From assembly GCA_018646705.1 (NCBI GenBank), contig JABGUG010000009.1, positions 1 to 54,756 of the forward strand: DNA of 54,756 bases, written 5' to 3'. The notes below the pieces were generated by a model. The model worked only from the letters and a program-made list of their open reading frames with translations, had not been told where the DNA came from and made no database searches. Shown here one piece after another: positions 1-54,756 of the stretch (the stretch's first letter is position 1; every line of letters begins with the position of its first letter). The position numbers and the translations under genes were made by a program. Origin of the DNA: Candidatus Parcubacteria bacterium (GTDB lineage: Bacteria; Patescibacteriota; Patescibacteriia; Magasanikbacterales; UBA922).

Positions 1-108
1 GGTAAATTGTGTCCTAGAAAAGGAAAGTGTACAAGTAAGAAACTTTTTGACAAAATAAATAAAAAAATAGAAGTAATTTTGGATAAGACACCAATACTAG
101 ATGCTGAA
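1..108 (+). CDS. 3' end of a CDS truncated by the window edge; function not assignable
   Basis: Frame 1 is open from base 1 to TAA at 106-108 (..GKLCPRKGKCTSKKLFDKINKKIEVILDKTPILDAE*). Only 35 codons are visible. Confidence 0.3.
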
Positions 109-111
109 TAA

Positions 112-167
112 TCCTCCTTCGCTATCTCTTTCGCTAAAGCTACAGAGATCAAGAAAGCTACGGAGGA
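112..167. repeat. nested inverted repeat carrying the TTCGCTAAAGCT motif
   Basis: TCCTCC(112-117)..ATCTCT..AGAGAT..GGAGGA(162-167). The 12-mer TTCGCTAAAGCT recurs on the minus strand inside the lysS linker (28295-28320). Confidence 0.5.
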
Positions 168-207
168 CAAGAGCTCGCTAACGAATACTAAATTGTTTAT
201 TTAATTT

Positions 208-1464
208 ATGACATTTCCAATAAAGCCAGAAGAAAAAAAATTGGTGTATTTAGATCATGCCGCTACTACATATACAGATGAACGAGTAGTGAAAGCAATG
301 CAACCATATTTTACTGAAAAATTTGCAAACCCTTCAGGTCTTTATACTATTGGTCGAGAGGTCAATGGTGCGCTTAATGATGCACGTCGTACTATTGCTG
401 AAATACTTCATACATTACCAGATACTATTATTTTTACTGGTGGTGGTACAGAGTCAGATAATATGGCGGTTTTTGGTGTGGCTCGGAAATATGCAGACAA
501 AGGTAAACATATTATTACAACAAAATTAGAACATCATGCTGTCTTGCATTCATGTGAACAATTGGAAAAGGAAGGTTTTGAAGTTACTTATTTGGAACCA
601 GACTCACAAGGATTTATTTCTCCAAAAAAAGTTTCAGCAGCTCTGAGAGAAGATACTATACTAGTTTCTATAATGTATGGGAATAATGAGGTTGGAACTG
701 TAGAACCTATTGCAGATATTGGACGTGAAATTCTCAAGTGGAGAAAAACACACGCAACTAAATTTCCTTTTTTTCATACTGATGCATGTCAGGCACCAGG
801 AGCACTCGAGCTTGATGTAGAAAAACTACACGTAGATCTCATGACACTCAATGGGAGTAAGATTTATGGTCCAAAGGGCGTGGGAATATTATACAAACGT
901 CGCAATGTTCAATTGCAACCATTAATTTTTGGAGGAGGACAAGAAATGAGACTCAGAAGTGGTACAGAAAATGTACCAGGAATTGTGGGCTTGGCAAAAG
1001 CTTTAGAATTGGTACAAGAAAGACGAGAAGATGAATACATGCGACTTATTGATTTGAGAAATTATTTTTGGGATAGATTACAAAAAGATATACCAAAAAT
1101 AAAATTGAATGGTGCTGATTTGGGATTAACACGATTACCAAATAATTTAAATATTTCAATTTTGGATATTGAAGGCGAAGCATTACTTCTTTATCTAGAT
1201 GAATATGGAATTGTGTGTTCAACTGGTTCGGCATGTACGTCAGAATCTCTTGATCCATCACATGTATTACTTGCAATGGGTTTGCCATATGAATATGCTC
1301 ATGGAAGCCTACGTTTTACTTTAGGACAGAAAACAACAAAAGAAGATATTGATTATGTAATGAAATATTTACCAGAGATTGTAGAAAAGCTTCGTCAAAT
1401 CTCCCCAGTAAACCTTACACAAAATCCAGAAGAAAATACTCATCCAAAATATCATCAACGTTGA
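208..1464 (+). CDS. nifS: cysteine desulfurase (class V aminotransferase, NifS/IscS type)
   Basis: 418 aa. Has LDHAATT near the N-terminus, the PLP-lysine context NGSKIYGPKGVG, SGTENVPGIVG and the active-site loop STGSACTS. A NifU-type scaffold gene follows directly. Confidence 0.9.
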   Translation: MTFPIKPEEKKLVYLDHAATTYTDERVVKAMQPYFTEKFANPSGLYTIGREVNGALNDARRTIAEILHTLPDTIIFTGGGTESDNMAVFGVARKYADKGKHIITTKLEHHAVLHSCEQLEKEGFEVTYLEPDSQGFISPKKVSAALREDTILVSIMYGNNEVGTVEPIADIGREILKWRKTHATKFPFFHTDACQAPGALELDVEKLHVDLMTLNGSKIYGPKGVGILYKRRNVQLQPLIFGGGQEMRLRSGTENVPGIVGLAKALELVQERREDEYMRLIDLRNYFWDRLQKDIPKIKLNGADLGLTRLPNNLNISILDIEGEALLLYLDEYGIVCSTGSACTSESLDPSHVLLAMGLPYEYAHGSLRFTLGQKTTKEDIDYVMKYLPEIVEKLRQISPVNLTQNPEENTHPKYHQR

Positions 1465-1540
1465 TATCCTGATATTCGGATAATCCAGATTTACGGATTC
1501 GATATCTGTAAATCTGGATTATCCGGAAATCCGTATAGTA
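1463..1540. repeat. Rep-A copy 1: about 78-bp palindromic intergenic element
   Basis: Perfect 18-bp arms CGGATAATCCAGATTTAC (1477-1494) and GTAAATCTGGATTATCCG (1508-1525) around a 13-nt loop. It fills the nifS-nifU spacer. Confidence 0.9.
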
Positions 1541-1553
1541 TTAATAACAAGAT

Positions 1554-2219
1554 ATGGTTAATCAAAAAGGAGCCGCTATCAGAGATAACCAAGGTAATTC
1601 TTGGTTGTATTCTGATATTGTAAAAGACCACTTTTTTAATCCGCGAAATATTTTGTTTGCTGGTGAGGAAGAAGATTATGATGCTGATGCTATGGGTAGA
1701 GTAGGTTCTCCTGCATGTGGAGATGAGATGGTACTATGGCTAAAGATTGATAAGGACAGCGAGCGTATTAAAGAATGTAAATGGCAAACATTTGGCTGTG
1801 GAAGTGCAATTGCATCAACCTCTATGCTTTCAGTGATGCTTTCAGAAAACGGCGGTATGACACTTGATGATGCGTTGAAAATTAAACCACAAGACATTAT
1901 GGAGCGACTTGGTGGATTGCCAAATAGAAAAATTCATTGTTCAGTACTTGGTGACAAGGCTTTGCAATCCTCTATTAATGAATGGTTTCGAAAAACCGAT
2001 CAGCTAGATCGAATAATTACTGATGGAGCAAAAGTTATTGATGAAAAATTAAAAATTACTGATCATGATATAGAAGAGGCAGTACTTGAAGGTGCTCAAA
2101 CCTTGGAAGATGTACAAAAAAAGTTGAAAGTTGGTGCTGCAAGTCCTGAATCTATTCCAGAAATTGAACAACTTATTAGATTTTATAGTGAAAAATATTA
2201 TGGCGAAGCCTTTATATAA
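1554..2219 (+). CDS. nifU: NifU/IscU-type Fe-S cluster scaffold protein with a C-terminal extension
   Basis: Three scaffold cysteines in GSPACGDEM, FGCGSAIASTS and IHCSVLG. Adjacent to nifS. Confidence 0.85.
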   Translation: MVNQKGAAIRDNQGNSWLYSDIVKDHFFNPRNILFAGEEEDYDADAMGRVGSPACGDEMVLWLKIDKDSERIKECKWQTFGCGSAIASTSMLSVMLSENGGMTLDDALKIKPQDIMERLGGLPNRKIHCSVLGDKALQSSINEWFRKTDQLDRIITDGAKVIDEKLKITDHDIEEAVLEGAQTLEDVQKKLKVGAASPESIPEIEQLIRFYSEKYYGEAFI

Positions 2220-2650
2220 ATCCCGAACGCAGTGAGGGATCTTTCCTAAAGAAAAATGTCTTATGTACAACACGTGGGGAAGACAAATTATTATGTTTAT
2301 ATTTTAAGTAGTCTTAATGGCGTTATTTATGTTGGTTTTACTGATTGTCTTGTAAAACGTATTAAACAACATAAAAATGGTTTGTACAAAAATGCTTTTA
2401 CTAAAAAGTATAACGTACATAAACTTGTATATTGGGAACATTATTTTTTAAGGCAGGATGCATTAAATAGAGAGCAGCAGATAAAATCGTATAATCGAAA
2501 TAAAAAAATAAATTTAATTGAAAAAGATAATAAACATTGGAATGATCTCTACCCTTTCATTATAGAATTGTCTAAGAGGCGTCCAATATTTTAGCAAATT
2601 AAAACATGTCATCAAAAGGAAAGATCCCTCGTAGCTCTGCTTCTCGGGAT
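2220..2650. mobile_element. candidate gene-bearing member of repeat family Rep-B (inverted arms flanking a GIY-YIG gene)
   Basis: Left arm 2220-2246 is ATCCCGAACGCAGTGAGGGATCTTTCC. The right arm 2618-2650 reverse-complements to ATCCCGAGAAGCAGAGCTACGAGGGATCTTTCC. They share the outer ATCCCGA and the inner GAGGGATCTTTCC. Confidence 0.35.
2256..2594 (+). CDS. small stand-alone GIY-YIG (URI-domain) nuclease family protein
   Basis: 112 aa with YYVYILSS..GVIYVGFT..LVKRIKQHKNG, the GIY-YIG core pattern. Size is typical of YhbQ/COG2827-like proteins. Confidence 0.85.
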   Translation: MSYVQHVGKTNYYVYILSSLNGVIYVGFTDCLVKRIKQHKNGLYKNAFTKKYNVHKLVYWEHYFLRQDALNREQQIKSYNRNKKINLIEKDNKHWNDLYPFIIELSKRRPIF

Positions 2651-2923
2651 GGTGTAAAAGTTGAAGTCTGTTGTGGTGAAAATTGTTCAGCCAGAAATTC
2701 ACAAAAAGTTTTTGATACTTTGAAAAAAGAATTTGAAAATACAGAGAAGTGCGGTTGTCTAGGAAATTGTGGTAAAGGTCTCAATGTTCTTATTGACGAA
2801 AAGAGAATTTTGCATTATAGTAAAGAGCATAATATAGTTGAGCGCGTCAAAAGTGATGAAGGAGAAGTATTCAAACGTTTTACTGAAGAAGAACTAACAG
2901 ACGATTTTTTAAAAGATATTTAG
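2606..2923 (+). CDS. thioredoxin-like [2Fe-2S] ferredoxin-domain protein
   Basis: Cys spacing C-x4-C (CCGENC), then about 33 residues, then C-x3-C (CLGNC), as in NuoE-type 2Fe-2S domains. The first ~15 codons (SKGKIPRSSASRDG) are translated from the Rep-B right arm. Confidence 0.6.
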   Translation: MSSKGKIPRSSASRDGVKVEVCCGENCSARNSQKVFDTLKKEFENTEKCGCLGNCGKGLNVLIDEKRILHYSKEHNIVERVKSDEGEVFKRFTEEELTDDFLKDI

Positions 2924-2925
2924 TT

Positions 2926-3219
2926 ATGCCAGAACAGGAGCCAAAGCTTCCGGATAATCTACCAGAAGATATTTCAATGAAGATTCGTAAAGGTGGAAAA
3001 ATCCGTCGTATTGTTGTTGATAGGGAAGCTTGTATTGGAGCTCAATCATGTGTTGTGGTGGCTCCAGGTGTATTTCAAATGGATGATGAGAATTTGGCAT
3101 ATGTGACTGATCCAGATAGTACTGATGACGATATGATCACTCTTGCTGCCCAATCCTGTCCAGTACTAGCAGTCCACCTCTATGATGAGGATGGTAACAA
3201 AATATTTCCCTTAGATTAG
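2926..3219 (+). CDS. small single-cluster ferredoxin
   Basis: 97 aa. Has ACIGAQSC..VAPGVF..AAQSCPV, the pattern of single 3Fe/4Fe-4S ferredoxins. Confidence 0.75.
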   Translation: MPEQEPKLPDNLPEDISMKIRKGGKIRRIVVDREACIGAQSCVVVAPGVFQMDDENLAYVTDPDSTDDDMITLAAQSCPVLAVHLYDEDGNKIFPLD

Positions 3220-3239
3220 CTATTTTTATAGCTTTTTTA
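3218..3239 (+). terminator. weak AT-rich hairpin plus T-run after the ferredoxin gene
   Basis: AGCTAT-TTTT-ATAGCT followed by TTTTTT. Confidence 0.35.
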
Positions 3240-3332
3240 TTTATGTAAGATTATATACCCCCATCTCGTTTAATATAGTGAAGAATCATTATATTTGAAA
3301 AGAGAACGTATAAGGGGGACAGATCATTATTT

Positions 3333-3833
3333 ATGACCGCAGAGGAGAGAAAAAATGAATACGTGTCACTCTATAACGAATATACTGATCAAATATTTCG
3401 CTATTTTTATTTTCGTGTATATGAGCGTGAGAGAGCACTTGAATTGTCTCAAGAAGCATTTATTAGATTATGGAAATATGTAGCCTCTGGTAAAGAAATA
3501 GAACATCTCAAAGCATTGTTGTATAAAATTTCTCATAACCTTGCTATAGATGAAAGTAGAAAGAAAAAAGCATACTCACTTGATAACTTAATGCAAGATG
3601 GGTTTGAAATTCCAACAAATTTGAAAGATGAAAGAAATGATAAATTGGATGTGATGGCAATCTTACAAGAAGTAGAAGGAATAGGGGAGAGATATAAAGA
3701 AGTTATACTTTTGCGTTATGTAGAAGGAATGATGGTAAAAGACATTGCAGTAATACTTGAAGAATCTGAAAATGTCATTTCAGTACGACTACATAGAGGT
3801 ATAAAACAATTGTCAGAAAAATTTAAAGAATAA
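3333..3833 (+). CDS. ECF-type sigma-70 family RNA polymerase sigma factor
   Basis: 166 aa. Region 2-like (QEAFIRLWKY..) and region 4-like (EVILLRYVEGMMVKDIAVILEESENVISVRLHRG) segments. The partner gene starts 1 nt after its stop. Confidence 0.8.
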   Translation: MTAEERKNEYVSLYNEYTDQIFRYFYFRVYERERALELSQEAFIRLWKYVASGKEIEHLKALLYKISHNLAIDESRKKKAYSLDNLMQDGFEIPTNLKDERNDKLDVMAILQEVEGIGERYKEVILLRYVEGMMVKDIAVILEESENVISVRLHRGIKQLSEKFKE

Positions 3834-3834
3834 T

Positions 3835-6153
3835 ATGGAAGAATTATTTGAAAAATTCAATAAATCAACCAAGAATATACGCCTTAGTAATAAAGAGCGT
3901 GATCAAATGGATCATATAGTTACTGCTGTTATGGATGAATTTCCTATCCAAAAAAAGGTTGAAACAAAACAAAAAGAAAAAAAGGTAAAGATAGAAAAGC
4001 CTTTTAGATTTTTTGGTTTGCTTCCAGAAAAACTTGCTTACGTGGCACTCATGTTTGTGATTGTTGTAGGAACTGGTGCTGGTACTGCTTTTGCATCAGG
4101 AGATGCTTTGCCTGGAGAGTTTCTCTATGGTTTCAAAGTAGATGTGGTAGAAGAAGTAAAATCAAAATTTCTTTCTTCATCTCAAGCAAAAGCACAATAT
4201 GCATCAGAGCGTGTACTTATGAGATTACAAGAGATCCAAGAGCTTATTGATACAGATGTAGAGATTGATGACAAAATTATTAGAAAGGTAAATGAAAAAG
4301 TAAAAGAACATAGTAAGGGTGTTGTGCGTGCTACTGGTTCATTGCAAGAAGATGGTGACTCTGAAGCAATTATGGATGTTATTGAAGATCTCCAAGAATC
4401 ACTTGGTGCTTATAATAAATTATTGTTATCACTTATTGAAAAGGAAAATGACTTACGTGTAGTATCTAAATTGTCTGATGTATTAGAAAACATGGAAGCA
4501 ACTGAAAAAGCAGCTAAAACTGCTCAGATTGAACTTGTTGTTGGAGATGATGAAGATTATGTACACGAAACAGAAGGTAAATCAAAAACTACAACAGGTA
4601 GTCTACTTACTACAGGTGTTTCAAAAATAAATATATCTGCCCCATATGCAGGTGACGAAATTATGATAGGGACACCATTATCAGTTGTATGGGAAGTTAC
4701 AGAAGAGCCTAAAACCGATTTGTTTATATATGTAGAATTATGGGATGATGAAGGGTCTTTTGTAGGGTATATGAAATATGGTCAGGCCACTGCACGAGAG
4801 CACATTGCAAAAGGAATGGTATTCAATTGGAATCCAAAATATGTTTTTAGAATTATTTCAGGACAGGTAAAATGGGTAGAAATTAATCCTGGAAAATATC
4901 GTATTCGTATTTCTACAACACGAGAATACAGATCAAAAATAGTTGAATACGAAGGAGAGACTGGAGTATTGTATATACAAAGACCTCCATATGTAATATC
5001 GGGTAATACATCACCTGCAGAGACAAAGATCGTAGAAATATCAGATAGCGCAAGTTCTGGAGAAAAAAACCCTACTGAAATATCAAATGAACGTAGATTG
5101 ACTATAAGTATGCCACACAATTATTCTAGGTTGAAAATTGGGCAACAAAGTCAAATTTGGTGGAACGTCAATGACAATAATAAGGAAAACGCTCCAGGAT
5201 ATGTTCGTTTGGTAAATGCTGACTTACCTAATGAGAAACGCAATATTACATTTCTAGATAATCTTGCAAACAATCCCAAAGATTCTAATAAAACATGGTG
5301 GGGTAATGGATTTGCTCTTTGGACTGTGCCAAATGGTGTTACACCAGGAAGATATTATATTGAAATAGGCGATCGTTATGATAGTAATTTTTATGCACGA
5401 AGTTTTACATTTATTATATATGAAGATGTAGAAGCCAAGGTAGAAGTTTCACAAAAGCACATTGGCCCAATGAATATTTATGTTGGTCAAAATCATGTAA
5501 AGATTGCAGAGTTTGAAGTGCGTACGAATAAACCTGTAGCTCTTACCAATCTTAGAGTTTCATGTAAGTCTTCAAGTGGTCCACAATCGTTTGATAATAT
5601 GATGTTAGAATCTTCTTTGCAAGATAAGTATCAAACAAAAAGAGTTTCCATGATGTATGATGAAGAAAGTGTGTCATTTACTGGTTGGGAGTTTTATGGA
5701 GATAGAAATAAGCGTCATATTATTGAAGACAGAGAGGTGTTTTATGTTTATGCAAATATAAATTCTATTTTAGAAACGTCAGTAATGTCATGTGGTTTGT
5801 GGGAGTCAAATAGAATTAGTTTTTATGACTATGACAAGAAAAAAACTATTTCCGGAGATGGGCTTGCGTCATTTAATCATGGTTTTTCAGGAGTATTTGA
5901 TATCATAGGACAAAAATCTGAAGATTGGGATAAAAAAACTCCATACTATCTCACCTATGAATACCTTCAGATTTTAGAAAAAATTGGTATAGATCCATCT
6001 TCTATGCCGGAAAAAATGACATACCCATTGAGAGATTGTCTTGTAGGGCAGATTGGATTGAAAAGGTATGATACACTTTGGTATCAAAGAGATAAAGTAT
6101 CACTTGATGATGCATGGAGAGCATTACCATGTGCGAAATATTTGTCTAACTAA
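3835..6153 (+). CDS. single-pass membrane protein, putative anti-sigma partner with a large extracytoplasmic domain
   Basis: 772 aa with a short cytoplasmic N-terminus, one TM (AYVALMFVIVVGTGAGTAFA), a coiled-coil stretch and then a beta-rich region. Placement directly after the ECF sigma gene suggests the role. Confidence 0.5.
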   Translation: MEELFEKFNKSTKNIRLSNKERDQMDHIVTAVMDEFPIQKKVETKQKEKKVKIEKPFRFFGLLPEKLAYVALMFVIVVGTGAGTAFASGDALPGEFLYGFKVDVVEEVKSKFLSSSQAKAQYASERVLMRLQEIQELIDTDVEIDDKIIRKVNEKVKEHSKGVVRATGSLQEDGDSEAIMDVIEDLQESLGAYNKLLLSLIEKENDLRVVSKLSDVLENMEATEKAAKTAQIELVVGDDEDYVHETEGKSKTTTGSLLTTGVSKINISAPYAGDEIMIGTPLSVVWEVTEEPKTDLFIYVELWDDEGSFVGYMKYGQATAREHIAKGMVFNWNPKYVFRIISGQVKWVEINPGKYRIRISTTREYRSKIVEYEGETGVLYIQRPPYVISGNTSPAETKIVEISDSASSGEKNPTEISNERRLTISMPHNYSRLKIGQQSQIWWNVNDNNKENAPGYVRLVNADLPNEKRNITFLDNLANNPKDSNKTWWGNGFALWTVPNGVTPGRYYIEIGDRYDSNFYARSFTFIIYEDVEAKVEVSQKHIGPMNIYVGQNHVKIAEFEVRTNKPVALTNLRVSCKSSSGPQSFDNMMLESSLQDKYQTKRVSMMYDEESVSFTGWEFYGDRNKRHIIEDREVFYVYANINSILETSVMSCGLWESNRISFYDYDKKKTISGDGLASFNHGFSGVFDIIGQKSEDWDKKTPYYLTYEYLQILEKIGIDPSSMPEKMTYPLRDCLVGQIGLKRYDTLWYQRDKVSLDDAWRALPCAKYLSN

Positions 6154-6169
6154 ATATAGTTCAAAAATA

Positions 6170-6221
6170 AAAACAGCCTATACGTAGGCTGTTTTTTTGT
6201 TGAGACGCGATAAATCGCGTC
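6170..6221. terminator. bidirectional terminator region between convergent genes
   Basis: AAAAACAGCCTA-TACG-TAGGCTGTTTTTTT has A/T runs on both sides. The perfect palindrome GACGCGATAAATCGCGTC (6204-6221) lies next to the clpB stop. Confidence 0.7.
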
Positions 6222-6227
6222 CTTACT

Positions 6228-8873
6228 TTACTTTTTTATTTCTATTTTGTCTTTTACCACATCAACTTTTACACTATCACCCTCATCAATTTTCTTTTCA
6301 ATTATTTTCATAGCAAGGGGATCGAGTAATTTGGTTTGAATCACACGCTTTAGTGGTCGTGCACCAAGATTTTCATCATAACCTTTTTCAGAGAGCCAAT
6401 CTTTGGCTTTTTCAGTTATATTAATTTTTATCTTTTGTGCTTCAAGTCGTTTTGTAACAAGTTCAAGTTGAAGATCAACAATAGATCGGATTTGTTCTTT
6501 TTCAAGTGTGTGGAAAATAATGATTTCGTCAACACGATTTAAAAATTCTGGTTTAAAGTGTTCACGAAGTTGATCCATGACACGATCATTTATTTTTTCT
6601 TCTTTTTGTTTGGTTCCTTTTTTACCACTCGTTTTTGCCTCAAATCCAAAGTCACCTTTGCGTCCGAGTGAAACAATAAGTTCACTCGCAATGTTACTGG
6701 TCATTATGATGACAGTATTTTTGAAATTTACTTTTCGTCCCTTAGCATCAGTAAGATGTCCATCTTCTAGAATTTGTAACATAACATTGAACACATCTGG
6801 ATGAGCTTTTTCTATTTCATCAAAAAGTAGAACTGAGTAAGGTTTGCGTCTCACAATTTCAGTTAGCTGTCCACCTTCATCAAATCCTATGTATCCAGGA
6901 GGGGATCCGATCATTTTGCTCACGGCGTGCTTTTCCATATATTCACTCATATCTACTCGTACCAGTGCTTCTTCGTCATTGAATAAGAATTCTGCAAGTG
7001 TCTTTGCAAGTTCAGTTTTACCAACACCAGTAGGACCCATAAAGATGAAGGATCCGATAGGACGTTTTTCTTCTGAAATACCCGCACGACTTCTACGAAT
7101 TGCATTTGATACAGAAGTGATTGCTTCTGCTTGTCCTACGACACGTTTTTTGAGCTCGTCTTCCATTGTAGCAAGTTTTATTACTTCGTCTTGAAGCATT
7201 TTACTCACTGGAATTCCTGTCCATCGTGCGACAACACCTGCAATATCTTCTTCAATAACTTCTTCTTTCAAGATACTAGATTTTTTTTGTAAGTCAGCAA
7301 GTTTTTCTTCATATTTTTTTATAGCTTCTTCGATCATTGGAATTTTTCCATAACGAAGCTCAGCTACTTTTTGTAAGTCACCTTTACGTTCTTCTATTTC
7401 TGCTTCTTGCTTTAGTTTATCAATTTGTTTTTTATTATCTCTAATCTTAGTAATAATTTCTTTTTCATTTTGCCATTTCATTTCAATTTCTTTGCTCTGA
7501 TCTTTTAAATTTGCAAGCTCTTCTTTTAGTTTTTTCTGACGTTCTTTACTGTCATCATCTTTTTCTTTGTGTAGAGCTTTTAATTCAATTTCAATTTTCA
7601 TCATTTGGCGTTTCATTTTATCAAGATCATCTGGCATAGAGTCGATCTGCATTTTGAGTGCACTAGCTGCTTCATCAATTAGATCAATTGCCTTGTCTGG
7701 TAAGAATCTGTCAGTAATGTAGCGACTTGATAGATGAACTGCTGCCACAAGTGATGGGTCTGTAATTCGTACACCGTGATGTACTTCATATTTTTCTTTG
7801 ATACCACGCAAGATTGCGATTGCATCTTCCTCGCTTGGTTCAGTGACAAGTACTGGTTGGAAACGACGTTCAAAAGCAGCATCTTTTTCAATATGCTTTT
7901 GATATTCTTTCAAAGTGGTTGCACCGACCATGTGTAGTTCGCCACGTGCAAGACCAGGCTTTAGCATGTTACTTGCATCCACTGCACCTTCTGAGCTTCC
8001 TGCACCTACAATAGTATGTAGCTCATCTATGAAGAGCACTATCTTACCTTGTGCATCAGTAATTTCTTTTATTACTGCTTTGAATCTTTCTTCAAACTCA
8101 CCTCTAAATTTTGTTCCAGCAAGAAGAGATCCGAGATCAAGAGAAATAATTTCTTTGTCTTTCAAATTTTCTGGCACATCTCCATTTACAATACGTTGAG
8201 CTAGACCTTCTGCAATAGCAGTCTTACCAACACCAGGCTCACCAATGAGTACAGGATTGTTTTTTGTACGTCTTGTAAGCACTTGCATGACACGACGAAT
8301 TTCATCATCACGTCCAATGACTGGATCGAGTTTTTCTTTTCGTGCACGTTCAGTCAAATTAAGCCCATACTTTTCAAGCGCTTGGTAAGTGCTTTCTGGA
8401 GTAGGGGAATCAACACGCTGTGTTCCGCGAATTGTTTTCAAAACATTCAAAATATCGTCATACTGGACGCCTTGTCGTGATAGGGCGTCGCTTACTGGGT
8501 TTTTGTTTGTAAGAAATGATAAAAGGAGGTGTTCTACAGAAATAAAATCATCTTTCATCTTCTTTGCTTCTTTGTCTGCATTTTGCAATATATATAACAT
8601 GGATTGACCAAGCATCACCTGGCCCATTCCACCACCTTGGATCTTTCCTGGTTGTTTTGTAAGCCCATCAATCATTTTTTGTGTTTCTTCCTTCAATTCT
8701 TCAATAGTCGCATTTAGTTTTTTGAAAATAGAAATAACAACACCTTCTTCTTGGTTGAGAAGGCTTAAGAATAGGTGAGGAGGTTCAACTTGTGGTTGAC
8801 CATTCTCATTAGCGATTCCCTGAGCCGTTTGAATAGCTTCCTGGGATTTATTGGTAAAGTTCTGAGGCATCAT
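6228..8873 (-). CDS. clpB: ATP-dependent chaperone ClpB (two AAA+ modules with a coiled-coil middle domain)
   Basis: Walker A motifs GEPGVGKT and GPTGVGKT, with a long coiled-coil insert between the modules. Start moved from 9011 to ATG 8873 ([15 protein letters not shown]) because the first 46 track codons read through Rep-A copy 2. Confidence 0.92.
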
Positions 8874-8908
8874 ACGCTTGTCTTTTATAGAAATATATTT
8901 TTGAATAT

Positions 8909-8984
8909 TGAGATACGGATTTCCAGATAATCCAGATTTACAGATATTACATCCGTAAATCTGGATTATCTGTATATTAGGATA
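8909..8984. repeat. Rep-A copy 2 (inverted orientation relative to copy 1)
   Basis: Perfect 18-bp arms CAGATAATCCAGATTTAC (8924-8941) and GTAAATCTGGATTATCTG (8955-8972). It lies in the clpB 5' leader. Confidence 0.9.
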
Positions 8985-9004
8985 GTAAAAAACAGGTAAG
9001 TTAT

Positions 9005-9031
9005 TTATCACTCTAATAACCCGAGTGATAA
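9005..9031 (-). promoter_or_regulatory. CIRCE-like inverted repeat (candidate HrcA-type operator) on the clpB promoter
   Basis: TTATCACTC-N9-GAGTGATAA versus the CIRCE consensus TTAGCACTC-N9-GAGTGCTAA. It differs by one symmetric substitution and starts 1 nt downstream of the -10 box. Confidence 0.5.
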
Positions 9032-9032
9032 T

Positions 9033-9060
9033 ACTATAGCATATTGGAAAAAGTTGTCAA
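9033..9060 (-). promoter_or_regulatory. sigma-70-type promoter for clpB
   Basis: On the minus strand: TTGACA (9060-9055), a 16-nt spacer, then TATAGT (9038-9033), preceded by TGC. Confidence 0.6.
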
Positions 9061-9098
9061 TATATGCTAATATTATAGCATAATTTAAGTTTTTTATA

Positions 9099-9299
9099 TT
9101 GAAAATCGAAGTGGGGGAAGCACTCTCCAAGATCGAAAGGGCCAACCGTATGTGGAGGAAGACGTTTTCAGTGAGGCGCATGTGTGCACCCAGTGAGGTG
9201 CTACCTGCTATGGAGTCGGCCGAGGCGGGTCGTCTCATTGTGGAAATCCTCGCGATCTCCTGTCTCTCGGTCTTCTCGGTTCTGTCAGTCCTGATCTAG
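9099..9299 (+). CDS. GC-rich islet A: ORF or gene fragment with a hydrophobic C-terminal tail; no credible start signal
   Basis: Hand-counted GC by codon position in this frame is about 35/67, 29/67 and 46/67 (GC3>GC1>GC2), which is coding-like. The C-terminus LIVEILAISCLSVFSVLSVLI is TM-like. The only start at the AT/GC boundary is TTG and there is no SD. An orphan AGGAGG follows the stop. Confidence 0.3.
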   Translation: MKIEVGEALSKIERANRMWRKTFSVRRMCAPSEVLPAMESAEAGRLIVEILAISCLSVFSVLSVLI

Positions 9300-9372
9300 G
9301 TCTAGGAGGGGTTATCTGACCTAATAATAGAGATTTGCTTCCCACCCTCCGCTTTGGTTTTTAATTGCATCT

Positions 9373-9936
9373 ATGGGAAAAATTCGTACGTTTATAGCGT
9401 TTCGTGTTTCAGATGAAGTAAAGGGAGAATTGAAGCATGTGCAAGATGAACTTCAAAAGAAAAATAAGAAAGCGCATGTCATGTGGTCAAAATCTCGTGG
9501 GTTTCATGTTACAGTTCAGTTTCTAGGAGAGATAGAAGAATTTGAAATCGAACAGGTAAAAGAAGCGCTTCTCGATATTGCAAATACCCATCATGCGTTT
9601 AAATATTGGATTGATAGACTTGATGGGTTTCCAAATCCTGTACATCCAAAAATTATTACCATGAGATGTGAAGAAGAAAAGCATGCCGGAGATGCAATTA
9701 ATAAAGACTTTGTAAAAAAATTAAAAGAATTGAATTTAGTACATGATGACAAGCCATGGAAACCACATATTACACTTGGACGCAATCGTGGTGATGCGCT
9801 TATACAAGGTTTTGATACGATTAAATTTGAAAAAAAGACATGGTTAGTTGATACTATAGAACTTATTAAAAGTGATCCAAAGCCAGGTGGTTCTGGATAT
9901 ACTATTTTGGAAAGTTTTGAACTTAAAAAAATATGA
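9373..9936 (+). CDS. thpR: RNA 2',3'-cyclic phosphodiesterase (2H family, LigT/ThpR)
   Basis: Two H-x-T motifs (FHVTVQF and PHITLGR) at the expected spacing. 187 aa. Confidence 0.85.
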   Translation: MGKIRTFIAFRVSDEVKGELKHVQDELQKKNKKAHVMWSKSRGFHVTVQFLGEIEEFEIEQVKEALLDIANTHHAFKYWIDRLDGFPNPVHPKIITMRCEEEKHAGDAINKDFVKKLKELNLVHDDKPWKPHITLGRNRGDALIQGFDTIKFEKKTWLVDTIELIKSDPKPGGSGYTILESFELKKI

Positions 9937-10688
9937 AGATACTCGGAGTTGAAATAGACAATGTTACAAAAACAGAAGCTCTTGGTAGAGTTGAAAATTT
10001 TTTAGAATCAAAAACACAACATAAAATTTTTACTCCAAATCCAGAAATGCTTGTTGACGCAAGACGAGATCATTATTTTAAAAAAGCATTAAATTCAGGA
10101 GAGCTTAATATTCCAGACGGATTTGGTTTGTCTCTTGTATCTTTTGGAAAAGTAAAAAGAATGGCAGGGGTAGATTTTATGAAAGATATATGTAAACTAG
10201 CTGAACAAAAAAAGTACTCAGTTTATTTTCTTGGGAGCGGGAGTAAGGAAGTGGTAGAAAATTTGAAAAATAATATACAAAAACAATTTCCAGATTTAAA
10301 AATAAAAGGAGTTCATACAGGTCATGAGGTAAAAACTTTGAAGGTTGACGAAAAAATACAGCTCGTACTTGATAAAGAAAAAAATAATGACTTAATTGCA
10401 GATATAGTAATGCATGCGCCAGATATTTTGTTTGTAGCATTTGGACATGGTAAGCAAGAGAAGTGGGTATATGAATATTTGAGAGATTTGCCAAGTGTAA
10501 AAATGGCAATGGGGGTTGGTGGGGCATTTGATTTTCTTTCAGGTAATAAAAAACGCGCTCCAAAATGGATGCGTAAAATGGGACTTGAATGGTTTTATAG
10601 ATTAGTGAATGAACCAAGTAGGTTTAGACGAATTTGGAAAGCGACAGTAATATTTTTATATTATTCAATTTTTAAAAAAGCTCATTAA
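9933..10688 (+). CDS. WecB/TagA/CpsF family glycosyltransferase
   Basis: 251 aa with an N-terminus of the type MKILGVEIDNVTKTEAL..IFTPNPEMLV and a C-terminal WFYRL..EP.R..R pattern. Its ATGA start overlaps the thpR stop. Confidence 0.8.
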   Translation: MKILGVEIDNVTKTEALGRVENFLESKTQHKIFTPNPEMLVDARRDHYFKKALNSGELNIPDGFGLSLVSFGKVKRMAGVDFMKDICKLAEQKKYSVYFLGSGSKEVVENLKNNIQKQFPDLKIKGVHTGHEVKTLKVDEKIQLVLDKEKNNDLIADIVMHAPDILFVAFGHGKQEKWVYEYLRDLPSVKMAMGVGGAFDFLSGNKKRAPKWMRKMGLEWFYRLVNEPSRFRRIWKATVIFLYYSIFKKAH

Positions 10689-10720
10689 AAACGAATGCCA
10701 CCGAACCTAAGTTCGGCGGC
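10686..10720 (-). terminator. rho-independent terminator of the islet B transcript
   Basis: On the minus strand: GCCGCCGAAC-TTAG-GTTCGGTGGC followed by ATTCGTTTTT. The T-run overlaps the stop codon of the convergent tagA-like gene. Confidence 0.75.
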
Positions 10721-10763
10721 GGTCTGCCTGAATGCATTGTGCGCATGGCGGCTCTCCTTGTGT

Positions 10764-11009
10764 CTAGGGCCTGGGCTCGATGGTCACGCTGACGATCTGG
10801 TTGAAGGGGAGAGACCTCCCACTTCCACGGAAGTAGACCATCTCTTTTTTCGCGTCCACACCGTCGATCGTGCCGAGTTGGCACTGGCGCTGTCGGTTGC
10901 CTTTCAGCTCGATCGTGACCTGACGTCGTGGAAAGGGCATTGCCCCATCTTTTCGACGTGACTCCTTACGAAGGGTCTCGATTCCGCTGTCGGTGACTTC
11001 ATGGGGCAT
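10764..11009 (-). CDS. GC-rich islet B: 81-aa hypothetical protein
   Basis: AAGGAG lies 8 nt upstream of ATG 11009. GC by codon position is about 49/81, 36/81 and 56/81 (hand count). The sequence is MPHEVTDSGIETLRKESRRKDGAMPFPRRQVTIELKGNRQRQCQLGTIDGVDAKKEMVYFRGSGRSLPFNQIVSVTIEPRP. It has its own terminator. Confidence 0.6.
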   Translation of the reverse strand: MPHEVTDSGIETLRKESRRKDGAMPFPRRQVTIELKGNRQRQCQLGTIDGVDAKKEMVYFRGSGRSLPFNQIVSVTIEPRP

Positions 11010-11096
11010 TGGTGACACTCCTTGTCTCGTCCACGAAAAATGGGACGCAATACACCTTAACAAATAATTAATCATTTTGCAAATTTATTAAAGTAT

Positions 11097-11861
11097 ATGT
11101 TATCACAAAAAATTCAAAAACATCTCAAACAACTCCAACAAAAAAAGTTTCGTAAAGAGTTTGAAGAGTTTATTGTTGAAGGAGTAAAAGGAGTTGAAGA
11201 GGGTCTTAATTCTGATGCTGACGTAGCTTTACTTGTAGTAGAAGGAAACAGAAGGGATGAAAATGATATTGCAGAACTTATTACTCTGGCAGAAAAAAGT
11301 GAAATACCTGTGGAATTTTGTGGTCGCAAAGATGTCGACGACATAAAGACTACAGACACTTTTCCTGGAGTTCTTGCAGTAATTGGTCAAGAGCAACTTG
11401 ATCTCGAGGATGTGGTGGAAGGTCCTATCATTTGCCTAGATGAAGTAAAAGATCCAGGAAATCTTGGAACAATTATTCGTACTGCAGATTGGTTTGGTAT
11501 AAAAAATATTGTACTTAGTGAGAAATGTGTTGATGTATACAATCCAAAAGTAGTAAGAAGTACTATGGGCTCTATTTTCCATGTAAATATTTTGCGTTCT
11601 GAAAATATCTCAAAGACGCTGGAAAGATTAAAAAAAGAATTTGAATATGAAGTAAATGCCCTTGATATGGAAGGTAAAGACATTACTAAATTGAAACCAA
11701 AAAACAAAGCAGTATATCTATTTGGAAGTGAGTCTCATGGTGTTTCAGATGCCCTTGAAGAGCTAATAGATAACCGTTATACTATATCAGGGTCTGGAGA
11801 TGCAGAATCGCTTAATTTGGCTATTTCTGCAGGGATTTTAATGTCACGATTGTCATCCTGA
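11097..11861 (+). CDS. TrmH/SpoU family RNA 2'-O-methyltransferase
   Basis: SpoU motifs NLGTIIRTADWFG, FGSESHGVS and LNLAISAGILM. The last two codons and the stop (TCA TCC TGA) come from the Rep-B arm. Confidence 0.85.
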   Translation: MLSQKIQKHLKQLQQKKFRKEFEEFIVEGVKGVEEGLNSDADVALLVVEGNRRDENDIAELITLAEKSEIPVEFCGRKDVDDIKTTDTFPGVLAVIGQEQLDLEDVVEGPIICLDEVKDPGNLGTIIRTADWFGIKNIVLSEKCVDVYNPKVVRSTMGSIFHVNILRSENISKTLERLKKEFEYEVNALDMEGKDITKLKPKNKAVYLFGSESHGVSDALEELIDNRYTISGSGDAESLNLAISAGILMSRLSS

Positions 11862-11973
11862 ATCCCGTAGAGGGTGAAGGATCTTTCCGAAGATGAAATT
11901 TACTTAAGTCAACAATCAATAATCTATAATTGAACGAGGTAGGAGAGATTCTTCGCTTCGCTCAGAATGACAG
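11850..11973. repeat. Rep-B locus (two inverted arms around an AT-rich spacer)
   Basis: Left arm TTGTCATCCTGAATCCCGTAGAGGGTGAAGGATCTTTCC. The right arm GGTAGGAGAGATTCTTCGCTTCGCTCAGAATGACAG is the reverse complement of GTCATTCTGAGCGAAGCGAAGAATCTCTCC. Confidence 0.85.
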
Positions 11974-11979
11974 ACACTT

Positions 11980-13488
11980 ATGATTAAAACACGCTTCGCA
12001 CCATCACCAACAGGTTTCCTACATGTTGGAGCACTTCGCTCAGCACTTTATGCTTATTTATTTGCCAAGAAAAATGGCGGAACTTTTTTACTTCGTATTG
12101 AGGATACTGATCGTGAACGATTTGTGGAGGGTGCAGTTGAAAATATGGTCAGTGCGTTACATTGGTCTGGTATCACGATTGACGAAGGTGTAGATATGGA
12201 AGAAGGGACAGGTCTAGACCTGTCCGTGACAAACGGTAAAATTATCCAAAAAGGCAATAATGGTCCCTATATTCAGTCAGAGCGTTTAGAAATTTACAAA
12301 AAATATATTGACCAACTCATAGAGCAAGGCGATGCATATTATTGTTTTTGTACAAAAGATAGACTGAAGGAAGTTCGTGAATATCAGGAACTCAACAAAC
12401 TTCCTACTGGATATGATGGACATTGTCGCGATCTAGATGTAAATGAAGCAAAAAGACGCGTTGAAGCAGGAGAAGAATATGTGGTTCGAATGAAAATGCA
12501 AAAAGAAGGTATAACTATTGTAGAAGATATGGTTCGTGGAAAAGTTGAATTCCAAAACCAACTTATTGATGACCAGGTAATCTTAAAGGCTGACGGGTTT
12601 CCAACTTACCACATGGCTGTCGTGGTAGATGATCATGAAATGGGAATTACCCATGTGATTCGTGGTGAAGAGTGGCTTCCGTCAACTCCAAAACACATTG
12701 CACTTTATAATATGCTTGGATGGGAACTTCCTAAGTTTGCACATTTATCAATGTTAGTAAATGAACAAAAACAAAAGCTTAGTAAACGTCATGGGGATGT
12801 GTCAGTAGAAGACTTCAAAGAAAAAGGATATCTACCAGAAGCAATGGTTAATTTCATCGCATTTCTTGGTTGGAATCCTGGTGGTGAAAAAGAAATATTT
12901 AGTTTAAGTGAATTAGAAAAAGAATTTGATTTTGCAAAAGTTCACAAACCTGCCGCAGTGTTTAATCGCGAAAAATTAGATTGGTACAATCGTGAATATA
13001 TCAAGGGTATGGATACATCAGAATTGCTTAAACTTTGTATGCCTTTTTTTATAAACGCAGGATTGCTCGAAGATGTACAAGAAAAGAATGATACTTGGCT
13101 TATGAATGTGATTGATCTTGAAAAGGAGAGAGCTTCAACACTTATGGAATTGGTAGATGGACTTAGCTTTATTTTTGCAAAAAAACTTGCCTATGATTCA
13201 GAGTTACTCGTTTGGAAAAAGTCTACGAGTGAAGAATCAAAAGAAAGACTTCAATTACTTTTGGAATTTTTGCAAAACATAGAAGAAGGGGATTGGTCAA
13301 AGGGAAATCTCGAAGAAGTTGTCTTTTCTTGGATAAAAGAGAAGGGTTTTGGAAATGGCGATATATTATGGCCTATGCGCGTATCTTTGAGTGGACAAAA
13401 GAACTCTCCAGGACCTTTTGAAATCGCGACTGTTCTTGGAAAAGAGGAATCTCTAACAAGAATTAAAAAAGCTATCGAACTTATTTAG
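11980..13488 (+). CDS. gltX: glutamate--tRNA ligase
   Basis: PSPTGFLHVGALRSALY (HIGH region) and KLSKRHG (KMSKS region). 502 aa. Has an extra ~20-aa segment (VDMEEGTGLDLSVTNGKIIQKGNN) ahead of GPYIQSER. Confidence 0.92.
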   Translation: MIKTRFAPSPTGFLHVGALRSALYAYLFAKKNGGTFLLRIEDTDRERFVEGAVENMVSALHWSGITIDEGVDMEEGTGLDLSVTNGKIIQKGNNGPYIQSERLEIYKKYIDQLIEQGDAYYCFCTKDRLKEVREYQELNKLPTGYDGHCRDLDVNEAKRRVEAGEEYVVRMKMQKEGITIVEDMVRGKVEFQNQLIDDQVILKADGFPTYHMAVVVDDHEMGITHVIRGEEWLPSTPKHIALYNMLGWELPKFAHLSMLVNEQKQKLSKRHGDVSVEDFKEKGYLPEAMVNFIAFLGWNPGGEKEIFSLSELEKEFDFAKVHKPAAVFNREKLDWYNREYIKGMDTSELLKLCMPFFINAGLLEDVQEKNDTWLMNVIDLEKERASTLMELVDGLSFIFAKKLAYDSELLVWKKSTSEESKERLQLLLEFLQNIEEGDWSKGNLEEVVFSWIKEKGFGNGDILWPMRVSLSGQKNSPGPFEIATVLGKEESLTRIKKAIELI

Positions 13489-13507
13489 CTTGTGGTATAC
13501 TAAGACC

Positions 13508-14749
13508 ATGAAAAAGAAGATATACCTTCTCATAATTTTAATAATTGGTATAGGATTGTTCACACAACCCTTTTTTGTGTTTTCGCAAGACCAGGGTGGA
13601 AATAAACAAGAAATTGATACTTTAAATAATAAGATTTCTGAAAAGAAAGAAAAAATTAAACAACTTGAAGAGAGTATTAAACAATATAAGAAAAAAGTAG
13701 AAATAAAACGTGGTGAAGCAGTTTCTCTTTCAAACCAACTCGCAATACTTGATAACTATTTAGTTCAAATTGAACTAGATATTGAGATGACAGAAGAAAA
13801 ATTAGAAACATTAACCCTTGAGATAGAAGGATTAGGATTATCTATTGAAGAAAAAGAAGGTATTATAGATCGTCAGAGAGATATTTTGGGTGAGCTTATC
13901 AGAGTTATTTATTATGAAAATAATAAGAAGTATATCGAAGTGGTAGCAGCTTATGATAGTTTTTCTGATTTTTACAATCGCGTGCACTATGTGAAGAGCT
14001 TAGAGCGTGATCTTGGTAAAAGTGCAAAAACTGTCCGACTTGCAAAAGAAGAATTGGAAGATAAGAAAGTACAAACAGAAGAGCGTCAAAAAAGCTATGA
14101 AGATTTGAAAGAAAAACTTGATAATCGTAAGGAAGATTATGGAGAGCAGGCTGATTACAAACAAGATTTACTTTTCCAAACGCATTCATCAGAAATGCAG
14201 TACAAAACGCTTCTTGCAAATTTGCGTGGACAATATAGTGCAATAGAAAATGAGATTACGAGCATTGAGCAGGAAGTTCGTCGTAAATTAGCTCAGCAGG
14301 ATCGCTTTTCTGGAGTTATTGATACCACACAACTTTCATGGCCTTCACAAAGTCGTTATGTGACAGCTTATTTTTATGACAAAAATTATCCATATAAACA
14401 TATTTTTGAACACAATGCCATAGATATTCGTGCGGCTCACGGAACCGTCATCAGGGCCGCTGCATCAGGCTACGTGGCTCGTGCACGCACATGTGGAACG
14501 TCAAGTTGTTATGCATATGCGATGATAGTTCATTCAGGTGGCTTATCTACCGTGTACGGTCATTTGAGTCAGATAAGTGTTAGCGCTGATCAGTTTGTTA
14601 CACGTGGAGATATTATTGGATATTCTGGTGGAACTCCGGGAACGATTGGTGCAGGTCCATTTACTACTGGAGCTCATCTTCACTTTGAAGTCCGTAAAAA
14701 TGGTATTCCAGTAAATCCACTTAGTTATTTGGTAAAAGATTGGGAATAA
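13508..14749 (+). CDS. M23 family metallopeptidase with an N-terminal coiled coil (EnvC-like)
   Basis: Signal/TM MKKKIYLLIILIIGIGLF, a long coiled coil, and a LytM domain (HNAIDI.., GAHLHFEVRKNG). ATG 13508 is preferred over the track's TTG at 13490. Confidence 0.85.
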   Translation: MKKKIYLLIILIIGIGLFTQPFFVFSQDQGGNKQEIDTLNNKISEKKEKIKQLEESIKQYKKKVEIKRGEAVSLSNQLAILDNYLVQIELDIEMTEEKLETLTLEIEGLGLSIEEKEGIIDRQRDILGELIRVIYYENNKKYIEVVAAYDSFSDFYNRVHYVKSLERDLGKSAKTVRLAKEELEDKKVQTEERQKSYEDLKEKLDNRKEDYGEQADYKQDLLFQTHSSEMQYKTLLANLRGQYSAIENEITSIEQEVRRKLAQQDRFSGVIDTTQLSWPSQSRYVTAYFYDKNYPYKHIFEHNAIDIRAAHGTVIRAAASGYVARARTCGTSSCYAYAMIVHSGGLSTVYGHLSQISVSADQFVTRGDIIGYSGGTPGTIGAGPFTTGAHLHFEVRKNGIPVNPLSYLVKDWE

Positions 14750-14750
14750 T

Positions 14751-15818
14751 ATGTATAAAAAAATTATATTTTTAGTTATTATCTTTTGTCTAGGTTTAGG
14801 ATTTGGGATTTTTATATTTGGTAATAAAGGATTTAATGATTATGAAACAATTGATATAACAAAGACAAATTATTTGGGAAGTACGCACGAAGGAAATTTT
14901 GTATGGGGTGGTGCTATGAATTTAGCTTGGAATGAAATGTCAGAAAATATAATCAAAGAAAAAGAAATTAGAATGGCCACACAAGACCCGATAGCATTAT
15001 ATATGATTAAGTCTTTTAATACTCAATTTTTTAATAAAAATAACCTTGATTCAAAAAGTTATTATATAAAGAGTGGTTTTGGACAGAATACTGTTGACTT
15101 GATAAATAAAGAATCAAAACAAAAATTTCCTGAGAAAACATTTAAAGATTTAAAAATTGAATTGCAGAAAGAAGATTTCATAGTTTATTCATATTTTCTC
15201 AAAGAAGTTGAATACCCAGATCAATTCAAAGAACGTACAGTTTCTTTTTTAGAAAATAAAGTAAAAGGTTTTTACGCAGGATCTGATCAATATAAAAATG
15301 TTTTAGTATATGATTATATAAATGATGATAAGTTTACAATTAAATTAGCCTTGAAAGATGAAGAAGATGAGTTATTTATTTTAAAAGGTTATCAAGATAA
15401 AATACCAGAAAAGCTTGTTGATCATATTAATAAATTAAAAAATTCTTCCGACAATCCTAGATCTATCAACAATGTTGATTCTTTTGAAATGCCTAAGATC
15501 TCTTTTGAATTTAGAAGAGATTATGAAGAACTTATAGATAAGTTTTTTCTAAATGAAGGATTTGAGAATCATTATATATCGGAGATGTTTGAAAATATTA
15601 AATTTAAACTTGATCATAAGGGTGCCCGTGTAGAGAATGAGGCGGTAATAGTAGGTATGTTTGCTACGGCGGGTCCTGGTTCTCGGGAGCCCAAACCAAG
15701 ACATTTTATTTTAGATAAACCATTTTGGATTGTTATGAAACGTCAAGATAGTCAGATCCCTTATTTCATTTTAGGTATTAATAATACAGAAATGATGGAT
15801 AAGACTTTTGGATTATGA
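14751..15818 (+). CDS. serpin-like protein (divergent)
   Basis: N-terminal TM or signal. The C-terminal pattern KGARVENEAVIVGMFATAG..PRHFILDKPFWIVMKRQDSQIPYFILGINN resembles a serpin hinge/reactive loop plus the F..D.PF.F.I...ILF.G signature. The N-terminal half is not recognisably serpin by eye. Confidence 0.5.
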   Translation: MYKKIIFLVIIFCLGLGFGIFIFGNKGFNDYETIDITKTNYLGSTHEGNFVWGGAMNLAWNEMSENIIKEKEIRMATQDPIALYMIKSFNTQFFNKNNLDSKSYYIKSGFGQNTVDLINKESKQKFPEKTFKDLKIELQKEDFIVYSYFLKEVEYPDQFKERTVSFLENKVKGFYAGSDQYKNVLVYDYINDDKFTIKLALKDEEDELFILKGYQDKIPEKLVDHINKLKNSSDNPRSINNVDSFEMPKISFEFRRDYEELIDKFFLNEGFENHYISEMFENIKFKLDHKGARVENEAVIVGMFATAGPGSREPKPRHFILDKPFWIVMKRQDSQIPYFILGINNTEMMDKTFGL

Positions 15819-16327
15819 AACACTATTCTGACAACATAATATTTTTTGACACTGAATTTACTCACCTTGATGTCAACAAAGGTGAGCTTTTGTCTATAGG
15901 TTTGCTCAAACAGAGTGGGGAAGAGCTCTATCTTGAACTTGAATATGAAGGAAAAGAAGTCCATCCATGGGTAGAGGATCATGTATTACCATTCTTGATT
16001 GGAGAAAAAATAAAAAAAGAAGATGCACGCATGAAACTATGGGAGTTTGTTGGTGAAGATAAGCCATACCTCATGGCGTATGTAAATCAGTTTGATGCAA
16101 TATATTGGTACAGACTTTTTGCTGATCCAAAGGATCATCCAGCGTTTTGGATTCCAATTGATTTTGCCTCAATACTTTTTGCACATGGACGTGATCCAGA
16201 GGAGATGAGGAAAGATAGCTTTTTTGAAGAGCTAGGACTTGATAGAACAAAATATGATCATCACAATGCACTCGAAGACGCAAAGATGCTCAAGGATGCT
16301 TATAATGAATTTGTAAAGATAATTTAA
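15815..16327 (+). CDS. DEDDh-type 3'-5' exonuclease
   Basis: FFDTEFT (Exo I) and HHNALEDAKM (Exo III, H-x4-D). 170 aa. Confidence 0.7.
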   Translation: MKHYSDNIIFFDTEFTHLDVNKGELLSIGLLKQSGEELYLELEYEGKEVHPWVEDHVLPFLIGEKIKKEDARMKLWEFVGEDKPYLMAYVNQFDAIYWYRLFADPKDHPAFWIPIDFASILFAHGRDPEEMRKDSFFEELGLDRTKYDHHNALEDAKMLKDAYNEFVKII

Positions 16328-16329
16328 TT

Positions 16330-16803
16330 ATGATATCGACAGTAATATCAGATTTGGGAGGGGTCTTACTTTTTTCTAAAGATAAAAGTTACAAAGGTAA
16401 GTTAAATCCTGTATATAAAGAAGAATTAAAAAAAGAAGGTTTTGATTTCTTTAACTTTTTTGAATTAAATAACGAGTTATTGGAGTACTATGCCTCGTTA
16501 AAAGAAAAAGGAGTAAAGCTTTATATAATAACAGAAGGGATCATACAAAATGATCCTAAAATTAAAGATGATCTATATAAAGTTTTTGATAAGATTTATT
16601 CCTCAGGTGAAATAGGCTTAACTAAAAAAGAAGTAGGGCTATACGAAGGTATCTTACAAGGGTTGGGGATTGAGCCTTCTGATGCTATGTATATAGATGA
16701 TAACAGAGATAATCTAGGAGCAGCTCAGGAGCTCGGTATTAAAACTATATTATTTAAAAATACAGAAGGTCTTAAAGAAGAAATTCAAAATAGCCATATT
16801 TAG
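16330..16803 (+). CDS. HAD superfamily hydrolase
   Basis: N-terminal ISDLGGVLL and C-terminal YIDDNRDNLGAAQELGI. Confidence 0.7.
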   Translation: MISTVISDLGGVLLFSKDKSYKGKLNPVYKEELKKEGFDFFNFFELNNELLEYYASLKEKGVKLYIITEGIIQNDPKIKDDLYKVFDKIYSSGEIGLTKKEVGLYEGILQGLGIEPSDAMYIDDNRDNLGAAQELGIKTILFKNTEGLKEEIQNSHI

Positions 16804-17048
16804 CAAGTGTCGCACAATATTAGAGCAGTGGATTGAGTTGAAGAGAGTAGGGGGTAAGGAAAGTAAATAATGTGTGGATGAAATATATAATTAATTTGAA
16901 ATTAAAAATTTATAATTTGAAATTTCTTTCATATTATTACAAATGTAATTTTAAATTTAATAATTCAAAATAAACAAGTTTACTATCGCAAATCATTAAA
17001 AAAATGATACAAGAACAAGAGGGAGTTTAAAAGTATACAAAAAATAAC

Positions 17049-17071
17049 AACCAGCATGGCGCTGGTTTTTT
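17049..17071 (+). terminator. rho-independent terminator inside the long non-coding gap
   Basis: AACCAGC-ATGGC-GCTGGTT followed by TTTT. It lies 250 nt downstream of the nearest + strand gene. Confidence 0.55.
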
Positions 17072-17347
17072 CGTGGCGAACTTTTTATAAAAAAGATGGG
17101 TGCTAGTACACCCCCTTGTTTTGAGACCCTATTTTGTAGTGTCGCAAAATGAAGGGATAGGGGAGCTATTAGCCCAAAATAGAGTAGTTGTATTTATATA
17201 ATATTTTAAACATAAATACATACTTAAGGGGTAATATCTATATATAATATATACAAAAAAATATATAAATTAATATATATTTAAAATAGATTTTTTATTT
17301 AAAAAGAGATAATAGGTAACCTAAGTATTAAGAAGTCTCCCTAGGTA

Positions 17348-17375
17348 GTGTCGTATAAGATATATTGTGCGACAC
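17348..17375. other. dif-like 28-bp site (11-bp arm, 6-bp centre, 11-bp arm)
   Basis: GTGTCGTATAA-GATATA-TTGTGCGACAC, compared with E. coli dif GGTGCGCATAA-TGTATA-TTATGTTAAAT. It lies between convergent gene blocks. Confidence 0.35.
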
Positions 17376-17412
17376 CTCTATTCTCTTACAATATCGCTTC
17401 AAACCCTACTCC

Positions 17413-18438
17413 CTATCGCAAATATACCCTTCCCTCATAACGAAGATCTATATAATTTATTTGTGGGCGTTTAACTTTTTCTTTTAAAATTGTTTTTAGT
17501 TTTTCAATTTGAGAAGATACATCATTTTCAAAATGTGTCTTTATTACCCAACCTTCATACGTTGAGACAACAAAGTCCCCTACTTCGCCTTCTATCACAA
17601 AATATTTCAGTGGTATGTCTGTAGTTTTTGTAAGTATATTAAACCATTCTATTAGCGACTGAATTTCCTTAGAACTCAAAACAGCCTCATTAATCTCTAC
17701 TGTCTTTTCTCGTTTATCATATACTATTGGATAATCACCTAGCTCATTTATAAGTGTCTTTGTATCTGGCACATGCTTTCTTTCAATGATTTTTTCGTGG
17801 GTTTCAATCTCACCTTCCGCATTAGTACTTGTAGCTGTTTCTGTTTTAATATTCCATTCATAGTCCCCTACGTTTCTCATTTTTTCTACTACATTACCTT
17901 CCAAACCAATATAACTATATTCTTTTCCATTATCATAAATAAGTGTAGAAATTTTTTCTTCTATAATAATAGATAATTTATTTGGAAATGTTTTTTGTAC
18001 AATTACAGAGCGCAAAGGAAAACGTTCTTTTAAAATGTCTCGTATCTCATTTATGTCTGTGAGAAAATAACTTTTTCTAGGAAATATATTCAATGTTTTG
18101 TATGATGATATGCCATCTATCGTGTTTCTTATTTCAGTCTCTCCTATTCTTTGTAAACCAGTGATATTGATATCACTAATATGAAAAAAAGAACTGTATA
18201 TACACATTGCTAGCACAGTGATAGTACTACCTACTAGTATGCTTATTTTTATAATGAAACTCCAGTTATGATCTTTTTTTTGTGTACGATAAGGATTTGA
18301 TTCTCTTCCCTGCCATGAAAAGTCACGCTTTCTTCTATTCCTTGAACCAAAAAGACCTAATAAAAAACCATGAGAACGTTTGAATTTTCGTCCCACTTGC
18401 TTTTTTATTTTGTGGTGGTTGACTATTCTCCTTCTCAT
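17413..18438 (-). CDS. ftsQ: cell division protein FtsQ/DivIB (POTRA domain)
   Basis: Basic N-terminus, one TM, then a POTRA-like ISDINITGLQRIGETEIRNTI. Sits in a cell-wall gene neighbourhood. Confidence 0.7.
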   Translation of the reverse strand: MRRRIVNHHKIKKQVGRKFKRSHGFLLGLFGSRNRRKRDFSWQGRESNPYRTQKKDHNWSFIIKISILVGSTITVLAMCIYSSFFHISDINITGLQRIGETEIRNTIDGISSYKTLNIFPRKSYFLTDINEIRDILKERFPLRSVIVQKTFPNKLSIIIEEKISTLIYDNGKEYSYIGLEGNVVEKMRNVGDYEWNIKTETATSTNAEGEIETHEKIIERKHVPDTKTLINELGDYPIVYDKREKTVEINEAVLSSKEIQSLIEWFNILTKTTDIPLKYFVIEGEVGDFVVSTYEGWVIKTHFENDVSSQIEKLKTILKEKVKRPQINYIDLRYEGRVYLR

Positions 18439-18446
18439 GTGTTTTT

Positions 18447-19469
18447 TTAAAAACCACGTTTTATTCGTCGAAGAGTTTCTATACTCCAGTTAATCCAGTA
18501 TTTCCATGAAACTATATAATCTTGAGCATGCAATACATCTTTATTAAATCCACCAAAACCTTTTTTGAAATGTGTAATGCCAAAGAATGGATGTTTTTTG
18601 TCTGCATTATCTGGTGCTATACCCCAAAAATTATAGTACTTTATTCCTCTCTTTTTTGCGTCTTGAATCACATTCCATTGTATGAGGTAAGACGAAGGTA
18701 ATTTCCTATTTAAATTTAGAGATGCACTATGTCTGTATGCAGCCATGTTTCCATAAAAATATATAACAGCAGAAGCATCAAGCGTCCCATCTGGTAGATA
18801 TGCATTATATACACATACTTCCCCATCATGTTTAAAAGGTTTAAATTCTTCTTCAATATATTTTTTTGGAAAACGGTGAAAGTTATGTTTTTTTGCTGTG
18901 TGGTCTAGAAGTTCATTAAGTTTATCCAAATCTTTTATTTCTGTCTTTTTTTCAATCCGAATCCCCTCTCTATCGCAACGGCGTATTAGATTTCTGTGAT
19001 TTTTATTCATTGCGCTGAGTAATTCATCTTCACTCGGTGTAAGATCTAGGAGCCAAGTATTTTCTGCAAGAGCATGTATGGGAGCTTTTCTATAACCCAT
19101 TTTTTTGTATAGTTTCTTGTGTTCGTCTGTTGCGTCAGCAAAAGGACTTACACGTATAAAAGAATATTTTTCTTTTTTTGCAAATTCAGCAATGTTCTTA
19201 GTCAATATTTTTAAAATATTTTCCTTATCTTTGGTAATTATTGGACCGTAAGGAAGGTAGAGATAATCCCCTCGTCGAGCATGAGTAGATAGTACGAGAG
19301 CGCCTGCAATCAAAATATCCTCTTCATATACTCCAAATACCCAAAAATTTTCTTGAAGATTCTTATAAAACTCTCCATATTTCCAACTTTGATTCATGAG
19401 TGTATACTCTTGTTTTTTTACAAAAGTTTCCCATTTATTTTTGTCTGTGATTTGTTTTACTTTATACAT
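18447..19469 (-). CDS. FemAB family peptidoglycan interpeptide aminoacyltransferase (copy 1)
   Basis: 340 aa with FemAB-like N-terminus (W..F....EYT.MNQSWKYGEFY) and C-terminus (YNFWGI..FKKGFGG). Confidence 0.75.
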   Translation of the reverse strand: MYKVKQITDKNKWETFVKKQEYTLMNQSWKYGEFYKNLQENFWVFGVYEEDILIAGALVLSTHARRGDYLYLPYGPIITKDKENILKILTKNIAEFAKKEKYSFIRVSPFADATDEHKKLYKKMGYRKAPIHALAENTWLLDLTPSEDELLSAMNKNHRNLIRRCDREGIRIEKKTEIKDLDKLNELLDHTAKKHNFHRFPKKYIEEEFKPFKHDGEVCVYNAYLPDGTLDASAVIYFYGNMAAYRHSASLNLNRKLPSSYLIQWNVIQDAKKRGIKYYNFWGIAPDNADKKHPFFGITHFKKGFGGFNKDVLHAQDYIVSWKYWINWSIETLRRIKRGF

Positions 19470-19474
19470 ATTAG

Positions 19475-20467
19475 TTAGGACAAAGGGTGACCAGCTTTTG
19501 CTCTCCCCTTTCTTAATTTTTGCATGATATTAAATAGCTTATATTTGAATGTGTTTAAAATAATTTCTTGTGCATCTGGATATGATTTTAGTTTTCCACT
19601 AAATCCAGCTTTGAATCTCGCGACACCAGTAAGGTTGTGGTCAGCTTGCCAACAATAGCTATGATAGCAGCTCTCCTTATCACTTCCCTTTTTTGATGGA
19701 GGAGCCATGCCCCAAAAATCATACACTTCACACCCAAGTGTCTTGCCAAGTTTTATTGCTTCCCATTGTAATAGATATGGTGCCATCAAATTTCTATGTT
19801 CGTTTGATGACGCACCAATAAAATAATAAAGTGTTTTACCGTGCTTAAACAATATAACGCATGCAACCGGTTTGTTTTCAAAGTAGGAGTTTATTTGATA
19901 TGTATTTGGTAGTTTGAGTAATTTTTCGCAATATGATTTGGGATGACTTTGGTACCTGTTGCGCTTTGTCGTTGTCATATTTAAATCCCAAAACAGTTTT
20001 AAATCCTTTTTATTATCTATAGTGACTCCTTTTCGTTCTGCAAGGCGGATGTTGTATCGAGTTTTTGAATGCATTTGTATGAGTAGGTCATCAACTTGCT
20101 GTGTTATATCTAAAATCCATGTATTCCTTACTTGTATATTAGGACATGTTTTGGATTTGTATTCGTCTGTATCAAATTGTTCTAATAATTCAGCACGTAC
20201 AAATGATATTTTTTGTTTTTTAAAATAATCCAACACTTCTTTTAAATTTCTTTTTGGAATTATACCCCATGGAATATATACGTATGAAATTCCTAATGGA
20301 AGTGTATTTAAAATATATTGAATTTGTACATTTCCATCACCTTCTCCTAGTTGAATACGTTTAACATTTCGTCCTGCTGACTCTAAAAATTCTCCATATT
20401 CCCAAGATTGAAGAAATTCTTTTTTTTCTGTCCATTTATTTTTATCTGTAACTTCTTTAATTTCCAT
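19475..20467 (-). CDS. FemAB family peptidoglycan interpeptide aminoacyltransferase (copy 2)
   Basis: 330 aa and paralogous to the neighbour (FLQSWEYGEFL.., YDFWGM..FKAGFSG). Confidence 0.75.
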   Translation of the reverse strand: MEIKEVTDKNKWTEKKEFLQSWEYGEFLESAGRNVKRIQLGEGDGNVQIQYILNTLPLGISYVYIPWGIIPKRNLKEVLDYFKKQKISFVRAELLEQFDTDEYKSKTCPNIQVRNTWILDITQQVDDLLIQMHSKTRYNIRLAERKGVTIDNKKDLKLFWDLNMTTTKRNRYQSHPKSYCEKLLKLPNTYQINSYFENKPVACVILFKHGKTLYYFIGASSNEHRNLMAPYLLQWEAIKLGKTLGCEVYDFWGMAPPSKKGSDKESCYHSYCWQADHNLTGVARFKAGFSGKLKSYPDAQEIILNTFKYKLFNIMQKLRKGRAKAGHPLS

Positions 20468-21686
20468 AGCTATTTACAAAATCTATAATTTTTTGAGCTT
20501 TGGTTTCATCAATATGGCGATTTGTTGGTAAATTAATTGATTGTGAAGAGAGTTTTTCAGCTACTGGACATGAGCCCTTTTTGTAGCCACTTGCTTCCAA
20601 GGTACAATCCCCTGGCGCAATGACTGTGTCATACCAATTACCAAGCATTATGCCATTCTTTTTTGCTGCCACAATCATATCAAGTGGATTCTTTACTAGA
20701 AGCGCATAGCGTAGATAATTTGATTCATTATTTTTTTCTGGAAGTACAATATCTTTATTTGTAATTTTTTCATTATAAAGATCTGCAATTTTTTGTCTAT
20801 GTCTATTTACTTCATCCATTTTTTCTAATTGATTCAAGAGAATAGAAGCAAAAGAATTAGCAAATTGTGATGGATAAAAAGAAACTTGATTACCTTTTTT
20901 TTCTTCGTCATACATGATTCTACCCAAGATATTTAGTTTTTTTAATATACCTAGAAAGTATCTACCCCCTACTTCATAGAGTGGTTTACCAATAGCAAAA
21001 GCTGGAAATGCAAGTAGGTATTGAATTGTTTTCAATAGTTTTGGTAGAGGAAGATCTTGTTGAAGTTTTTTTATTTTATTTCCAATAATTTTATCAGATG
21101 TTATAAGTGCTCCTCCACGCATAGAAGATACAACTTTGTCAGTGCCAAAACTAAACATACCAATATCACCAGATGTCCCTAGAAACTTTCCATTATGTTT
21201 TACACCAAGTGAGTGTGCACAATCTTCTATAACCTTTAGATTGTGTTTTTTAGCAATATCTAATAGCTTTTCCAAATCAGCTGGTCTACCAAAAGTATGT
21301 TGAATTATTAACACTTTTGATTTGTTAGTTATTTTCTTTTCCAAATCAGCACAATCTATATTTAGATCATTCCCTACATCAACATATACAGGATTTCCGT
21401 GAGCCCATTTGATAGCATTACTTACTACCATGCACGTATATGCTTGTACAAGCACCTCGTCACCTCTCTGTACACCCAAGACCTCTAACCCCTTTTGTAG
21501 GGCTGTTCTGCCGCTGTCAAATGTATATGTATGTGGAATTTCAAAATATGTTTTTAACCATTTTTCTACTTTTTTATTTCCCTTACCTTTTCGCAGTGAA
21601 AACCATTTCCATGGTAATAACAAAAAATCAAGACTTTTCAAAAGATCTTTTGTTGTTGCATTTGGTAGAAAACCGGTGAATATCAT
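20457..21686 (-). CDS. DegT/DnrJ/EryC1/StrS family aminotransferase
   Basis: GDEVLVQAYTCMVVSNAI and the PLP-lysine context SFGTDKVVS. Overlaps both neighbours. Confidence 0.8.
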   Translation of the reverse strand: MIFTGFLPNATTKDLLKSLDFLLLPWKWFSLRKGKGNKKVEKWLKTYFEIPHTYTFDSGRTALQKGLEVLGVQRGDEVLVQAYTCMVVSNAIKWAHGNPVYVDVGNDLNIDCADLEKKITNKSKVLIIQHTFGRPADLEKLLDIAKKHNLKVIEDCAHSLGVKHNGKFLGTSGDIGMFSFGTDKVVSSMRGGALITSDKIIGNKIKKLQQDLPLPKLLKTIQYLLAFPAFAIGKPLYEVGGRYFLGILKKLNILGRIMYDEEKKGNQVSFYPSQFANSFASILLNQLEKMDEVNRHRQKIADLYNEKITNKDIVLPEKNNESNYLRYALLVKNPLDMIVAAKKNGIMLGNWYDTVIAPGDCTLEASGYKKGSCPVAEKLSSQSINLPTNRHIDETKAQKIIDFVNSYGN

Positions 21687-23299
21687 GCGTTTTGTTTTAT
21701 CTCATCTTTTATAAGTTGAGGTACTCTGTTTTCTAGCAATATAACAGAGGATGTTTCTTTTAGAGATTTTATGTATTTCAGTAGTTCTTTTGGTTCAGTT
21801 ATTATTCGAATATTTAGATTAAATTTTGAAGAAACTGAACCTCGCTTTAGTGGATCTACAAAATCAGATGTTATTATGATGAGTTCATCAGCCATAAATG
21901 ATATCTCTCCTCCTATTTTTTCATGTATTTCATAACTTTTATCCCCCAATTCAATCATCCCTCGAGTAATTACAATACGTTTCTGACATGATTTGTATGA
22001 ATTGAGCACTTCAAGAGCAGCTTTGAATCCATCAGGATTTGAATTGTAACTGTCATCTAGTATGATTGACTTACCGTATTGGAGTGGGGCTAGTGATCGT
22101 GTCATGTCTTGAGGATCTGTGTCTGATATTATTATCTCATCTCTAGTCATGCCAAAGAATAATCCAACCAATGTACAAGGCGCAAGATTCATCATATTGT
22201 GTTCACCATAGACTTTTGTCTGAACTTCGCGTTCGTCAGCTGTTCCGTCTTTATTAGTTATCTCAGCTTTACAATAAACTCCCTCGTCATTAGTTTTTAT
22301 ATCTTTTATTAGAAGTGTGGGTTTAAATTCTTCATCCACACCAAATGTTTGCACTTCACATTTCAGCTCATGTAAGAATTCTCTGCAATATTTGTTATCG
22401 GAATTTGTAATAGCAAGTCCGTTATCTGGAAGCGATCTGAGAATTTCATATTTAGCCGTTTGTGTATTTTCTATAGAACCAAATAGACTCATGTGTTGTT
22501 CGTTTATTGCAGTTAGAATTCCAACTTTTGGTTTTATTATGTCACAAATAAGTTTGACGTCCCCTATTTCATCAGCACCTATCTCAGCTACAAATATATC
22601 TTTGTCACTAAAATCATTATTGAGTATAAAACGCATAATACCGAAATGACTGTTTATGTTTTGTGGTGTTTTTATGACATTAAATTTATTTGATAAAATT
22701 TTTGATAGAAAGTTTTTTACTGAAGTCTTACCATAGCTTCCTGTAATGCCTACTACAGTAAGATTTTTATATTGCTGCATTTTTTTTGTTGCACGTATGA
22801 TATATATTTTTTTAATAATCTTTGTTACTACATTTAAGATTAAAACAACTATACTAACAGTGAATAATCTTAAAATTAGTGCAAGAATTAAAATCTGCCA
22901 ATCTTTAGAGAGAACAAGCCATGTAGCCTCTATTCCCATTGATATTAAAATAATCAATAGAGCCTTTATACTAAATTGTGGTCTTTGTACTTTTCTTTCT
23001 AAAAATCTATATGCATTAACAGACAAATCTGTTAAAAAGAATATAACAATTATATACTTTAAAGTTTCGATGTTGTTTAAAGGCCAAAAAAAGACCATTA
23101 TGGCTATAATTCCTCTATACAGTAAACTATATCGTGATAAAAATTCTTTACCTCGTTTTGTACTAAGAAAATCACGAAATCTGTCCAATCTATACCATTT
23201 TAATTGCCAAACATAACATAGACCAGCATAATCAAAAGAAGCGCTAATAAACCAAAGTATTGCGATGGTTATATTTAGTAATGTAAAATATTGAGCCAT
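21683..23299 (-). CDS. Mur ligase family protein (MurF-like) with an N-terminal polytopic membrane domain
   Basis: GITGSYGKTS P-loop followed by Mur central and C-terminal domains. The first ~170 aa are four or five hydrophobic helices in place of the usual soluble MurF N-domain. Confidence 0.7.
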   Translation of the reverse strand: MAQYFTLLNITIAILWFISASFDYAGLCYVWQLKWYRLDRFRDFLSTKRGKEFLSRYSLLYRGIIAIMVFFWPLNNIETLKYIIVIFFLTDLSVNAYRFLERKVQRPQFSIKALLIILISMGIEATWLVLSKDWQILILALILRLFTVSIVVLILNVVTKIIKKIYIIRATKKMQQYKNLTVVGITGSYGKTSVKNFLSKILSNKFNVIKTPQNINSHFGIMRFILNNDFSDKDIFVAEIGADEIGDVKLICDIIKPKVGILTAINEQHMSLFGSIENTQTAKYEILRSLPDNGLAITNSDNKYCREFLHELKCEVQTFGVDEEFKPTLLIKDIKTNDEGVYCKAEITNKDGTADEREVQTKVYGEHNMMNLAPCTLVGLFFGMTRDEIIISDTDPQDMTRSLAPLQYGKSIILDDSYNSNPDGFKAALEVLNSYKSCQKRIVITRGMIELGDKSYEIHEKIGGEISFMADELIIITSDFVDPLKRGSVSSKFNLNIRIITEPKELLKYIKSLKETSSVILLENRVPQLIKDEIKQNA

Positions 23300-23300
23300 A

Positions 23301-24014
23301 CTAGGTTAATATAGTTTTCTTTAATATATTTAGTAGATATTTTTTGTTATGTATATGAAGACCATGTCTACCACCTTTAATAATTTCTAATGATGAGTCT
23401 GGAATAAGTTTTGCAATACGCTTACCTTGAATAACAGGCACATAAGAATCATCTTCTCCCCAAACGACAAATGTTTTTACTTTAACATTGGGTAGTAAAT
23501 ATCCAAGATCTTGTCGTATTATTTTTTGGAATATTTCTTTTTTTCTACCAGATGTATGTGTGTAGTCTGGTGACTTTGCAAAACGATATAATATTTTTTT
23601 CATTACAATTTCAAGTCGGTTTAATATAGGAAGTCTAAATATTAGCTTTCCTATTTTTGCGAGTACATAAAATATTGTTCTTTTCAAACTCTTCTTTGGT
23701 CTAAATATTGCAGCACCACTTAAAACAAGCTTGTCAATAAGCTTTGGATTTTTTGCAACAATATAGGTTGCTATTTGTCCACCAAAAGAATGTCCAAGTA
23801 GAATTTTTTTCCCTTTTATTTTTTTAATTTTTTCTATTGCAAAATTTGCATACTCATCTACTCCCCATATCATATCTGGACATGGTTCATTACCAAAACA
23901 TGGAAGTTCAATACACATAACTTCAAAATACCTTTCTGCTAGAGTTATGAAATCTGACCATGTTTGAAAGTTTCCTCCCCAACCCGGTATGATAATGAGG
24001 TTTGGCTTAATCAT
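23301..24014 (-). CDS. alpha/beta hydrolase
   Basis: Nucleophile elbow GHSFGG. 237 aa. Confidence 0.75.
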   Translation of the reverse strand: MIKPNLIIIPGWGGNFQTWSDFITLAERYFEVMCIELPCFGNEPCPDMIWGVDEYANFAIEKIKKIKGKKILLGHSFGGQIATYIVAKNPKLIDKLVLSGAAIFRPKKSLKRTIFYVLAKIGKLIFRLPILNRLEIVMKKILYRFAKSPDYTHTSGRKKEIFQKIIRQDLGYLLPNVKVKTFVVWGEDDSYVPVIQGKRIAKLIPDSSLEIIKGGRHGLHIHNKKYLLNILKKTILT

Positions 24015-24015
24015 G

Positions 24016-24612
24016 CTAATTCAATAATGTTGGTAATATATCTACACCGTTAAATTCATCAAGAATTACTTCTGTAACTTCGCCTTCTTCGAATATGACG
24101 TACAGTCCTGTAGGCTCTTCAGACGATGTATGGTAAACCCAGATTTGATTTGTTGGGTAGTTGCGAAGTAATACTGGAGGCTCACCAAGTATTTCACGTA
24201 CATCTTCTACGTTTTTCCCAACAAGTTTTGATACAACTTCCTCACCATCCTCAGTATCTTCCTCTGGCTGTTCTGGAATATATTCTCCCCAACCTTCTTT
24301 TGGATTTTCTACAATCTCCATGAGAGCTATCAAATCGCTCTTCTCTTCTTCTAGAGTTTTCACATCGGTTGTTAGATCATTAATTTCATTTTGTTGTTCA
24401 GCATTTAGTTGGGCGACTTCTACACAACTTTTTGAATTTAGAATTTCTACTTTCTTCATTTCTTTGCTGTGCCATGAATACATAAGGCTCACCACAACTA
24501 TTGCTGTAATAACAAACGTAGTCGCGATAATTGCACCAAATGGACATGATTTTTCTGGTAATGGTGTTGGTGCTACTAGTTTTTTAGCTGGAGCTTTTTT
24601 CTTTGGAGGCAT
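24016..24612 (-). CDS. membrane-anchored hypothetical protein
   Basis: Basic N-terminus, one TM (FGAIIATTFVITAIVVVSLMY), a coiled coil and an acidic stretch. Confidence 0.5.
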   Translation of the reverse strand: MPPKKKAPAKKLVAPTPLPEKSCPFGAIIATTFVITAIVVVSLMYSWHSKEMKKVEILNSKSCVEVAQLNAEQQNEINDLTTDVKTLEEEKSDLIALMEIVENPKEGWGEYIPEQPEEDTEDGEEVVSKLVGKNVEDVREILGEPPVLLRNYPTNQIWVYHTSSEEPTGLYVIFEEGEVTEVILDEFNGVDILPTLLN

Positions 24613-24648
24613 AGTATTTAGTTTAAGAATATAAAATTAAAAAAATAA

Positions 24649-25890
24649 TTATTTCAGAACTTTTTTTCCACCCATGTAAGGTTGTAATACTTTTGGAATT
24701 GTGACACTTCCATCTTCTTGTTGATTGTTTTCAATAATAGCAATTGGAAAACGGCTCATTACAACTGCAGTACCATTTAGTGTGTGAACATATTCATTTT
24801 TACCTGCTTCATTTTTGTGTTTAATATTAAGTCTGCGAGCTTGATAGTCTGTACAATTACTTGTGCTGGTAATTTCACCATATCCTTCAAGCATGGTCAT
24901 ATGAGCTTCTAGATCATATTTACGGTATGCTGGGCCGCCTAGATCCCCTGTTGCAATATCTATCACACGATAAGGAATCTCGAGTCCGTCACAGATTTCT
25001 TTTTCAATATTCAAAAGTTCTTCATGAAGAGATTGACTATCTTCTGGTTTACAGAATATGAACATCTCGAGTTTGGTGAATTGATGTACACGATATAATC
25101 CTTTGCTTGTTCTACCATAGCTTCCTGCTTCTGTTCGAAAACAATGTGAGAGTGCCACATATTTTTTTGGTCCTTCACTTAGGTCAAGTACCTCATCTGC
25201 ATGATATCCAAGCACTGTGATTTCTGCAGTACCAACCAGACTCAAATCTTCATCTTGAATATTATAAATTTGTTTTTCTTCACCACGTGGATTAAACCCA
25301 GCCCCTTTCAGAATTTCATGTTTTGCCAAATCTGGTGTTTCTAGTAATTCAAATCCATGTTTACCTACAACATCAAGACCATAATTGATAAGTGCCTGAT
25401 TAAGACGCACCATGTCATTTTTTACAAAGTAAAATTTACTTCCGGCAACTTTTGCACCTCGTTCAAAATCAATTAAGTTTAAATTTGTAAGCAGCTCTTC
25501 GTGGTCTTTTGGTTTAAAACCAAAGTCAGGTATTTTTCCGTGCTCACTAATTACAACAAAGTCTTCTTCTCCCCCAATAGGACTATCTGGATGAGTTGCA
25601 TTTGGGATTTGTAAAAGAAGATCATTGTATTCAGTTTCAATTTCATTTTGTCGTTCTTCAAAATGCTTTATTTTATCCCCTACTTCACGCATGTGTGTGA
25701 TTTCTTCATCACTTGGCTTACCTTTGCTTTTTTCATTTCTTTCAGCACGGAGAGCCTCTATCTGTTGCTTAAAATCACGACGTTCTTCATCAAGCTCCAG
25801 AAGTCTACCAATATTTACATTAACATTTCTATTTTTACAATTCTCTTTTACAATATCTATGTTATCGCGTATATATTTGATATCTAGCAT
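24649..25890 (-). CDS. serS: serine--tRNA ligase
   Basis: N-terminal coiled-coil arm (MLDIKYIRDN..) and a class II core (FRTEAGSYGR, GTAVVMSR). Confidence 0.92.
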   Translation of the reverse strand: MLDIKYIRDNIDIVKENCKNRNVNVNIGRLLELDEERRDFKQQIEALRAERNEKSKGKPSDEEITHMREVGDKIKHFEERQNEIETEYNDLLLQIPNATHPDSPIGGEEDFVVISEHGKIPDFGFKPKDHEELLTNLNLIDFERGAKVAGSKFYFVKNDMVRLNQALINYGLDVVGKHGFELLETPDLAKHEILKGAGFNPRGEEKQIYNIQDEDLSLVGTAEITVLGYHADEVLDLSEGPKKYVALSHCFRTEAGSYGRTSKGLYRVHQFTKLEMFIFCKPEDSQSLHEELLNIEKEICDGLEIPYRVIDIATGDLGGPAYRKYDLEAHMTMLEGYGEITSTSNCTDYQARRLNIKHKNEAGKNEYVHTLNGTAVVMSRFPIAIIENNQQEDGSVTIPKVLQPYMGGKKVLK

Positions 25891-25903
25891 ATGTTTTTTA
25901 TGG

Positions 25904-26036
25904 TTGTCATTCCGACCAAAGTCACGACGTTAGGAGTGGCGAAGTGGAGGAATCCCTTTCTTAAGAAAAATTAGTTTTAAGAAAGGGATTCCTCGACTCC
26001 AACTTCACTTCGTTTCGTCGTCGCTCGGAATGACAA
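25904..26036. repeat. Rep-B locus: 133-bp imperfect palindrome
   Basis: Outer arms TTGTCATTCCGA and TCGGAATGACAA. Inner perfect 18-bp arms GAGGAATCCCTTTCTTAA (25947-25964) and TTAAGAAAGGGATTCCTC (25977-25994) around a 12-nt loop. Confidence 0.9.
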
Positions 26037-26042
26037 TGTGAT

Positions 26043-27080
26043 TTACAAATTATTTATTTTTATAATTTCTTTTAACTCGTCCATTATCTCATCAAGAAAA
26101 TCATTATCACCTTCTAAGAAATCAAGATCTCTGTGTTTATCGAGTTCAATCCATTTCATATCCAACACTTCTGATTTGTTAAAATTTCCATCTCCACCAA
26201 GAAGTTTACAAGCGTAAGGAACCAAATAAACTTGATAACTGAAACTTGGGAAGGTGTGATCTTTTATACATATATTTGCAATTTGTTTAACAACTTCTAC
26301 ATCTAGATCAGCTTCCTCCTTTGCTTCTTTTACTGCAGTAGTTTCTCCTGTTTCCCCAAAGTCAACTATTCCACCAGGGAATTCCCATTTTTCATGGAAT
26401 TCAGGTCTATGTGGATCATTGCGTTTTGTGATAAGTAGTTTTCCGTCTTTTATAATCATTGGCAATGCTACAACAATATGTTTTGCACAATAATTATTTT
26501 GTAAAAAATATTTTATTTTTGTGAGCGCTTTTCCACGATGGCTTGTTGCGTTTTTTTCTTCAGGTGTCAATTCACCGTATGTTTTTTTTAAATCTTCAAG
26601 ATAAAATAATTCATTATATCCCCAAGTATTTGGTCCTTGTTTTCCTTTTTCCAAAACTATTCCTTTGCGTTCTCCAACACATAAAAACTGACTCTTTGTT
26701 TGTGGATCATAGAGTGCAAGAGCAAGACGAAATGATGCATTACGTTTGTCTTCCTCTAGATCTTTTATTTTTTCAATTACACCTGCACGGCGTTCCTCGT
26801 CAGTATTCCCTACTCGTGCAGTCTTTACTCCAGGCCATCCATTTAGTGCGTCAATAAATAAACCACCATCATCAGCAACTGAAACATACCCCGTTTTTTC
26901 TGCATAATATTTTGCTTTGAGTATGGCGTTCCCTTCTATAGTCGGTTCATCTTCAACAGGCTCTTCTAAATTTTTTGCAACATCCTCAAGAGAAATAAAT
27001 TCAAATGGTAAATCATTTAGGAATGTTTTCATCTCACTAAACTTTCCTTTGTTAGACGTGGCTATAAGTATTTTTTGCAT
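26043..27080 (-). CDS. RdgB/HAM1 non-canonical NTP pyrophosphatase fused to a NUDIX hydrolase domain
   Basis: The N-terminal half KILIATSNKGKFSEM...TSHRGKAL is Ham1-like. The C-terminal half has the Nudix box GGIVDFGETGETTAVKEAKEEADL. Start moved to ATG 27080 because the upstream 14 codons (MGEILHYVQDDNDF) translate a Rep-B arm. Confidence 0.8.
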   Translation of the reverse strand: MQKILIATSNKGKFSEMKTFLNDLPFEFISLEDVAKNLEEPVEDEPTIEGNAILKAKYYAEKTGYVSVADDGGLFIDALNGWPGVKTARVGNTDEERRAGVIEKIKDLEEDKRNASFRLALALYDPQTKSQFLCVGERKGIVLEKGKQGPNTWGYNELFYLEDLKKTYGELTPEEKNATSHRGKALTKIKYFLQNNYCAKHIVVALPMIIKDGKLLITKRNDPHRPEFHEKWEFPGGIVDFGETGETTAVKEAKEEADLDVEVVKQIANICIKDHTFPSFSYQVYLVPYACKLLGGDGNFNKSEVLDMKWIELDKHRDLDFLEGDNDFLDEIMDELKEIIKINNL

Positions 27081-27087
27081 AAAGTCG

Positions 27088-27207
27088 TTGTCATCCTGAA
27101 CGTAGTGAAGGATCTCTCCCACTACGAATTTTTTTGATCTGTAATTGTTGAATTAAAAATATTTAGTTTAAGAAAGATTCTTCGTCGTCCCTCCTCAGAA
27201 TGACGAA
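27088..27207. repeat. Rep-B locus
   Basis: Left arm TTGTCATCCTGAACGTAGTGAAGGATCTCTCCC. The right arm TTAAGAAAGATTCTTCGTCGTCCCTCCTCAGAATGACGAA has an AT-rich spacer between it and the left arm. Confidence 0.85.
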
Positions 27208-27217
27208 ATGTTCCATA

Positions 27218-27637
27218 TTATACAATTCGTTCAATATATTTTCTGATTTTTCCAGATTTATATTTATTTTCCAGGTAAGGTTTGAGCCGTACTATTTTGG
27301 CTTCTATATTTTTGGTAGTTAAAAAGTCGGAAAGCTTGTCAACGTATTCTTTTTGATCATATCCAAGTGCAATAACATCTGGTTTATGTTCTTCTATAAT
27401 ACTATAAGGATTTTCTTTATTTCCAAGACAAACTGTATTTATAATATCGATGTGCTTTAGAAATTCTAGGCGTTCTTCTTCAGAATGCAACAACCCCACT
27501 CCTTTTACGCGTTCAACATTACAGTCTCTAGCTATTATAGCCACAAGATGATCTCCATGTTCAAGAGCTTCTTTAAACATATGGATATGACCCATATGAA
27601 TAATATCAAATGTACCAAAGATCATTACTTTTTTCAT
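27218..27637 (-). CDS. cytidylyltransferase-like nucleotidyltransferase
   Basis: FGTFDIIHMGHIHMF (the (T/H)xGH motif). 139 aa. Confidence 0.75.
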   Translation of the reverse strand: MKKVMIFGTFDIIHMGHIHMFKEALEHGDHLVAIIARDCNVERVKGVGLLHSEEERLEFLKHIDIINTVCLGNKENPYSIIEEHKPDVIALGYDQKEYVDKLSDFLTTKNIEAKIVRLKPYLENKYKSGKIRKYIERIV

Positions 27638-27645
27638 ACCAAATA

Positions 27646-29766
27646 TTAAGCAAGTCCTATATCGCTTGCAATTTCTTTCATTGAGTTAATTGCAATATCT
27701 AAAAATTCATCAAGTGTTAATCCCAATTTTTCACATTCTTTTATTACATCTCTATCAACATTTGCAGCAAATTTTTTATCTTTCATTTTCTTTTTGACTG
27801 ACTTTGTTTCCAAATCCATAATTTTGTTTGGACGCATGAGTGATGTGGAATAAATAAGTCCAGTCACTGTTTCACTACAAGCCAAAGCATGTTCGAGTTC
27901 TTCTGAGCGTTTCATGTCTTTCATTCCTGCACAGTCAAAACCATATCCGTGAGATAGAACAATGTTAATGAAGTCATTATCAAATCCCTTTTCTTTCAAA
28001 ATAGTTGGTGCTTTTGTGAGATGAGTAGTAGAATCATTTTCAGTAATTTCCCAATCAATATCGTGGAGAAGTCCAAGCATGCCCCAGTATTCTTCATCTT
28101 TCTTCAAATGTTTTGCAAGTCCACGCATCACTGCCTCAGACTCGAGATAGTGATTGAGGTTTGCTTCTTTTTTTGTATATTCTTTTACAAACTCAAAAGC
28201 TTCCTTTCTTGAGATTGGAAGTTTATAATTTATTTCTTTAGAAGTTGTGCTTTTGGGTTTTGGCGTTGAGGTACCCTGGTGATGTTCTGGTTTATCCGAC
28301 GAAGCTTTAGCGAAGTCGGGTTTCATGAGTGGAAACAATACACATTCACGAATTGGCTTGTCCATCATAAATGCAAAAAGTCTTTCACCAAAACCAAAAC
28401 CACATGTTGGAGGCATACCATGTTCTAGCATTTCTACAAATTCAAAGTCAGGCATCATTGCTTCATCATCCCCTCTTTCAATAAGTTTTTGTTGTAATTC
28501 AAAACGCTCACGTTGATCAACTGGATCATTGAGCTCTGAATAACCATTTCCTACTTCACTTCCTGCAATAATAACTTGAAAACGCTCAGTAGTTTCCAAA
28601 TCTTCAGGACGTGCTTTTGCAAGTGGCGAAATAAGTTTTGGATGATTGATAAGAAACGCAGGGCCTGCAATATTGCGTCTACAATATTTCCAAAGTGTAT
28701 CAATAAGACGTTCTCTATTGTCACCTTCGTATTTTACTTTTAACTTTTCAAGTTTCTTTTTCATTTGATCTTCAGTAGCTTTGGTAATATCAATCTCTGT
28801 TTGTTTCTTGATCTCTTTTACATAATCAATATGAGGCCATTCACCTGCAAGATCATATTCATATTCTTTTGTTTTGAATTTTGTTTTACCAAATACTGCC
28901 TTAGCAATTTTTTGATACAGTTCTTGAGTTAACGCCATTCCATCATTGTAATTCGCATATGCCCAATAAAATTCCATATTGGTAAACTCTTGCAAATGAT
29001 CAGGACTAGATCCTTCGTTACGAAACACTTTGCCAATTTCAAATGTTTTTTCAAATCCTGCTGCCATAAGACGTTTTTGCCAAAGCTCCCCAACTGAAAT
29101 ACGTAAGTAAACATCAAGATCAAAATCATTGTGATGTGTAGCAAATGGTGTTGCTTCTGCTCCACCTGTTGTTGTTTCTAGATAGGGTGTTTCTACTTCG
29201 AAAAATCCTTTTTCTTTCATGAAACTTCTCGTAACATCCCAAAATTTTGCTTTTTTATAAAACATTTCACGAATATCTGGATTTAAAAGTAAATCTAGAT
29301 AACGTTTTCTGAGTCTAAGTTCTTCATCTTGAATACCATGAAATTTATCAGGCAAAGGAAGAATTGCTTTTGAAAGAAGTGTCCATTTTTTTACAAGGAC
29401 AGACTCTTCACCTTTGTGTGTTTGAAATCTTTCACCATCCACTAGTATCAAATCTCCAATATCAATTTTTTTGATAAAGAGTTTATAATTTTCATTTCCT
29501 AGATCATCTTGTTTGAAAGCTATTTGCATCTTATCTGACTCATCTTGAAGATGACAAAATGTGAGTTTGCCCATCTCTCTTTTGGTCATGATGCGTCCTG
29601 CTATTTGTACACTCTGTCCTTCTTTCATCTCCAAAGCTTGCGAGACAGTGTGATTATTTTCAGTGTGAGCTGGATATGGATTAATTCCAGATTCTTGCAA
29701 ATCAGTCAGTTTTTTTAGACGAATTTCGCGTTCGTCATTTATGTTTAATTCAGGTTGTTTAGTCAT
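27646..29766 (-). CDS. lysS: lysine--tRNA ligase (class II) fused to a C-terminal HD-domain protein
   Basis: OB-fold N-domain and class II core (FRNEGSSPDHLQEF.., ending ..VLFPLMKP). A low-complexity linker follows, then a ~190-aa HD-type domain (LGLLHDIDWE, LSHGYG). Confidence 0.88.
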   Translation of the reverse strand: MTKQPELNINDEREIRLKKLTDLQESGINPYPAHTENNHTVSQALEMKEGQSVQIAGRIMTKREMGKLTFCHLQDESDKMQIAFKQDDLGNENYKLFIKKIDIGDLILVDGERFQTHKGEESVLVKKWTLLSKAILPLPDKFHGIQDEELRLRKRYLDLLLNPDIREMFYKKAKFWDVTRSFMKEKGFFEVETPYLETTTGGAEATPFATHHNDFDLDVYLRISVGELWQKRLMAAGFEKTFEIGKVFRNEGSSPDHLQEFTNMEFYWAYANYNDGMALTQELYQKIAKAVFGKTKFKTKEYEYDLAGEWPHIDYVKEIKKQTEIDITKATEDQMKKKLEKLKVKYEGDNRERLIDTLWKYCRRNIAGPAFLINHPKLISPLAKARPEDLETTERFQVIIAGSEVGNGYSELNDPVDQRERFELQQKLIERGDDEAMMPDFEFVEMLEHGMPPTCGFGFGERLFAFMMDKPIRECVLFPLMKPDFAKASSDKPEHHQGTSTPKPKSTTSKEINYKLPISRKEAFEFVKEYTKKEANLNHYLESEAVMRGLAKHLKKDEEYWGMLGLLHDIDWEITENDSTTHLTKAPTILKEKGFDNDFINIVLSHGYGFDCAGMKDMKRSEELEHALACSETVTGLIYSTSLMRPNKIMDLETKSVKKKMKDKKFAANVDRDVIKECEKLGLTLDEFLDIAINSMKEIASDIGLA

Positions 29767-29821
29767 ACAAAAAACAAAGAAATTATGCTTAAATATAGGA
29801 TAATTGTATCAAAATTGTGAG

Positions 29822-29853
29822 GAAAATACAAATACCCCCATGTAGGGGGTATT
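29822..29853 (-). terminator. greA terminator
   Basis: AATACCCCC-TACAT-GGGGGTATT followed by TGTATTTT on the minus strand. Confidence 0.7.
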
Positions 29854-29869
29854 GTTTATAAAAATTGGC

Positions 29870-30334
29870 TTATTTTACTTCCAAAATTTTGTAATCTTGC
29901 ACTCCTGCTGGCAGACTTATCTGTACTTTATCTCCCTTATTTTTGCCTAAAAAAGCACTTCCTAGGGGTGATTCATTAGATATCTTACCTGCCAAAGGAT
30001 CTGCTTCTTGGGCACCTACGATTGTATATTCTTTTTCTATTTTGTTTGATTTTACACGAATTGTAGAGCCAATTTGGACAGTTTTACTACCAGTATTTGT
30101 GATCACTTCTGCACGATCAACAAGGCGTTGAACTTCCTTAACCCTACTTTGGGCCCAAGCCATCTCATCTCGAGCTGAGTGATATTCTGCATTTTCAGAT
30201 AAATCACCTAATTGTCGGGCCTCATCAATTCTTTTTGCGATTGCTGGTATTTTTTCAGATTTCAAATAACCATATTCTTTCTCAAGTTCATCAAGTTTGT
30301 CCTGAGACATATATTGTGCCTGTTCATCAATCAT
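29870..30334 (-). CDS. greA: transcription elongation factor GreA
   Basis: 154 aa with GDLSENAEYHSARDE in the coiled-coil tip region and a C-terminal FKBP-like domain. Confidence 0.9.
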   Translation of the reverse strand: MIDEQAQYMSQDKLDELEKEYGYLKSEKIPAIAKRIDEARQLGDLSENAEYHSARDEMAWAQSRVKEVQRLVDRAEVITNTGSKTVQIGSTIRVKSNKIEKEYTIVGAQEADPLAGKISNESPLGSAFLGKNKGDKVQISLPAGVQDYKILEVK

Positions 30335-30427
30335 ATTTGGCTTAACTTAGTAAAAAAAAGTGGTCGCTTGTTTGCGACTAAAATTAGTATAACATGCTTA
30401 GTAAAAAGATCAATGAGGTTATCCACA

Positions 30428-32443
30428 TTAATTTTGTGTCTTGTATTTTGCCCACCATTCAAGAAATTCAGCAGCAATAGGCTCTGAAACCCAACCACCC
30501 TCTCCACCCTCCTCCACAAGGATGGTTAGAGAGATTTCTGGATTATCATATGGAGCAAATGCAGTAAACCATGCATGTGTATCCTTGTTACTACTCCATT
30601 GGGCTGTACCTGTTTTTCCACCGGACTTGAAAGGTAGACGACGCAAATCCCAACAAGACCCATGGTCTACACAATCATACATTCCGAGTTTAATTGTTTC
30701 TAAATGATTTTGATTTATAAAATCACTATTGAGTACTTCTGGTTCTATAAAAGTTTCTTCCCCTGTATCAGGATCTACCATTTTTTGAACTACATGTGGC
30801 TTATAAAGTATGCCTCCATTTGATATAGCTGCTGTTACAGCTGTCATTTGTAATGGTGTGATTAGTAAATCACCCTGTCCAATAGAAAGATTATATGTGT
30901 CTCCTACGTACCATCTCTCTCCTTTTTTATCTTGCTTCCATTCAGGAGAAGGTAAAAATCCTTTTGCTTCAGATGGAAGATCTATACCAAGTTTTTCACT
31001 GAGTCCATATTTTTTCAAATAATCCGTAATTCGCTTTACACCTAGACCAACAAAATCTCCATAACCACCACCAATATAATAATAAAAGGTATTTACTGAC
31101 CATGCTATTGATTCTCGTACATCTGTGGTTCCATGACCGCCTGCTTTCCAATCTGGGAAAAACCACTGTCCCACAGCAATACCACCAACACTATTAAATG
31201 TTTTTTTTGCCGTAATAACACCTTCCTGAAGGGCTGCTGAGGCAATAGCTGGTTTTATAACTGAACCAGATGGATATGTACCGGCAATAGATCTGTTGAA
31301 AAGTGGATGATTTTCATTTTGGATATAAGAAGTATATGTTTCTCCATCAATACCGCCGGAAAAATCATTATTATCAAAGCTAGGTAGGCTCACCAAAGCG
31401 AGTATTTCTCCATTTTGTGGATTTATAGCTACTCCTGTAGCACGCTTTCTATCGATTTTTTGTATTCCTTTTTTTATAAAAAACTCAAGTTGTTTTTGTA
31501 TTTCATTATCAATAGATAAAACAACATGTGCTCCTGATTTTGGATCTTCTTCTGCAAGTATTTGTTGTTCTTTACCTCGAGCATTTACTTCAATACGTTT
31601 TTTTCCATATATTCCGCGTAGGAATTGTTCATATGTTTTTTCTACACCAATTTTTCCTATAGAATCAGATGGTAAATATCCTACTTCATAATATGTTTCT
31701 AAATCCTCAGGAGAAAGTTTTCCCACATAACCTAAAATATGTGAAATACTTGCATAGCTAGATTCTTGTTTTTTTCCAAATAATTCTGTACTCGAGACAG
31801 TTTTTAATCCATTATGTATGTAGAGTCTCTTGCTTCCTCGCTGTATGTGAATTCCTGGTAATTCAGTTGATGCTATTTGAATTTTTAAAGCAGTTTCATA
31901 TGGAATATCTTCATTTACAACGATAGATTCACGTTGATAGTGTCTGTATTTTTGTATAATGTCTGAGATGTCTTCTACACTCTTGTTCGTAATATCTGCA
32001 AGAGTTACAATAACTTGATTTAATTCTTTATTGTTACGAGGTAAATCCTGAGGTATTACTGTAAGTGAAAAGTTTGGTATATTTTGTGTGAGTTGAACAT
32101 TATTCCTATCAAAGACAAGGCCACGTTCTGATGGAATAGGAATTATACGCTGTCTATTTCCTTCTGCACGAGCACGGTATTCATCACCTTGTAAAATTTG
32201 CAAATACAAAAGTCGAGATACTATAAAAACAAAACTTAATGTTATAAAGATAAGAAAATAAAAAAGTTTTTTTGTAGTAAAACTACTTCCTATATGAGAA
32301 CTACCGGAGTCTACCACCTCTTCTCTCTGGTGAGCACTGCCCATAGTCAAAGAGTCCTCTACCCACGAGAGTTTATATCTTCCACCAAGTTTATTATTGT
32401 GATCCTTTGGTCTTACAACAAATGGATCTAAATCTTCATACAT
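30428..32443 (-). CDS. mrdA: penicillin-binding protein 2 (class B transpeptidase)
   Basis: Has a TM and the motifs SVIK (SxxK), SVN (SxN) and KTGT. It follows mreBCD directly. Confidence 0.85.
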   Translation of the reverse strand: MYEDLDPFVVRPKDHNNKLGGRYKLSWVEDSLTMGSAHQREEVVDSGSSHIGSSFTTKKLFYFLIFITLSFVFIVSRLLYLQILQGDEYRARAEGNRQRIIPIPSERGLVFDRNNVQLTQNIPNFSLTVIPQDLPRNNKELNQVIVTLADITNKSVEDISDIIQKYRHYQRESIVVNEDIPYETALKIQIASTELPGIHIQRGSKRLYIHNGLKTVSSTELFGKKQESSYASISHILGYVGKLSPEDLETYYEVGYLPSDSIGKIGVEKTYEQFLRGIYGKKRIEVNARGKEQQILAEEDPKSGAHVVLSIDNEIQKQLEFFIKKGIQKIDRKRATGVAINPQNGEILALVSLPSFDNNDFSGGIDGETYTSYIQNENHPLFNRSIAGTYPSGSVIKPAIASAALQEGVITAKKTFNSVGGIAVGQWFFPDWKAGGHGTTDVRESIAWSVNTFYYYIGGGYGDFVGLGVKRITDYLKKYGLSEKLGIDLPSEAKGFLPSPEWKQDKKGERWYVGDTYNLSIGQGDLLITPLQMTAVTAAISNGGILYKPHVVQKMVDPDTGEETFIEPEVLNSDFINQNHLETIKLGMYDCVDHGSCWDLRRLPFKSGGKTGTAQWSSNKDTHAWFTAFAPYDNPEISLTILVEEGGEGGWVSEPIAAEFLEWWAKYKTQN

Positions 32444-32496
32444 AGCTATTAATATTTTTGTTTTCTAATAACCTTACTTTATATCTATAGTATTAA

Positions 32497-32582
32497 ACCC
32501 CTCCTTTCCTCCCCTATTAGGGGAGGAACTATCTAAACTGTTTTTCAATACGCTCCCCCTCGTAGGGGGAGCTGGAGGGGGT
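32497..32582. repeat. composite of two G/C-run hairpins enclosed by an outer helix (Rep-C type)
   Basis: The outer CCCCTCC...GGAGGGG encloses CCTCCCC-TATTA-GGGGAGG and GCTCCCCC-TCGTA-GGGGGAGC. It lies in the mreD-mrdA spacer. Confidence 0.7.
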
Positions 32583-32624
32583 GTATGTTTATTAAATTAA
32601 TTTTGATTTTATAATTTTATTTCC

Positions 32625-33128
32625 TTAAACAAAAGATGAGGTAAACTTTTTTGAGAATGTCGTTATTAAAAAATAACATATTATAGTACTAATTATAGTA
32701 AATAGTAATTCCCATGCAAATTTTGTGAGTAAATCAGACATTAGTAGATCTGCCCCAAATGATATTAATATAATATATAGAATACGAAATATCACGAGTC
32801 CTGTGATCGTCATGGCAAATACAGATAGTAGAGATTGGTTTGTAAAAAATTCTTTGTGTAACCAATAAAGAAATAATATAGAAAGTGTTCCTGACACTAG
32901 GTAAACACCAAATGATGAAATACTATATATATCCATGAAAAAATGAAGCATAAAAGATAGCCATACTATTTTTCCAGATCCATTAAATACAATAAGCAAT
33001 ATAAGTACTATAAAAACTATATTTATATTATGTAGTGGTGAAGGGAGTATATTAAAAAGGCCTATGTGGGCCATAGTAAGAATCATTGCAAATATAAAAA
33101 TAAGTATGCTATCAAGTATTCTCTTCAT
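32625..33128 (-). CDS. mreD: rod shape-determining protein MreD
   Basis: 167 aa polytopic membrane protein directly after mreC, overlapping its end. Confidence 0.7.
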   Translation of the reverse strand: MKRILDSILIFIFAMILTMAHIGLFNILPSPLHNINIVFIVLILLIVFNGSGKIVWLSFMLHFFMDIYSISSFGVYLVSGTLSILFLYWLHKEFFTNQSLLSVFAMTITGLVIFRILYIILISFGADLLMSDLLTKFAWELLFTIISTIICYFLITTFSKKFTSSFV

Positions 33129-33942
33129 ATGGTTCTACGTCATTACTTATGTGTGTAATAACACTAATAACACTCAAATGAGATAGGTCTGCTGTGGGAT
33201 TTAAGACAGCTTGCTGAAATGGCTCATGAGGTTGTTTTTCTATTATTTCTACCGCACCTATTACAAGACCACGTGGAATACCTTCTGTGAGGCCAGATGT
33301 TACGATGGTATCTCCGGGTGCTACAATTTCGTTTTGTGGAATGAAATTCATATGTACGCTGAGTCCGTAACCTCCCTCAACCAGTCCAATACTTTTATCT
33401 CCATTGAGTACCATTGCGCCAACCCTACTGGTGTTATCATTGATGAGTCTCACTATGGCACTATGTTTTTCAATTGATATAATTTTACCAATAAGTATTC
33501 CTTTGCCTATAATAACTGGATTGTTTTGAAATATTCCATCTGCTTCGCCTTTGTCTATTATAATGGTTGTACCAAGCGGGTCTACTGTTCTCCCAATGAC
33601 TTCCGCACCTATATGGTTATATTTTCCAGAAGAAAAAAATTGAAGTTGATTTCTTAATTTCTCATTTTCATTTTTTAGTAATTCGAGCTGTGTTTTATCA
33701 ACAAGATTATTTTCTAATTCTTTATTAAGTTCTTTCAAATTATTTACAAGAATTCCTTTATCAAGTTTACCTACCTTTCGTGAATCCAAAAAAGTATCAA
33801 AAGAACTAAAAGGCTTTGATCCGAGATGTAAAAGTGAGGAAAAACTATTTTCTAAAGGTTTTAGCCATCCAATAGAGTGTAAAAAAATGGTAAATATAAT
33901 AATTACCAAAATTGCAACAAATGTTTTTTTCTTTGAGGTCAT
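33112..33942 (-). CDS. mreC: rod shape-determining protein MreC
   Basis: N-terminal TM, a coiled coil (LELLKNENEKLRNQL) and beta-rich domains with G.VIG.V-type repeats. Follows mreB. Confidence 0.8.
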   Translation of the reverse strand: MTSKKKTFVAILVIIIFTIFLHSIGWLKPLENSFSSLLHLGSKPFSSFDTFLDSRKVGKLDKGILVNNLKELNKELENNLVDKTQLELLKNENEKLRNQLQFFSSGKYNHIGAEVIGRTVDPLGTTIIIDKGEADGIFQNNPVIIGKGILIGKIISIEKHSAIVRLINDNTSRVGAMVLNGDKSIGLVEGGYGLSVHMNFIPQNEIVAPGDTIVTSGLTEGIPRGLVIGAVEIIEKQPHEPFQQAVLNPTADLSHLSVISVITHISNDVEPYEENT

Positions 33943-33960
33943 GTAGAAAAATACTAAATG

Positions 33961-35007
33961 TTATTTTTCATTACGTGCCGAAGGAAGGACTACTTCTTTC
34001 AAAAGTTCATCTTCTTCTAGTAATATTCCTGCACCACGTACTACAGCAGTAAGAGGGTCATCAATCACACGAACAGGAATCTCAGCAGCTTGTGATATAA
34101 CTGTGTCAAGCCCTTTTAGAAGAGCTCCACCTCCTACGAGAAGTAAACCACGTTCATGAATATCAGCAGTTAGCTCTGGAGGAGTAATTTCAAGTGTCAT
34201 TTTTACATAATCTACAATTGTTTTTACACTTCGATCAATAGCTTCGCGAATATGTTCATCAGAAATAGTAACTTCTTTTGGAAGTCCGGTTACCACGTCA
34301 CGACCCTTCATAGGAAATTCTATAGGTTCATTACCTGCTATTGCCGAACCAACTTTTTTCTTTATTTCTTCTGCATGTGTCTCACCAACAAGAAGACTAA
34401 ATACTTCACGTGCATATTGTATGATATTTCTATTCATTTCATCACCCGCAATAGGTGTTGATTTCCATGTCACCACACCACTAAGTGAGATAACTGCAAT
34501 TTCTGTATTTCCTCCACCAATATCTACCACCATGTTTCCAACAGCTTCACGAATAGGAAGTCTAGCACCAATTGCTGCTGCCATAGGTTCTTGTACAACA
34601 AATACTTCTCGTGCTCCAGCTGAAAGTGTTGCATCCTCTACTGCTTTTATTTCTACTTCAGTTACGTCAAGTGGAACCACAATAACTACACGCGGACGTG
34701 AAGCAAGAGAAAATCCTTCTTGATGCACCTTATCAATAAAATATTTAAGCATTTTTTCTGTAACTTCATAATCAGAAATAACACCCTCAGTAAGTGGGCG
34801 TGTAACCTGAATATGCGGTGGAGTTTTACCAAGCATCTGCTTTGCTTCGCCTCCTACAGCCAAAATTTGCTCTGTTTTGGTGTTTATAGCCACTACAGAC
34901 GGTTCATCTATCACAATCCCCTTTTCCGGCGTATATACAAGCGTATTTGCTGTCCCTAGATCAATCGCAACGTCTTTACCAAGTTTTTTGAATAGATTTT
35001 TAAACAT
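33961..35007 (-). CDS. mreB: rod shape-determining protein MreB (actin-like ATPase)
   Basis: IDLGTANTLVY, VVDIGGGNTEIAV and LVGGGALLKGLD. Confidence 0.93.
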   Translation of the reverse strand: MFKNLFKKLGKDVAIDLGTANTLVYTPEKGIVIDEPSVVAINTKTEQILAVGGEAKQMLGKTPPHIQVTRPLTEGVISDYEVTEKMLKYFIDKVHQEGFSLASRPRVVIVVPLDVTEVEIKAVEDATLSAGAREVFVVQEPMAAAIGARLPIREAVGNMVVDIGGGNTEIAVISLSGVVTWKSTPIAGDEMNRNIIQYAREVFSLLVGETHAEEIKKKVGSAIAGNEPIEFPMKGRDVVTGLPKEVTISDEHIREAIDRSVKTIVDYVKMTLEITPPELTADIHERGLLLVGGGALLKGLDTVISQAAEIPVRVIDDPLTAVVRGAGILLEEDELLKEVVLPSARNEK

Positions 35008-35009
35008 AA

Positions 35010-36251
35010 TTAGAGCTCATCAATTTTAACTAAATTAGATTCCTCCTCATTTCGCATTTTAACTTCAAGACTATTTTGTTCTAGTGTCTTTGGACTTACA
35101 ATAATTCTCTTTGGGATACCTATGAGATCGCTATCTGCAAACTTTTGACCAGGACGAACATCTGCTCGATCATCGTATAAGACTTCAACACCTTGTGCTG
35201 TTAATTTTTCATAAATCTCATCAGCTTTTTTGATATCACCCTCTTCACGACATAGTGACACAAGGTGCACTTGATATGGTGCTACAGACTCTGGCCAAAT
35301 AATTCCATTTTCATCATTATATACCTCAACTATAGTACCCATAACTCGTGTGATACCAATACCATATGATCCCATAAATACAGGTATATTTTTACCATCC
35401 TCATCAGTATATGTGAGATCTAAAGCTTCAGAATACTTTGTACCCAGTGTATATATATCACCTATTTCAATTGACTTTCCTTCTTCAAAATTAAAGTCTT
35501 CTTTCTTGAATCCAAAATCTTCAAACATTTCTTCTGAATAATCTTGTTTATTTATTGCTATCTTTTTCTCTTTGTCATACATGATTATATCCTCACCAGC
35601 TTCAGATAATGTTTGAAACTCAAAAGAATATTTTGAAAAAGGTTGACCATTTGACATGGTTAGATAAGTTTTATCTCCAAGACCCAATCGAGTAAATATT
35701 TTCATGTAAACATCTTTCATAAGTTCATAAAACTCAAGATGTTTTTCTTTTGTTGTGTGAAAAGAATAGAGGTCTTTCATGTTAAATTCACGACCACGCA
35801 TTATTCCTGATTTTGCACGTAATTCATTTCGGAATTTTGTTTGAAATTGATATGCAAAAAATGGTAAATCTTTATACGAAGAAACATACTGTTTCATTAT
35901 GTCAGCAATAGGTTCCTCGTGTGTAAAAGCTAATCCTAGTTCAGTGTCATTCTTAAGCTTTGTTTTAAACCAATTATCCACTACTTCATCAGACCATCGG
36001 TTTGATGCTTCCCATTTTTCCTTACTTTGTAAAGCTGTCATTATTAATTCTTGACACCCAACTGTATCTAGTTCTTCTCGTATAACTTGTTTGATATTTT
36101 CAATAACACGAAGACCTAATGGTAAATATGCATAAACACCCGGTAATTCCTTATGAATAAAACCAGCTCGAATTAGAAGTTCAGCATTTTTTGAAACCTC
36201 ATCACTTGGAGCTTCTTTTCTTGTTTTTGTGAATAGTTGTGTTTGTCTCAT
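35010..36251 (-). CDS. proS: proline--tRNA ligase (short form without the large INS editing insertion)
   Basis: N-terminus MRQTQLFTKTRKEAPSDEVSKNAELLIRAGFI..GVYAYLPLGLRV and motif 2 FRNELRAKSGIMRGREF. Only 413 aa. Confidence 0.85.
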   Translation of the reverse strand: MRQTQLFTKTRKEAPSDEVSKNAELLIRAGFIHKELPGVYAYLPLGLRVIENIKQVIREELDTVGCQELIMTALQSKEKWEASNRWSDEVVDNWFKTKLKNDTELGLAFTHEEPIADIMKQYVSSYKDLPFFAYQFQTKFRNELRAKSGIMRGREFNMKDLYSFHTTKEKHLEFYELMKDVYMKIFTRLGLGDKTYLTMSNGQPFSKYSFEFQTLSEAGEDIIMYDKEKKIAINKQDYSEEMFEDFGFKKEDFNFEEGKSIEIGDIYTLGTKYSEALDLTYTDEDGKNIPVFMGSYGIGITRVMGTIVEVYNDENGIIWPESVAPYQVHLVSLCREEGDIKKADEIYEKLTAQGVEVLYDDRADVRPGQKFADSDLIGIPKRIIVSPKTLEQNSLEVKMRNEEESNLVKIDEL

Positions 36252-36655
36252 AAGTCTAAGTTAGGGGTTGTGGTATTTTTATGTTTAATTGAAAGTGTGA
36301 ATGAAATAATTAGTATAAAAATTGTAAATAAGATTAGTGCGTTCCAAATATTTAAATATCCTCTACCTTGTAGATATAAGAAAACTACAAGAAAAGCTGT
36401 GGCAAAAAGTGATTGTTTGAAACTAATCTGAACATAACGAAATAGTGGAAGATCTCGTGAAGCAAAAAGCTTGTATGACAAAAATGTAAGAAGAGAGATC
36501 GTACCAAGAAGTGCTAAAAATAAGCTTACATAGAAAAATACAAACCCTAGAGAAGTGGTCTGGTATGGATCAATATTCATAATTACAAATACCCAAGACA
36601 CCCAGCAAAGGAATGTCGCGAAGATCATAGTAAGTATGTACTGACGAAGGGTCAT
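36248..36655 (-). CDS. small polytopic membrane protein (hypothetical)
   Basis: 135 aa with four hydrophobic helices. Its stop overlaps the proS start by 4 nt. Confidence 0.5.
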   Translation of the reverse strand: MTLRQYILTMIFATFLCWVSWVFVIMNIDPYQTTSLGFVFFYVSLFLALLGTISLLTFLSYKLFASRDLPLFRYVQISFKQSLFATAFLVVFLYLQGRGYLNIWNALILFTIFILIISFTLSIKHKNTTTPNLDL

Positions 36656-36663
36656 AAAAATTT

Positions 36664-36784
36664 ATCTCGAATCCGAACGGTAGTGAGTGGTGAGAGATCT
36701 TTTTTACCTGGTACCCCTTTTATACGTAGGATGGCAAGTTATAGAAAATCTATCTTAAGAGAGATTTCTCACTATGTTCGAAAT
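36664..36784. repeat. Rep-B locus (divergent arms)
   Basis: Left arm ATCTCGAATCCGAACGGTAGTGAGTGGTGAGAGATCT. The right arm CTTAAGAGAGATTTCTCACTATGTTCGAAAT reverse-complements to ATTTCGAACATAGTGAGAAATCTCTC. Confidence 0.7.
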
Positions 36785-36854
36785 TAATATAAAAATAGCT
36801 CTTATCAAGCTATCTTATTTTACCGCTTTTAAGGGTTTTTGACAAGTTTTAGCT

Positions 36855-37154
36855 TTAAGCTAAATATCGTATCCGATCTACTTCTTTTTTGCCTAATTTT
36901 TCATTCATCTTTTCTACAAGTTCCGCTTGGTTGAGCCTTATTTCTTGTGCTATGGTAGAACTAGAACAACTTACAGTAAGTGTGCGATTTTTTAAAAACA
37001 AAGGTTTTGCTTGTGGTGCTATTTCTTTGCCAAACATCTCTTCAAACACTCCTTGTGCAATTTCAACAATGTCAGTTTCTTCTAACTGTTTTTGTAGTGG
37101 ACTATCTTTGTCCAATTTATCATGGAGTGCATCTCCAAGTGGTGTGAATGGCAT
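36855..37154 (-). CDS. DUF721/DciA-like small protein
   Basis: 99 aa. The pattern L.N.TL.V...SS..AQEIRL....L...N..LG...V..IR is typical of DUF721. Confidence 0.6.
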   Translation of the reverse strand: MPFTPLGDALHDKLDKDSPLQKQLEETDIVEIAQGVFEEMFGKEIAPQAKPLFLKNRTLTVSCSSSTIAQEIRLNQAELVEKMNEKLGKKEVDRIRYLA

Positions 37155-37165
37155 AATAAAATTAA

Positions 37166-37684
37166 CTAAACTTTGTATATGTATATAGTATCATCTTTTG
37201 CAACATCTTGCCAGTCTGGAAACGTAAACGCATGCGAAACTATACGACTCCCCGGCTTCATCTCACGTTTTATTTTTTTCTTTAGCTTCTTCATTCTATG
37301 AGGAATAAAATAAATGGAAACCACGTCATATTCTTTCAAATCAATGTTCCAAAGTGTATCACGAATAAGTGTGGCATTTTTAATTTTATTTTTTATTTTT
37401 TTTAATTTACTTATAATATGTAGCATCGGACTAATTTCTACTCCAGTTGCATGATCACATTTTTGAGCTGCCGCAAAAACAAGTCTCCCGTCTCCCGATC
37501 CTAAGTCTATAAATTTTTCATGTTTTTTTAGATCTACTAAATCAAGCATTCTCTTTACCTTTTTGTGGCTTGTTGGTACAAAAGGGGCGCCACTGATCAT
37601 TGCATACAAAGAATATCCAATATAGAAGACAATGCATATGTATACAAATGAAAACACTATCATTATTGTCCAGAGTAAAATCAT
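37166..37684 (-). CDS. class I SAM-dependent methyltransferase with an N-terminal TM
   Basis: Motif I is IDLGSGDGRLV. 172 aa. Confidence 0.7.
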   Translation of the reverse strand: MILLWTIMIVFSFVYICIVFYIGYSLYAMISGAPFVPTSHKKVKRMLDLVDLKKHEKFIDLGSGDGRLVFAAAQKCDHATGVEISPMLHIISKLKKIKNKIKNATLIRDTLWNIDLKEYDVVSIYFIPHRMKKLKKKIKREMKPGSRIVSHAFTFPDWQDVAKDDTIYIYKV

Positions 37685-37719
37685 CTTATAAAAATTAGTA
37701 GCCTAAAAAATTGAGGCTT

Positions 37720-40662
37720 TTACAATTGTCTAAATTCACAAATCTCTTTGAAATCACAATATTTACACACATGCTTTCCAGGTGTCGCCGTAAACTTTCC
37801 ATCGTGAATATTTTTCATTACACCAAGTAACTTTTCTTGTAATTTTTCCATGTCTTTGTCTTTACCAACAAAGGACGTTTTCAAATCATTATTAACATAA
37901 TAAAATGTCAATTTTCCTACCTCACCAATATTCCTATATTCTGGTAGAGTTTGTGCAGCTATTTGATAGATCAAGAGCTGTTGTTTATCGTCAGTTGAAA
38001 GTTTTTCTTTGCCTTTTCCTGTTTTGTAGTCAATAATCTCAAGAGTGCCATCTTCTTGTATGTCTATACGATCAATACGACCATTGATAAGATAGTCCCC
38101 TACTTTTATTTTAAAGAATCCCTCTAGACTTACTGGTACTGTCCAATTGTCTTCTTGTGACGCATAAAAAAGTTTGAGGATATCTTTACCTTTTTTATAA
38201 TAACTTTCGCGTTGTTTTTTACTCTTATACCAATCTCCTATCCATTTGTCCTCATACATTTCAAAAAGTTCTTCAATCTTTGGAACCTTAACACCGTTTG
38301 ATTTGGTTTCATTTGGTTTTTCTGTTGGCATTCCAAAGAGTGAAGCTTGTTTAACATTATTAAGTTCCTGAACACGCTCATAAAATGCTTGCAATGTATT
38401 ATGGATTGTATTTCCAAAACTAAAAGCAGCACTTCCTTTCATAGGAATTTTTAAAATATGCGCAAGCTTGTATTGGTATGGACAACGTTGGTATGAATTA
38501 AGCTGGGAGAATGAAAATTTTGATGGAGTAATATATTCAAATTCACCATCAATTGTTTCTTTATTTTTTTCTATATTCTTTATTCCATATTCAATATTTT
38601 CCTTTTTTGATTCATTAGCTTCTGTCTCAAACCCTAATTCATCCAAAAAACGACTAATTTTTTTCTTCCTAACACCACCATAATCATCTGCGCTACTAAA
38701 AAAGAGATGTTCTTTTGCGCGAGTTGCTGCCACATAGAATAGGCGTCTCTCTTCTGCATAATGTACATCATTTGATTCTGGCAAGGGTTCTTTTACAAGC
38801 TCATCTGGCAATTCTATATCACCTCCGCGTCTACGCGTAGGAAATCTTTCTTCTACACAATTCACAATAAAGACATATTTGTATTCCAAGCCTTTTGCTC
38901 CATGAATTGTAATAATATTTACAGAGTCAGGCGTGTCGGTTGGTTGATACATTTTTCCTCCGTCACCTGATTCAATAATATAATTATAATGATCTACAAA
39001 TCCTGCTACATGGGCTCCTGGAATTGCACGTTCGTAATTGGCAATAAGATCAAATAACTGTTTTAGATGATAGATTTGTCTAATCACTTCTCTATTTCCC
39101 TGATTTTCTTCATGTGTTAGATAAGCAAAATAGCCACTACTTTCCATAAATCCATAGAGTACTGCGGTTGGTTTTTCAAATCGCACACGTTTCATTCCAT
39201 CGTGTATCCATGCAATTAGATTTTTCGCAATCGTGTTTCCCTCAGGTGAAATATAAAATTCTTTAGACCGTTTTAGTACTTCATAATAACTTATTGATTT
39301 CTTTTTTGCACTTGCGGTTATCTTTTGTATATCATTTTCTGTAAATTTCAAAAATGGCATGCGTAATAGTCTGTACCATGCCCTATCATCATGGATGTGT
39401 TCCAAAATTTTTAAAAAATTAATGCCATCAAGTACAACTGGTAGTCTGTATAGCCCTGAAGATGCTAAGTATTCATATGGTATATCAGAAGATTCCAAGG
39501 TATTTAAAAACGGTTCTACATGGCTATTTGCACGTACAAGAATTGCAAAGTCATCCCAATCTACAGATTCTTTTTCACGGATCTCACTGATTTTTTTCAC
39601 CACACCCTGTACCTCTTGATCCAATGTCGAGTAGTGTAAATGTTCTACTTTTCCCTTAGTCTTAATTTTAGACTCAAGTTTTTTATTTAACCCAAGTTTT
39701 TCTTCTAATCTTTCGGGATTATTGTTCAAAATACTTTTGTATGCAAGATCGAGAATCTCTTGTCCCGACCTATAATTTTCCGTAAGTACAATTTCTTTTG
39801 CATTTTTATAATCTTCTTTGAATCGCATGATAATTGAGACGTTTGATCCGCGAAATGCGTAAATTGATTGATCATCATCCCCTACTACAGTCAGTTTTGA
39901 ATTATCACCAGTTAACAATCGAATTAATTGATATTGTGCCCAATTAACATCTTGGAATTCATCGACCAAAATATATTTAAATCTTTCTTGCAACTGTTTC
40001 AAAATATTTGGTCGTTCTTGTAATAATTTTACACAGTAAAAAATAAGATCTCCAAAATCCAGAGCTTGATTATCTAGGAGTAATTGATTATATTTGTGAT
40101 ATGCGTTTGCAATTTCGGTTTGCCTACTTTTTTCTTGAATTTCTGCCTCGTCTTTATCTAATTTTAATCCTTCTACATAATCTAAATACTCCTCAGAAGT
40201 AATCAGTTCATCTTTTGCTTTTGAAAAATGTGAAAGTAGTGTGTGAATTTGTCCGGTTGGATTTCCCATTGGGCGATAATAATCCAAATTAAAATCATAA
40301 ATATTTTCTCGCATGAGAAGCCAAGCATCGGTCTGAGAAAGGAGTTTGAAATGTGGTGGTAATCCCAAATCTACACCGTACTCTTCCAAAAGTCTTTGGC
40401 AAAAGGCATGGAAAGTGGAAATTTGAAGATCTACGTATCCTATCTCAAGCATTTCATCTACACGTTCTTGCATTTCAGCTGCCGCCTTGTCCGTAAACGT
40501 AAGGGCAAGTATCTCTTCTGGTCTTACCTTTTCAAAATCAATTAAATGGGTTATTTTTTGGGTTACCACAGTCGTTTTTCCTGTACCAGCTCCCGCAACA
40601 ATAAGAAGAGGTCCATCGTTATATTCAACCGCTTCTTTTTGTGATTTATTGAGTTTATACAT
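37720..40662 (-). CDS. UvrD/PcrA-type SF1 helicase fused to a RecB/Cas4-type PD-(D/E)xK nuclease with an Fe-S cysteine set
   Basis: AGAGTGKTT and DEFQDVN in the helicase part. The C-terminal nuclease has RCPYQYK, IDRID..LEIIDYKTG and a terminal C-x2-C-x5-C (CKYCDFKEIC). Confidence 0.85.
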   Translation of the reverse strand: MYKLNKSQKEAVEYNDGPLLIVAGAGTGKTTVVTQKITHLIDFEKVRPEEILALTFTDKAAAEMQERVDEMLEIGYVDLQISTFHAFCQRLLEEYGVDLGLPPHFKLLSQTDAWLLMRENIYDFNLDYYRPMGNPTGQIHTLLSHFSKAKDELITSEEYLDYVEGLKLDKDEAEIQEKSRQTEIANAYHKYNQLLLDNQALDFGDLIFYCVKLLQERPNILKQLQERFKYILVDEFQDVNWAQYQLIRLLTGDNSKLTVVGDDDQSIYAFRGSNVSIIMRFKEDYKNAKEIVLTENYRSGQEILDLAYKSILNNNPERLEEKLGLNKKLESKIKTKGKVEHLHYSTLDQEVQGVVKKISEIREKESVDWDDFAILVRANSHVEPFLNTLESSDIPYEYLASSGLYRLPVVLDGINFLKILEHIHDDRAWYRLLRMPFLKFTENDIQKITASAKKKSISYYEVLKRSKEFYISPEGNTIAKNLIAWIHDGMKRVRFEKPTAVLYGFMESSGYFAYLTHEENQGNREVIRQIYHLKQLFDLIANYERAIPGAHVAGFVDHYNYIIESGDGGKMYQPTDTPDSVNIITIHGAKGLEYKYVFIVNCVEERFPTRRRGGDIELPDELVKEPLPESNDVHYAEERRLFYVAATRAKEHLFFSSADDYGGVRKKKISRFLDELGFETEANESKKENIEYGIKNIEKNKETIDGEFEYITPSKFSFSQLNSYQRCPYQYKLAHILKIPMKGSAAFSFGNTIHNTLQAFYERVQELNNVKQASLFGMPTEKPNETKSNGVKVPKIEELFEMYEDKWIGDWYKSKKQRESYYKKGKDILKLFYASQEDNWTVPVSLEGFFKIKVGDYLINGRIDRIDIQEDGTLEIIDYKTGKGKEKLSTDDKQQLLIYQIAAQTLPEYRNIGEVGKLTFYYVNNDLKTSFVGKDKDMEKLQEKLLGVMKNIHDGKFTATPGKHVCKYCDFKEICEFRQL

Positions 40663-40796
40663 AAGCCAGTAGAAACAAATTAGTTACCCATATGGTATCA
40701 TATTTGGTTTGTAATATAAAGAAAAAGCTCTCATAATTATATGAAAGCTTTTTCAAAGTAAATATATATTACAATTTAACAACTGTGATCAATTAA

Positions 40797-42800
40797 CTAA
40801 TAGACTTTATGTATATTATTTTGTCGTATCATTCCCCCATTCATATTCACCAATGTTTGCAAGGTCCTCCCAATATTATCTATTTGTCTTTGTGACATGT
40901 TTTCTTCTGCATGAAGTCTAAGATATTTTTCATGTTCAGAATTTCCCACAATGACATGATTTGGTGTAACAAAATTTATTTGATTATGACAAACTGAGAT
41001 AGCATAATTCGGATGATCCTCTGAAAAAAGACTATGGCCAACAAAATGTTCTGGTCGTTCGTATGATTCACCTTCCAAAATATTTAATAATGTTGGGGCT
41101 ATATCCATATGAGTCGCGATATCTTTCATAGTAACAGACTCCATTCCTGGGATATACATCATGAATGGAAGTTGGTTGTATCCATAAAAATTATCTATTT
41201 TATTTTCTTGTTTAAATCCATAAAGCCTGTGATCATTTGAAATCACTACTATAGTATTATCGATCAAATTGTGTCTCTCTAGCTCCCTGAATAATCCTTC
41301 AATTGCGTTATCTACCATCATAAGATAGCTAAAGTAGTACCTCATCTCCTCCTCCTTGAGGGTTGAGTATTCGAGAATGTCTTGATCAATATCTTCGGTA
41401 AAAAATGTTGGTTTAAGATTACTTATTTTGGCAACATGTTCTAAATCTAACTGATTGTGTGGGGTATGAGATGTAACGCCTATAATCTGTGCAAATACAG
41501 GCGATATGCTACTTGCAATATAAGAAATTGCATCTTCTACCACTCTTAGGTCATCATATTTAAATGATGGATAGTGAGGAAGAAAAAATAAATTTTCAAA
41601 ACCCCATTTTGGATCTAATACATCCCTATTCCAAAATTTTGAAGTGTTTGAGTGAAATACTGCAGTATCATATTCAAAATTATCTTTTAAAATTGAAGGT
41701 AGGCAATCATAATCATTTTCAGATCCAATATCTGGTATGGGAGATTTTGTATCAGGTAACGCACTGCATAATGTTGCATATTCAGCATCTATAGTGTGAC
41801 ATGCATTGGCAAAGAACCTTCCAACATTCATATTCCCCTTTATAAGTTCTTTGAAATGCGGCATTGGCGAAGGCGTGTGATTTATTGCCCACGAACTTAC
41901 TGACTCCAGCTGATATACAATGATATTTGGCTTTGCACTAAGGACAGGAACGGATCTTTGTTCTACACGGAATCCATCATCGTGCCTTAATGCATCATAA
42001 TATGTATTTATATAATCAAATGGTGTTTCTAGGTTGGATTCTTCTTTTTCAGACACACTTTTCTTTTCTTCGGTCGTCGGTTCTACATCGACATTTTCAT
42101 AAATTAATTCTTCGAATGCATGCGCAGTTTCTATTTCTTGAACATTTTCTTCAAAAATGTTATTTATTCCTTTGAAAATATTTCCATATACACCATAGTC
42201 TGAAACAAAATAATTATTTTCCCACCAACCTTCTCGTGGATTATCATTGTAATATCGTGTGGTTAGGGTTCCTCCTGATATAACAAGAGTGCACAAAAAA
42301 ATTCCGATAAACGACTGTGCTATAGAAAAGTTGTTTTTTCGTTTTTCAATTTCTTGACCGCAAAAATATGTACCACATGATTTCTTATTTGTAAATTTAA
42401 AAATAATAAAAACATTTATTATAAAAAATAATAATGTTGCAATGTAGATGCTCATTGGTATAGACGGATAGAATTCTTTTATTGTTGACAAGTATGTTTC
42501 AATATCGCCGCCACTTGCAAGCTCATGTGGTGCAAGTGTTTTGAAAAATTTTATATACGCATAATTTATAAGTTGGTAGATGGATATCATTGCTAAAATC
42601 AAAGCGAGACTAATCTTCCACAAAATATGTTTTGTTATTTGTGTAAGAGAACCAATGAGCAAACTCATTAGAACTACATACACAAATGATCTTACTGAGA
42701 AATTAAGAGAAAGTGTTTGATAAAACCAAACAAAATAAAAAACAGAGACAAGTATAAGTGCCACAAAAATTTTAGTGAAATTCACTATTCTTTGTTTCAT
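40797..42800 (-). CDS. LtaS/sulfatase-like (alkaline phosphatase superfamily) membrane protein
   Basis: N-terminal multi-TM region plus an extracytoplasmic domain with IIVYQLESVSSW and VISNDH. Confidence 0.7.
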   Translation of the reverse strand: MKQRIVNFTKIFVALILVSVFYFVWFYQTLSLNFSVRSFVYVVLMSLLIGSLTQITKHILWKISLALILAMISIYQLINYAYIKFFKTLAPHELASGGDIETYLSTIKEFYPSIPMSIYIATLLFFIINVFIIFKFTNKKSCGTYFCGQEIEKRKNNFSIAQSFIGIFLCTLVISGGTLTTRYYNDNPREGWWENNYFVSDYGVYGNIFKGINNIFEENVQEIETAHAFEELIYENVDVEPTTEEKKSVSEKEESNLETPFDYINTYYDALRHDDGFRVEQRSVPVLSAKPNIIVYQLESVSSWAINHTPSPMPHFKELIKGNMNVGRFFANACHTIDAEYATLCSALPDTKSPIPDIGSENDYDCLPSILKDNFEYDTAVFHSNTSKFWNRDVLDPKWGFENLFFLPHYPSFKYDDLRVVEDAISYIASSISPVFAQIIGVTSHTPHNQLDLEHVAKISNLKPTFFTEDIDQDILEYSTLKEEEMRYYFSYLMMVDNAIEGLFRELERHNLIDNTIVVISNDHRLYGFKQENKIDNFYGYNQLPFMMYIPGMESVTMKDIATHMDIAPTLLNILEGESYERPEHFVGHSLFSEDHPNYAISVCHNQINFVTPNHVIVGNSEHEKYLRLHAEENMSQRQIDNIGRTLQTLVNMNGGMIRQNNIHKVY

Positions 42801-42816
42801 CTCTGTTTAAATTAAA

Positions 42817-44214
42817 TTATTGAGAAGGTCCACAATATCCATTAATACACACATTCCCTGTCTCACAGTCTTCTGCTAATTCACAAAATGGTTCATTAAA
42901 ACATTCATCTTCAGAAGTTCCACACCATTGGTCACCTCTGCATCCCCAGTTTTGCTGTACACCATTCACATAGTAACTGCACGCTTGATTGATTGATTGT
43001 GTATTAAGGCATTCTCCATCAATATCACTACATGTTTGAATATTGGGACAATACCATCTATCACCGTAAGAATTGTTACAGGTTATATCATTTTCTCCTG
43101 GCCAGGTACAATAACCATCTTGACATGTAGCATCATCATTTAAGCACTCTAAATGTGAACTGCATTCATTTGGGTCTTGCATACATCCACCTTGATAGCA
43201 TGTCCATCCTGACTTACAATCCGTGTTTGATGAACAACTATGCTTTATACATTCCCCAAGTGTAGAACCACAACGATAGTTGTCATTGTCACATGACCAT
43301 ATTTGTATATCATTTTCGCATTTTTTCTTTCCAGCAGCAGACTCAGCGCACTGACCATTTATACAAACAAAATTATCAATCCCACCGCAGTCACTATATG
43401 TTTGGCAACTTGCACCTGTGAACTTATATTTATCCATGCAATAGCCATGCATACAATATTGTTGTGAGCCACAATCGGATTCTTCTCGACACTCATCTGC
43501 ATAAAAACATTTGCCACCCTTATCCCCACATTCCCCTCCAGAATCACATTCCCATGTTAATCCATTTGATTCACAAACTACTCCAGATGGTGGAAGTGGT
43601 TCTGGTATACATTCTCCATCCACACACATCTTACCTTTAATACATTGATCTTGTGATGCGCATGGTGAATTTTCAGAAGGGATTTCTGGAAGCAAAACTT
43701 CTTCTGCGGGTGTACAACCTCCATCTACACATACTTTACCAGAGATACACTGTGCATTATTTGTACATGGTGAATTTTCAGGTAAAGAACCATTTTGTCC
43801 TCCAAGGCAATAGCCATTTGTACAAACTTGCCCTTCTCCACAGTCTGGGGCTGTTTCACACTGTGGATTATCAAGACATTCACCGCTGGATGTACCACAC
43901 CATTGGTCTGGTCCACATCCCCAATTCTGCTGTACGCCATCCACATAATAACTACATGCTTGGCTACCAGCCTGAATTTCTGTTAAAAATATGCATCTAT
44001 TATTTTCACACACAGTCATTTTTCCAGAACAATCCTCATCTTCATCACATTCATATGCAGGTAATATTTCAACAGAATCCTCTAGTGCTGTTTCTGTAGA
44101 GGATGCTGTATCAGGAATTCTTTCTACAGGAATAGGTTGTTCCATTTCACAACTTGCACCAATCACTATGAGTAATGTCAAGGATATCGCTATACTGTAT
44201 ATATATTTATGCAT
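42817..44214 (-). CDS. secreted/lipoprotein-like cysteine-rich repeat protein
   Basis: Signal with IGASC, and 57 Cys in 465 aa (hand count). At least nine D/E-x-C-x2-G-x2-C-x2-G-x-C units. The N- and C-terminal ~54-aa modules are 37/54 identical. Confidence 0.75.
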   Translation of the reverse strand: MHKYIYSIAISLTLLIVIGASCEMEQPIPVERIPDTASSTETALEDSVEILPAYECDEDEDCSGKMTVCENNRCIFLTEIQAGSQACSYYVDGVQQNWGCGPDQWCGTSSGECLDNPQCETAPDCGEGQVCTNGYCLGGQNGSLPENSPCTNNAQCISGKVCVDGGCTPAEEVLLPEIPSENSPCASQDQCIKGKMCVDGECIPEPLPPSGVVCESNGLTWECDSGGECGDKGGKCFYADECREESDCGSQQYCMHGYCMDKYKFTGASCQTYSDCGGIDNFVCINGQCAESAAGKKKCENDIQIWSCDNDNYRCGSTLGECIKHSCSSNTDCKSGWTCYQGGCMQDPNECSSHLECLNDDATCQDGYCTWPGENDITCNNSYGDRWYCPNIQTCSDIDGECLNTQSINQACSYYVNGVQQNWGCRGDQWCGTSEDECFNEPFCELAEDCETGNVCINGYCGPSQ

Positions 44215-44230
44215 ATTTTAATTACTAAAA

Positions 44231-44863
44231 TTAGTAAACGTAATCTTCGTGTGTCCAAATACCATCCAAACAATAATAAGTGTTTCCTGCAGTAACATCT
44301 ACTGCACCTTCTGGTGAACATGCATTTGGGTCTGCAGACGTATCTTCATAAGATGTCTCATCATAAGTTGTATCACCATCTCCCCAATTCACGTTATCTA
44401 TATCTACTTCCATACTATCTTGTGGTTCAACAACATCATAATCTGGATTCTCATGAACAACGGTTTCTACTATTGCTTCTGGACTGTCTTGCGGTTCTGG
44501 TTCAGGAAGTGGTTGAACGATTGGAGGTGTAGAAACTGTTGGTTCTTCTATTATTACGGTATCTTCTGGTCCAGTATGTGTTACACCATCAACAGAGCCA
44601 TCTGTTGGGGCTAGGATAATAGGCTCTACCAAATTTTCTTCTAATATTTCAGTAAAGAGAATACCTTTGTCAGTTCTACATTGTCTAGGATAACTCTCCA
44701 TTACAGGATTTCCAGCTGCAATACACTCTTCAAATGAAGAAATTGAGATAGTAGATGGACTATCCACTGCTGTAGGGGTTTCTGGTTTTGGGGTTGTGCA
44801 GCTTTGTCCTATAAATAACAAAACAGTAAAACTCAAAAAAAATACTATAGATGATTTATGCAT
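44231..44863 (-). CDS. secreted/lipoprotein-like hypothetical protein
   Basis: Signal with IGQSC, the same MHK..IGxSC leader type as the neighbouring gene. Has a Pro-rich linker and an acidic C-terminal half. Confidence 0.6.
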   Translation of the reverse strand: MHKSSIVFFLSFTVLLFIGQSCTTPKPETPTAVDSPSTISISSFEECIAAGNPVMESYPRQCRTDKGILFTEILEENLVEPIILAPTDGSVDGVTHTGPEDTVIIEEPTVSTPPIVQPLPEPEPQDSPEAIVETVVHENPDYDVVEPQDSMEVDIDNVNWGDGDTTYDETSYEDTSADPNACSPEGAVDVTAGNTYYCLDGIWTHEDYVY

Positions 44864-44879
44864 AAATTAACTTTTAAAA

Positions 44880-44908
44880 GTAATAAAGCGCCCCTAAAAA
44901 GGGACGCT
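44880..44908 (-). terminator. hairpin after the small Cys-rich ORF
   Basis: AGCGTCCC-TTTTTA-GGGGCGCT (one G-U pair) followed by TTATTACTTTT. Confidence 0.45.
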
Positions 44909-44914
44909 TAGTTT

Positions 44915-45058
44915 CTATTCTCCACAACATCCAGAATCTTTACATTCTGGACCGCACTCTTCACTATCACAATTTGGTACACAGGATTTACAACATGTGC
45001 CACCATCACAACAACGATTTTCGTCATTGAGTTCTACACTACATTTCTCACATTGCAT
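44915..45058 (-). CDS. 47-aa cysteine-rich small protein (metallothionein-like composition); absent from the ORF track
   Basis: Hand translation gives MQCEKCSVELNDENRCCDGGTCCKSCVPNCDSEECGPECKDSGCCGE*, with 12 Cys in 47 residues. It starts 40 nt after the ABC exporter stop and is followed by a hairpin. Confidence 0.5.
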   Translation of the reverse strand: MQCEKCSVELNDENRCCDGGTCCKSCVPNCDSEECGPECKDSGCCGE

Positions 45059-45098
45059 AGATTTGTATGCTTAAAAGTAAGTGTATATAGTATAGCAG

Positions 45099-46847
45099 TT
45101 AGTCTAGAAAACCACCAGCCTGCAATTTCCACAACTTCTTGTAGATTCCATCTTTTTTAGATATCAATTCTTCGTGTTTTCCATCTTCTATTACTTTTCC
45201 TTCGTCAATAACAATGATTCTATCCATGCGCATAATAGTAGAAAGTCTATGAGCAATTACGATTACGGTCTTTCCTTTCATCAGTGTATCTAATGCGTCT
45301 TGGATAAATAATTCTGACTGAGAATCAAGACTCGAAGTTGCTTCATCAAGTATTAGAATTGGCGCGTTGCGTAAAATTGCTCGTGCAATAGCAACTCTCT
45401 GGCGTTCTCCTCCTGAAAGTTTAACTCCTCGTTCACCAACATATGTTTCATACTGATCTGGAAAATCTGAAATAAATTCATGACAGTGAGCCTTCTTTGC
45501 AGCTTCTATCACTTCTTCATCAGTCGCATCTGGCTTACCATATCTAATATTCTCTATGAGAGTTCTATGAAAAAGAATAGGATCTTGTGGTACAAGACTT
45601 ATATTTTTCCATAGACTTTCTAGTGTTACTGCAGAAATGCGCTGTCCATCAATCATGATTTTACCACTTGTTACATCATTTTGACGAAGTAATAGCTTTA
45701 CCACAGTTGTTTTTCCTGCTCCAGAAGGACCCACTAGGGCAATTTTTTGATGTGCTTTAATAGTCGTGTTGAGCTTATGAATAACACGACGTGTTTGATT
45801 ATAAGCAAAGTTCACATCTTTGAATGTTATTTCACCTTTTGTTACTTCTAGTGGTTTGGCAGTTTTAGTATCTGTAATTCCATGGGGCTCATCTAGAATT
45901 TCTGTCATTTCTTCTGCATCAGCTAGGTGTTCATAAAATCTGCGTATAATACGTCCAACATCCCATAGTTTCATAAATACACGTAGAAGATATGCTTGGA
46001 TAAGTACGAAGTCACCAATAGTCAAGATTCCGTCTTTCCAAAGTGAAATTGCAACATAAAATATTCCCACTTCCAAAAAGATCATGAAAAATGCTTGTAT
46101 ACCTTCAAATCCAGTAGCTAAGTCCCATGTAAATCTACGTAATCTGTTCAATTTGTTTGTTTCATCTGAAAAATACTTTTTTTCTCTATCAAACCCAACA
46201 AAAAGCTTTACATTTGTATGGTTTGTGATTGTATCAGCCAAAATTCCCGTGACTTTACTATCCATCTTACTTCTTTCCACATCATATTTAAGTTTGTACT
46301 TACTAAAGGCCAAATTTATAAGATAGTAAAAACAAATCCAAACAATCAAAATTAGACCAAGTTTAAAACTACGTGTAGATAACACAAAGATTATTAGGGA
46401 AACTTCTACCAAAATTGGCAATAAATCCCATGTGAATGCGTCAGCAATCCCTTCAAAGGCTCTATAAAAACGGTTCACTCTTTTTACAAGTGAACCTACA
46501 AAATTATCTCCAAAAAATTTTGCTGAATGCTTTTGCAGATAGCTAAAACATGTGACTGAGAGGTCAGCCATAATACGTGTTTGAAAATAACTATTTACAA
46601 ATCTAGCAATACGCCACATTACCCACTCACACATGTATACTAGAATAATTATACCCAAAATTGAAACCAATTCTCCACGAGGTCCGTTAATAACCAAAAT
46701 ATCAAAGAATTTTTTATAAAACAATGGTACAGTTATAGCAAAAGAGCTCGCAAACATAATAGGAGCCACAATGAAAAACAACGCCAGTTTATATTTCAAA
46801 ACATGTTGCCAAAAAATTTTGTATGTTAATTTTGTGTGATATTTCAT
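45099..46847 (-). CDS. ABC exporter, fused permease and ATPase (MsbA-like half transporter)
   Basis: Six-TM N-terminal half, Walker A GPSGAGKTT, signature LSGGERQRVAIARA and Walker B ILILDEATS. Confidence 0.9.
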   Translation of the reverse strand: MKYHTKLTYKIFWQHVLKYKLALFFIVAPIMFASSFAITVPLFYKKFFDILVINGPRGELVSILGIIILVYMCEWVMWRIARFVNSYFQTRIMADLSVTCFSYLQKHSAKFFGDNFVGSLVKRVNRFYRAFEGIADAFTWDLLPILVEVSLIIFVLSTRSFKLGLILIVWICFYYLINLAFSKYKLKYDVERSKMDSKVTGILADTITNHTNVKLFVGFDREKKYFSDETNKLNRLRRFTWDLATGFEGIQAFFMIFLEVGIFYVAISLWKDGILTIGDFVLIQAYLLRVFMKLWDVGRIIRRFYEHLADAEEMTEILDEPHGITDTKTAKPLEVTKGEITFKDVNFAYNQTRRVIHKLNTTIKAHQKIALVGPSGAGKTTVVKLLLRQNDVTSGKIMIDGQRISAVTLESLWKNISLVPQDPILFHRTLIENIRYGKPDATDEEVIEAAKKAHCHEFISDFPDQYETYVGERGVKLSGGERQRVAIARAILRNAPILILDEATSSLDSQSELFIQDALDTLMKGKTVIVIAHRLSTIMRMDRIIVIDEGKVIEDGKHEELISKKDGIYKKLWKLQAGGFLD

Positions 46848-46858
46848 GAATTTAGTTA

Positions 46859-46936
46859 AAAGTCTATAAAGTAGAAAGTTTATAAAGTTTTTTCTCCAAA
46901 TTATTTTTTTAGATACTTTTGGACTTTATGAACTTT
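46859..46936. promoter_or_regulatory. three copies of a 14-bp motif ACTTTATnnACTTT upstream of the ABC exporter (candidate operator)
   Basis: AAAGTCTATAAAGT (46859-46872) and AAAGTTTATAAAGT (46875-46888) are on one strand. ACTTTATGAACTTT (46923-46936) is inverted. Confidence 0.4.
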
Positions 46937-47097
46937 TAAACTTTTTACTCATGTCGAGATACCCGCCGCGGCAAGTATACTCTTTACCCTGACATACGCT
47001 ACTCAGCATAGACCTGGATTTAAGTATAAAGCCCACTTGAGACAAGCGGGTCTACATAAGAAGACGTAAAATAAGGCAAAAACGTTACAGTTATCTA

Positions 47098-47122
47098 TAA
47101 AACCGCCCTGTTGGACGGTTTT
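47098..47122. terminator. terminator after the antiporter gene
   Basis: AAAACCGTCC-AACA-GGGCGGTTTT on the minus strand, with A/T runs on both sides. Confidence 0.6.
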
Positions 47123-47143
47123 ATATTTTAAATTTATATCTTT

Positions 47144-48478
47144 TTACATCCCTTCGCCAATCGCTTCTGGTTTTTTACCAGTCTCTTTCATTACTGCTTT
47201 TTCAAATAGAATAGCACCCACTACCGTAACTATTATGACGGCAAGTAAGGCAGCTGCTGCCATATCTGGAGAAAGAACATTATTTGCAATAGCTACGGCA
47301 ACGAATACGAGTCCCACTTCTCCGCGAATAGCCATTGCAAGTGCAACTTGATGACCTTCTTTTCTATCTTTGAAGAAATATTTGACAACATATTTACCTG
47401 CTAGACCAAGGATTGTAAATACGAGTGCCCATCCCCAAGCTTTTGGAGAAAGCAATGCTTCTTTGGTAAGCATGGTACCAATTGATACCAAGAAACCACC
47501 AACAAAAATATGAATATAACCCTCAATCTTTTCCCACGTACTATGTTTAATTTCATTATCAACTTTTGATAGTACAACACCTATACCAAATGCACCAAGT
47601 ACTGGTTCAAGACCAACTACTGCTGCAATTGTACCACCAAGGATTAGCGAGCCAAAGAAGAAACGAGTGTAAGGACCAGTGGTATCTTTATAGTGTTTGT
47701 CAAGGTATTTTGCGATCTTGTCAGCGAGTCCCATACTCCACATGATATATGCTCCACCAAAGAATGCAATAACTGCAACACCAAGCCAGATAAGACTCAT
47801 AACATCGAGTCCTACTGCTTCACCATGTGCACCTACTGCAGATCCTGCAGCAGACAATTTTGCGAGGACAGTCAATACTAGTACCCCTAAAATATCATCA
47901 ATAACTGCAGCTCCGATGATTCTATTCCCCATGTTACTTTCAAGCTTTCCGGCAGCTTTTAATGCTTCGACTGAAAGACCGACAGATGTTGCGGTAAAGA
48001 TACCTCCAAGGAAGATAGCTGGAAGCCATTCCATACCAATTACATAATGTCCAAGAGCCGCAAATGATACAAGTGGTACGAGTACTCCACCAAATGCAAC
48101 GAGTGTTGCAATACCGATATTCTTCTTGAGAAGTTCAAGATCAAAGTGAAGACCAGCTTCAAATAAGATAAATAATACACCGGCAAGACGTGCTATTTCT
48201 ACACCCATTGCATCAGGCATAACTACTCCTAAAAGCGCTGGACCTGCGATAATACCCATGATGATCTTTCCTGCCATTGGTGCAATACCAAACACACGTG
48301 CAAGACGCCCACCAAAACTTGCAAATACTGCGAGAAATGCAATATCTAGTAAGATTGGTAAGATCGTATTGATCTCATGATGATGGCTATGAAGCAATGC
48401 CCCACGAAGATAATGCAACGCAACCGCTGCAACAGCCGTTTCTACTGCAACCAGTAGAATTGTCTTTATTTTTTGCAT
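47144..48478 (-). CDS. cation:proton antiporter (Na+/H+ exchanger family)
   Basis: About 12 hydrophobic helices and a glycine-rich membrane core. Start moved to ATG 48478 (MQKIKTILLVAV) because the upstream 25 track codons translate a Rep-B arm. Confidence 0.8.
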   Translation of the reverse strand: MQKIKTILLVAVETAVAAVALHYLRGALLHSHHHEINTILPILLDIAFLAVFASFGGRLARVFGIAPMAGKIIMGIIAGPALLGVVMPDAMGVEIARLAGVLFILFEAGLHFDLELLKKNIGIATLVAFGGVLVPLVSFAALGHYVIGMEWLPAIFLGGIFTATSVGLSVEALKAAGKLESNMGNRIIGAAVIDDILGVLVLTVLAKLSAAGSAVGAHGEAVGLDVMSLIWLGVAVIAFFGGAYIMWSMGLADKIAKYLDKHYKDTTGPYTRFFFGSLILGGTIAAVVGLEPVLGAFGIGVVLSKVDNEIKHSTWEKIEGYIHIFVGGFLVSIGTMLTKEALLSPKAWGWALVFTILGLAGKYVVKYFFKDRKEGHQVALAMAIRGEVGLVFVAVAIANNVLSPDMAAAALLAVIIVTVVGAILFEKAVMKETGKKPEAIGEGM

Positions 48479-48493
48479 ACTATTTATGCTTAG

Positions 48494-48590
48494 GTCATTT
48501 TTAACAGAATTAAGTAAAGTCGAGGAATACCCTTTTTTACAATATCTTTGCAAAGAAAGGGATTCCTCCGCTCGTCTACAACTCAGTTAC
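48494..48590. repeat. Rep-B locus (divergent)
   Basis: Inner arms GAGGAATACCCTTTT and AAAGAAAGGGATTCCTC. The right arm reverse-complements to GTAACTGAGTTGTAGACGAGCGGAGGAATCCCTTTCTT. Confidence 0.65.
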
Positions 48591-48708
48591 AATAACAAAT
48601 TAATAAAAGTCACCCTTTTTAGGGGCGGCGATATTATACAGTATTTTAGTCTTTTTTTCAATGGAATTTGGGGATAAAAAAGAGATACATGATATGGAGC
48701 ATAAAACA

Positions 48709-48778
48709 AAAAACACTCACCAACCCCTTGATTTATCTCTATAACAATCGAGGCAAATCAAGTCTGATGAGTGTTTTT
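48709..48778 (-). terminator. long hairpin plus T-run ending the islet C transcript
   Basis: The 11-bp outer stem AAAAACACTCA/TGAGTGTTTTT and the 8-bp inner stem CTTGATTT/AAATCAAG are followed on the minus strand by TGTTTTATG. A second hairpin CCCACCC/GGGTGGG lies at 48798-48818. Confidence 0.55.
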
Positions 48779-48832
48779 CTGAACACCATCGACAGCTCCC
48801 ACCCTTTCGCTGGGTGGGACAATAAGACATGG

Positions 48833-49042
48833 TCAGGCGGCTTCGGTCCACACTTCTTTTGAGTCCGAGTATGAAGTGCGTCCAACCACCTTACCTGCAC
48901 CATCCACGGCGCAAGTGTTGAACCTTCCCGAGTTCTTAAGAGGGTCTGTCTTGCGGTACTCAACCTCCCACTCATCGGGAAACTCGGTCAGAAAGAAGGA
49001 ATCGCCGAACTCCAGGTTTTCGAGCACTGTCTTGATTCTCAT
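48833..49042 (-). CDS. GC-rich islet C: 69-aa hypothetical protein
   Basis: MRIKTVLENLEFGDSFFLTEFPDEWEVEYRKTDPLKNSGRFNTCAVDGAGKVVGRTSYSDSKEVWTEAA. GC3 is about 44/69 (hand count). Its ATG overlaps the stop of an upstream 17-codon ORF (ATGA). Confidence 0.55.
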   Translation of the reverse strand: MRIKTVLENLEFGDSFFLTEFPDEWEVEYRKTDPLKNSGRFNTCAVDGAGKVVGRTSYSDSKEVWTEAA

Positions 49043-49092
49043 CTCCTAACCCTCCGAAGGTCCTGGACCGTTGAAATGCGTCGCTTTCTCAT
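49039..49092 (-). CDS. 17-codon leader ORF translationally coupled to the islet C ORF
   Basis: AGGAGG lies 8 nt upstream of ATG 49092. The peptide is MRKRRISTVQDLRRVRR*. Its TGA stop shares ATGA with the next start. Confidence 0.4.
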   Translation of the reverse strand: MRKRRISTVQDLRRVRR

Positions 49093-49130
49093 GAGACAAT
49101 CCTCCTGCATCTCAGGTGTTTCTTAATAAA

Positions 49131-49159
49131 GATACTATACAAAAAACCCCTTAATGTCA
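49131..49159 (-). promoter_or_regulatory. sigma-70-type promoter for the islet C transcript, embedded in the atp operon terminator
   Basis: On the minus strand: TTGACA (49159-49154), a 17-nt spacer, then TAGTAT (49136-49131). The -35 box sits in the loop of the atpC terminator hairpin AAAAAACTCCTT-GACATT-AAGGGGTTTTTT. Confidence 0.5.
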
Positions 49160-49195
49160 AGGAGTTTTTTAAAATTTTGCTTCTATTCTTGTTAG

Positions 49196-49624
49196 CTATT
49201 TCACCTTTTTATACTTATTGCCTACTCTAATTCTATTCATTTCTCTATCAATTACTGCTTGTAATTTCGCAAAATCAACATTTTCTTCTGTCTTTGCTTT
49301 TTCCATTTCTTCCTCAGCACGTTTTCGAGCTTCTTCTGCAGCATCAAGGTCAATATCTCCAGCTCGTTCTGCGTGATCAGCCAAAATAACAATTTCATTG
49401 TTTCCACGTATTTCTAAAAAACCACCAGACAACGCAAGAACGTGTTCACCATCTTTATCAACAATCTTTAATTCACCAGCTTGCAGTACAGAAACCAAAG
49501 GAATGTGGTTTGGAAGTACCGTGATTTCACCAGTCGTCGTTGGAATAGAGACTTGTTTTACCTCGTCTTCATAAACAACACTTTCTGGTGTAGCTATTTT
49601 AAATTTTAGCGTATTATCGCTCAT
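49196..49624 (-). CDS. atpC: F-type ATP synthase subunit epsilon
   Basis: 142 aa with a beta-sandwich N-domain (VSIPTTTGEITVLPNHIPL) and a helical C-terminus. Last gene of the atp cluster. Confidence 0.88.
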   Translation of the reverse strand: MSDNTLKFKIATPESVVYEDEVKQVSIPTTTGEITVLPNHIPLVSVLQAGELKIVDKDGEHVLALSGGFLEIRGNNEIVILADHAERAGDIDLDAAEEARKRAEEEMEKAKTEENVDFAKLQAVIDREMNRIRVGNKYKKVK

Positions 49625-49630
49625 ATATAA

Positions 49631-51995
<2,365 letters not shown>

Positions 51996-52002
51996 AAAAT
52001 TA

Positions 52003-52084
52003 GATTCTGATATACAGATAATCCAGATTTACAGATTTATCCGGATTTTTATCCGTAGATCTGAATTATCTGGAAATCAGTATG
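52003..52084. repeat. Rep-A copy 3 (degenerate, longer loop)
   Basis: Arms CAGATAATCCAGATTTAC (52015-52032) and GTAGATCTGAATTATCTG (52055-52072) form one mismatch and one G-U pair. It fills nearly the whole atpA-atpG spacer. Confidence 0.85.
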
Positions 52085-52088
52085 TCAA

Positions 52089-53576
52089 TTATTTTTTAAA
52101 CTCATTACATGCACTCTTCAAATCAGCCTCGATTTTGTCATCCCATTCCCCTACTTTTATTTTATCAAGTAGTGCACGTTTTGTTTTGTTCATGAATTCA
52201 ATTAATTTTACTTCTGTTTCTGCAACATCTTTTACTTCTACATCATCAAATACACTATTATTTACTGCAAAAATTACTGCAACTTGATCCTCTACACTCA
52301 TTGGTGAATATTGAGGTTGTTTCATAAGTTCTGTAATACGATAACCAAGATCAATTTGTTTCTTGGTATCAGCATCGAGATCACTTGCAAATTGAGCAAA
52401 CGCTTCAAGTTCACGAAACTGTGCCATAGCAAGTTTGATCTTACCTGCAACCTTTTTCATAGGTTTGATCTGAGCTGCACCACCTACACGTGATACTGAG
52501 AAACCAACACTTACTGCTGGACGAATACCTTTGTAGAAAAGATCAGTTTCAAGGAAAATCTGACCATCAGTAATAGAAATAACGTTTGTAGGAATATAAG
52601 CTGTTAAATCACCTGCTTGAGTTTCAATAATAGGAAGTGCTGTAATAGAACCCCCACCGTTTTCTTTGTTAAGGTTACACGCACGTTCAAGAAGACGTGA
52701 GTGAAGATAAAATACGTCACCCGGATAAGCTTCACGACCTGGTGGACGACGAAGCAATAGTGAAATTTCACGATATGCCCATGCTTGTTTAGTCAAATCA
52801 TCATAAACAACAAGTACATCCTCACCTTTGTCTGCAAAATATTCTGCAATAGCAACTCCAGCATATGGAGCAATAAATGACATAGATGCCGGATCACTAG
52901 CTCCTGCAACAACAACAGTTGTATATTCCATAGCACCAGATTCTTCAAGTTTTGCTACGATACGAGCAACTTTGGATTCTTTTTGACCAACAGCCACATA
53001 GACACATTTCATGTTTTGGCCTTTTTGATTGATAATTGCATCAACTGCAATAGCAGTTTTACCAGTTTGTCTATCACCAATAATAAGTTCACGTTGTCCA
53101 CGACCAATAGGTACCATAGCATCAATAGATTTGATACCAGTCTGAACAGGTTCGTGTACTGGTTCACGTGTCATAACACCAGGAGCAATCTTTTCTACTG
53201 GATAAAAATCTTTAGTAGCAATATCACCTTTTCCATCAATCTCTTGACCGAGTGCGTTTACTACTCGTCCAACCATTTGTTCACCAACAGGTACAGAGAG
53301 AATTCGACCAGTACGTTTCACTGTGTCACCTTCTTTAATCCCTCTAAATTCTCCCAAGATCATGGCACCAACAGTCTCTTCTTCCAAATTCAAAGCCACA
53401 CCCATGACTCCGCCAGGAAATTCAAGCATCTCTTGTGCCTGACATTTAATTAATCCATTCATACGAGCAATACCATCACCAACTTCGATAACAGTACCGA
53501 CTTCCTCCACTTCAACGGTTTTTTCAAACGCGCTGATATTCTTTTTCAATTCTTCAACGATTGCATTTGTAGACAT
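52089..53576 (-). CDS. atpA: F-type ATP synthase subunit alpha
   Basis: [10 protein letters not shown]-loop and a conserved alpha-subunit core. Confidence 0.95.
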
Positions 53577-53586
53577 ATAAATATTA

Positions 53587-53976
53587 TTAGTTAGATAATT
53601 GTTGTTTTAAAGATTTAAGTTGAGTTTTTACACTTCCGTCCAAGATTTTGTCTTCAAGTTTTACTTTTATACCGCCGATAATGCTTTCGTCTACTTGTGT
53701 AACTGCTTCAACATTTTTACCAAAAGTTTGTTTTATTTCTTCTACTATTTTTTTATCAAGCTCTCTTGCAGAAGTTATTTCAAGTTCTACAACTCCACTA
53801 GCTTTTTTTACAGTGCGTTCAAATTCTGCAATAATATTATATCCCTGTTTCAGCTTGTGATCACGAACAAGAATTTCAACAAATGTTTTTATAGCATCAC
53901 TTAAATCAGAACCTTTAAGATCTTGTGTTACTTCATATAGTGCTTCTGCATATTGTTTGTTACTAGTCTTTGCCAT
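53587..53976 (-). CDS. atpH: F-type ATP synthase subunit delta (short, 129 aa)
   Basis: Lies between atpF and atpA and has an OSCP-like C-terminus ([20 protein letters not shown]). It is shorter than the usual ~180 aa. Confidence 0.75.
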
Positions 53977-53978
53977 AT

Positions 53979-54581
53979 CTATTTATCTAATTTTGCTAAT
54001 GCGTCTTCAATAATCTTCTTATCACTCTTATCATCTACTTTTTCATTCAAGATTTTTTCAAGTGCAGCAACAATTAAGTCAGATGCTTCTGCACGAACAC
54101 TTTCGAGCATACTTACTTTTTCTGCAGCAATACTCTTCTTTGTGTGCTCTACAAGTTTTTCTACTTCATTTTTAGCTTCCATCTTCATATTTTCTCCCAA
54201 TGTCTTACTTTCAGCATGTGCTTTTTCAATTACTTTGTTTGCTTCCACTTTTGCCTCATCAAGCTTTTCTTCATATGTTTTTTCGCTTCTTGCTAAGTTT
54301 GTTTCAACTTCTTTTGCCTTATCAAGACTTTCATCAATGAGATTCTTTCGCTCCTCAAGCTTGCTTGTTAGGGGTTTCAAAATCATAAACCATACAATTG
54401 CCGCAACAATTGCAAAGTTTAAAAGTTGGAATGCGAATAATTGAACGTTCAACCCAAGTGAAGCAGCAAGACCTTCGTCTGCTGTAGCTACACCATGAGA
54501 ATCAACCTCAATATGAGTTTCCGACGTATCATCTGCCTCATCATAGAGTACTGGTTCTGGTGTGTGTGTTTCTTGTGACAT
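53979..54581 (-). CDS. atpF: F-type ATP synthase subunit b (with an acidic N-terminal extension)
   Basis: TM LLNFAIVAAIVWFMILKPL followed by a long charged helix, at the expected operon position. Confidence 0.8.
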   Translation of the reverse strand: MSQETHTPEPVLYDEADDTSETHIEVDSHGVATADEGLAASLGLNVQLFAFQLLNFAIVAAIVWFMILKPLTSKLEERKNLIDESLDKAKEVETNLARSEKTYEEKLDEAKVEANKVIEKAHAESKTLGENMKMEAKNEVEKLVEHTKKSIAAEKVSMLESVRAEASDLIVAALEKILNEKVDDKSDKKIIEDALAKLDK

Positions 54582-54620
54582 AAATTTGTAATTAGGGACT
54601 AGTAAGTAGTAACTAGTGGA

Positions 54621-54657
54621 GTAATTAGTAATTATCTAGTTACGGGTTACTAATTAC
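54621..54657. repeat. 11-bp perfect hairpin in a TAGTAA/ACTAGT-rich spacer
   Basis: GTAATTAGTAA (54621-54631) and TTACTAATTAC (54647-54657), with CTAGT/ACTAG units nearby. Confidence 0.6.
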
Positions 54658-54731
54658 TAGTTTCTGGTACCTTTTTAGTATATAGAAATAACTTTATACG
54701 CTAGACTTTTTAAAAAAACCTAGCGTAAAAA

Positions 54732-54756
54732 TTATTTCAATGTAAATACGACAACA
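54732..54756 (-). CDS. possible 3' end of the ATP synthase subunit c gene (runs off the window)
   Basis: Only ..VVVFTLK* is visible. The call rests on the expected atpE-atpF order. Confidence 0.25.

Follow-up and report, generated by a model that had tools for sequence, protein, structure and literature searches.

Ssn proteins are single-domain GIY-YIG nucleases of ~94 residues whose target is a GTC-tagged hairpin repeat (NTS/SRM); they bind it only in single-stranded DNA and cleave immediately on its 5' side (Chenal et al., 2025, Nat Commun, PMC11893778). The enzymes from Neisseria, N. elongata, N. wadsworthii, and Wolbachia have been characterized. Binding needs the palindrome together with the C just 3' of it, and GTC is needed for cleavage; the enzymes do not act on the opposite strand, on duplex DNA, or on RNA, and RNA is not bound (PMC11893778). 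The ssn genes are typically flanked by the NTS/SRM repeat, in an NTS-ssnA-NTS layout that was called "identical to" insertion sequences, and the idea that such an arm-gene-arm unit moves was raised in the discussion of that study only (PMC11893778). CGTC/TGTC-tagged REPs "without a transposase", including Neisseria dRS3 and Rickettsia RPE-4 and RPE-6, were catalogued in 2013 (Di Nocera et al., BMC Genomics, PMC3733652).

We analyzed a 54.7-kb stretch of DNA (the window) from a Patescibacteria host, in which a small GIY-YIG gene is bracketed by inverted repeat arms. According to the original prediction, small YhbQ-like GIY-YIG proteins were not described inside terminal-inverted-repeat elements, which is contradicted by the published NTS-ssnA-NTS unit with its site-specific single-stranded DNA nuclease (PMC11893778). 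The arm-gene-arm architecture is not new. New are the member from Patescibacteria, the short-stem variant of the repeat, the coincidence of the cassette ends with the arm ends, and a site found in three different states. We consider it highly probable that the locus belongs to the Ssn nuclease/SRM system, with a divergent short-stem repeat in a Patescibacteria host.

Hairpin arms around the gene and across the window

The hairpin repeat around the gene is the genome's commonest and stands there in two inverted copies. The features of the window are as follows.

2220..2246, + strand: left arm, a hairpin half-element, ATCCCGAACGCAGTGAGGGATCTTTCC; ATCCC-GA-acgcagt-GA-GGGAT-C-TTTCC, conserved at the orthologous locus in the relative L018
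2256..2594, + strand: ssn-like gene for a predicted 112-residue single-domain GIY-YIG nuclease (Pfam match, alignment, homologue search, dN/dS)
2606..2653, + strand: start codon and N-terminal extension MSSKGKIPRSSASRDG of the ferredoxin ORF 2606-2923 (thioredoxin-like, 2Fe-2S), both derived from the cassette
2618..2650, - strand: right arm, the same half-element inverted, reverse complement ATCCCGAGAAGCAGAGCTACGAGGGATCTTTCC; ATCCC-GA-gaagcagagctac-GA-GGGAT-C-TTTCC
11852..11888, + strand: doublet d2, left half, GTC-ATCCT...AGGAT-C-TTTCC, contributing the final codons and the stop codon of a TrmH-like gene
11942..11971, - strand: doublet d2, right half, GTC-ATTCT-GA-GCGAAGC-GA-AGAAT-C-TCTCC
25906..25960, + strand: doublet d3, left half, GTC-ATTCC...GGAAT-C-CCTTTC subtype with a long loop, resembling the arms of the L102 cassette
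25981..26034, - strand: doublet d3, right half
27090..27119, + strand: doublet d4, left half, GTC-ATCCT-GA-acgtagt-GA-AGGAT-C-TCTCC, with 77% identity to the gene's left arm
27171..27204, - strand: doublet d4, right half, CGTC-ATTCT...AGAAT-C-TTTCT
36664..36704, + strand: doublet d5, left half, without GTC tag, ATCTC...GAGAT-C
36758..36784, - strand: doublet d5, right half, without GTC tag, ATTTC-GA-acatagt-GA-GAAAT-C
48494..48590, no strand assigned: doublet d6, decayed, CCCTTTC subtype with the tails kept and the 5' stems degenerate

The arms bracket the gene at the positions and with the sequences originally described, and their resemblance to the other copies is far above chance. The 13-mer GAGGGATCTTTCC occurs six times with up to two mismatches, against 0.84 expected, and none of 100 shuffles reached six. 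We also searched for arms blind to structure, using the 3' tail motif alone, which gave 17 matches in the window. Ten of these have a perfectly complementary 5-mer with GA within 60 nt upstream and correspond one for one to the arms of five pairs; shuffles yielded a mean of 0.06 and a maximum of one. All ten arms found in this way are self-complementary, with six different stem sequences, and the L018 arm orthologous to the right arm carries a compensatory stem change from ATCCC/GGGAT to ATTCC/GGAAT. The stems are 5 bp long and all start with AT; tandem GA is present, and the loops vary from 11 to 35 nt. Single arms folded with nearest-neighbour DNA parameters were no better than shuffles under a model that takes no account of sheared G.A pairs or GNA loops, and it is therefore complementarity and covariation, rather than folding energy, that support the hairpin claim. 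A generic hairpin scan omitting the GTC tag was uninformative, giving hundreds of chance matches in this 35% G+C genome.

The C directly after the stem is present in 10/10 arms. The GTC tag, in the form TTGTCAT or CGTCAT, precedes six of the eight gene-less arms and neither of the two adjoining the gene: the left arm begins right after the stop codon of NifU, whose TAA occupies the usual place of the tag, and the right arm has ACC as its prefix.

All five ORF-less copies listed earlier exist, as four clean doublets and one decayed doublet of the same family as the gene's arms. They are inward-facing pairs throughout, and no half-element stands alone in the window. The earlier observation that every copy lies at a gene boundary also holds: all are intergenic in a window of which ~93% is coding, and they often abut a start or a stop codon. 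Among whole doublets, d3 alone folds into a clearly stable structure, a long hairpin (z=-8), so arm-to-arm pairing is not the conserved feature.

The nuclease and its homologues in other genomes

The 112-residue protein matches the Pfam profile PF01541 over its full length (profile positions 1-78 of 78, residues 11-86, E=1.5e-13), and Y15, Y25, R35, H39, E73, and N92 are invariant across the aligned homologues. By a pattern search of genome stretches, at least 573 of the 599 listed were found to encode a relative of the protein, and 80 from many phyla were kept. Most homologues have 94-96 residues with Tyr/Tyr/Glu at 7/18/65, which is the spacing of Y6/Y17/E64 mutated in the 94-residue SsnA of N. 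meningitidis (PMC11893778). The window protein falls into a subclade with a GIY-YIG spacer shorter by one residue and a C-terminal extension of ~12 residues. It shares 51-58% identity (E 1e-22 to 1e-24) with proteins whose genes carry the canonical Neisseria NTS on both sides with at most one mismatch, namely L036 from Magasanikbacteria (58% identical), L082, and L088. Judged by these homologues, the 112-residue protein is probably a member of the Ssn family.

The flanking arms recur with the homologues. Arms were defined strictly, as GTC followed by a perfect stem that starts with AT and has 5 bp or more, and then C. Among 84 homologue genes from many phyla, inward arms were found on both sides of 32 and on one side of 24, 56/84 in total; the published values of 42% and 71% are similar (PMC11893778). 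The exact Neisseria NTS flanks both sides in three of the 84. Near the homologue genes, the arm density is ~31-fold above the per-strand far-field density, and the orientation is correct. In the clade of the window there are seven gene copies, spread over six different genomic contexts, and each is flanked on both sides by ATYCY-GA...GA-RGRAT-CTTTC arms; as in the window, the arms face inward on both sides of the gene in L018, L010, L013, L015, L016, and L019. The association of the GIY-YIG homologues with the repeat is systematic, and the recurrence of the arm-gene-arm layout in other contexts and phyla supports the view that the nuclease gene and the repeat belong together.

The GTC tag is absent from the gene-adjoining arms in all seven copies of the clade. 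The arms of the resident gene appear "disarmed" in this clade, having lost GTC while retaining the hairpin and its 3' C, and the nuclease may bind its own arms without cutting them.

Cassette boundaries, mobility, and alternative readings

The gene context is a cellular operon for Fe-S clusters, in which relatives carry a DUF59 gene at the position of the cassette. The NifU homology ends at the stop codon at 2219 and the ferredoxin homology starts at ~2654, and the outer ends of the arms lie at 2220 and 2650. As claimed earlier, the right arm contributes early codons of the downstream ferredoxin-like ORF 2606-2923, which it overlaps, encoding codons 5-15. Homology of this ORF with relatives starts at V17/K18, and its orthologues begin with MGVKKIEVCC or MEEKHIEKVEVCC, without the N-terminal extension. 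The coincidence of homology breaks and arm ends supports an arm-gene-arm unit that behaves as a discrete inserted cassette.

The TrmH-GltX gap, occupied by d2 in the window (11852-11971), exists in three states: eight or more relatives have nothing there (the number is nine with L105, whose gap holds a different repeat), whereas it is filled by a doublet in the window, and filled by a full nuclease cassette in L102 and L113 with the same left junction codon. Since the window and L102 represent non-sister lineages, two gains or several precise losses are needed. Such differences in occupancy were seen between distant relatives alone; within the species, the cassette and d2 are invariant, with 6-7 contigs compared per locus and all identical. 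The right half of d2 and the right arm of the L010 ssn cassette are identical at ~36/39 nt, inner flank included. The data support past mobility of the cassette and do not support current transposition, given the dN/dS of 0.06 and fixation in the species.

The proposal that the short palindromes derive from the gene-bearing copy is partly borne out. Gene-less copies across phyla comprise 33 inward, 9 outward, and 10 tandem arrangements, a dominance of inward pairs that the deletion-derivative model predicts, and the three-state site points the same way. More tentatively, and with some doubt on our side, Ssn cassettes might be or recently have been mobile, with the doublets as their deletion or copy derivatives, constituting a second and independent REPIN/RAYT-like system built on a hydrolytic GIY-YIG enzyme. 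Pointers in this direction are the TrmH-GltX site, the arm-end boundaries, and the left- and right-specific arm signatures common to a doublet and a cassette of another genome.

The cassette could also be an active autonomous transposon, with the GIY-YIG protein as its transposase and the gene-less doublets as MITE-like copies mobilized in trans. We regard this as unlikely, even though it would account for the IS-like layout, for cassettes in different contexts in related genomes whose ends are arm ends, for the gains or losses between non-sister lineages at the TrmH-GltX site, for the near-identity of the d2 and L010 right arms, for the excess of inward pairs, and for the two nearby gene copies found in each of L016 and L049. 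The window holds one gene copy in 54.7 kb, at a locus that is also occupied in L018, where the comparison gives a dN/dS of 0.06 at a dS of 0.68. Because of this vertical inheritance under strong purifying selection, the cassette now behaves as a resident host gene, not a jumping element, and the "autonomous" form of the original prediction, if taken to mean a currently active transposon, is unsupported on these grounds and on the invariance within the species. The term "autonomous" also conflicts with the gene's own arms, which in all seven clade copies lack the GTC tag required for cleavage by the published enzyme. No target-site duplications were seen at the doublet ends, which, along with the single gene copy in the window and the absence of polymorphism among the 6-7 contigs, sets the locus apart from classical IS/MITE families. 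The cleavable strands of the two arms are opposite, unlike in IS200/IS605, and the contig-end copies in L083, L084, and L086, tried as a multicopy element, were explained by an adjacent insertion sequence and duplicate contigs. GIY-YIG enzymes hydrolyze DNA and are not known to use strand-transfer or covalent-intermediate chemistry.

A free-standing GIY-YIG homing endonuclease or a YhbQ/UPF0213 housekeeping nuclease, unconnected to the repeats, is a very improbable reading. The fold is shared, and the protein weakly matches T5orf172 (E=0.0027) and the solved UPF0213 structures 1ZG2 (E=5e-7) and 1YWL (E=6e-3), with no Ssn structure among the solved-structure matches. The protein, however, has 112 residues in a single domain without a DNA-binding extension of the I-TevI type, is encoded in a cellular operon, and gave no match in NCBIfam, PADLOC, or PHROGs; it is far closer to the NTS-flanked proteins, and its association with the repeat is systematic. 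The earlier label "YhbQ-like" fits the size of ~100 residues and the single GIY-YIG domain but is imprecise, considering the weak UPF0213 match against 51-58% identity to the NTS-flanked proteins. We know of no repeat association in the UPF0213/YhbQ family. Finally, the notion that the arms are ordinary terminators or mRNA-stabilizing hairpins with a small nuclease gene between two of them by coincidence, which would suit the gene-boundary positions and the long hairpin of d3, is the least credible of all, because half-elements in the window never stand singly and the gene lies within a pair, the flanking recurs ~31-fold enriched and correctly oriented at homologues from other phyla and other contexts, the arms are not followed by a T-run, a terminator scan does not flag them, an Rfam scan of the whole window found no family, and the published enzyme does not bind RNA (PMC11893778).

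Proposed function and comparison with known systems

Under the Ssn/SRM reading, which we prefer, the cognate site would be the half-element, consisting of an optional GTC tag, a 5-bp stem starting with AT, a GA...GA loop, the returning stem, C, and a TYTCC tail, repeated genome-wide. By analogy with the characterized enzymes, the 112-residue protein would bind this hairpin only as single-stranded DNA and cut the same strand a few nucleotides 5' of GTC, with the opposite strand, duplex DNA, and RNA predicted not to be substrates; we infer that it acts on the variant hairpin in the same way. The architecture, the repeat family, the complementarity with compensatory changes, the homology, the boundaries, the three-state site, and the selection were obtained from this analysis, and the literature is the source for the single-strand specificity of binding and cleavage and for what GTC and the 3' C do. 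The gene, lying within one inward pair, would have entered the Fe-S cluster operon as an arm-gene-arm unit, taking the place of the DUF59 gene and of the initial codons of the ferredoxin downstream, and would then have been inherited vertically under strong purifying selection. The gene-less doublets would be further target sites, probably derived from cassettes by gene loss or by copying of arm pairs. The cellular role may be the processing of incoming or replicative single-stranded DNA.

The locus does not overturn the current understanding of these systems. With it, the Ssn/SRM system would reach into Patescibacteria and take in a class of short-stem repeats missed by the published pattern, and hairpin repeats that were orphans in a candidate-phyla-radiation genome acquire a likely protein partner. 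Concrete comparative evidence for movement of the arm-gene-arm unit, present or past, comes from the three-state site and from the exactness of the cassette boundaries. For biotechnology, each divergent pair of Ssn and hairpin is also a candidate source of a new specificity in the site-specific cleavage of single-stranded DNA.

The closest likeness is to Ssn/SRM itself: a single-domain GIY-YIG protein of ~100 residues, the inward-oriented repeat on both sides, scattered intergenic copies, and a repeat with a stem starting with AT, C after the stem, and, on six of the eight gene-less arms, a GTC tag. The differences are the 5-bp stem with tandem GA and a loop of 11-35 nt, compared with a stem of 8-9 bp, the gene-less copies of the window being all inward pairs, the gene-adjoining arms without GTC, and the host, a Magasanikbacteria-like member of Patescibacteria, a lineage not named in the main text of the published study (PMC11893778). 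Neither the published NTS (with at most one mismatch) nor the SRM pattern HGTCWYN(0-2)YYVSBRHN(0-5)WNVSBRGN(0-2)RNCYNB matches in the window. These patterns were built from 29 genomes of four phyla and assume a longer G+C-rich stem, so the non-match is a limit of the pattern and not of biology, and Ssn/SRM censuses are probably underestimates because short-stem repeats are missed.

The CGTC/TGTC-tagged REPs (PMC3733652) share the unpaired (C/T)GTC tag, the first stem pairs A-T and T-A, the short unpaired tail, and the occurrence mostly as inverted dimers that are intergenic and sometimes run into coding ends. They differ in a stem of 8-9 bp and a loop of 4-5 nt, and they were said to lack a dedicated enzyme and were listed in five phyla, none from the candidate phyla radiation (PMC3733652). 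In the IS200/IS605 "peel and paste" elements, subterminal hairpins are likewise recognized as single-stranded DNA and cleaved a short distance away, but both hairpins lie on one strand and the enzyme is of the HUH type, whereas here the arms are inverted. REP/REPIN elements with their RAYT (TnpA-REP) share the single-copy, vertically inherited nuclease gene, flanked by a hairpin recognized as single-stranded DNA, and the inverted doublets. RAYT, however, is an HUH Y1 transposase acting through a covalent intermediate on GTAG-tagged repeats, in contrast to a GIY-YIG hydrolase and GTC here, and the resemblance is one of functional analogy, not of homology.

The nuclease gene and its repeat family

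The 112-aa ORF at 2256-2594 encodes a complete GIY-YIG domain (PF01541, E=1.5e-13) in a window with a G+C content of 34.8% and about 93% coding sequence. Magasanikbacteria (Patescibacteria) genomes are the main source of homologues of both this protein and the neighboring NifU. Two arms bracket the gene:

2220-2246, + strand: left arm, ATCCCGAACGCAGTGAGGGATCTTTCC
2618-2650, - strand: right arm, ATCCCGAGAAGCAGAGCTACGAGGGATCTTTCC

Both arms are small, inward-oriented hairpins in which an ATCCC...GGGAT stem precedes a C and a TYTCC tail, and the 13-mer common to them occurs six times in the window against 0.84 expected. Besides the gene-flanking pair, the half-element recurs as four clean inward pairs and one decayed pair, and no solitary half-element was found in the window:

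11852-11971: d2, clean gene-less doublet, inward pair
25906-26034: d3, clean gene-less doublet, inward pair
27090-27204: d4, clean gene-less doublet, inward pair
36664-36784: d5, clean gene-less doublet, inward pair
48494-48590: d6, decayed doublet

The general form of the half-element is (T/C)GTC - AT YYY - GA ... GA - RRR AT - C - TYTCC; its stem is 5 bp long, its loop spans 11-35 nt, and a tandem GA occurs on each side. Every copy lies in a tight intergenic gap, and several supply a stop or start codon. For a hairpin test blind to structure, we searched the window for the 3' tail alone and then inspected the upstream 60 nt. Ten of the 17 tail matches carried an exactly complementary 5-mer and GA within this distance, whereas shuffled sequences averaged 0.06; the ten are the arms of the five intact pairs. 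The original prediction that the gene sits between inverted arms of the commonest repeat was confirmed by the coordinates, the PF01541 match, and the tail search. Because six different stem sequences are in use (ATCCC, ATCCT, ATTCT, ATTCC, ATCTC, and ATTTC), the pairing is conserved and the sequence is not. Single arms folded with standard DNA energy parameters, which leave GNA and sheared G.A unscored, gave -1.6 to -4 kcal/mol, no better than shuffles. GNA triloops closed by sheared G.A have a non-canonical stability in DNA, and motifs of this kind occur in loops such as GA-GCGAAGC-GA and GA-ACGTAGT-GA.

A second, unrelated intergenic repeat is a near-perfect palindrome of about 80 nt with 15-bp stems (ATAATCCAGATTTAC...) at 1461-1540, 8908-8987, and 52002-52089; one copy lies between nifS and nifU, and copies also occur in L018 (L-numbers denote genome loci fetched for comparison). 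Diverged direct repeats were also observed at 42833-42987/43808-43962 (155 nt, 74% identity) and 43604-43676/43709-43781 (73 nt, 71% identity).

Insertion into an Fe-S operon and its age

Relatives with a NifU of about 84% identity carry the gene order Rrf2, NifS, NifU, DUF59 (FeS_assembly_P), thioredoxin-like 2Fe-2S ferredoxin, and 4Fe-4S ferredoxin. In the window and in L018, a relative with 82% nucleotide identity, the arm-gene-arm cassette stands in place of the DUF59 gene, and no DUF59 homologue was found elsewhere in the 54.7-kb window. The comparison covered three relatives (L093-L098), with DUF59/FeS_assembly_P in the Fe-S operon at the following positions:

L093, 3178-3465
L095, 2066-2362
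L097, 3277-3564

The NifU homology to relatives extends to the stop codon at 2219 and the ferredoxin homology starts at residue 17-18 (about nt 2654), while the outer arm ends are 2220 and 2650. As judged by these sequence junctions, the cassette is a discrete insertion. The window ferredoxin takes its start codon, ATG 2606, from within the cassette, and its frame passes through the right arm; the L018 arm has 3- and 6-nt indels that keep the ferredoxin frame. Downstream of the ferredoxin genes (window 3220-6160) lie an ECF-type sigma factor and a 772-aa DUF5667 protein, for which blastn gave no match across the 12.3-kb L018 locus; only about 390 bp (L018 6943-7332) separate the conserved flanks of this region there.

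Comparison of the nuclease gene with its L018 orthologue, in the closest other genome, gives a dS of 0.68, a dN of 0.042, and a dN/dS of 0.06. The L018 arm stems are intact, with one compensatory double change from ATCCC/GGGAT to ATTCC/GGAAT. The L018 gene has a frameshifting 1-nt deletion in a T-run (6186-6192); because 90% conservation persists in the downstream frame, the deletion probably reflects either faulty assembly or a very recent change or inactivation. Six contigs with the cassette and seven with d2, from different samples of the species, all match the window exactly. Such a pattern marks a resident, functional gene and not a recently transposing element.

Arms around homologues and evidence for past movement

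Among the matches listed, we fetched 80 genome loci with homologues, spanning Proteobacteria, Bacteroidota, Acidobacteriota, Chloroflexota, Nitrospirota, Planctomycetota, Ignavibacteria, many Patescibacteria, and others. When upstream flanks were aligned locally with reverse-complemented downstream flanks, most loci showed inverted TGTCAT-stem-loop-stem-ATC arms. Under strict criteria (GTC followed by a perfectly paired stem of 5 bp or more and by C, facing inward within 200 nt of the gene), arms lay on both sides of 32 of the 84 genes, on one side of 24, and on neither side of 28. Flanking of the homologues is systematic: 56/84 genes have an arm on at least one side, and arms are about 31-fold denser beside the gene than per strand at distances above 500 bp. 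Another Magasanikbacteria genome encodes a homologue of 57% identity whose gene neighborhood is unrelated (HIT, NUDIX, gene, epimerase), and here, too, ATCCT...AGGAT-CTTTC arms lie on both sides.

Three contigs of one Gammaproteobacteria MAG (L083, L084, and L086, the latter two apparent duplicates) end about 115 bp past an identical ssn gene. Ahead of this gene lies the 3' end of an IS-type transposase ORF, so that IS plus ssn forms the repeat unit. At L010 3385-3440, a relic epimerase start (MHLLVTGGAGF...) directly outside the right arm is followed by an intact epimerase (MRLLITGGAGF...); the relic may have been left by the insertion, or by recombination with donor DNA.

We also scanned metagenome contigs with the GltX protein, encoded after d2. 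Relatives share the TrmH-GltX gene pair, and its gap, occupied by d2 in the window, contains nothing like the repeat in L100, L101, L103, L104, L107, L108, L111, and L114, nor in L105, which has a different palindromic repeat. L102 (763-1192, identical in L113) carries a full cassette there, with GTC-tagged left and right arms around a 107-aa GIY-YIG gene (44% identity to that of the window). The window and L102 have their left junction at the same codon (..ILMS-R/S-LSS, LSS being encoded by TGTCATCC). The window and L102 are not sisters in the GltX tree, and empty-site genomes lie between them; the distribution therefore calls for two gains at one position or for several precise losses. The gap as such is a general hot spot (L099, L101, L105, upstream of position 1201), with an unrelated insert of about 375 nt in L099 and another short repeat (ttattccttattcc...) in L101 and L105.

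The d2 right arm with its inner flank GAGGTA is identical to the L010 cassette right arm at about 36/39 nt, and the left and right tails of d2 match that cassette in the same orientation. The L102 arms are in turn similar to the d3/d6 subtype with its CCCTTTC tail (z 8-12). Where gene-less repeats lie over 300 nt from any ssn gene, their pairs number 33 inward, 9 outward, and 10 tandem across all loci. The original prediction, with the gene-bearing copy as autonomous or parental element and the short palindromes as derivatives, is partly supported. The empty, doublet-filled, or cassette-filled site, the d2/L010 arm, the d3/d6 likeness to L102, and the inward pairs support a relation of the doublets to gene-bearing cassettes; the GIY-YIG protein as the mover is not demonstrated by these results, and recombination following DNA uptake could equally well be the route.

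Relation to Ssn and tagged REPs

The Neisseria repeat NTS, CGTCATTCCCGCGMAVGCGGGAATCYRG, is a subset of dRS3 repeats, and no gene other than ssnA, encoding a 94-aa single-domain GIY-YIG protein (CDD cd10448), is systematically flanked by it (Chenal et al., 2025, PMC11893778). One or more copies of a related motif (SRM) lie near 71% of SsnA homologues, and 42% have the motif on both sides. SsnA binds and cuts only ssDNA, on one strand, a few nucleotides upstream of the motif; binding needs the palindrome and most of all the C directly after it, the determinant of cleavage is the three nucleotides preceding the palindrome, and the loop is dispensable. In N. meningitidis, SsnA lowers transformation by NTS-containing DNA. 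The NTS-ssnA-NTS arrangement was likened to an insertion sequence, and a RAYT/REP-like domestication was proposed (PMC11893778). The same repeats had been classed as CGTC-tagged REPs, including dRS3 and Rickettsia RPE-4/6, with a tag that is often TGTC, stems beginning with AT, mostly inverted dimers, and no dedicated transposase found (Di Nocera et al., 2013, PMC3733652).

Exact NTS (at most one mismatch) lie on both sides of L036, a Magasanikbacteria genome, L082, and L088, whose proteins share 51-58% identity with that of the window. Judged by these homologues, the window locus is very probably a member of the Ssn/SRM kind published in 2025. Most homologues have 94-96 aa with Tyr7/Tyr18/Glu65, the spacing of SsnA Y6, Y17, and E64; in the window protein's subclade, the tyrosines of GIY and YIG are closer together by one residue, and there is a C-terminal extension (...ELSKRRPIF).

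The GTC tag is present in 6/8 gene-less arms of the window. It is missing from the gene-flanking arms of all seven clean-armed subclade copies (window, L018, L010, L013, L015, L016a, and L019), in which the hairpin, GA...GA, and the 3' C are retained. Should the Neisseria rules apply here, binding without cutting would be possible for the enzyme beside its own gene. Coding constraint is an alternative explanation for the window arms, because the NifU stop codon and a ferredoxin codon occupy the tag positions.

The published SRM and NTS patterns have 0 matches in the window, where the repeat differs by its 5-bp stem, tandem GA on each side, and 11-35 nt loop. What is new is the Patescibacteria lineage and this divergent class of repeat; on past mobility, the comparison of genomes adds useful, incremental evidence.

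Follow-up and report, generated by a model that had tools for sequence, protein, structure and literature searches.

A GC-rich islet of about 340 bp, here called islet C, lies between the atp operon and a Na+/H+ exchanger gene in the genome of a tiny marine Patescibacteria (Parcubacteria-like) bacterium, and it is probably an import. We give about an even chance to the reading that it is a lineage-specific, imported single-gene cassette whose gene still works. The data presented below show that islet C is real, population-fixed, and sharply bounded. Taken alone, it is an ordinary and unremarkable orphan, since it is one of ~70 small-gene inserts in a 1-Mb genome; the class to which it belongs, which may be foreign or may be kept GC-rich by some other force, is the interesting object.

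The host genome assembly comprises 1.04 Mb in 64 contigs and is 97% complete, with 36% GC. The window, by which we mean the whole stretch of DNA analyzed (54,756 nucleotides), is the entire contig C32. A sequence-only reading of the window had described islet C as the third of its foreign-looking small-gene cassettes, termed A, B, and C, inserted just downstream of the atp operon. The features of the locus, in minus-strand order, are as follows.

49141–49170, minus strand: intrinsic terminator hairpin of atpC, AAAAAACTCCTTGACATTAAGGGGTTTTTT, in host-type AT-rich DNA; its loop contains the −35 box of the next promoter (from sequence and promoter scan).
49132–49160, minus strand: promoter-like site TTGACA-17-TAGTAT, with 10/12 matches, just upstream of islet C (a consensus match only).
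48780–49120, minus strand: GC-rich islet C, ~340 bp, 53% GC within 35% GC DNA (from composition, edge profile, and junction-spanning contigs).
49039–49092, minus strand: 17-codon arginine-rich upstream open reading frame (ORF), MRKRRISTVQDLRRVRR, with AGGAGG 8 nt ahead of its ATG (as read from the sequence).
48833–49042, minus strand: 69-codon orphan ORF, with GGAGG 8 nt ahead of its ATG and a codon-position GC of 0.51/0.41/0.63 (from ORF call and codon-position GC).
48798–48818, minus strand: GC hairpin CCCACCC/GGGTGGG, 15 nt past the stop codon and without a U-tract (from sequence and fold).
48709–48778, minus strand: long AT-rich hairpin of 70 nt followed by a T-run, terminator-like and outside the GC-rich part (from fold).
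48633–48661, minus strand: promoter-like site TTGAAA-17-TATAAT, with 11/12 matches, for the downstream antiporter gene, where host-type DNA resumes (from promoter scan).

The GC fraction is 0.529 for positions 48780–49110 and 0.524 for the 69-codon ORF, compared with 0.348 for the window. A 20-nt GC profile places the islet edges at ~48780 and ~49120, and on both sides the values drop to 0.15–0.35 inside 20 nt. The islet is flanked by atpC (49624–49196, minus strand) on one side and by the Na+/H+ exchanger (antiporter) gene (48553–47144, minus strand) on the other, and third-position GC (GC3) is 0.63 in the 69-codon ORF versus 0.22 in atpC, 0.20 in atpD, and 0.26 in the antiporter gene. Islet C combines deviant composition and codon usage with sharp boundaries, the traits by which an acquired islet is recognized. 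The sequence-only reading was right in its account of the GC-rich region and of the ORF at 49042–48833, for which GC3 had been counted by hand as 44/69; the GC hairpin that it noted is present, with a loop of 7 nt, and the long hairpin folds in the way it had described.

No flanking direct or inverted repeats exceeding shuffle level were found at islet C, and the region is single-copy, a second copy being absent from the genome. A 7-nt inverted match at the two edges (GAACACC/GGTGTTC) could be due to chance. A transposable element or MITE was considered for islet C and rejected, given only this short inverted match, direct repeats no higher than shuffle level, and a single copy. The Na+/H+ exchanger gene next to the islet (47144–48553) has no counterpart in G001, a genome of the same genus, and a 26%-identical one only in G005; its GC of 0.39–0.44 is somewhat higher than the window mean, and because of this composition it may be an older acquisition itself.

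Islet C is no assembly artefact, because both of its junctions are spanned unchanged in contigs from 8 runs. In Logan contigs from these seawater or marine runs, which belong to different studies and date from 2016–2020, the depth of the islet equals that of its flanks, each junction is crossed by single contigs, and neither differences within the islet nor joints that skip it (an empty site or a variant) were found across the 8 runs. The identical ORF is also present on 7 independent ENA/JGI metagenome contigs, with 100% identity through the islet. The sequence-only reading had allowed that islets of this kind might be absent from raw reads; the 8 runs, in the form of Logan contigs, carry islet C. 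A chimeric join with another organism's DNA, produced in assembly or binning, could have been suspected from two observations, namely that 29 of the 128 contig ends of the metagenome-assembled genome (MAG) lie inside islets and that one public contig bearing islet C is chimeric. Independent runs and assemblers, with single contigs over both junctions at flank depth, refute it for islet C, and we regard its probability as negligible. The chimeric public contig (L003, ena:ERZ27250217:k141_868333, 889,564 nt) changes near its end (locus positions ~4800–6356), with ~72% identity to the window up to a conserved atpD motif and 100% beyond. It is uninformative on islet C, since the organism switch falls inside the conserved atpD stretch.

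Several features of the islet point to a protein-coding gene. Among the six frames, the codon-position GC pattern in which GC2 is lowest and GC3 highest is best in the frame of the 69-aa ORF, and its values are those of the usual coding pattern of a genome of ~55% GC. ORF length alone is no evidence of a gene, because an ORF of at least 69 codons occurs in 20% of islet C shuffles. Better arguments for coding are the two pairs of Shine-Dalgarno (SD) motif and ATG at ideal spacing and the ATGA in which the TGA of the 17-codon ORF overlaps the main ATG. The frame in which the 17-codon ORF lies has no stop for 27 codons, a stretch that reaches the islet edge at 49122, and the ORF could be a leader coupled to the main ORF or what remains of the 3′ end of an upstream donor gene.

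The same segment might be taken for a structured noncoding RNA, given that GC-rich segments of AT-rich genomes are often RNA genes and that, among the 20 least coding-like islets of this genome, 6 consist of rRNA fragments or tRNA clusters and 14 have no Rfam match. Moreover, a 431-nt region around islet C folds on the minus strand with a z of −4.5. This value stems from the two terminal hairpins, however, and the 296-nt core yields a z of only −1.29 on the minus strand and +0.29 on the plus strand. Rfam 15 was without a match at its gathering score, and what appeared when E was relaxed to 10 was at chance level, whereas the codon-position GC pattern and the two well-spaced SD–ATG pairs fit a coding sequence, so that an RNA is a very improbable account of islet C. 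The mir-like Rfam matches of the 70-nt hairpin were dismissed as chance.

The 69-aa protein has no relative in ~15 billion predicted proteins. It matched nothing in Pfam, PHROGs, NCBIfam, PADLOC, or the PDB sequences, apart from one sub-threshold TSP3 repeat in Pfam (E of 0.011), and Pfam likewise gave no match for three other long open frames and the 27-codon upstream frame. A word-indexed search of 5.8 billion protein clusters recovered the protein itself only. A full HMMER search of 1.84 billion representatives recovered the protein along with three long proteins made of repeats, of which one is a eukaryote-type Ig I-set array, one an RTX protein, and one a low-complexity repeat; these were judged spurious because they are mutually unrelated and their scores are sums of 4–7 weak repeats. 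Nothing was found in 40 related genomes, in GTDB representatives, or in IMG/VR, nor in 50,697 phage records or 72,556 plasmids searched with both DNA and tblastn. The resemblance to small all-beta proteins of phages and plasmids, proposed in the sequence-only reading, thus found no counterpart in PHROGs or in the phage and plasmid records. A single-sequence AF2 model of the protein has a short helix followed by an all-beta part at a pLDDT of only 61, and Foldseek comparison of this model with the PDB returned nothing with an E of 0.001 or less. These searches yielded no identifiable donor and no homologues in other lineages, which counts against the reading of islet C as an imported working gene.

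A route of expression can be proposed from the features listed above. Transcription of islet C would start at the TTGACA-17-TAGTAT site embedded in the atpC terminator, or would reach the islet by read-through from the atp operon, or both, and would end at the two hairpins, the GC-rich one and the long one that precedes a T-run. Translation would be initiated by SD pairing at AGGAGG and GGAGG, each 8 nt before an ATG, and the 17-codon ORF that ends in ATGA would couple translation into the 69-aa ORF, unless it is a leftover from the donor. The predicted product is a small, acidic, cytosolic, mostly beta protein. The organism itself was not detected in 3 metatranscriptomes.

Phage morons are autonomous promoter–gene–terminator units of deviant composition that sit between conserved genes. 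Islet C is moron-like in that one additional gene of deviant composition stands among conserved genes, preceded by a promoter-like site and followed by a hairpin. Unlike morons, it resides in a cellular chromosome, with no phage gene nearby and no match to a PHROG or a phage record, and its promoter and main terminator are outside the islet, in DNA of the host type. The promoter-like site (49160–49132) and the U-tract hairpin (48778–48709) are both in AT-rich host-type sequence, and only the GC hairpin without a U-tract is inside. The unit looks self-contained; it is not demonstrably so, because of this placement of its promoter and main terminator. With that reservation, the earlier description of islet C as a deviant small-gene cassette downstream of the atp operon is supported, given its SD sites and because both a known RNA and an artefact could be dismissed. 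The GC hairpin is not a punctuating element shared between islets, since CCCACCC...GGGTGGG occurs once in the genome.

The use of SD sites separates the islets from the native genes of this genome. SD-like motifs, defined as GGAG, GAGG, or AGGA within 17 nt before the start, precede 4.5% of 693 native-type ORFs (at least 150 aa, with GC3 below 0.32) versus ~30% of GC3-rich ORFs, a crude set with false ORFs included. Islet genes frequently show a clear SD site, for example AAGGAGGTGAAAT-ATG, and these observations confirm the earlier proposal that SD-type ribosome sites mark the islets. The 3′ end of the host MAG's own 16S rRNA is unassembled. In the same-family genome G002, the 16S rRNA ends in GGATCACCTCCTTTCT and retains the anti-SD tail CACCTCCTTT (L191, G002:C10, 2975–3000). 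To judge from this relative, the anti-SD of the host is most likely intact, and the host ribosome can then read SD-led islet genes. The SD route would thus be open to islet C, the relative's 16S rRNA retaining the CACCUCCUUU tail, and it is a route that native genes do not use.

The whole genome was scanned for islets, which had to reach 50% GC over 200 nt or more and to contain a 100-nt peak of 58% GC or higher; islet C is slightly below this peak threshold and was added by hand. The scan found 77 islets that amount to 37.6 kb, or 3.6% of the genome, at one per 13.5 kb. A genome-wide scan for short windows of elevated GC had been suggested in the sequence-only reading, together with the question of whether the encoded proteins are related; they are not, there being no DNA similarity among the islets and no protein similarity among their best ORFs. 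Three islets in 55 kb had seemed unusual, but with 77 in 1.04 Mb about 4 are expected per 55 kb, which puts the window at or below the genome average. A donor shared by islets A, B, and C is not supported either, as they resemble one another neither in DNA nor in protein sequence, and in 3-mer composition they stand no significantly closer to one another than islet triples drawn at random do (fraction 0.059). The 72 non-RNA islets form one broad unimodal GC distribution (0.547 ± 0.032). Most of the internal non-RNA islets (39 of 45) overlap no native-type ORF, and the 6 exceptions do so by 118–284 nt. The larger islets carry complete genes, among them an ArsP-type permease (Pfam model 2–293 of 294), a metallophosphoesterase, and a uridine kinase, and many of the smaller ones appear to encode whole small proteins of membrane or secreted type.

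Comparison with G001, which has ~80% DNA identity to the studied genome and is syntenic with it over positions 8300–12300 of the window, reveals how sister islets turn over. Islet A (window 9086–9390) separates the thpR promoter from the start codon of that gene. Its site is empty in G001 (L037, G001:C41, 900–960), where only ~28 nt are present and the thpR promoter abuts the start codon; relative to that state, the studied genome has ~290 nt inserted and ~12 nt replaced, without target duplication. The slot of islet B, between a tagA-like gene and trmH (window 10659–11094; L037 2330–2630), is occupied in G001 by an unrelated GC-rich islet with a peak of 0.62. The flanks of this slot are 80% identical, and the ORFs within it, of 103 aa here and 88 aa in G001, are unrelated. 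The locus of islet C falls in an assembly gap of G001, in which contig C2 starts inside atpD and both atpC and the antiporter gene are unassembled. A separate observation in the same part of the window is a palindromic repeat of ~70–90 nt upstream of clpB (window ~8892–9010), which matches more than 70 places in G001, on both strands, with identities of 72–100%, mostly 80–93%. It looks like a MITE- or REP-like family that is genus-wide, and it is probably the repeat that the sequence-only reading had called Rep-A.

The import of islet C is favored by its sharp edges, the empty site of islet A, the refilled slot of islet B, and SD sites that are alien to the habit of the host. On this reading, a piece of a GC-richer genome would have been acquired horizontally and come to rest as islet C in the spacer that separates atpC from the antiporter gene. 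The DNA-uptake channel ComEC is present in the genome, and Ku is absent.

Other islets have been kept across the split between the two species. On contig C15, three islets are conserved in G001, with identities of 69%, 76%, and ~77–83%. A 78-codon ORF in one of them has codon-position identities of 0.83/0.80/0.67, a dN/dS of 0.45, and a dS of 0.50, and its GC3 is 0.62 in one species and 0.68 in the other; native trmH has a dS of 1.02, a dN/dS of 0.115, and a GC3 of 0.20 and 0.25. The conserved islets do not drift toward the host GC3 of 0.22. Some islets thus either predate the divergence of the two species or were exchanged later, and others are gained or lost over time.

The islet with the ArsP-type permease (C52:1286–2254, L040) belongs to a family at home in this phylum. 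Its best matches are all Patescibacteria, with 85% identity to Candidatus Parcubacteria MAG GCA_002869205.1 followed by matches at 64–69%. The permease gene has a GC3 of 0.74 in the studied genome (57% C at third positions), of 0.60 in the 85% homologue, and of 0.25 in a 69% homologue on an AT-rich contig (homologues L068 and L070). The 85% homologue adjoins a GC-rich multi-gene stretch of 4 kb. A compositional edge runs inside the permease gene of the studied genome, as its last 24 codons fall to a GC3 of 0.46. With a dN/dS of ~0.12 between the studied genome and the 85% homologue for the permease, and of 0.45 for the conserved C15 ORF, islets of this class encode proteins under constraint. 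For the uridine-kinase islet, the sole relative among GTDB representatives is a Pirellulaceae MAG, a match that speaks for import, if at just 40% identity.

The conserved C15 islets and the permease make a simple and recent import uneasy, because some islets stay GC-rich across a split with a native dS of ~1 and the permease family is native to Patescibacteria. They raise the alternative that the islets, islet C among them, are native, a second class of fast-evolving, lineage-specific, SD-dependent small genes kept at high GC, where the force could be mRNA selection, GC-biased conversion at recombination-prone slots, or continual renewal. The three C15 islets, with GC3 values of 0.62 and 0.68 despite a native dS of ~1.0, speak for it, as does the permease with its Patescibacteria matches and its GC3 of 0.74, 0.60, and 0.25 in three lineages. 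A further point in its favor comes from a distant relative of another family, G027 (L017, G027:C4, 1976–2601), in which two tandem paralogous orphan genes of 102 and 106 aa directly follow atpC on the opposite strand; the GC of this segment is 0.41–0.52 versus 0.18–0.30 further downstream, bar one window of 0.48. The G027 orphans bear no relation to the islet C protein. A pattern survey of metagenomes for the slot downstream of atpC gave no match with a first pattern, and a second pattern matched atpD of all kinds of bacteria. Against a native class stand edges that change inside 20 nt, the empty site of islet A and the unrelated content of the islet B slot in G001, and the dS of 0.50 in the conserved islet, which is below the native 1.0 and fits a later transfer; there is also no known mechanism that would hold GC3 at 0.6–0.8 in a genome with a GC3 of 0.22. 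We consider this alternative unlikely, if a serious contender. The earlier description of the islets as foreign-looking therefore stands in part: sister islets A (empty in G001) and B (refilled there) behave as insertions do, whereas a foreign origin is unproven, given that no donor was found, that some islets are conserved and GC-rich, and that the permease is of a Patescibacteria family.

Alternatively, islet C may be captured DNA that is inert, a random fragment of a foreign operon fixed by drift, with an ORF that is neither expressed nor selected. The upstream frame that is open from the islet edge to the ATGA is what the truncated 3′ end of a donor gene, with its operon neighbor behind it, would look like, the ORF has no homologue, no sign of selection, and a length that is not significant, and the junctions of islet A, with a small replacement and no target duplication, are as in illegitimate recombination; the presence of ComEC is in keeping with such capture, and the absence of Ku speaks against it. 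However, a streamlined 1-Mb genome with AT-biased mutation should delete or erode 340 bp of junk, yet islet C is invariant over samples from 2016–2020 and its ORF is complete, with SD site, start, and stop intact. Other islets, moreover, are under purifying selection. Inert DNA is therefore a rather doubtful explanation of islet C, and an imported cassette with a working gene is the reading we retain.

Adjacent islets are in three instances separated by AT-rich spacers that nearly duplicate one another.

C15 (24374–25250): near-duplicate spacer of 48 nt, 96% identity.
C52 (1–2400): near-duplicate spacer of 58 nt, 91% identity, consisting of a terminator hairpin with TTGTCA in its loop and then TATA.
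C14 (11541–12842) and C40 (1–2697): near-duplicate spacer of 36 nt, 92% identity, common to both contigs.

The C52 spacer has the same terminator-plus-promoter design as the DNA upstream of islet C, although islet C has no such duplicated flanking spacer. The spacer common to the end of C14 and the start of C40 suggests that these are alternative joins in the population. Duplicate spacers would be the expected trace of recombination between an incoming, spacer-bearing cassette and a resident spacer. Two of the 29 contig ends that lie inside an islet are rRNA fragments, and strain-variable slot content is likely to be behind the contig breaks in islets; if so, assemblies break there because strains differ in what the slots hold.

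Integron gene cassettes are small, mostly orphan, compositionally deviant ORFs with attC sites, in which R″/L″–L′/R′ boxes and a GTTRRRY core are found. The islets are integron-like in consisting of small, deviant orphan ORFs and, elsewhere in the genome, in forming tandem units parted by repeated, hairpin-containing spacers. Unlike integron cassettes, they are dispersed rather than collected in one array, and their spacers vary from array to array. By inspection, neither hairpin at islet C shows the RYYYAAC...GTTRRRY cores of an attC. Speculatively, AT-rich, SD-less Patescibacteria may maintain a separate and exchangeable set of GC-rich small genes, translated by way of SD sites and housed in fixed intergenic slots, whose cassettes strains and species would trade through recombination at the AT-rich terminator/promoter spacers, in the manner of an integron and without a recognizable integrase or attC. 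Islet C would then be one occupied slot.

A survey of Patescibacteria MAGs from an aquifer reported acquired DNA of up to 13% of genome length, found that 61.6% of genes in acquired regions are without an assigned function, and proposed competence and pili genes as the entry route (PMC12455944). As in that survey, the genome studied here is a streamlined CPR genome with an acquired share, the islets making up 3.6% with mostly orphan genes, and ComEC is present. The survey dealt with multi-gene islands and single transferred genes found by phylogeny or composition tools, whereas the units described here are single-gene islets of 250–1000 bp between native genes. They bear SD sites in a genome otherwise SD-less, a slot can be filled differently in a congener, and the terminator/promoter spacers that part tandem units are duplicated. 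Horizontal gene transfer and genomic islands in Patescibacteria have thus been described already (PMC12455944); as far as we have found, the fine-grained, SD-marked, slot-wise form has not.

The value of islet C is that of a clean, read-verified example of a pattern that extends over 3.6% of a 1-Mb genome, in which SD-translated, GC-rich small genes are set amid the non-SD genes of an AT-rich genome and the content of a slot can differ between sister species. One practical consequence is that the islets fragment assemblies, since about a quarter of the contig breaks of the MAG fall in them. If the islets are imports, they show that ultra-small, host-dependent bacteria sample foreign genes, and they provide a handle on donors or hosts. 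If they are instead kept GC-rich by some force, that force would be unknown biology.
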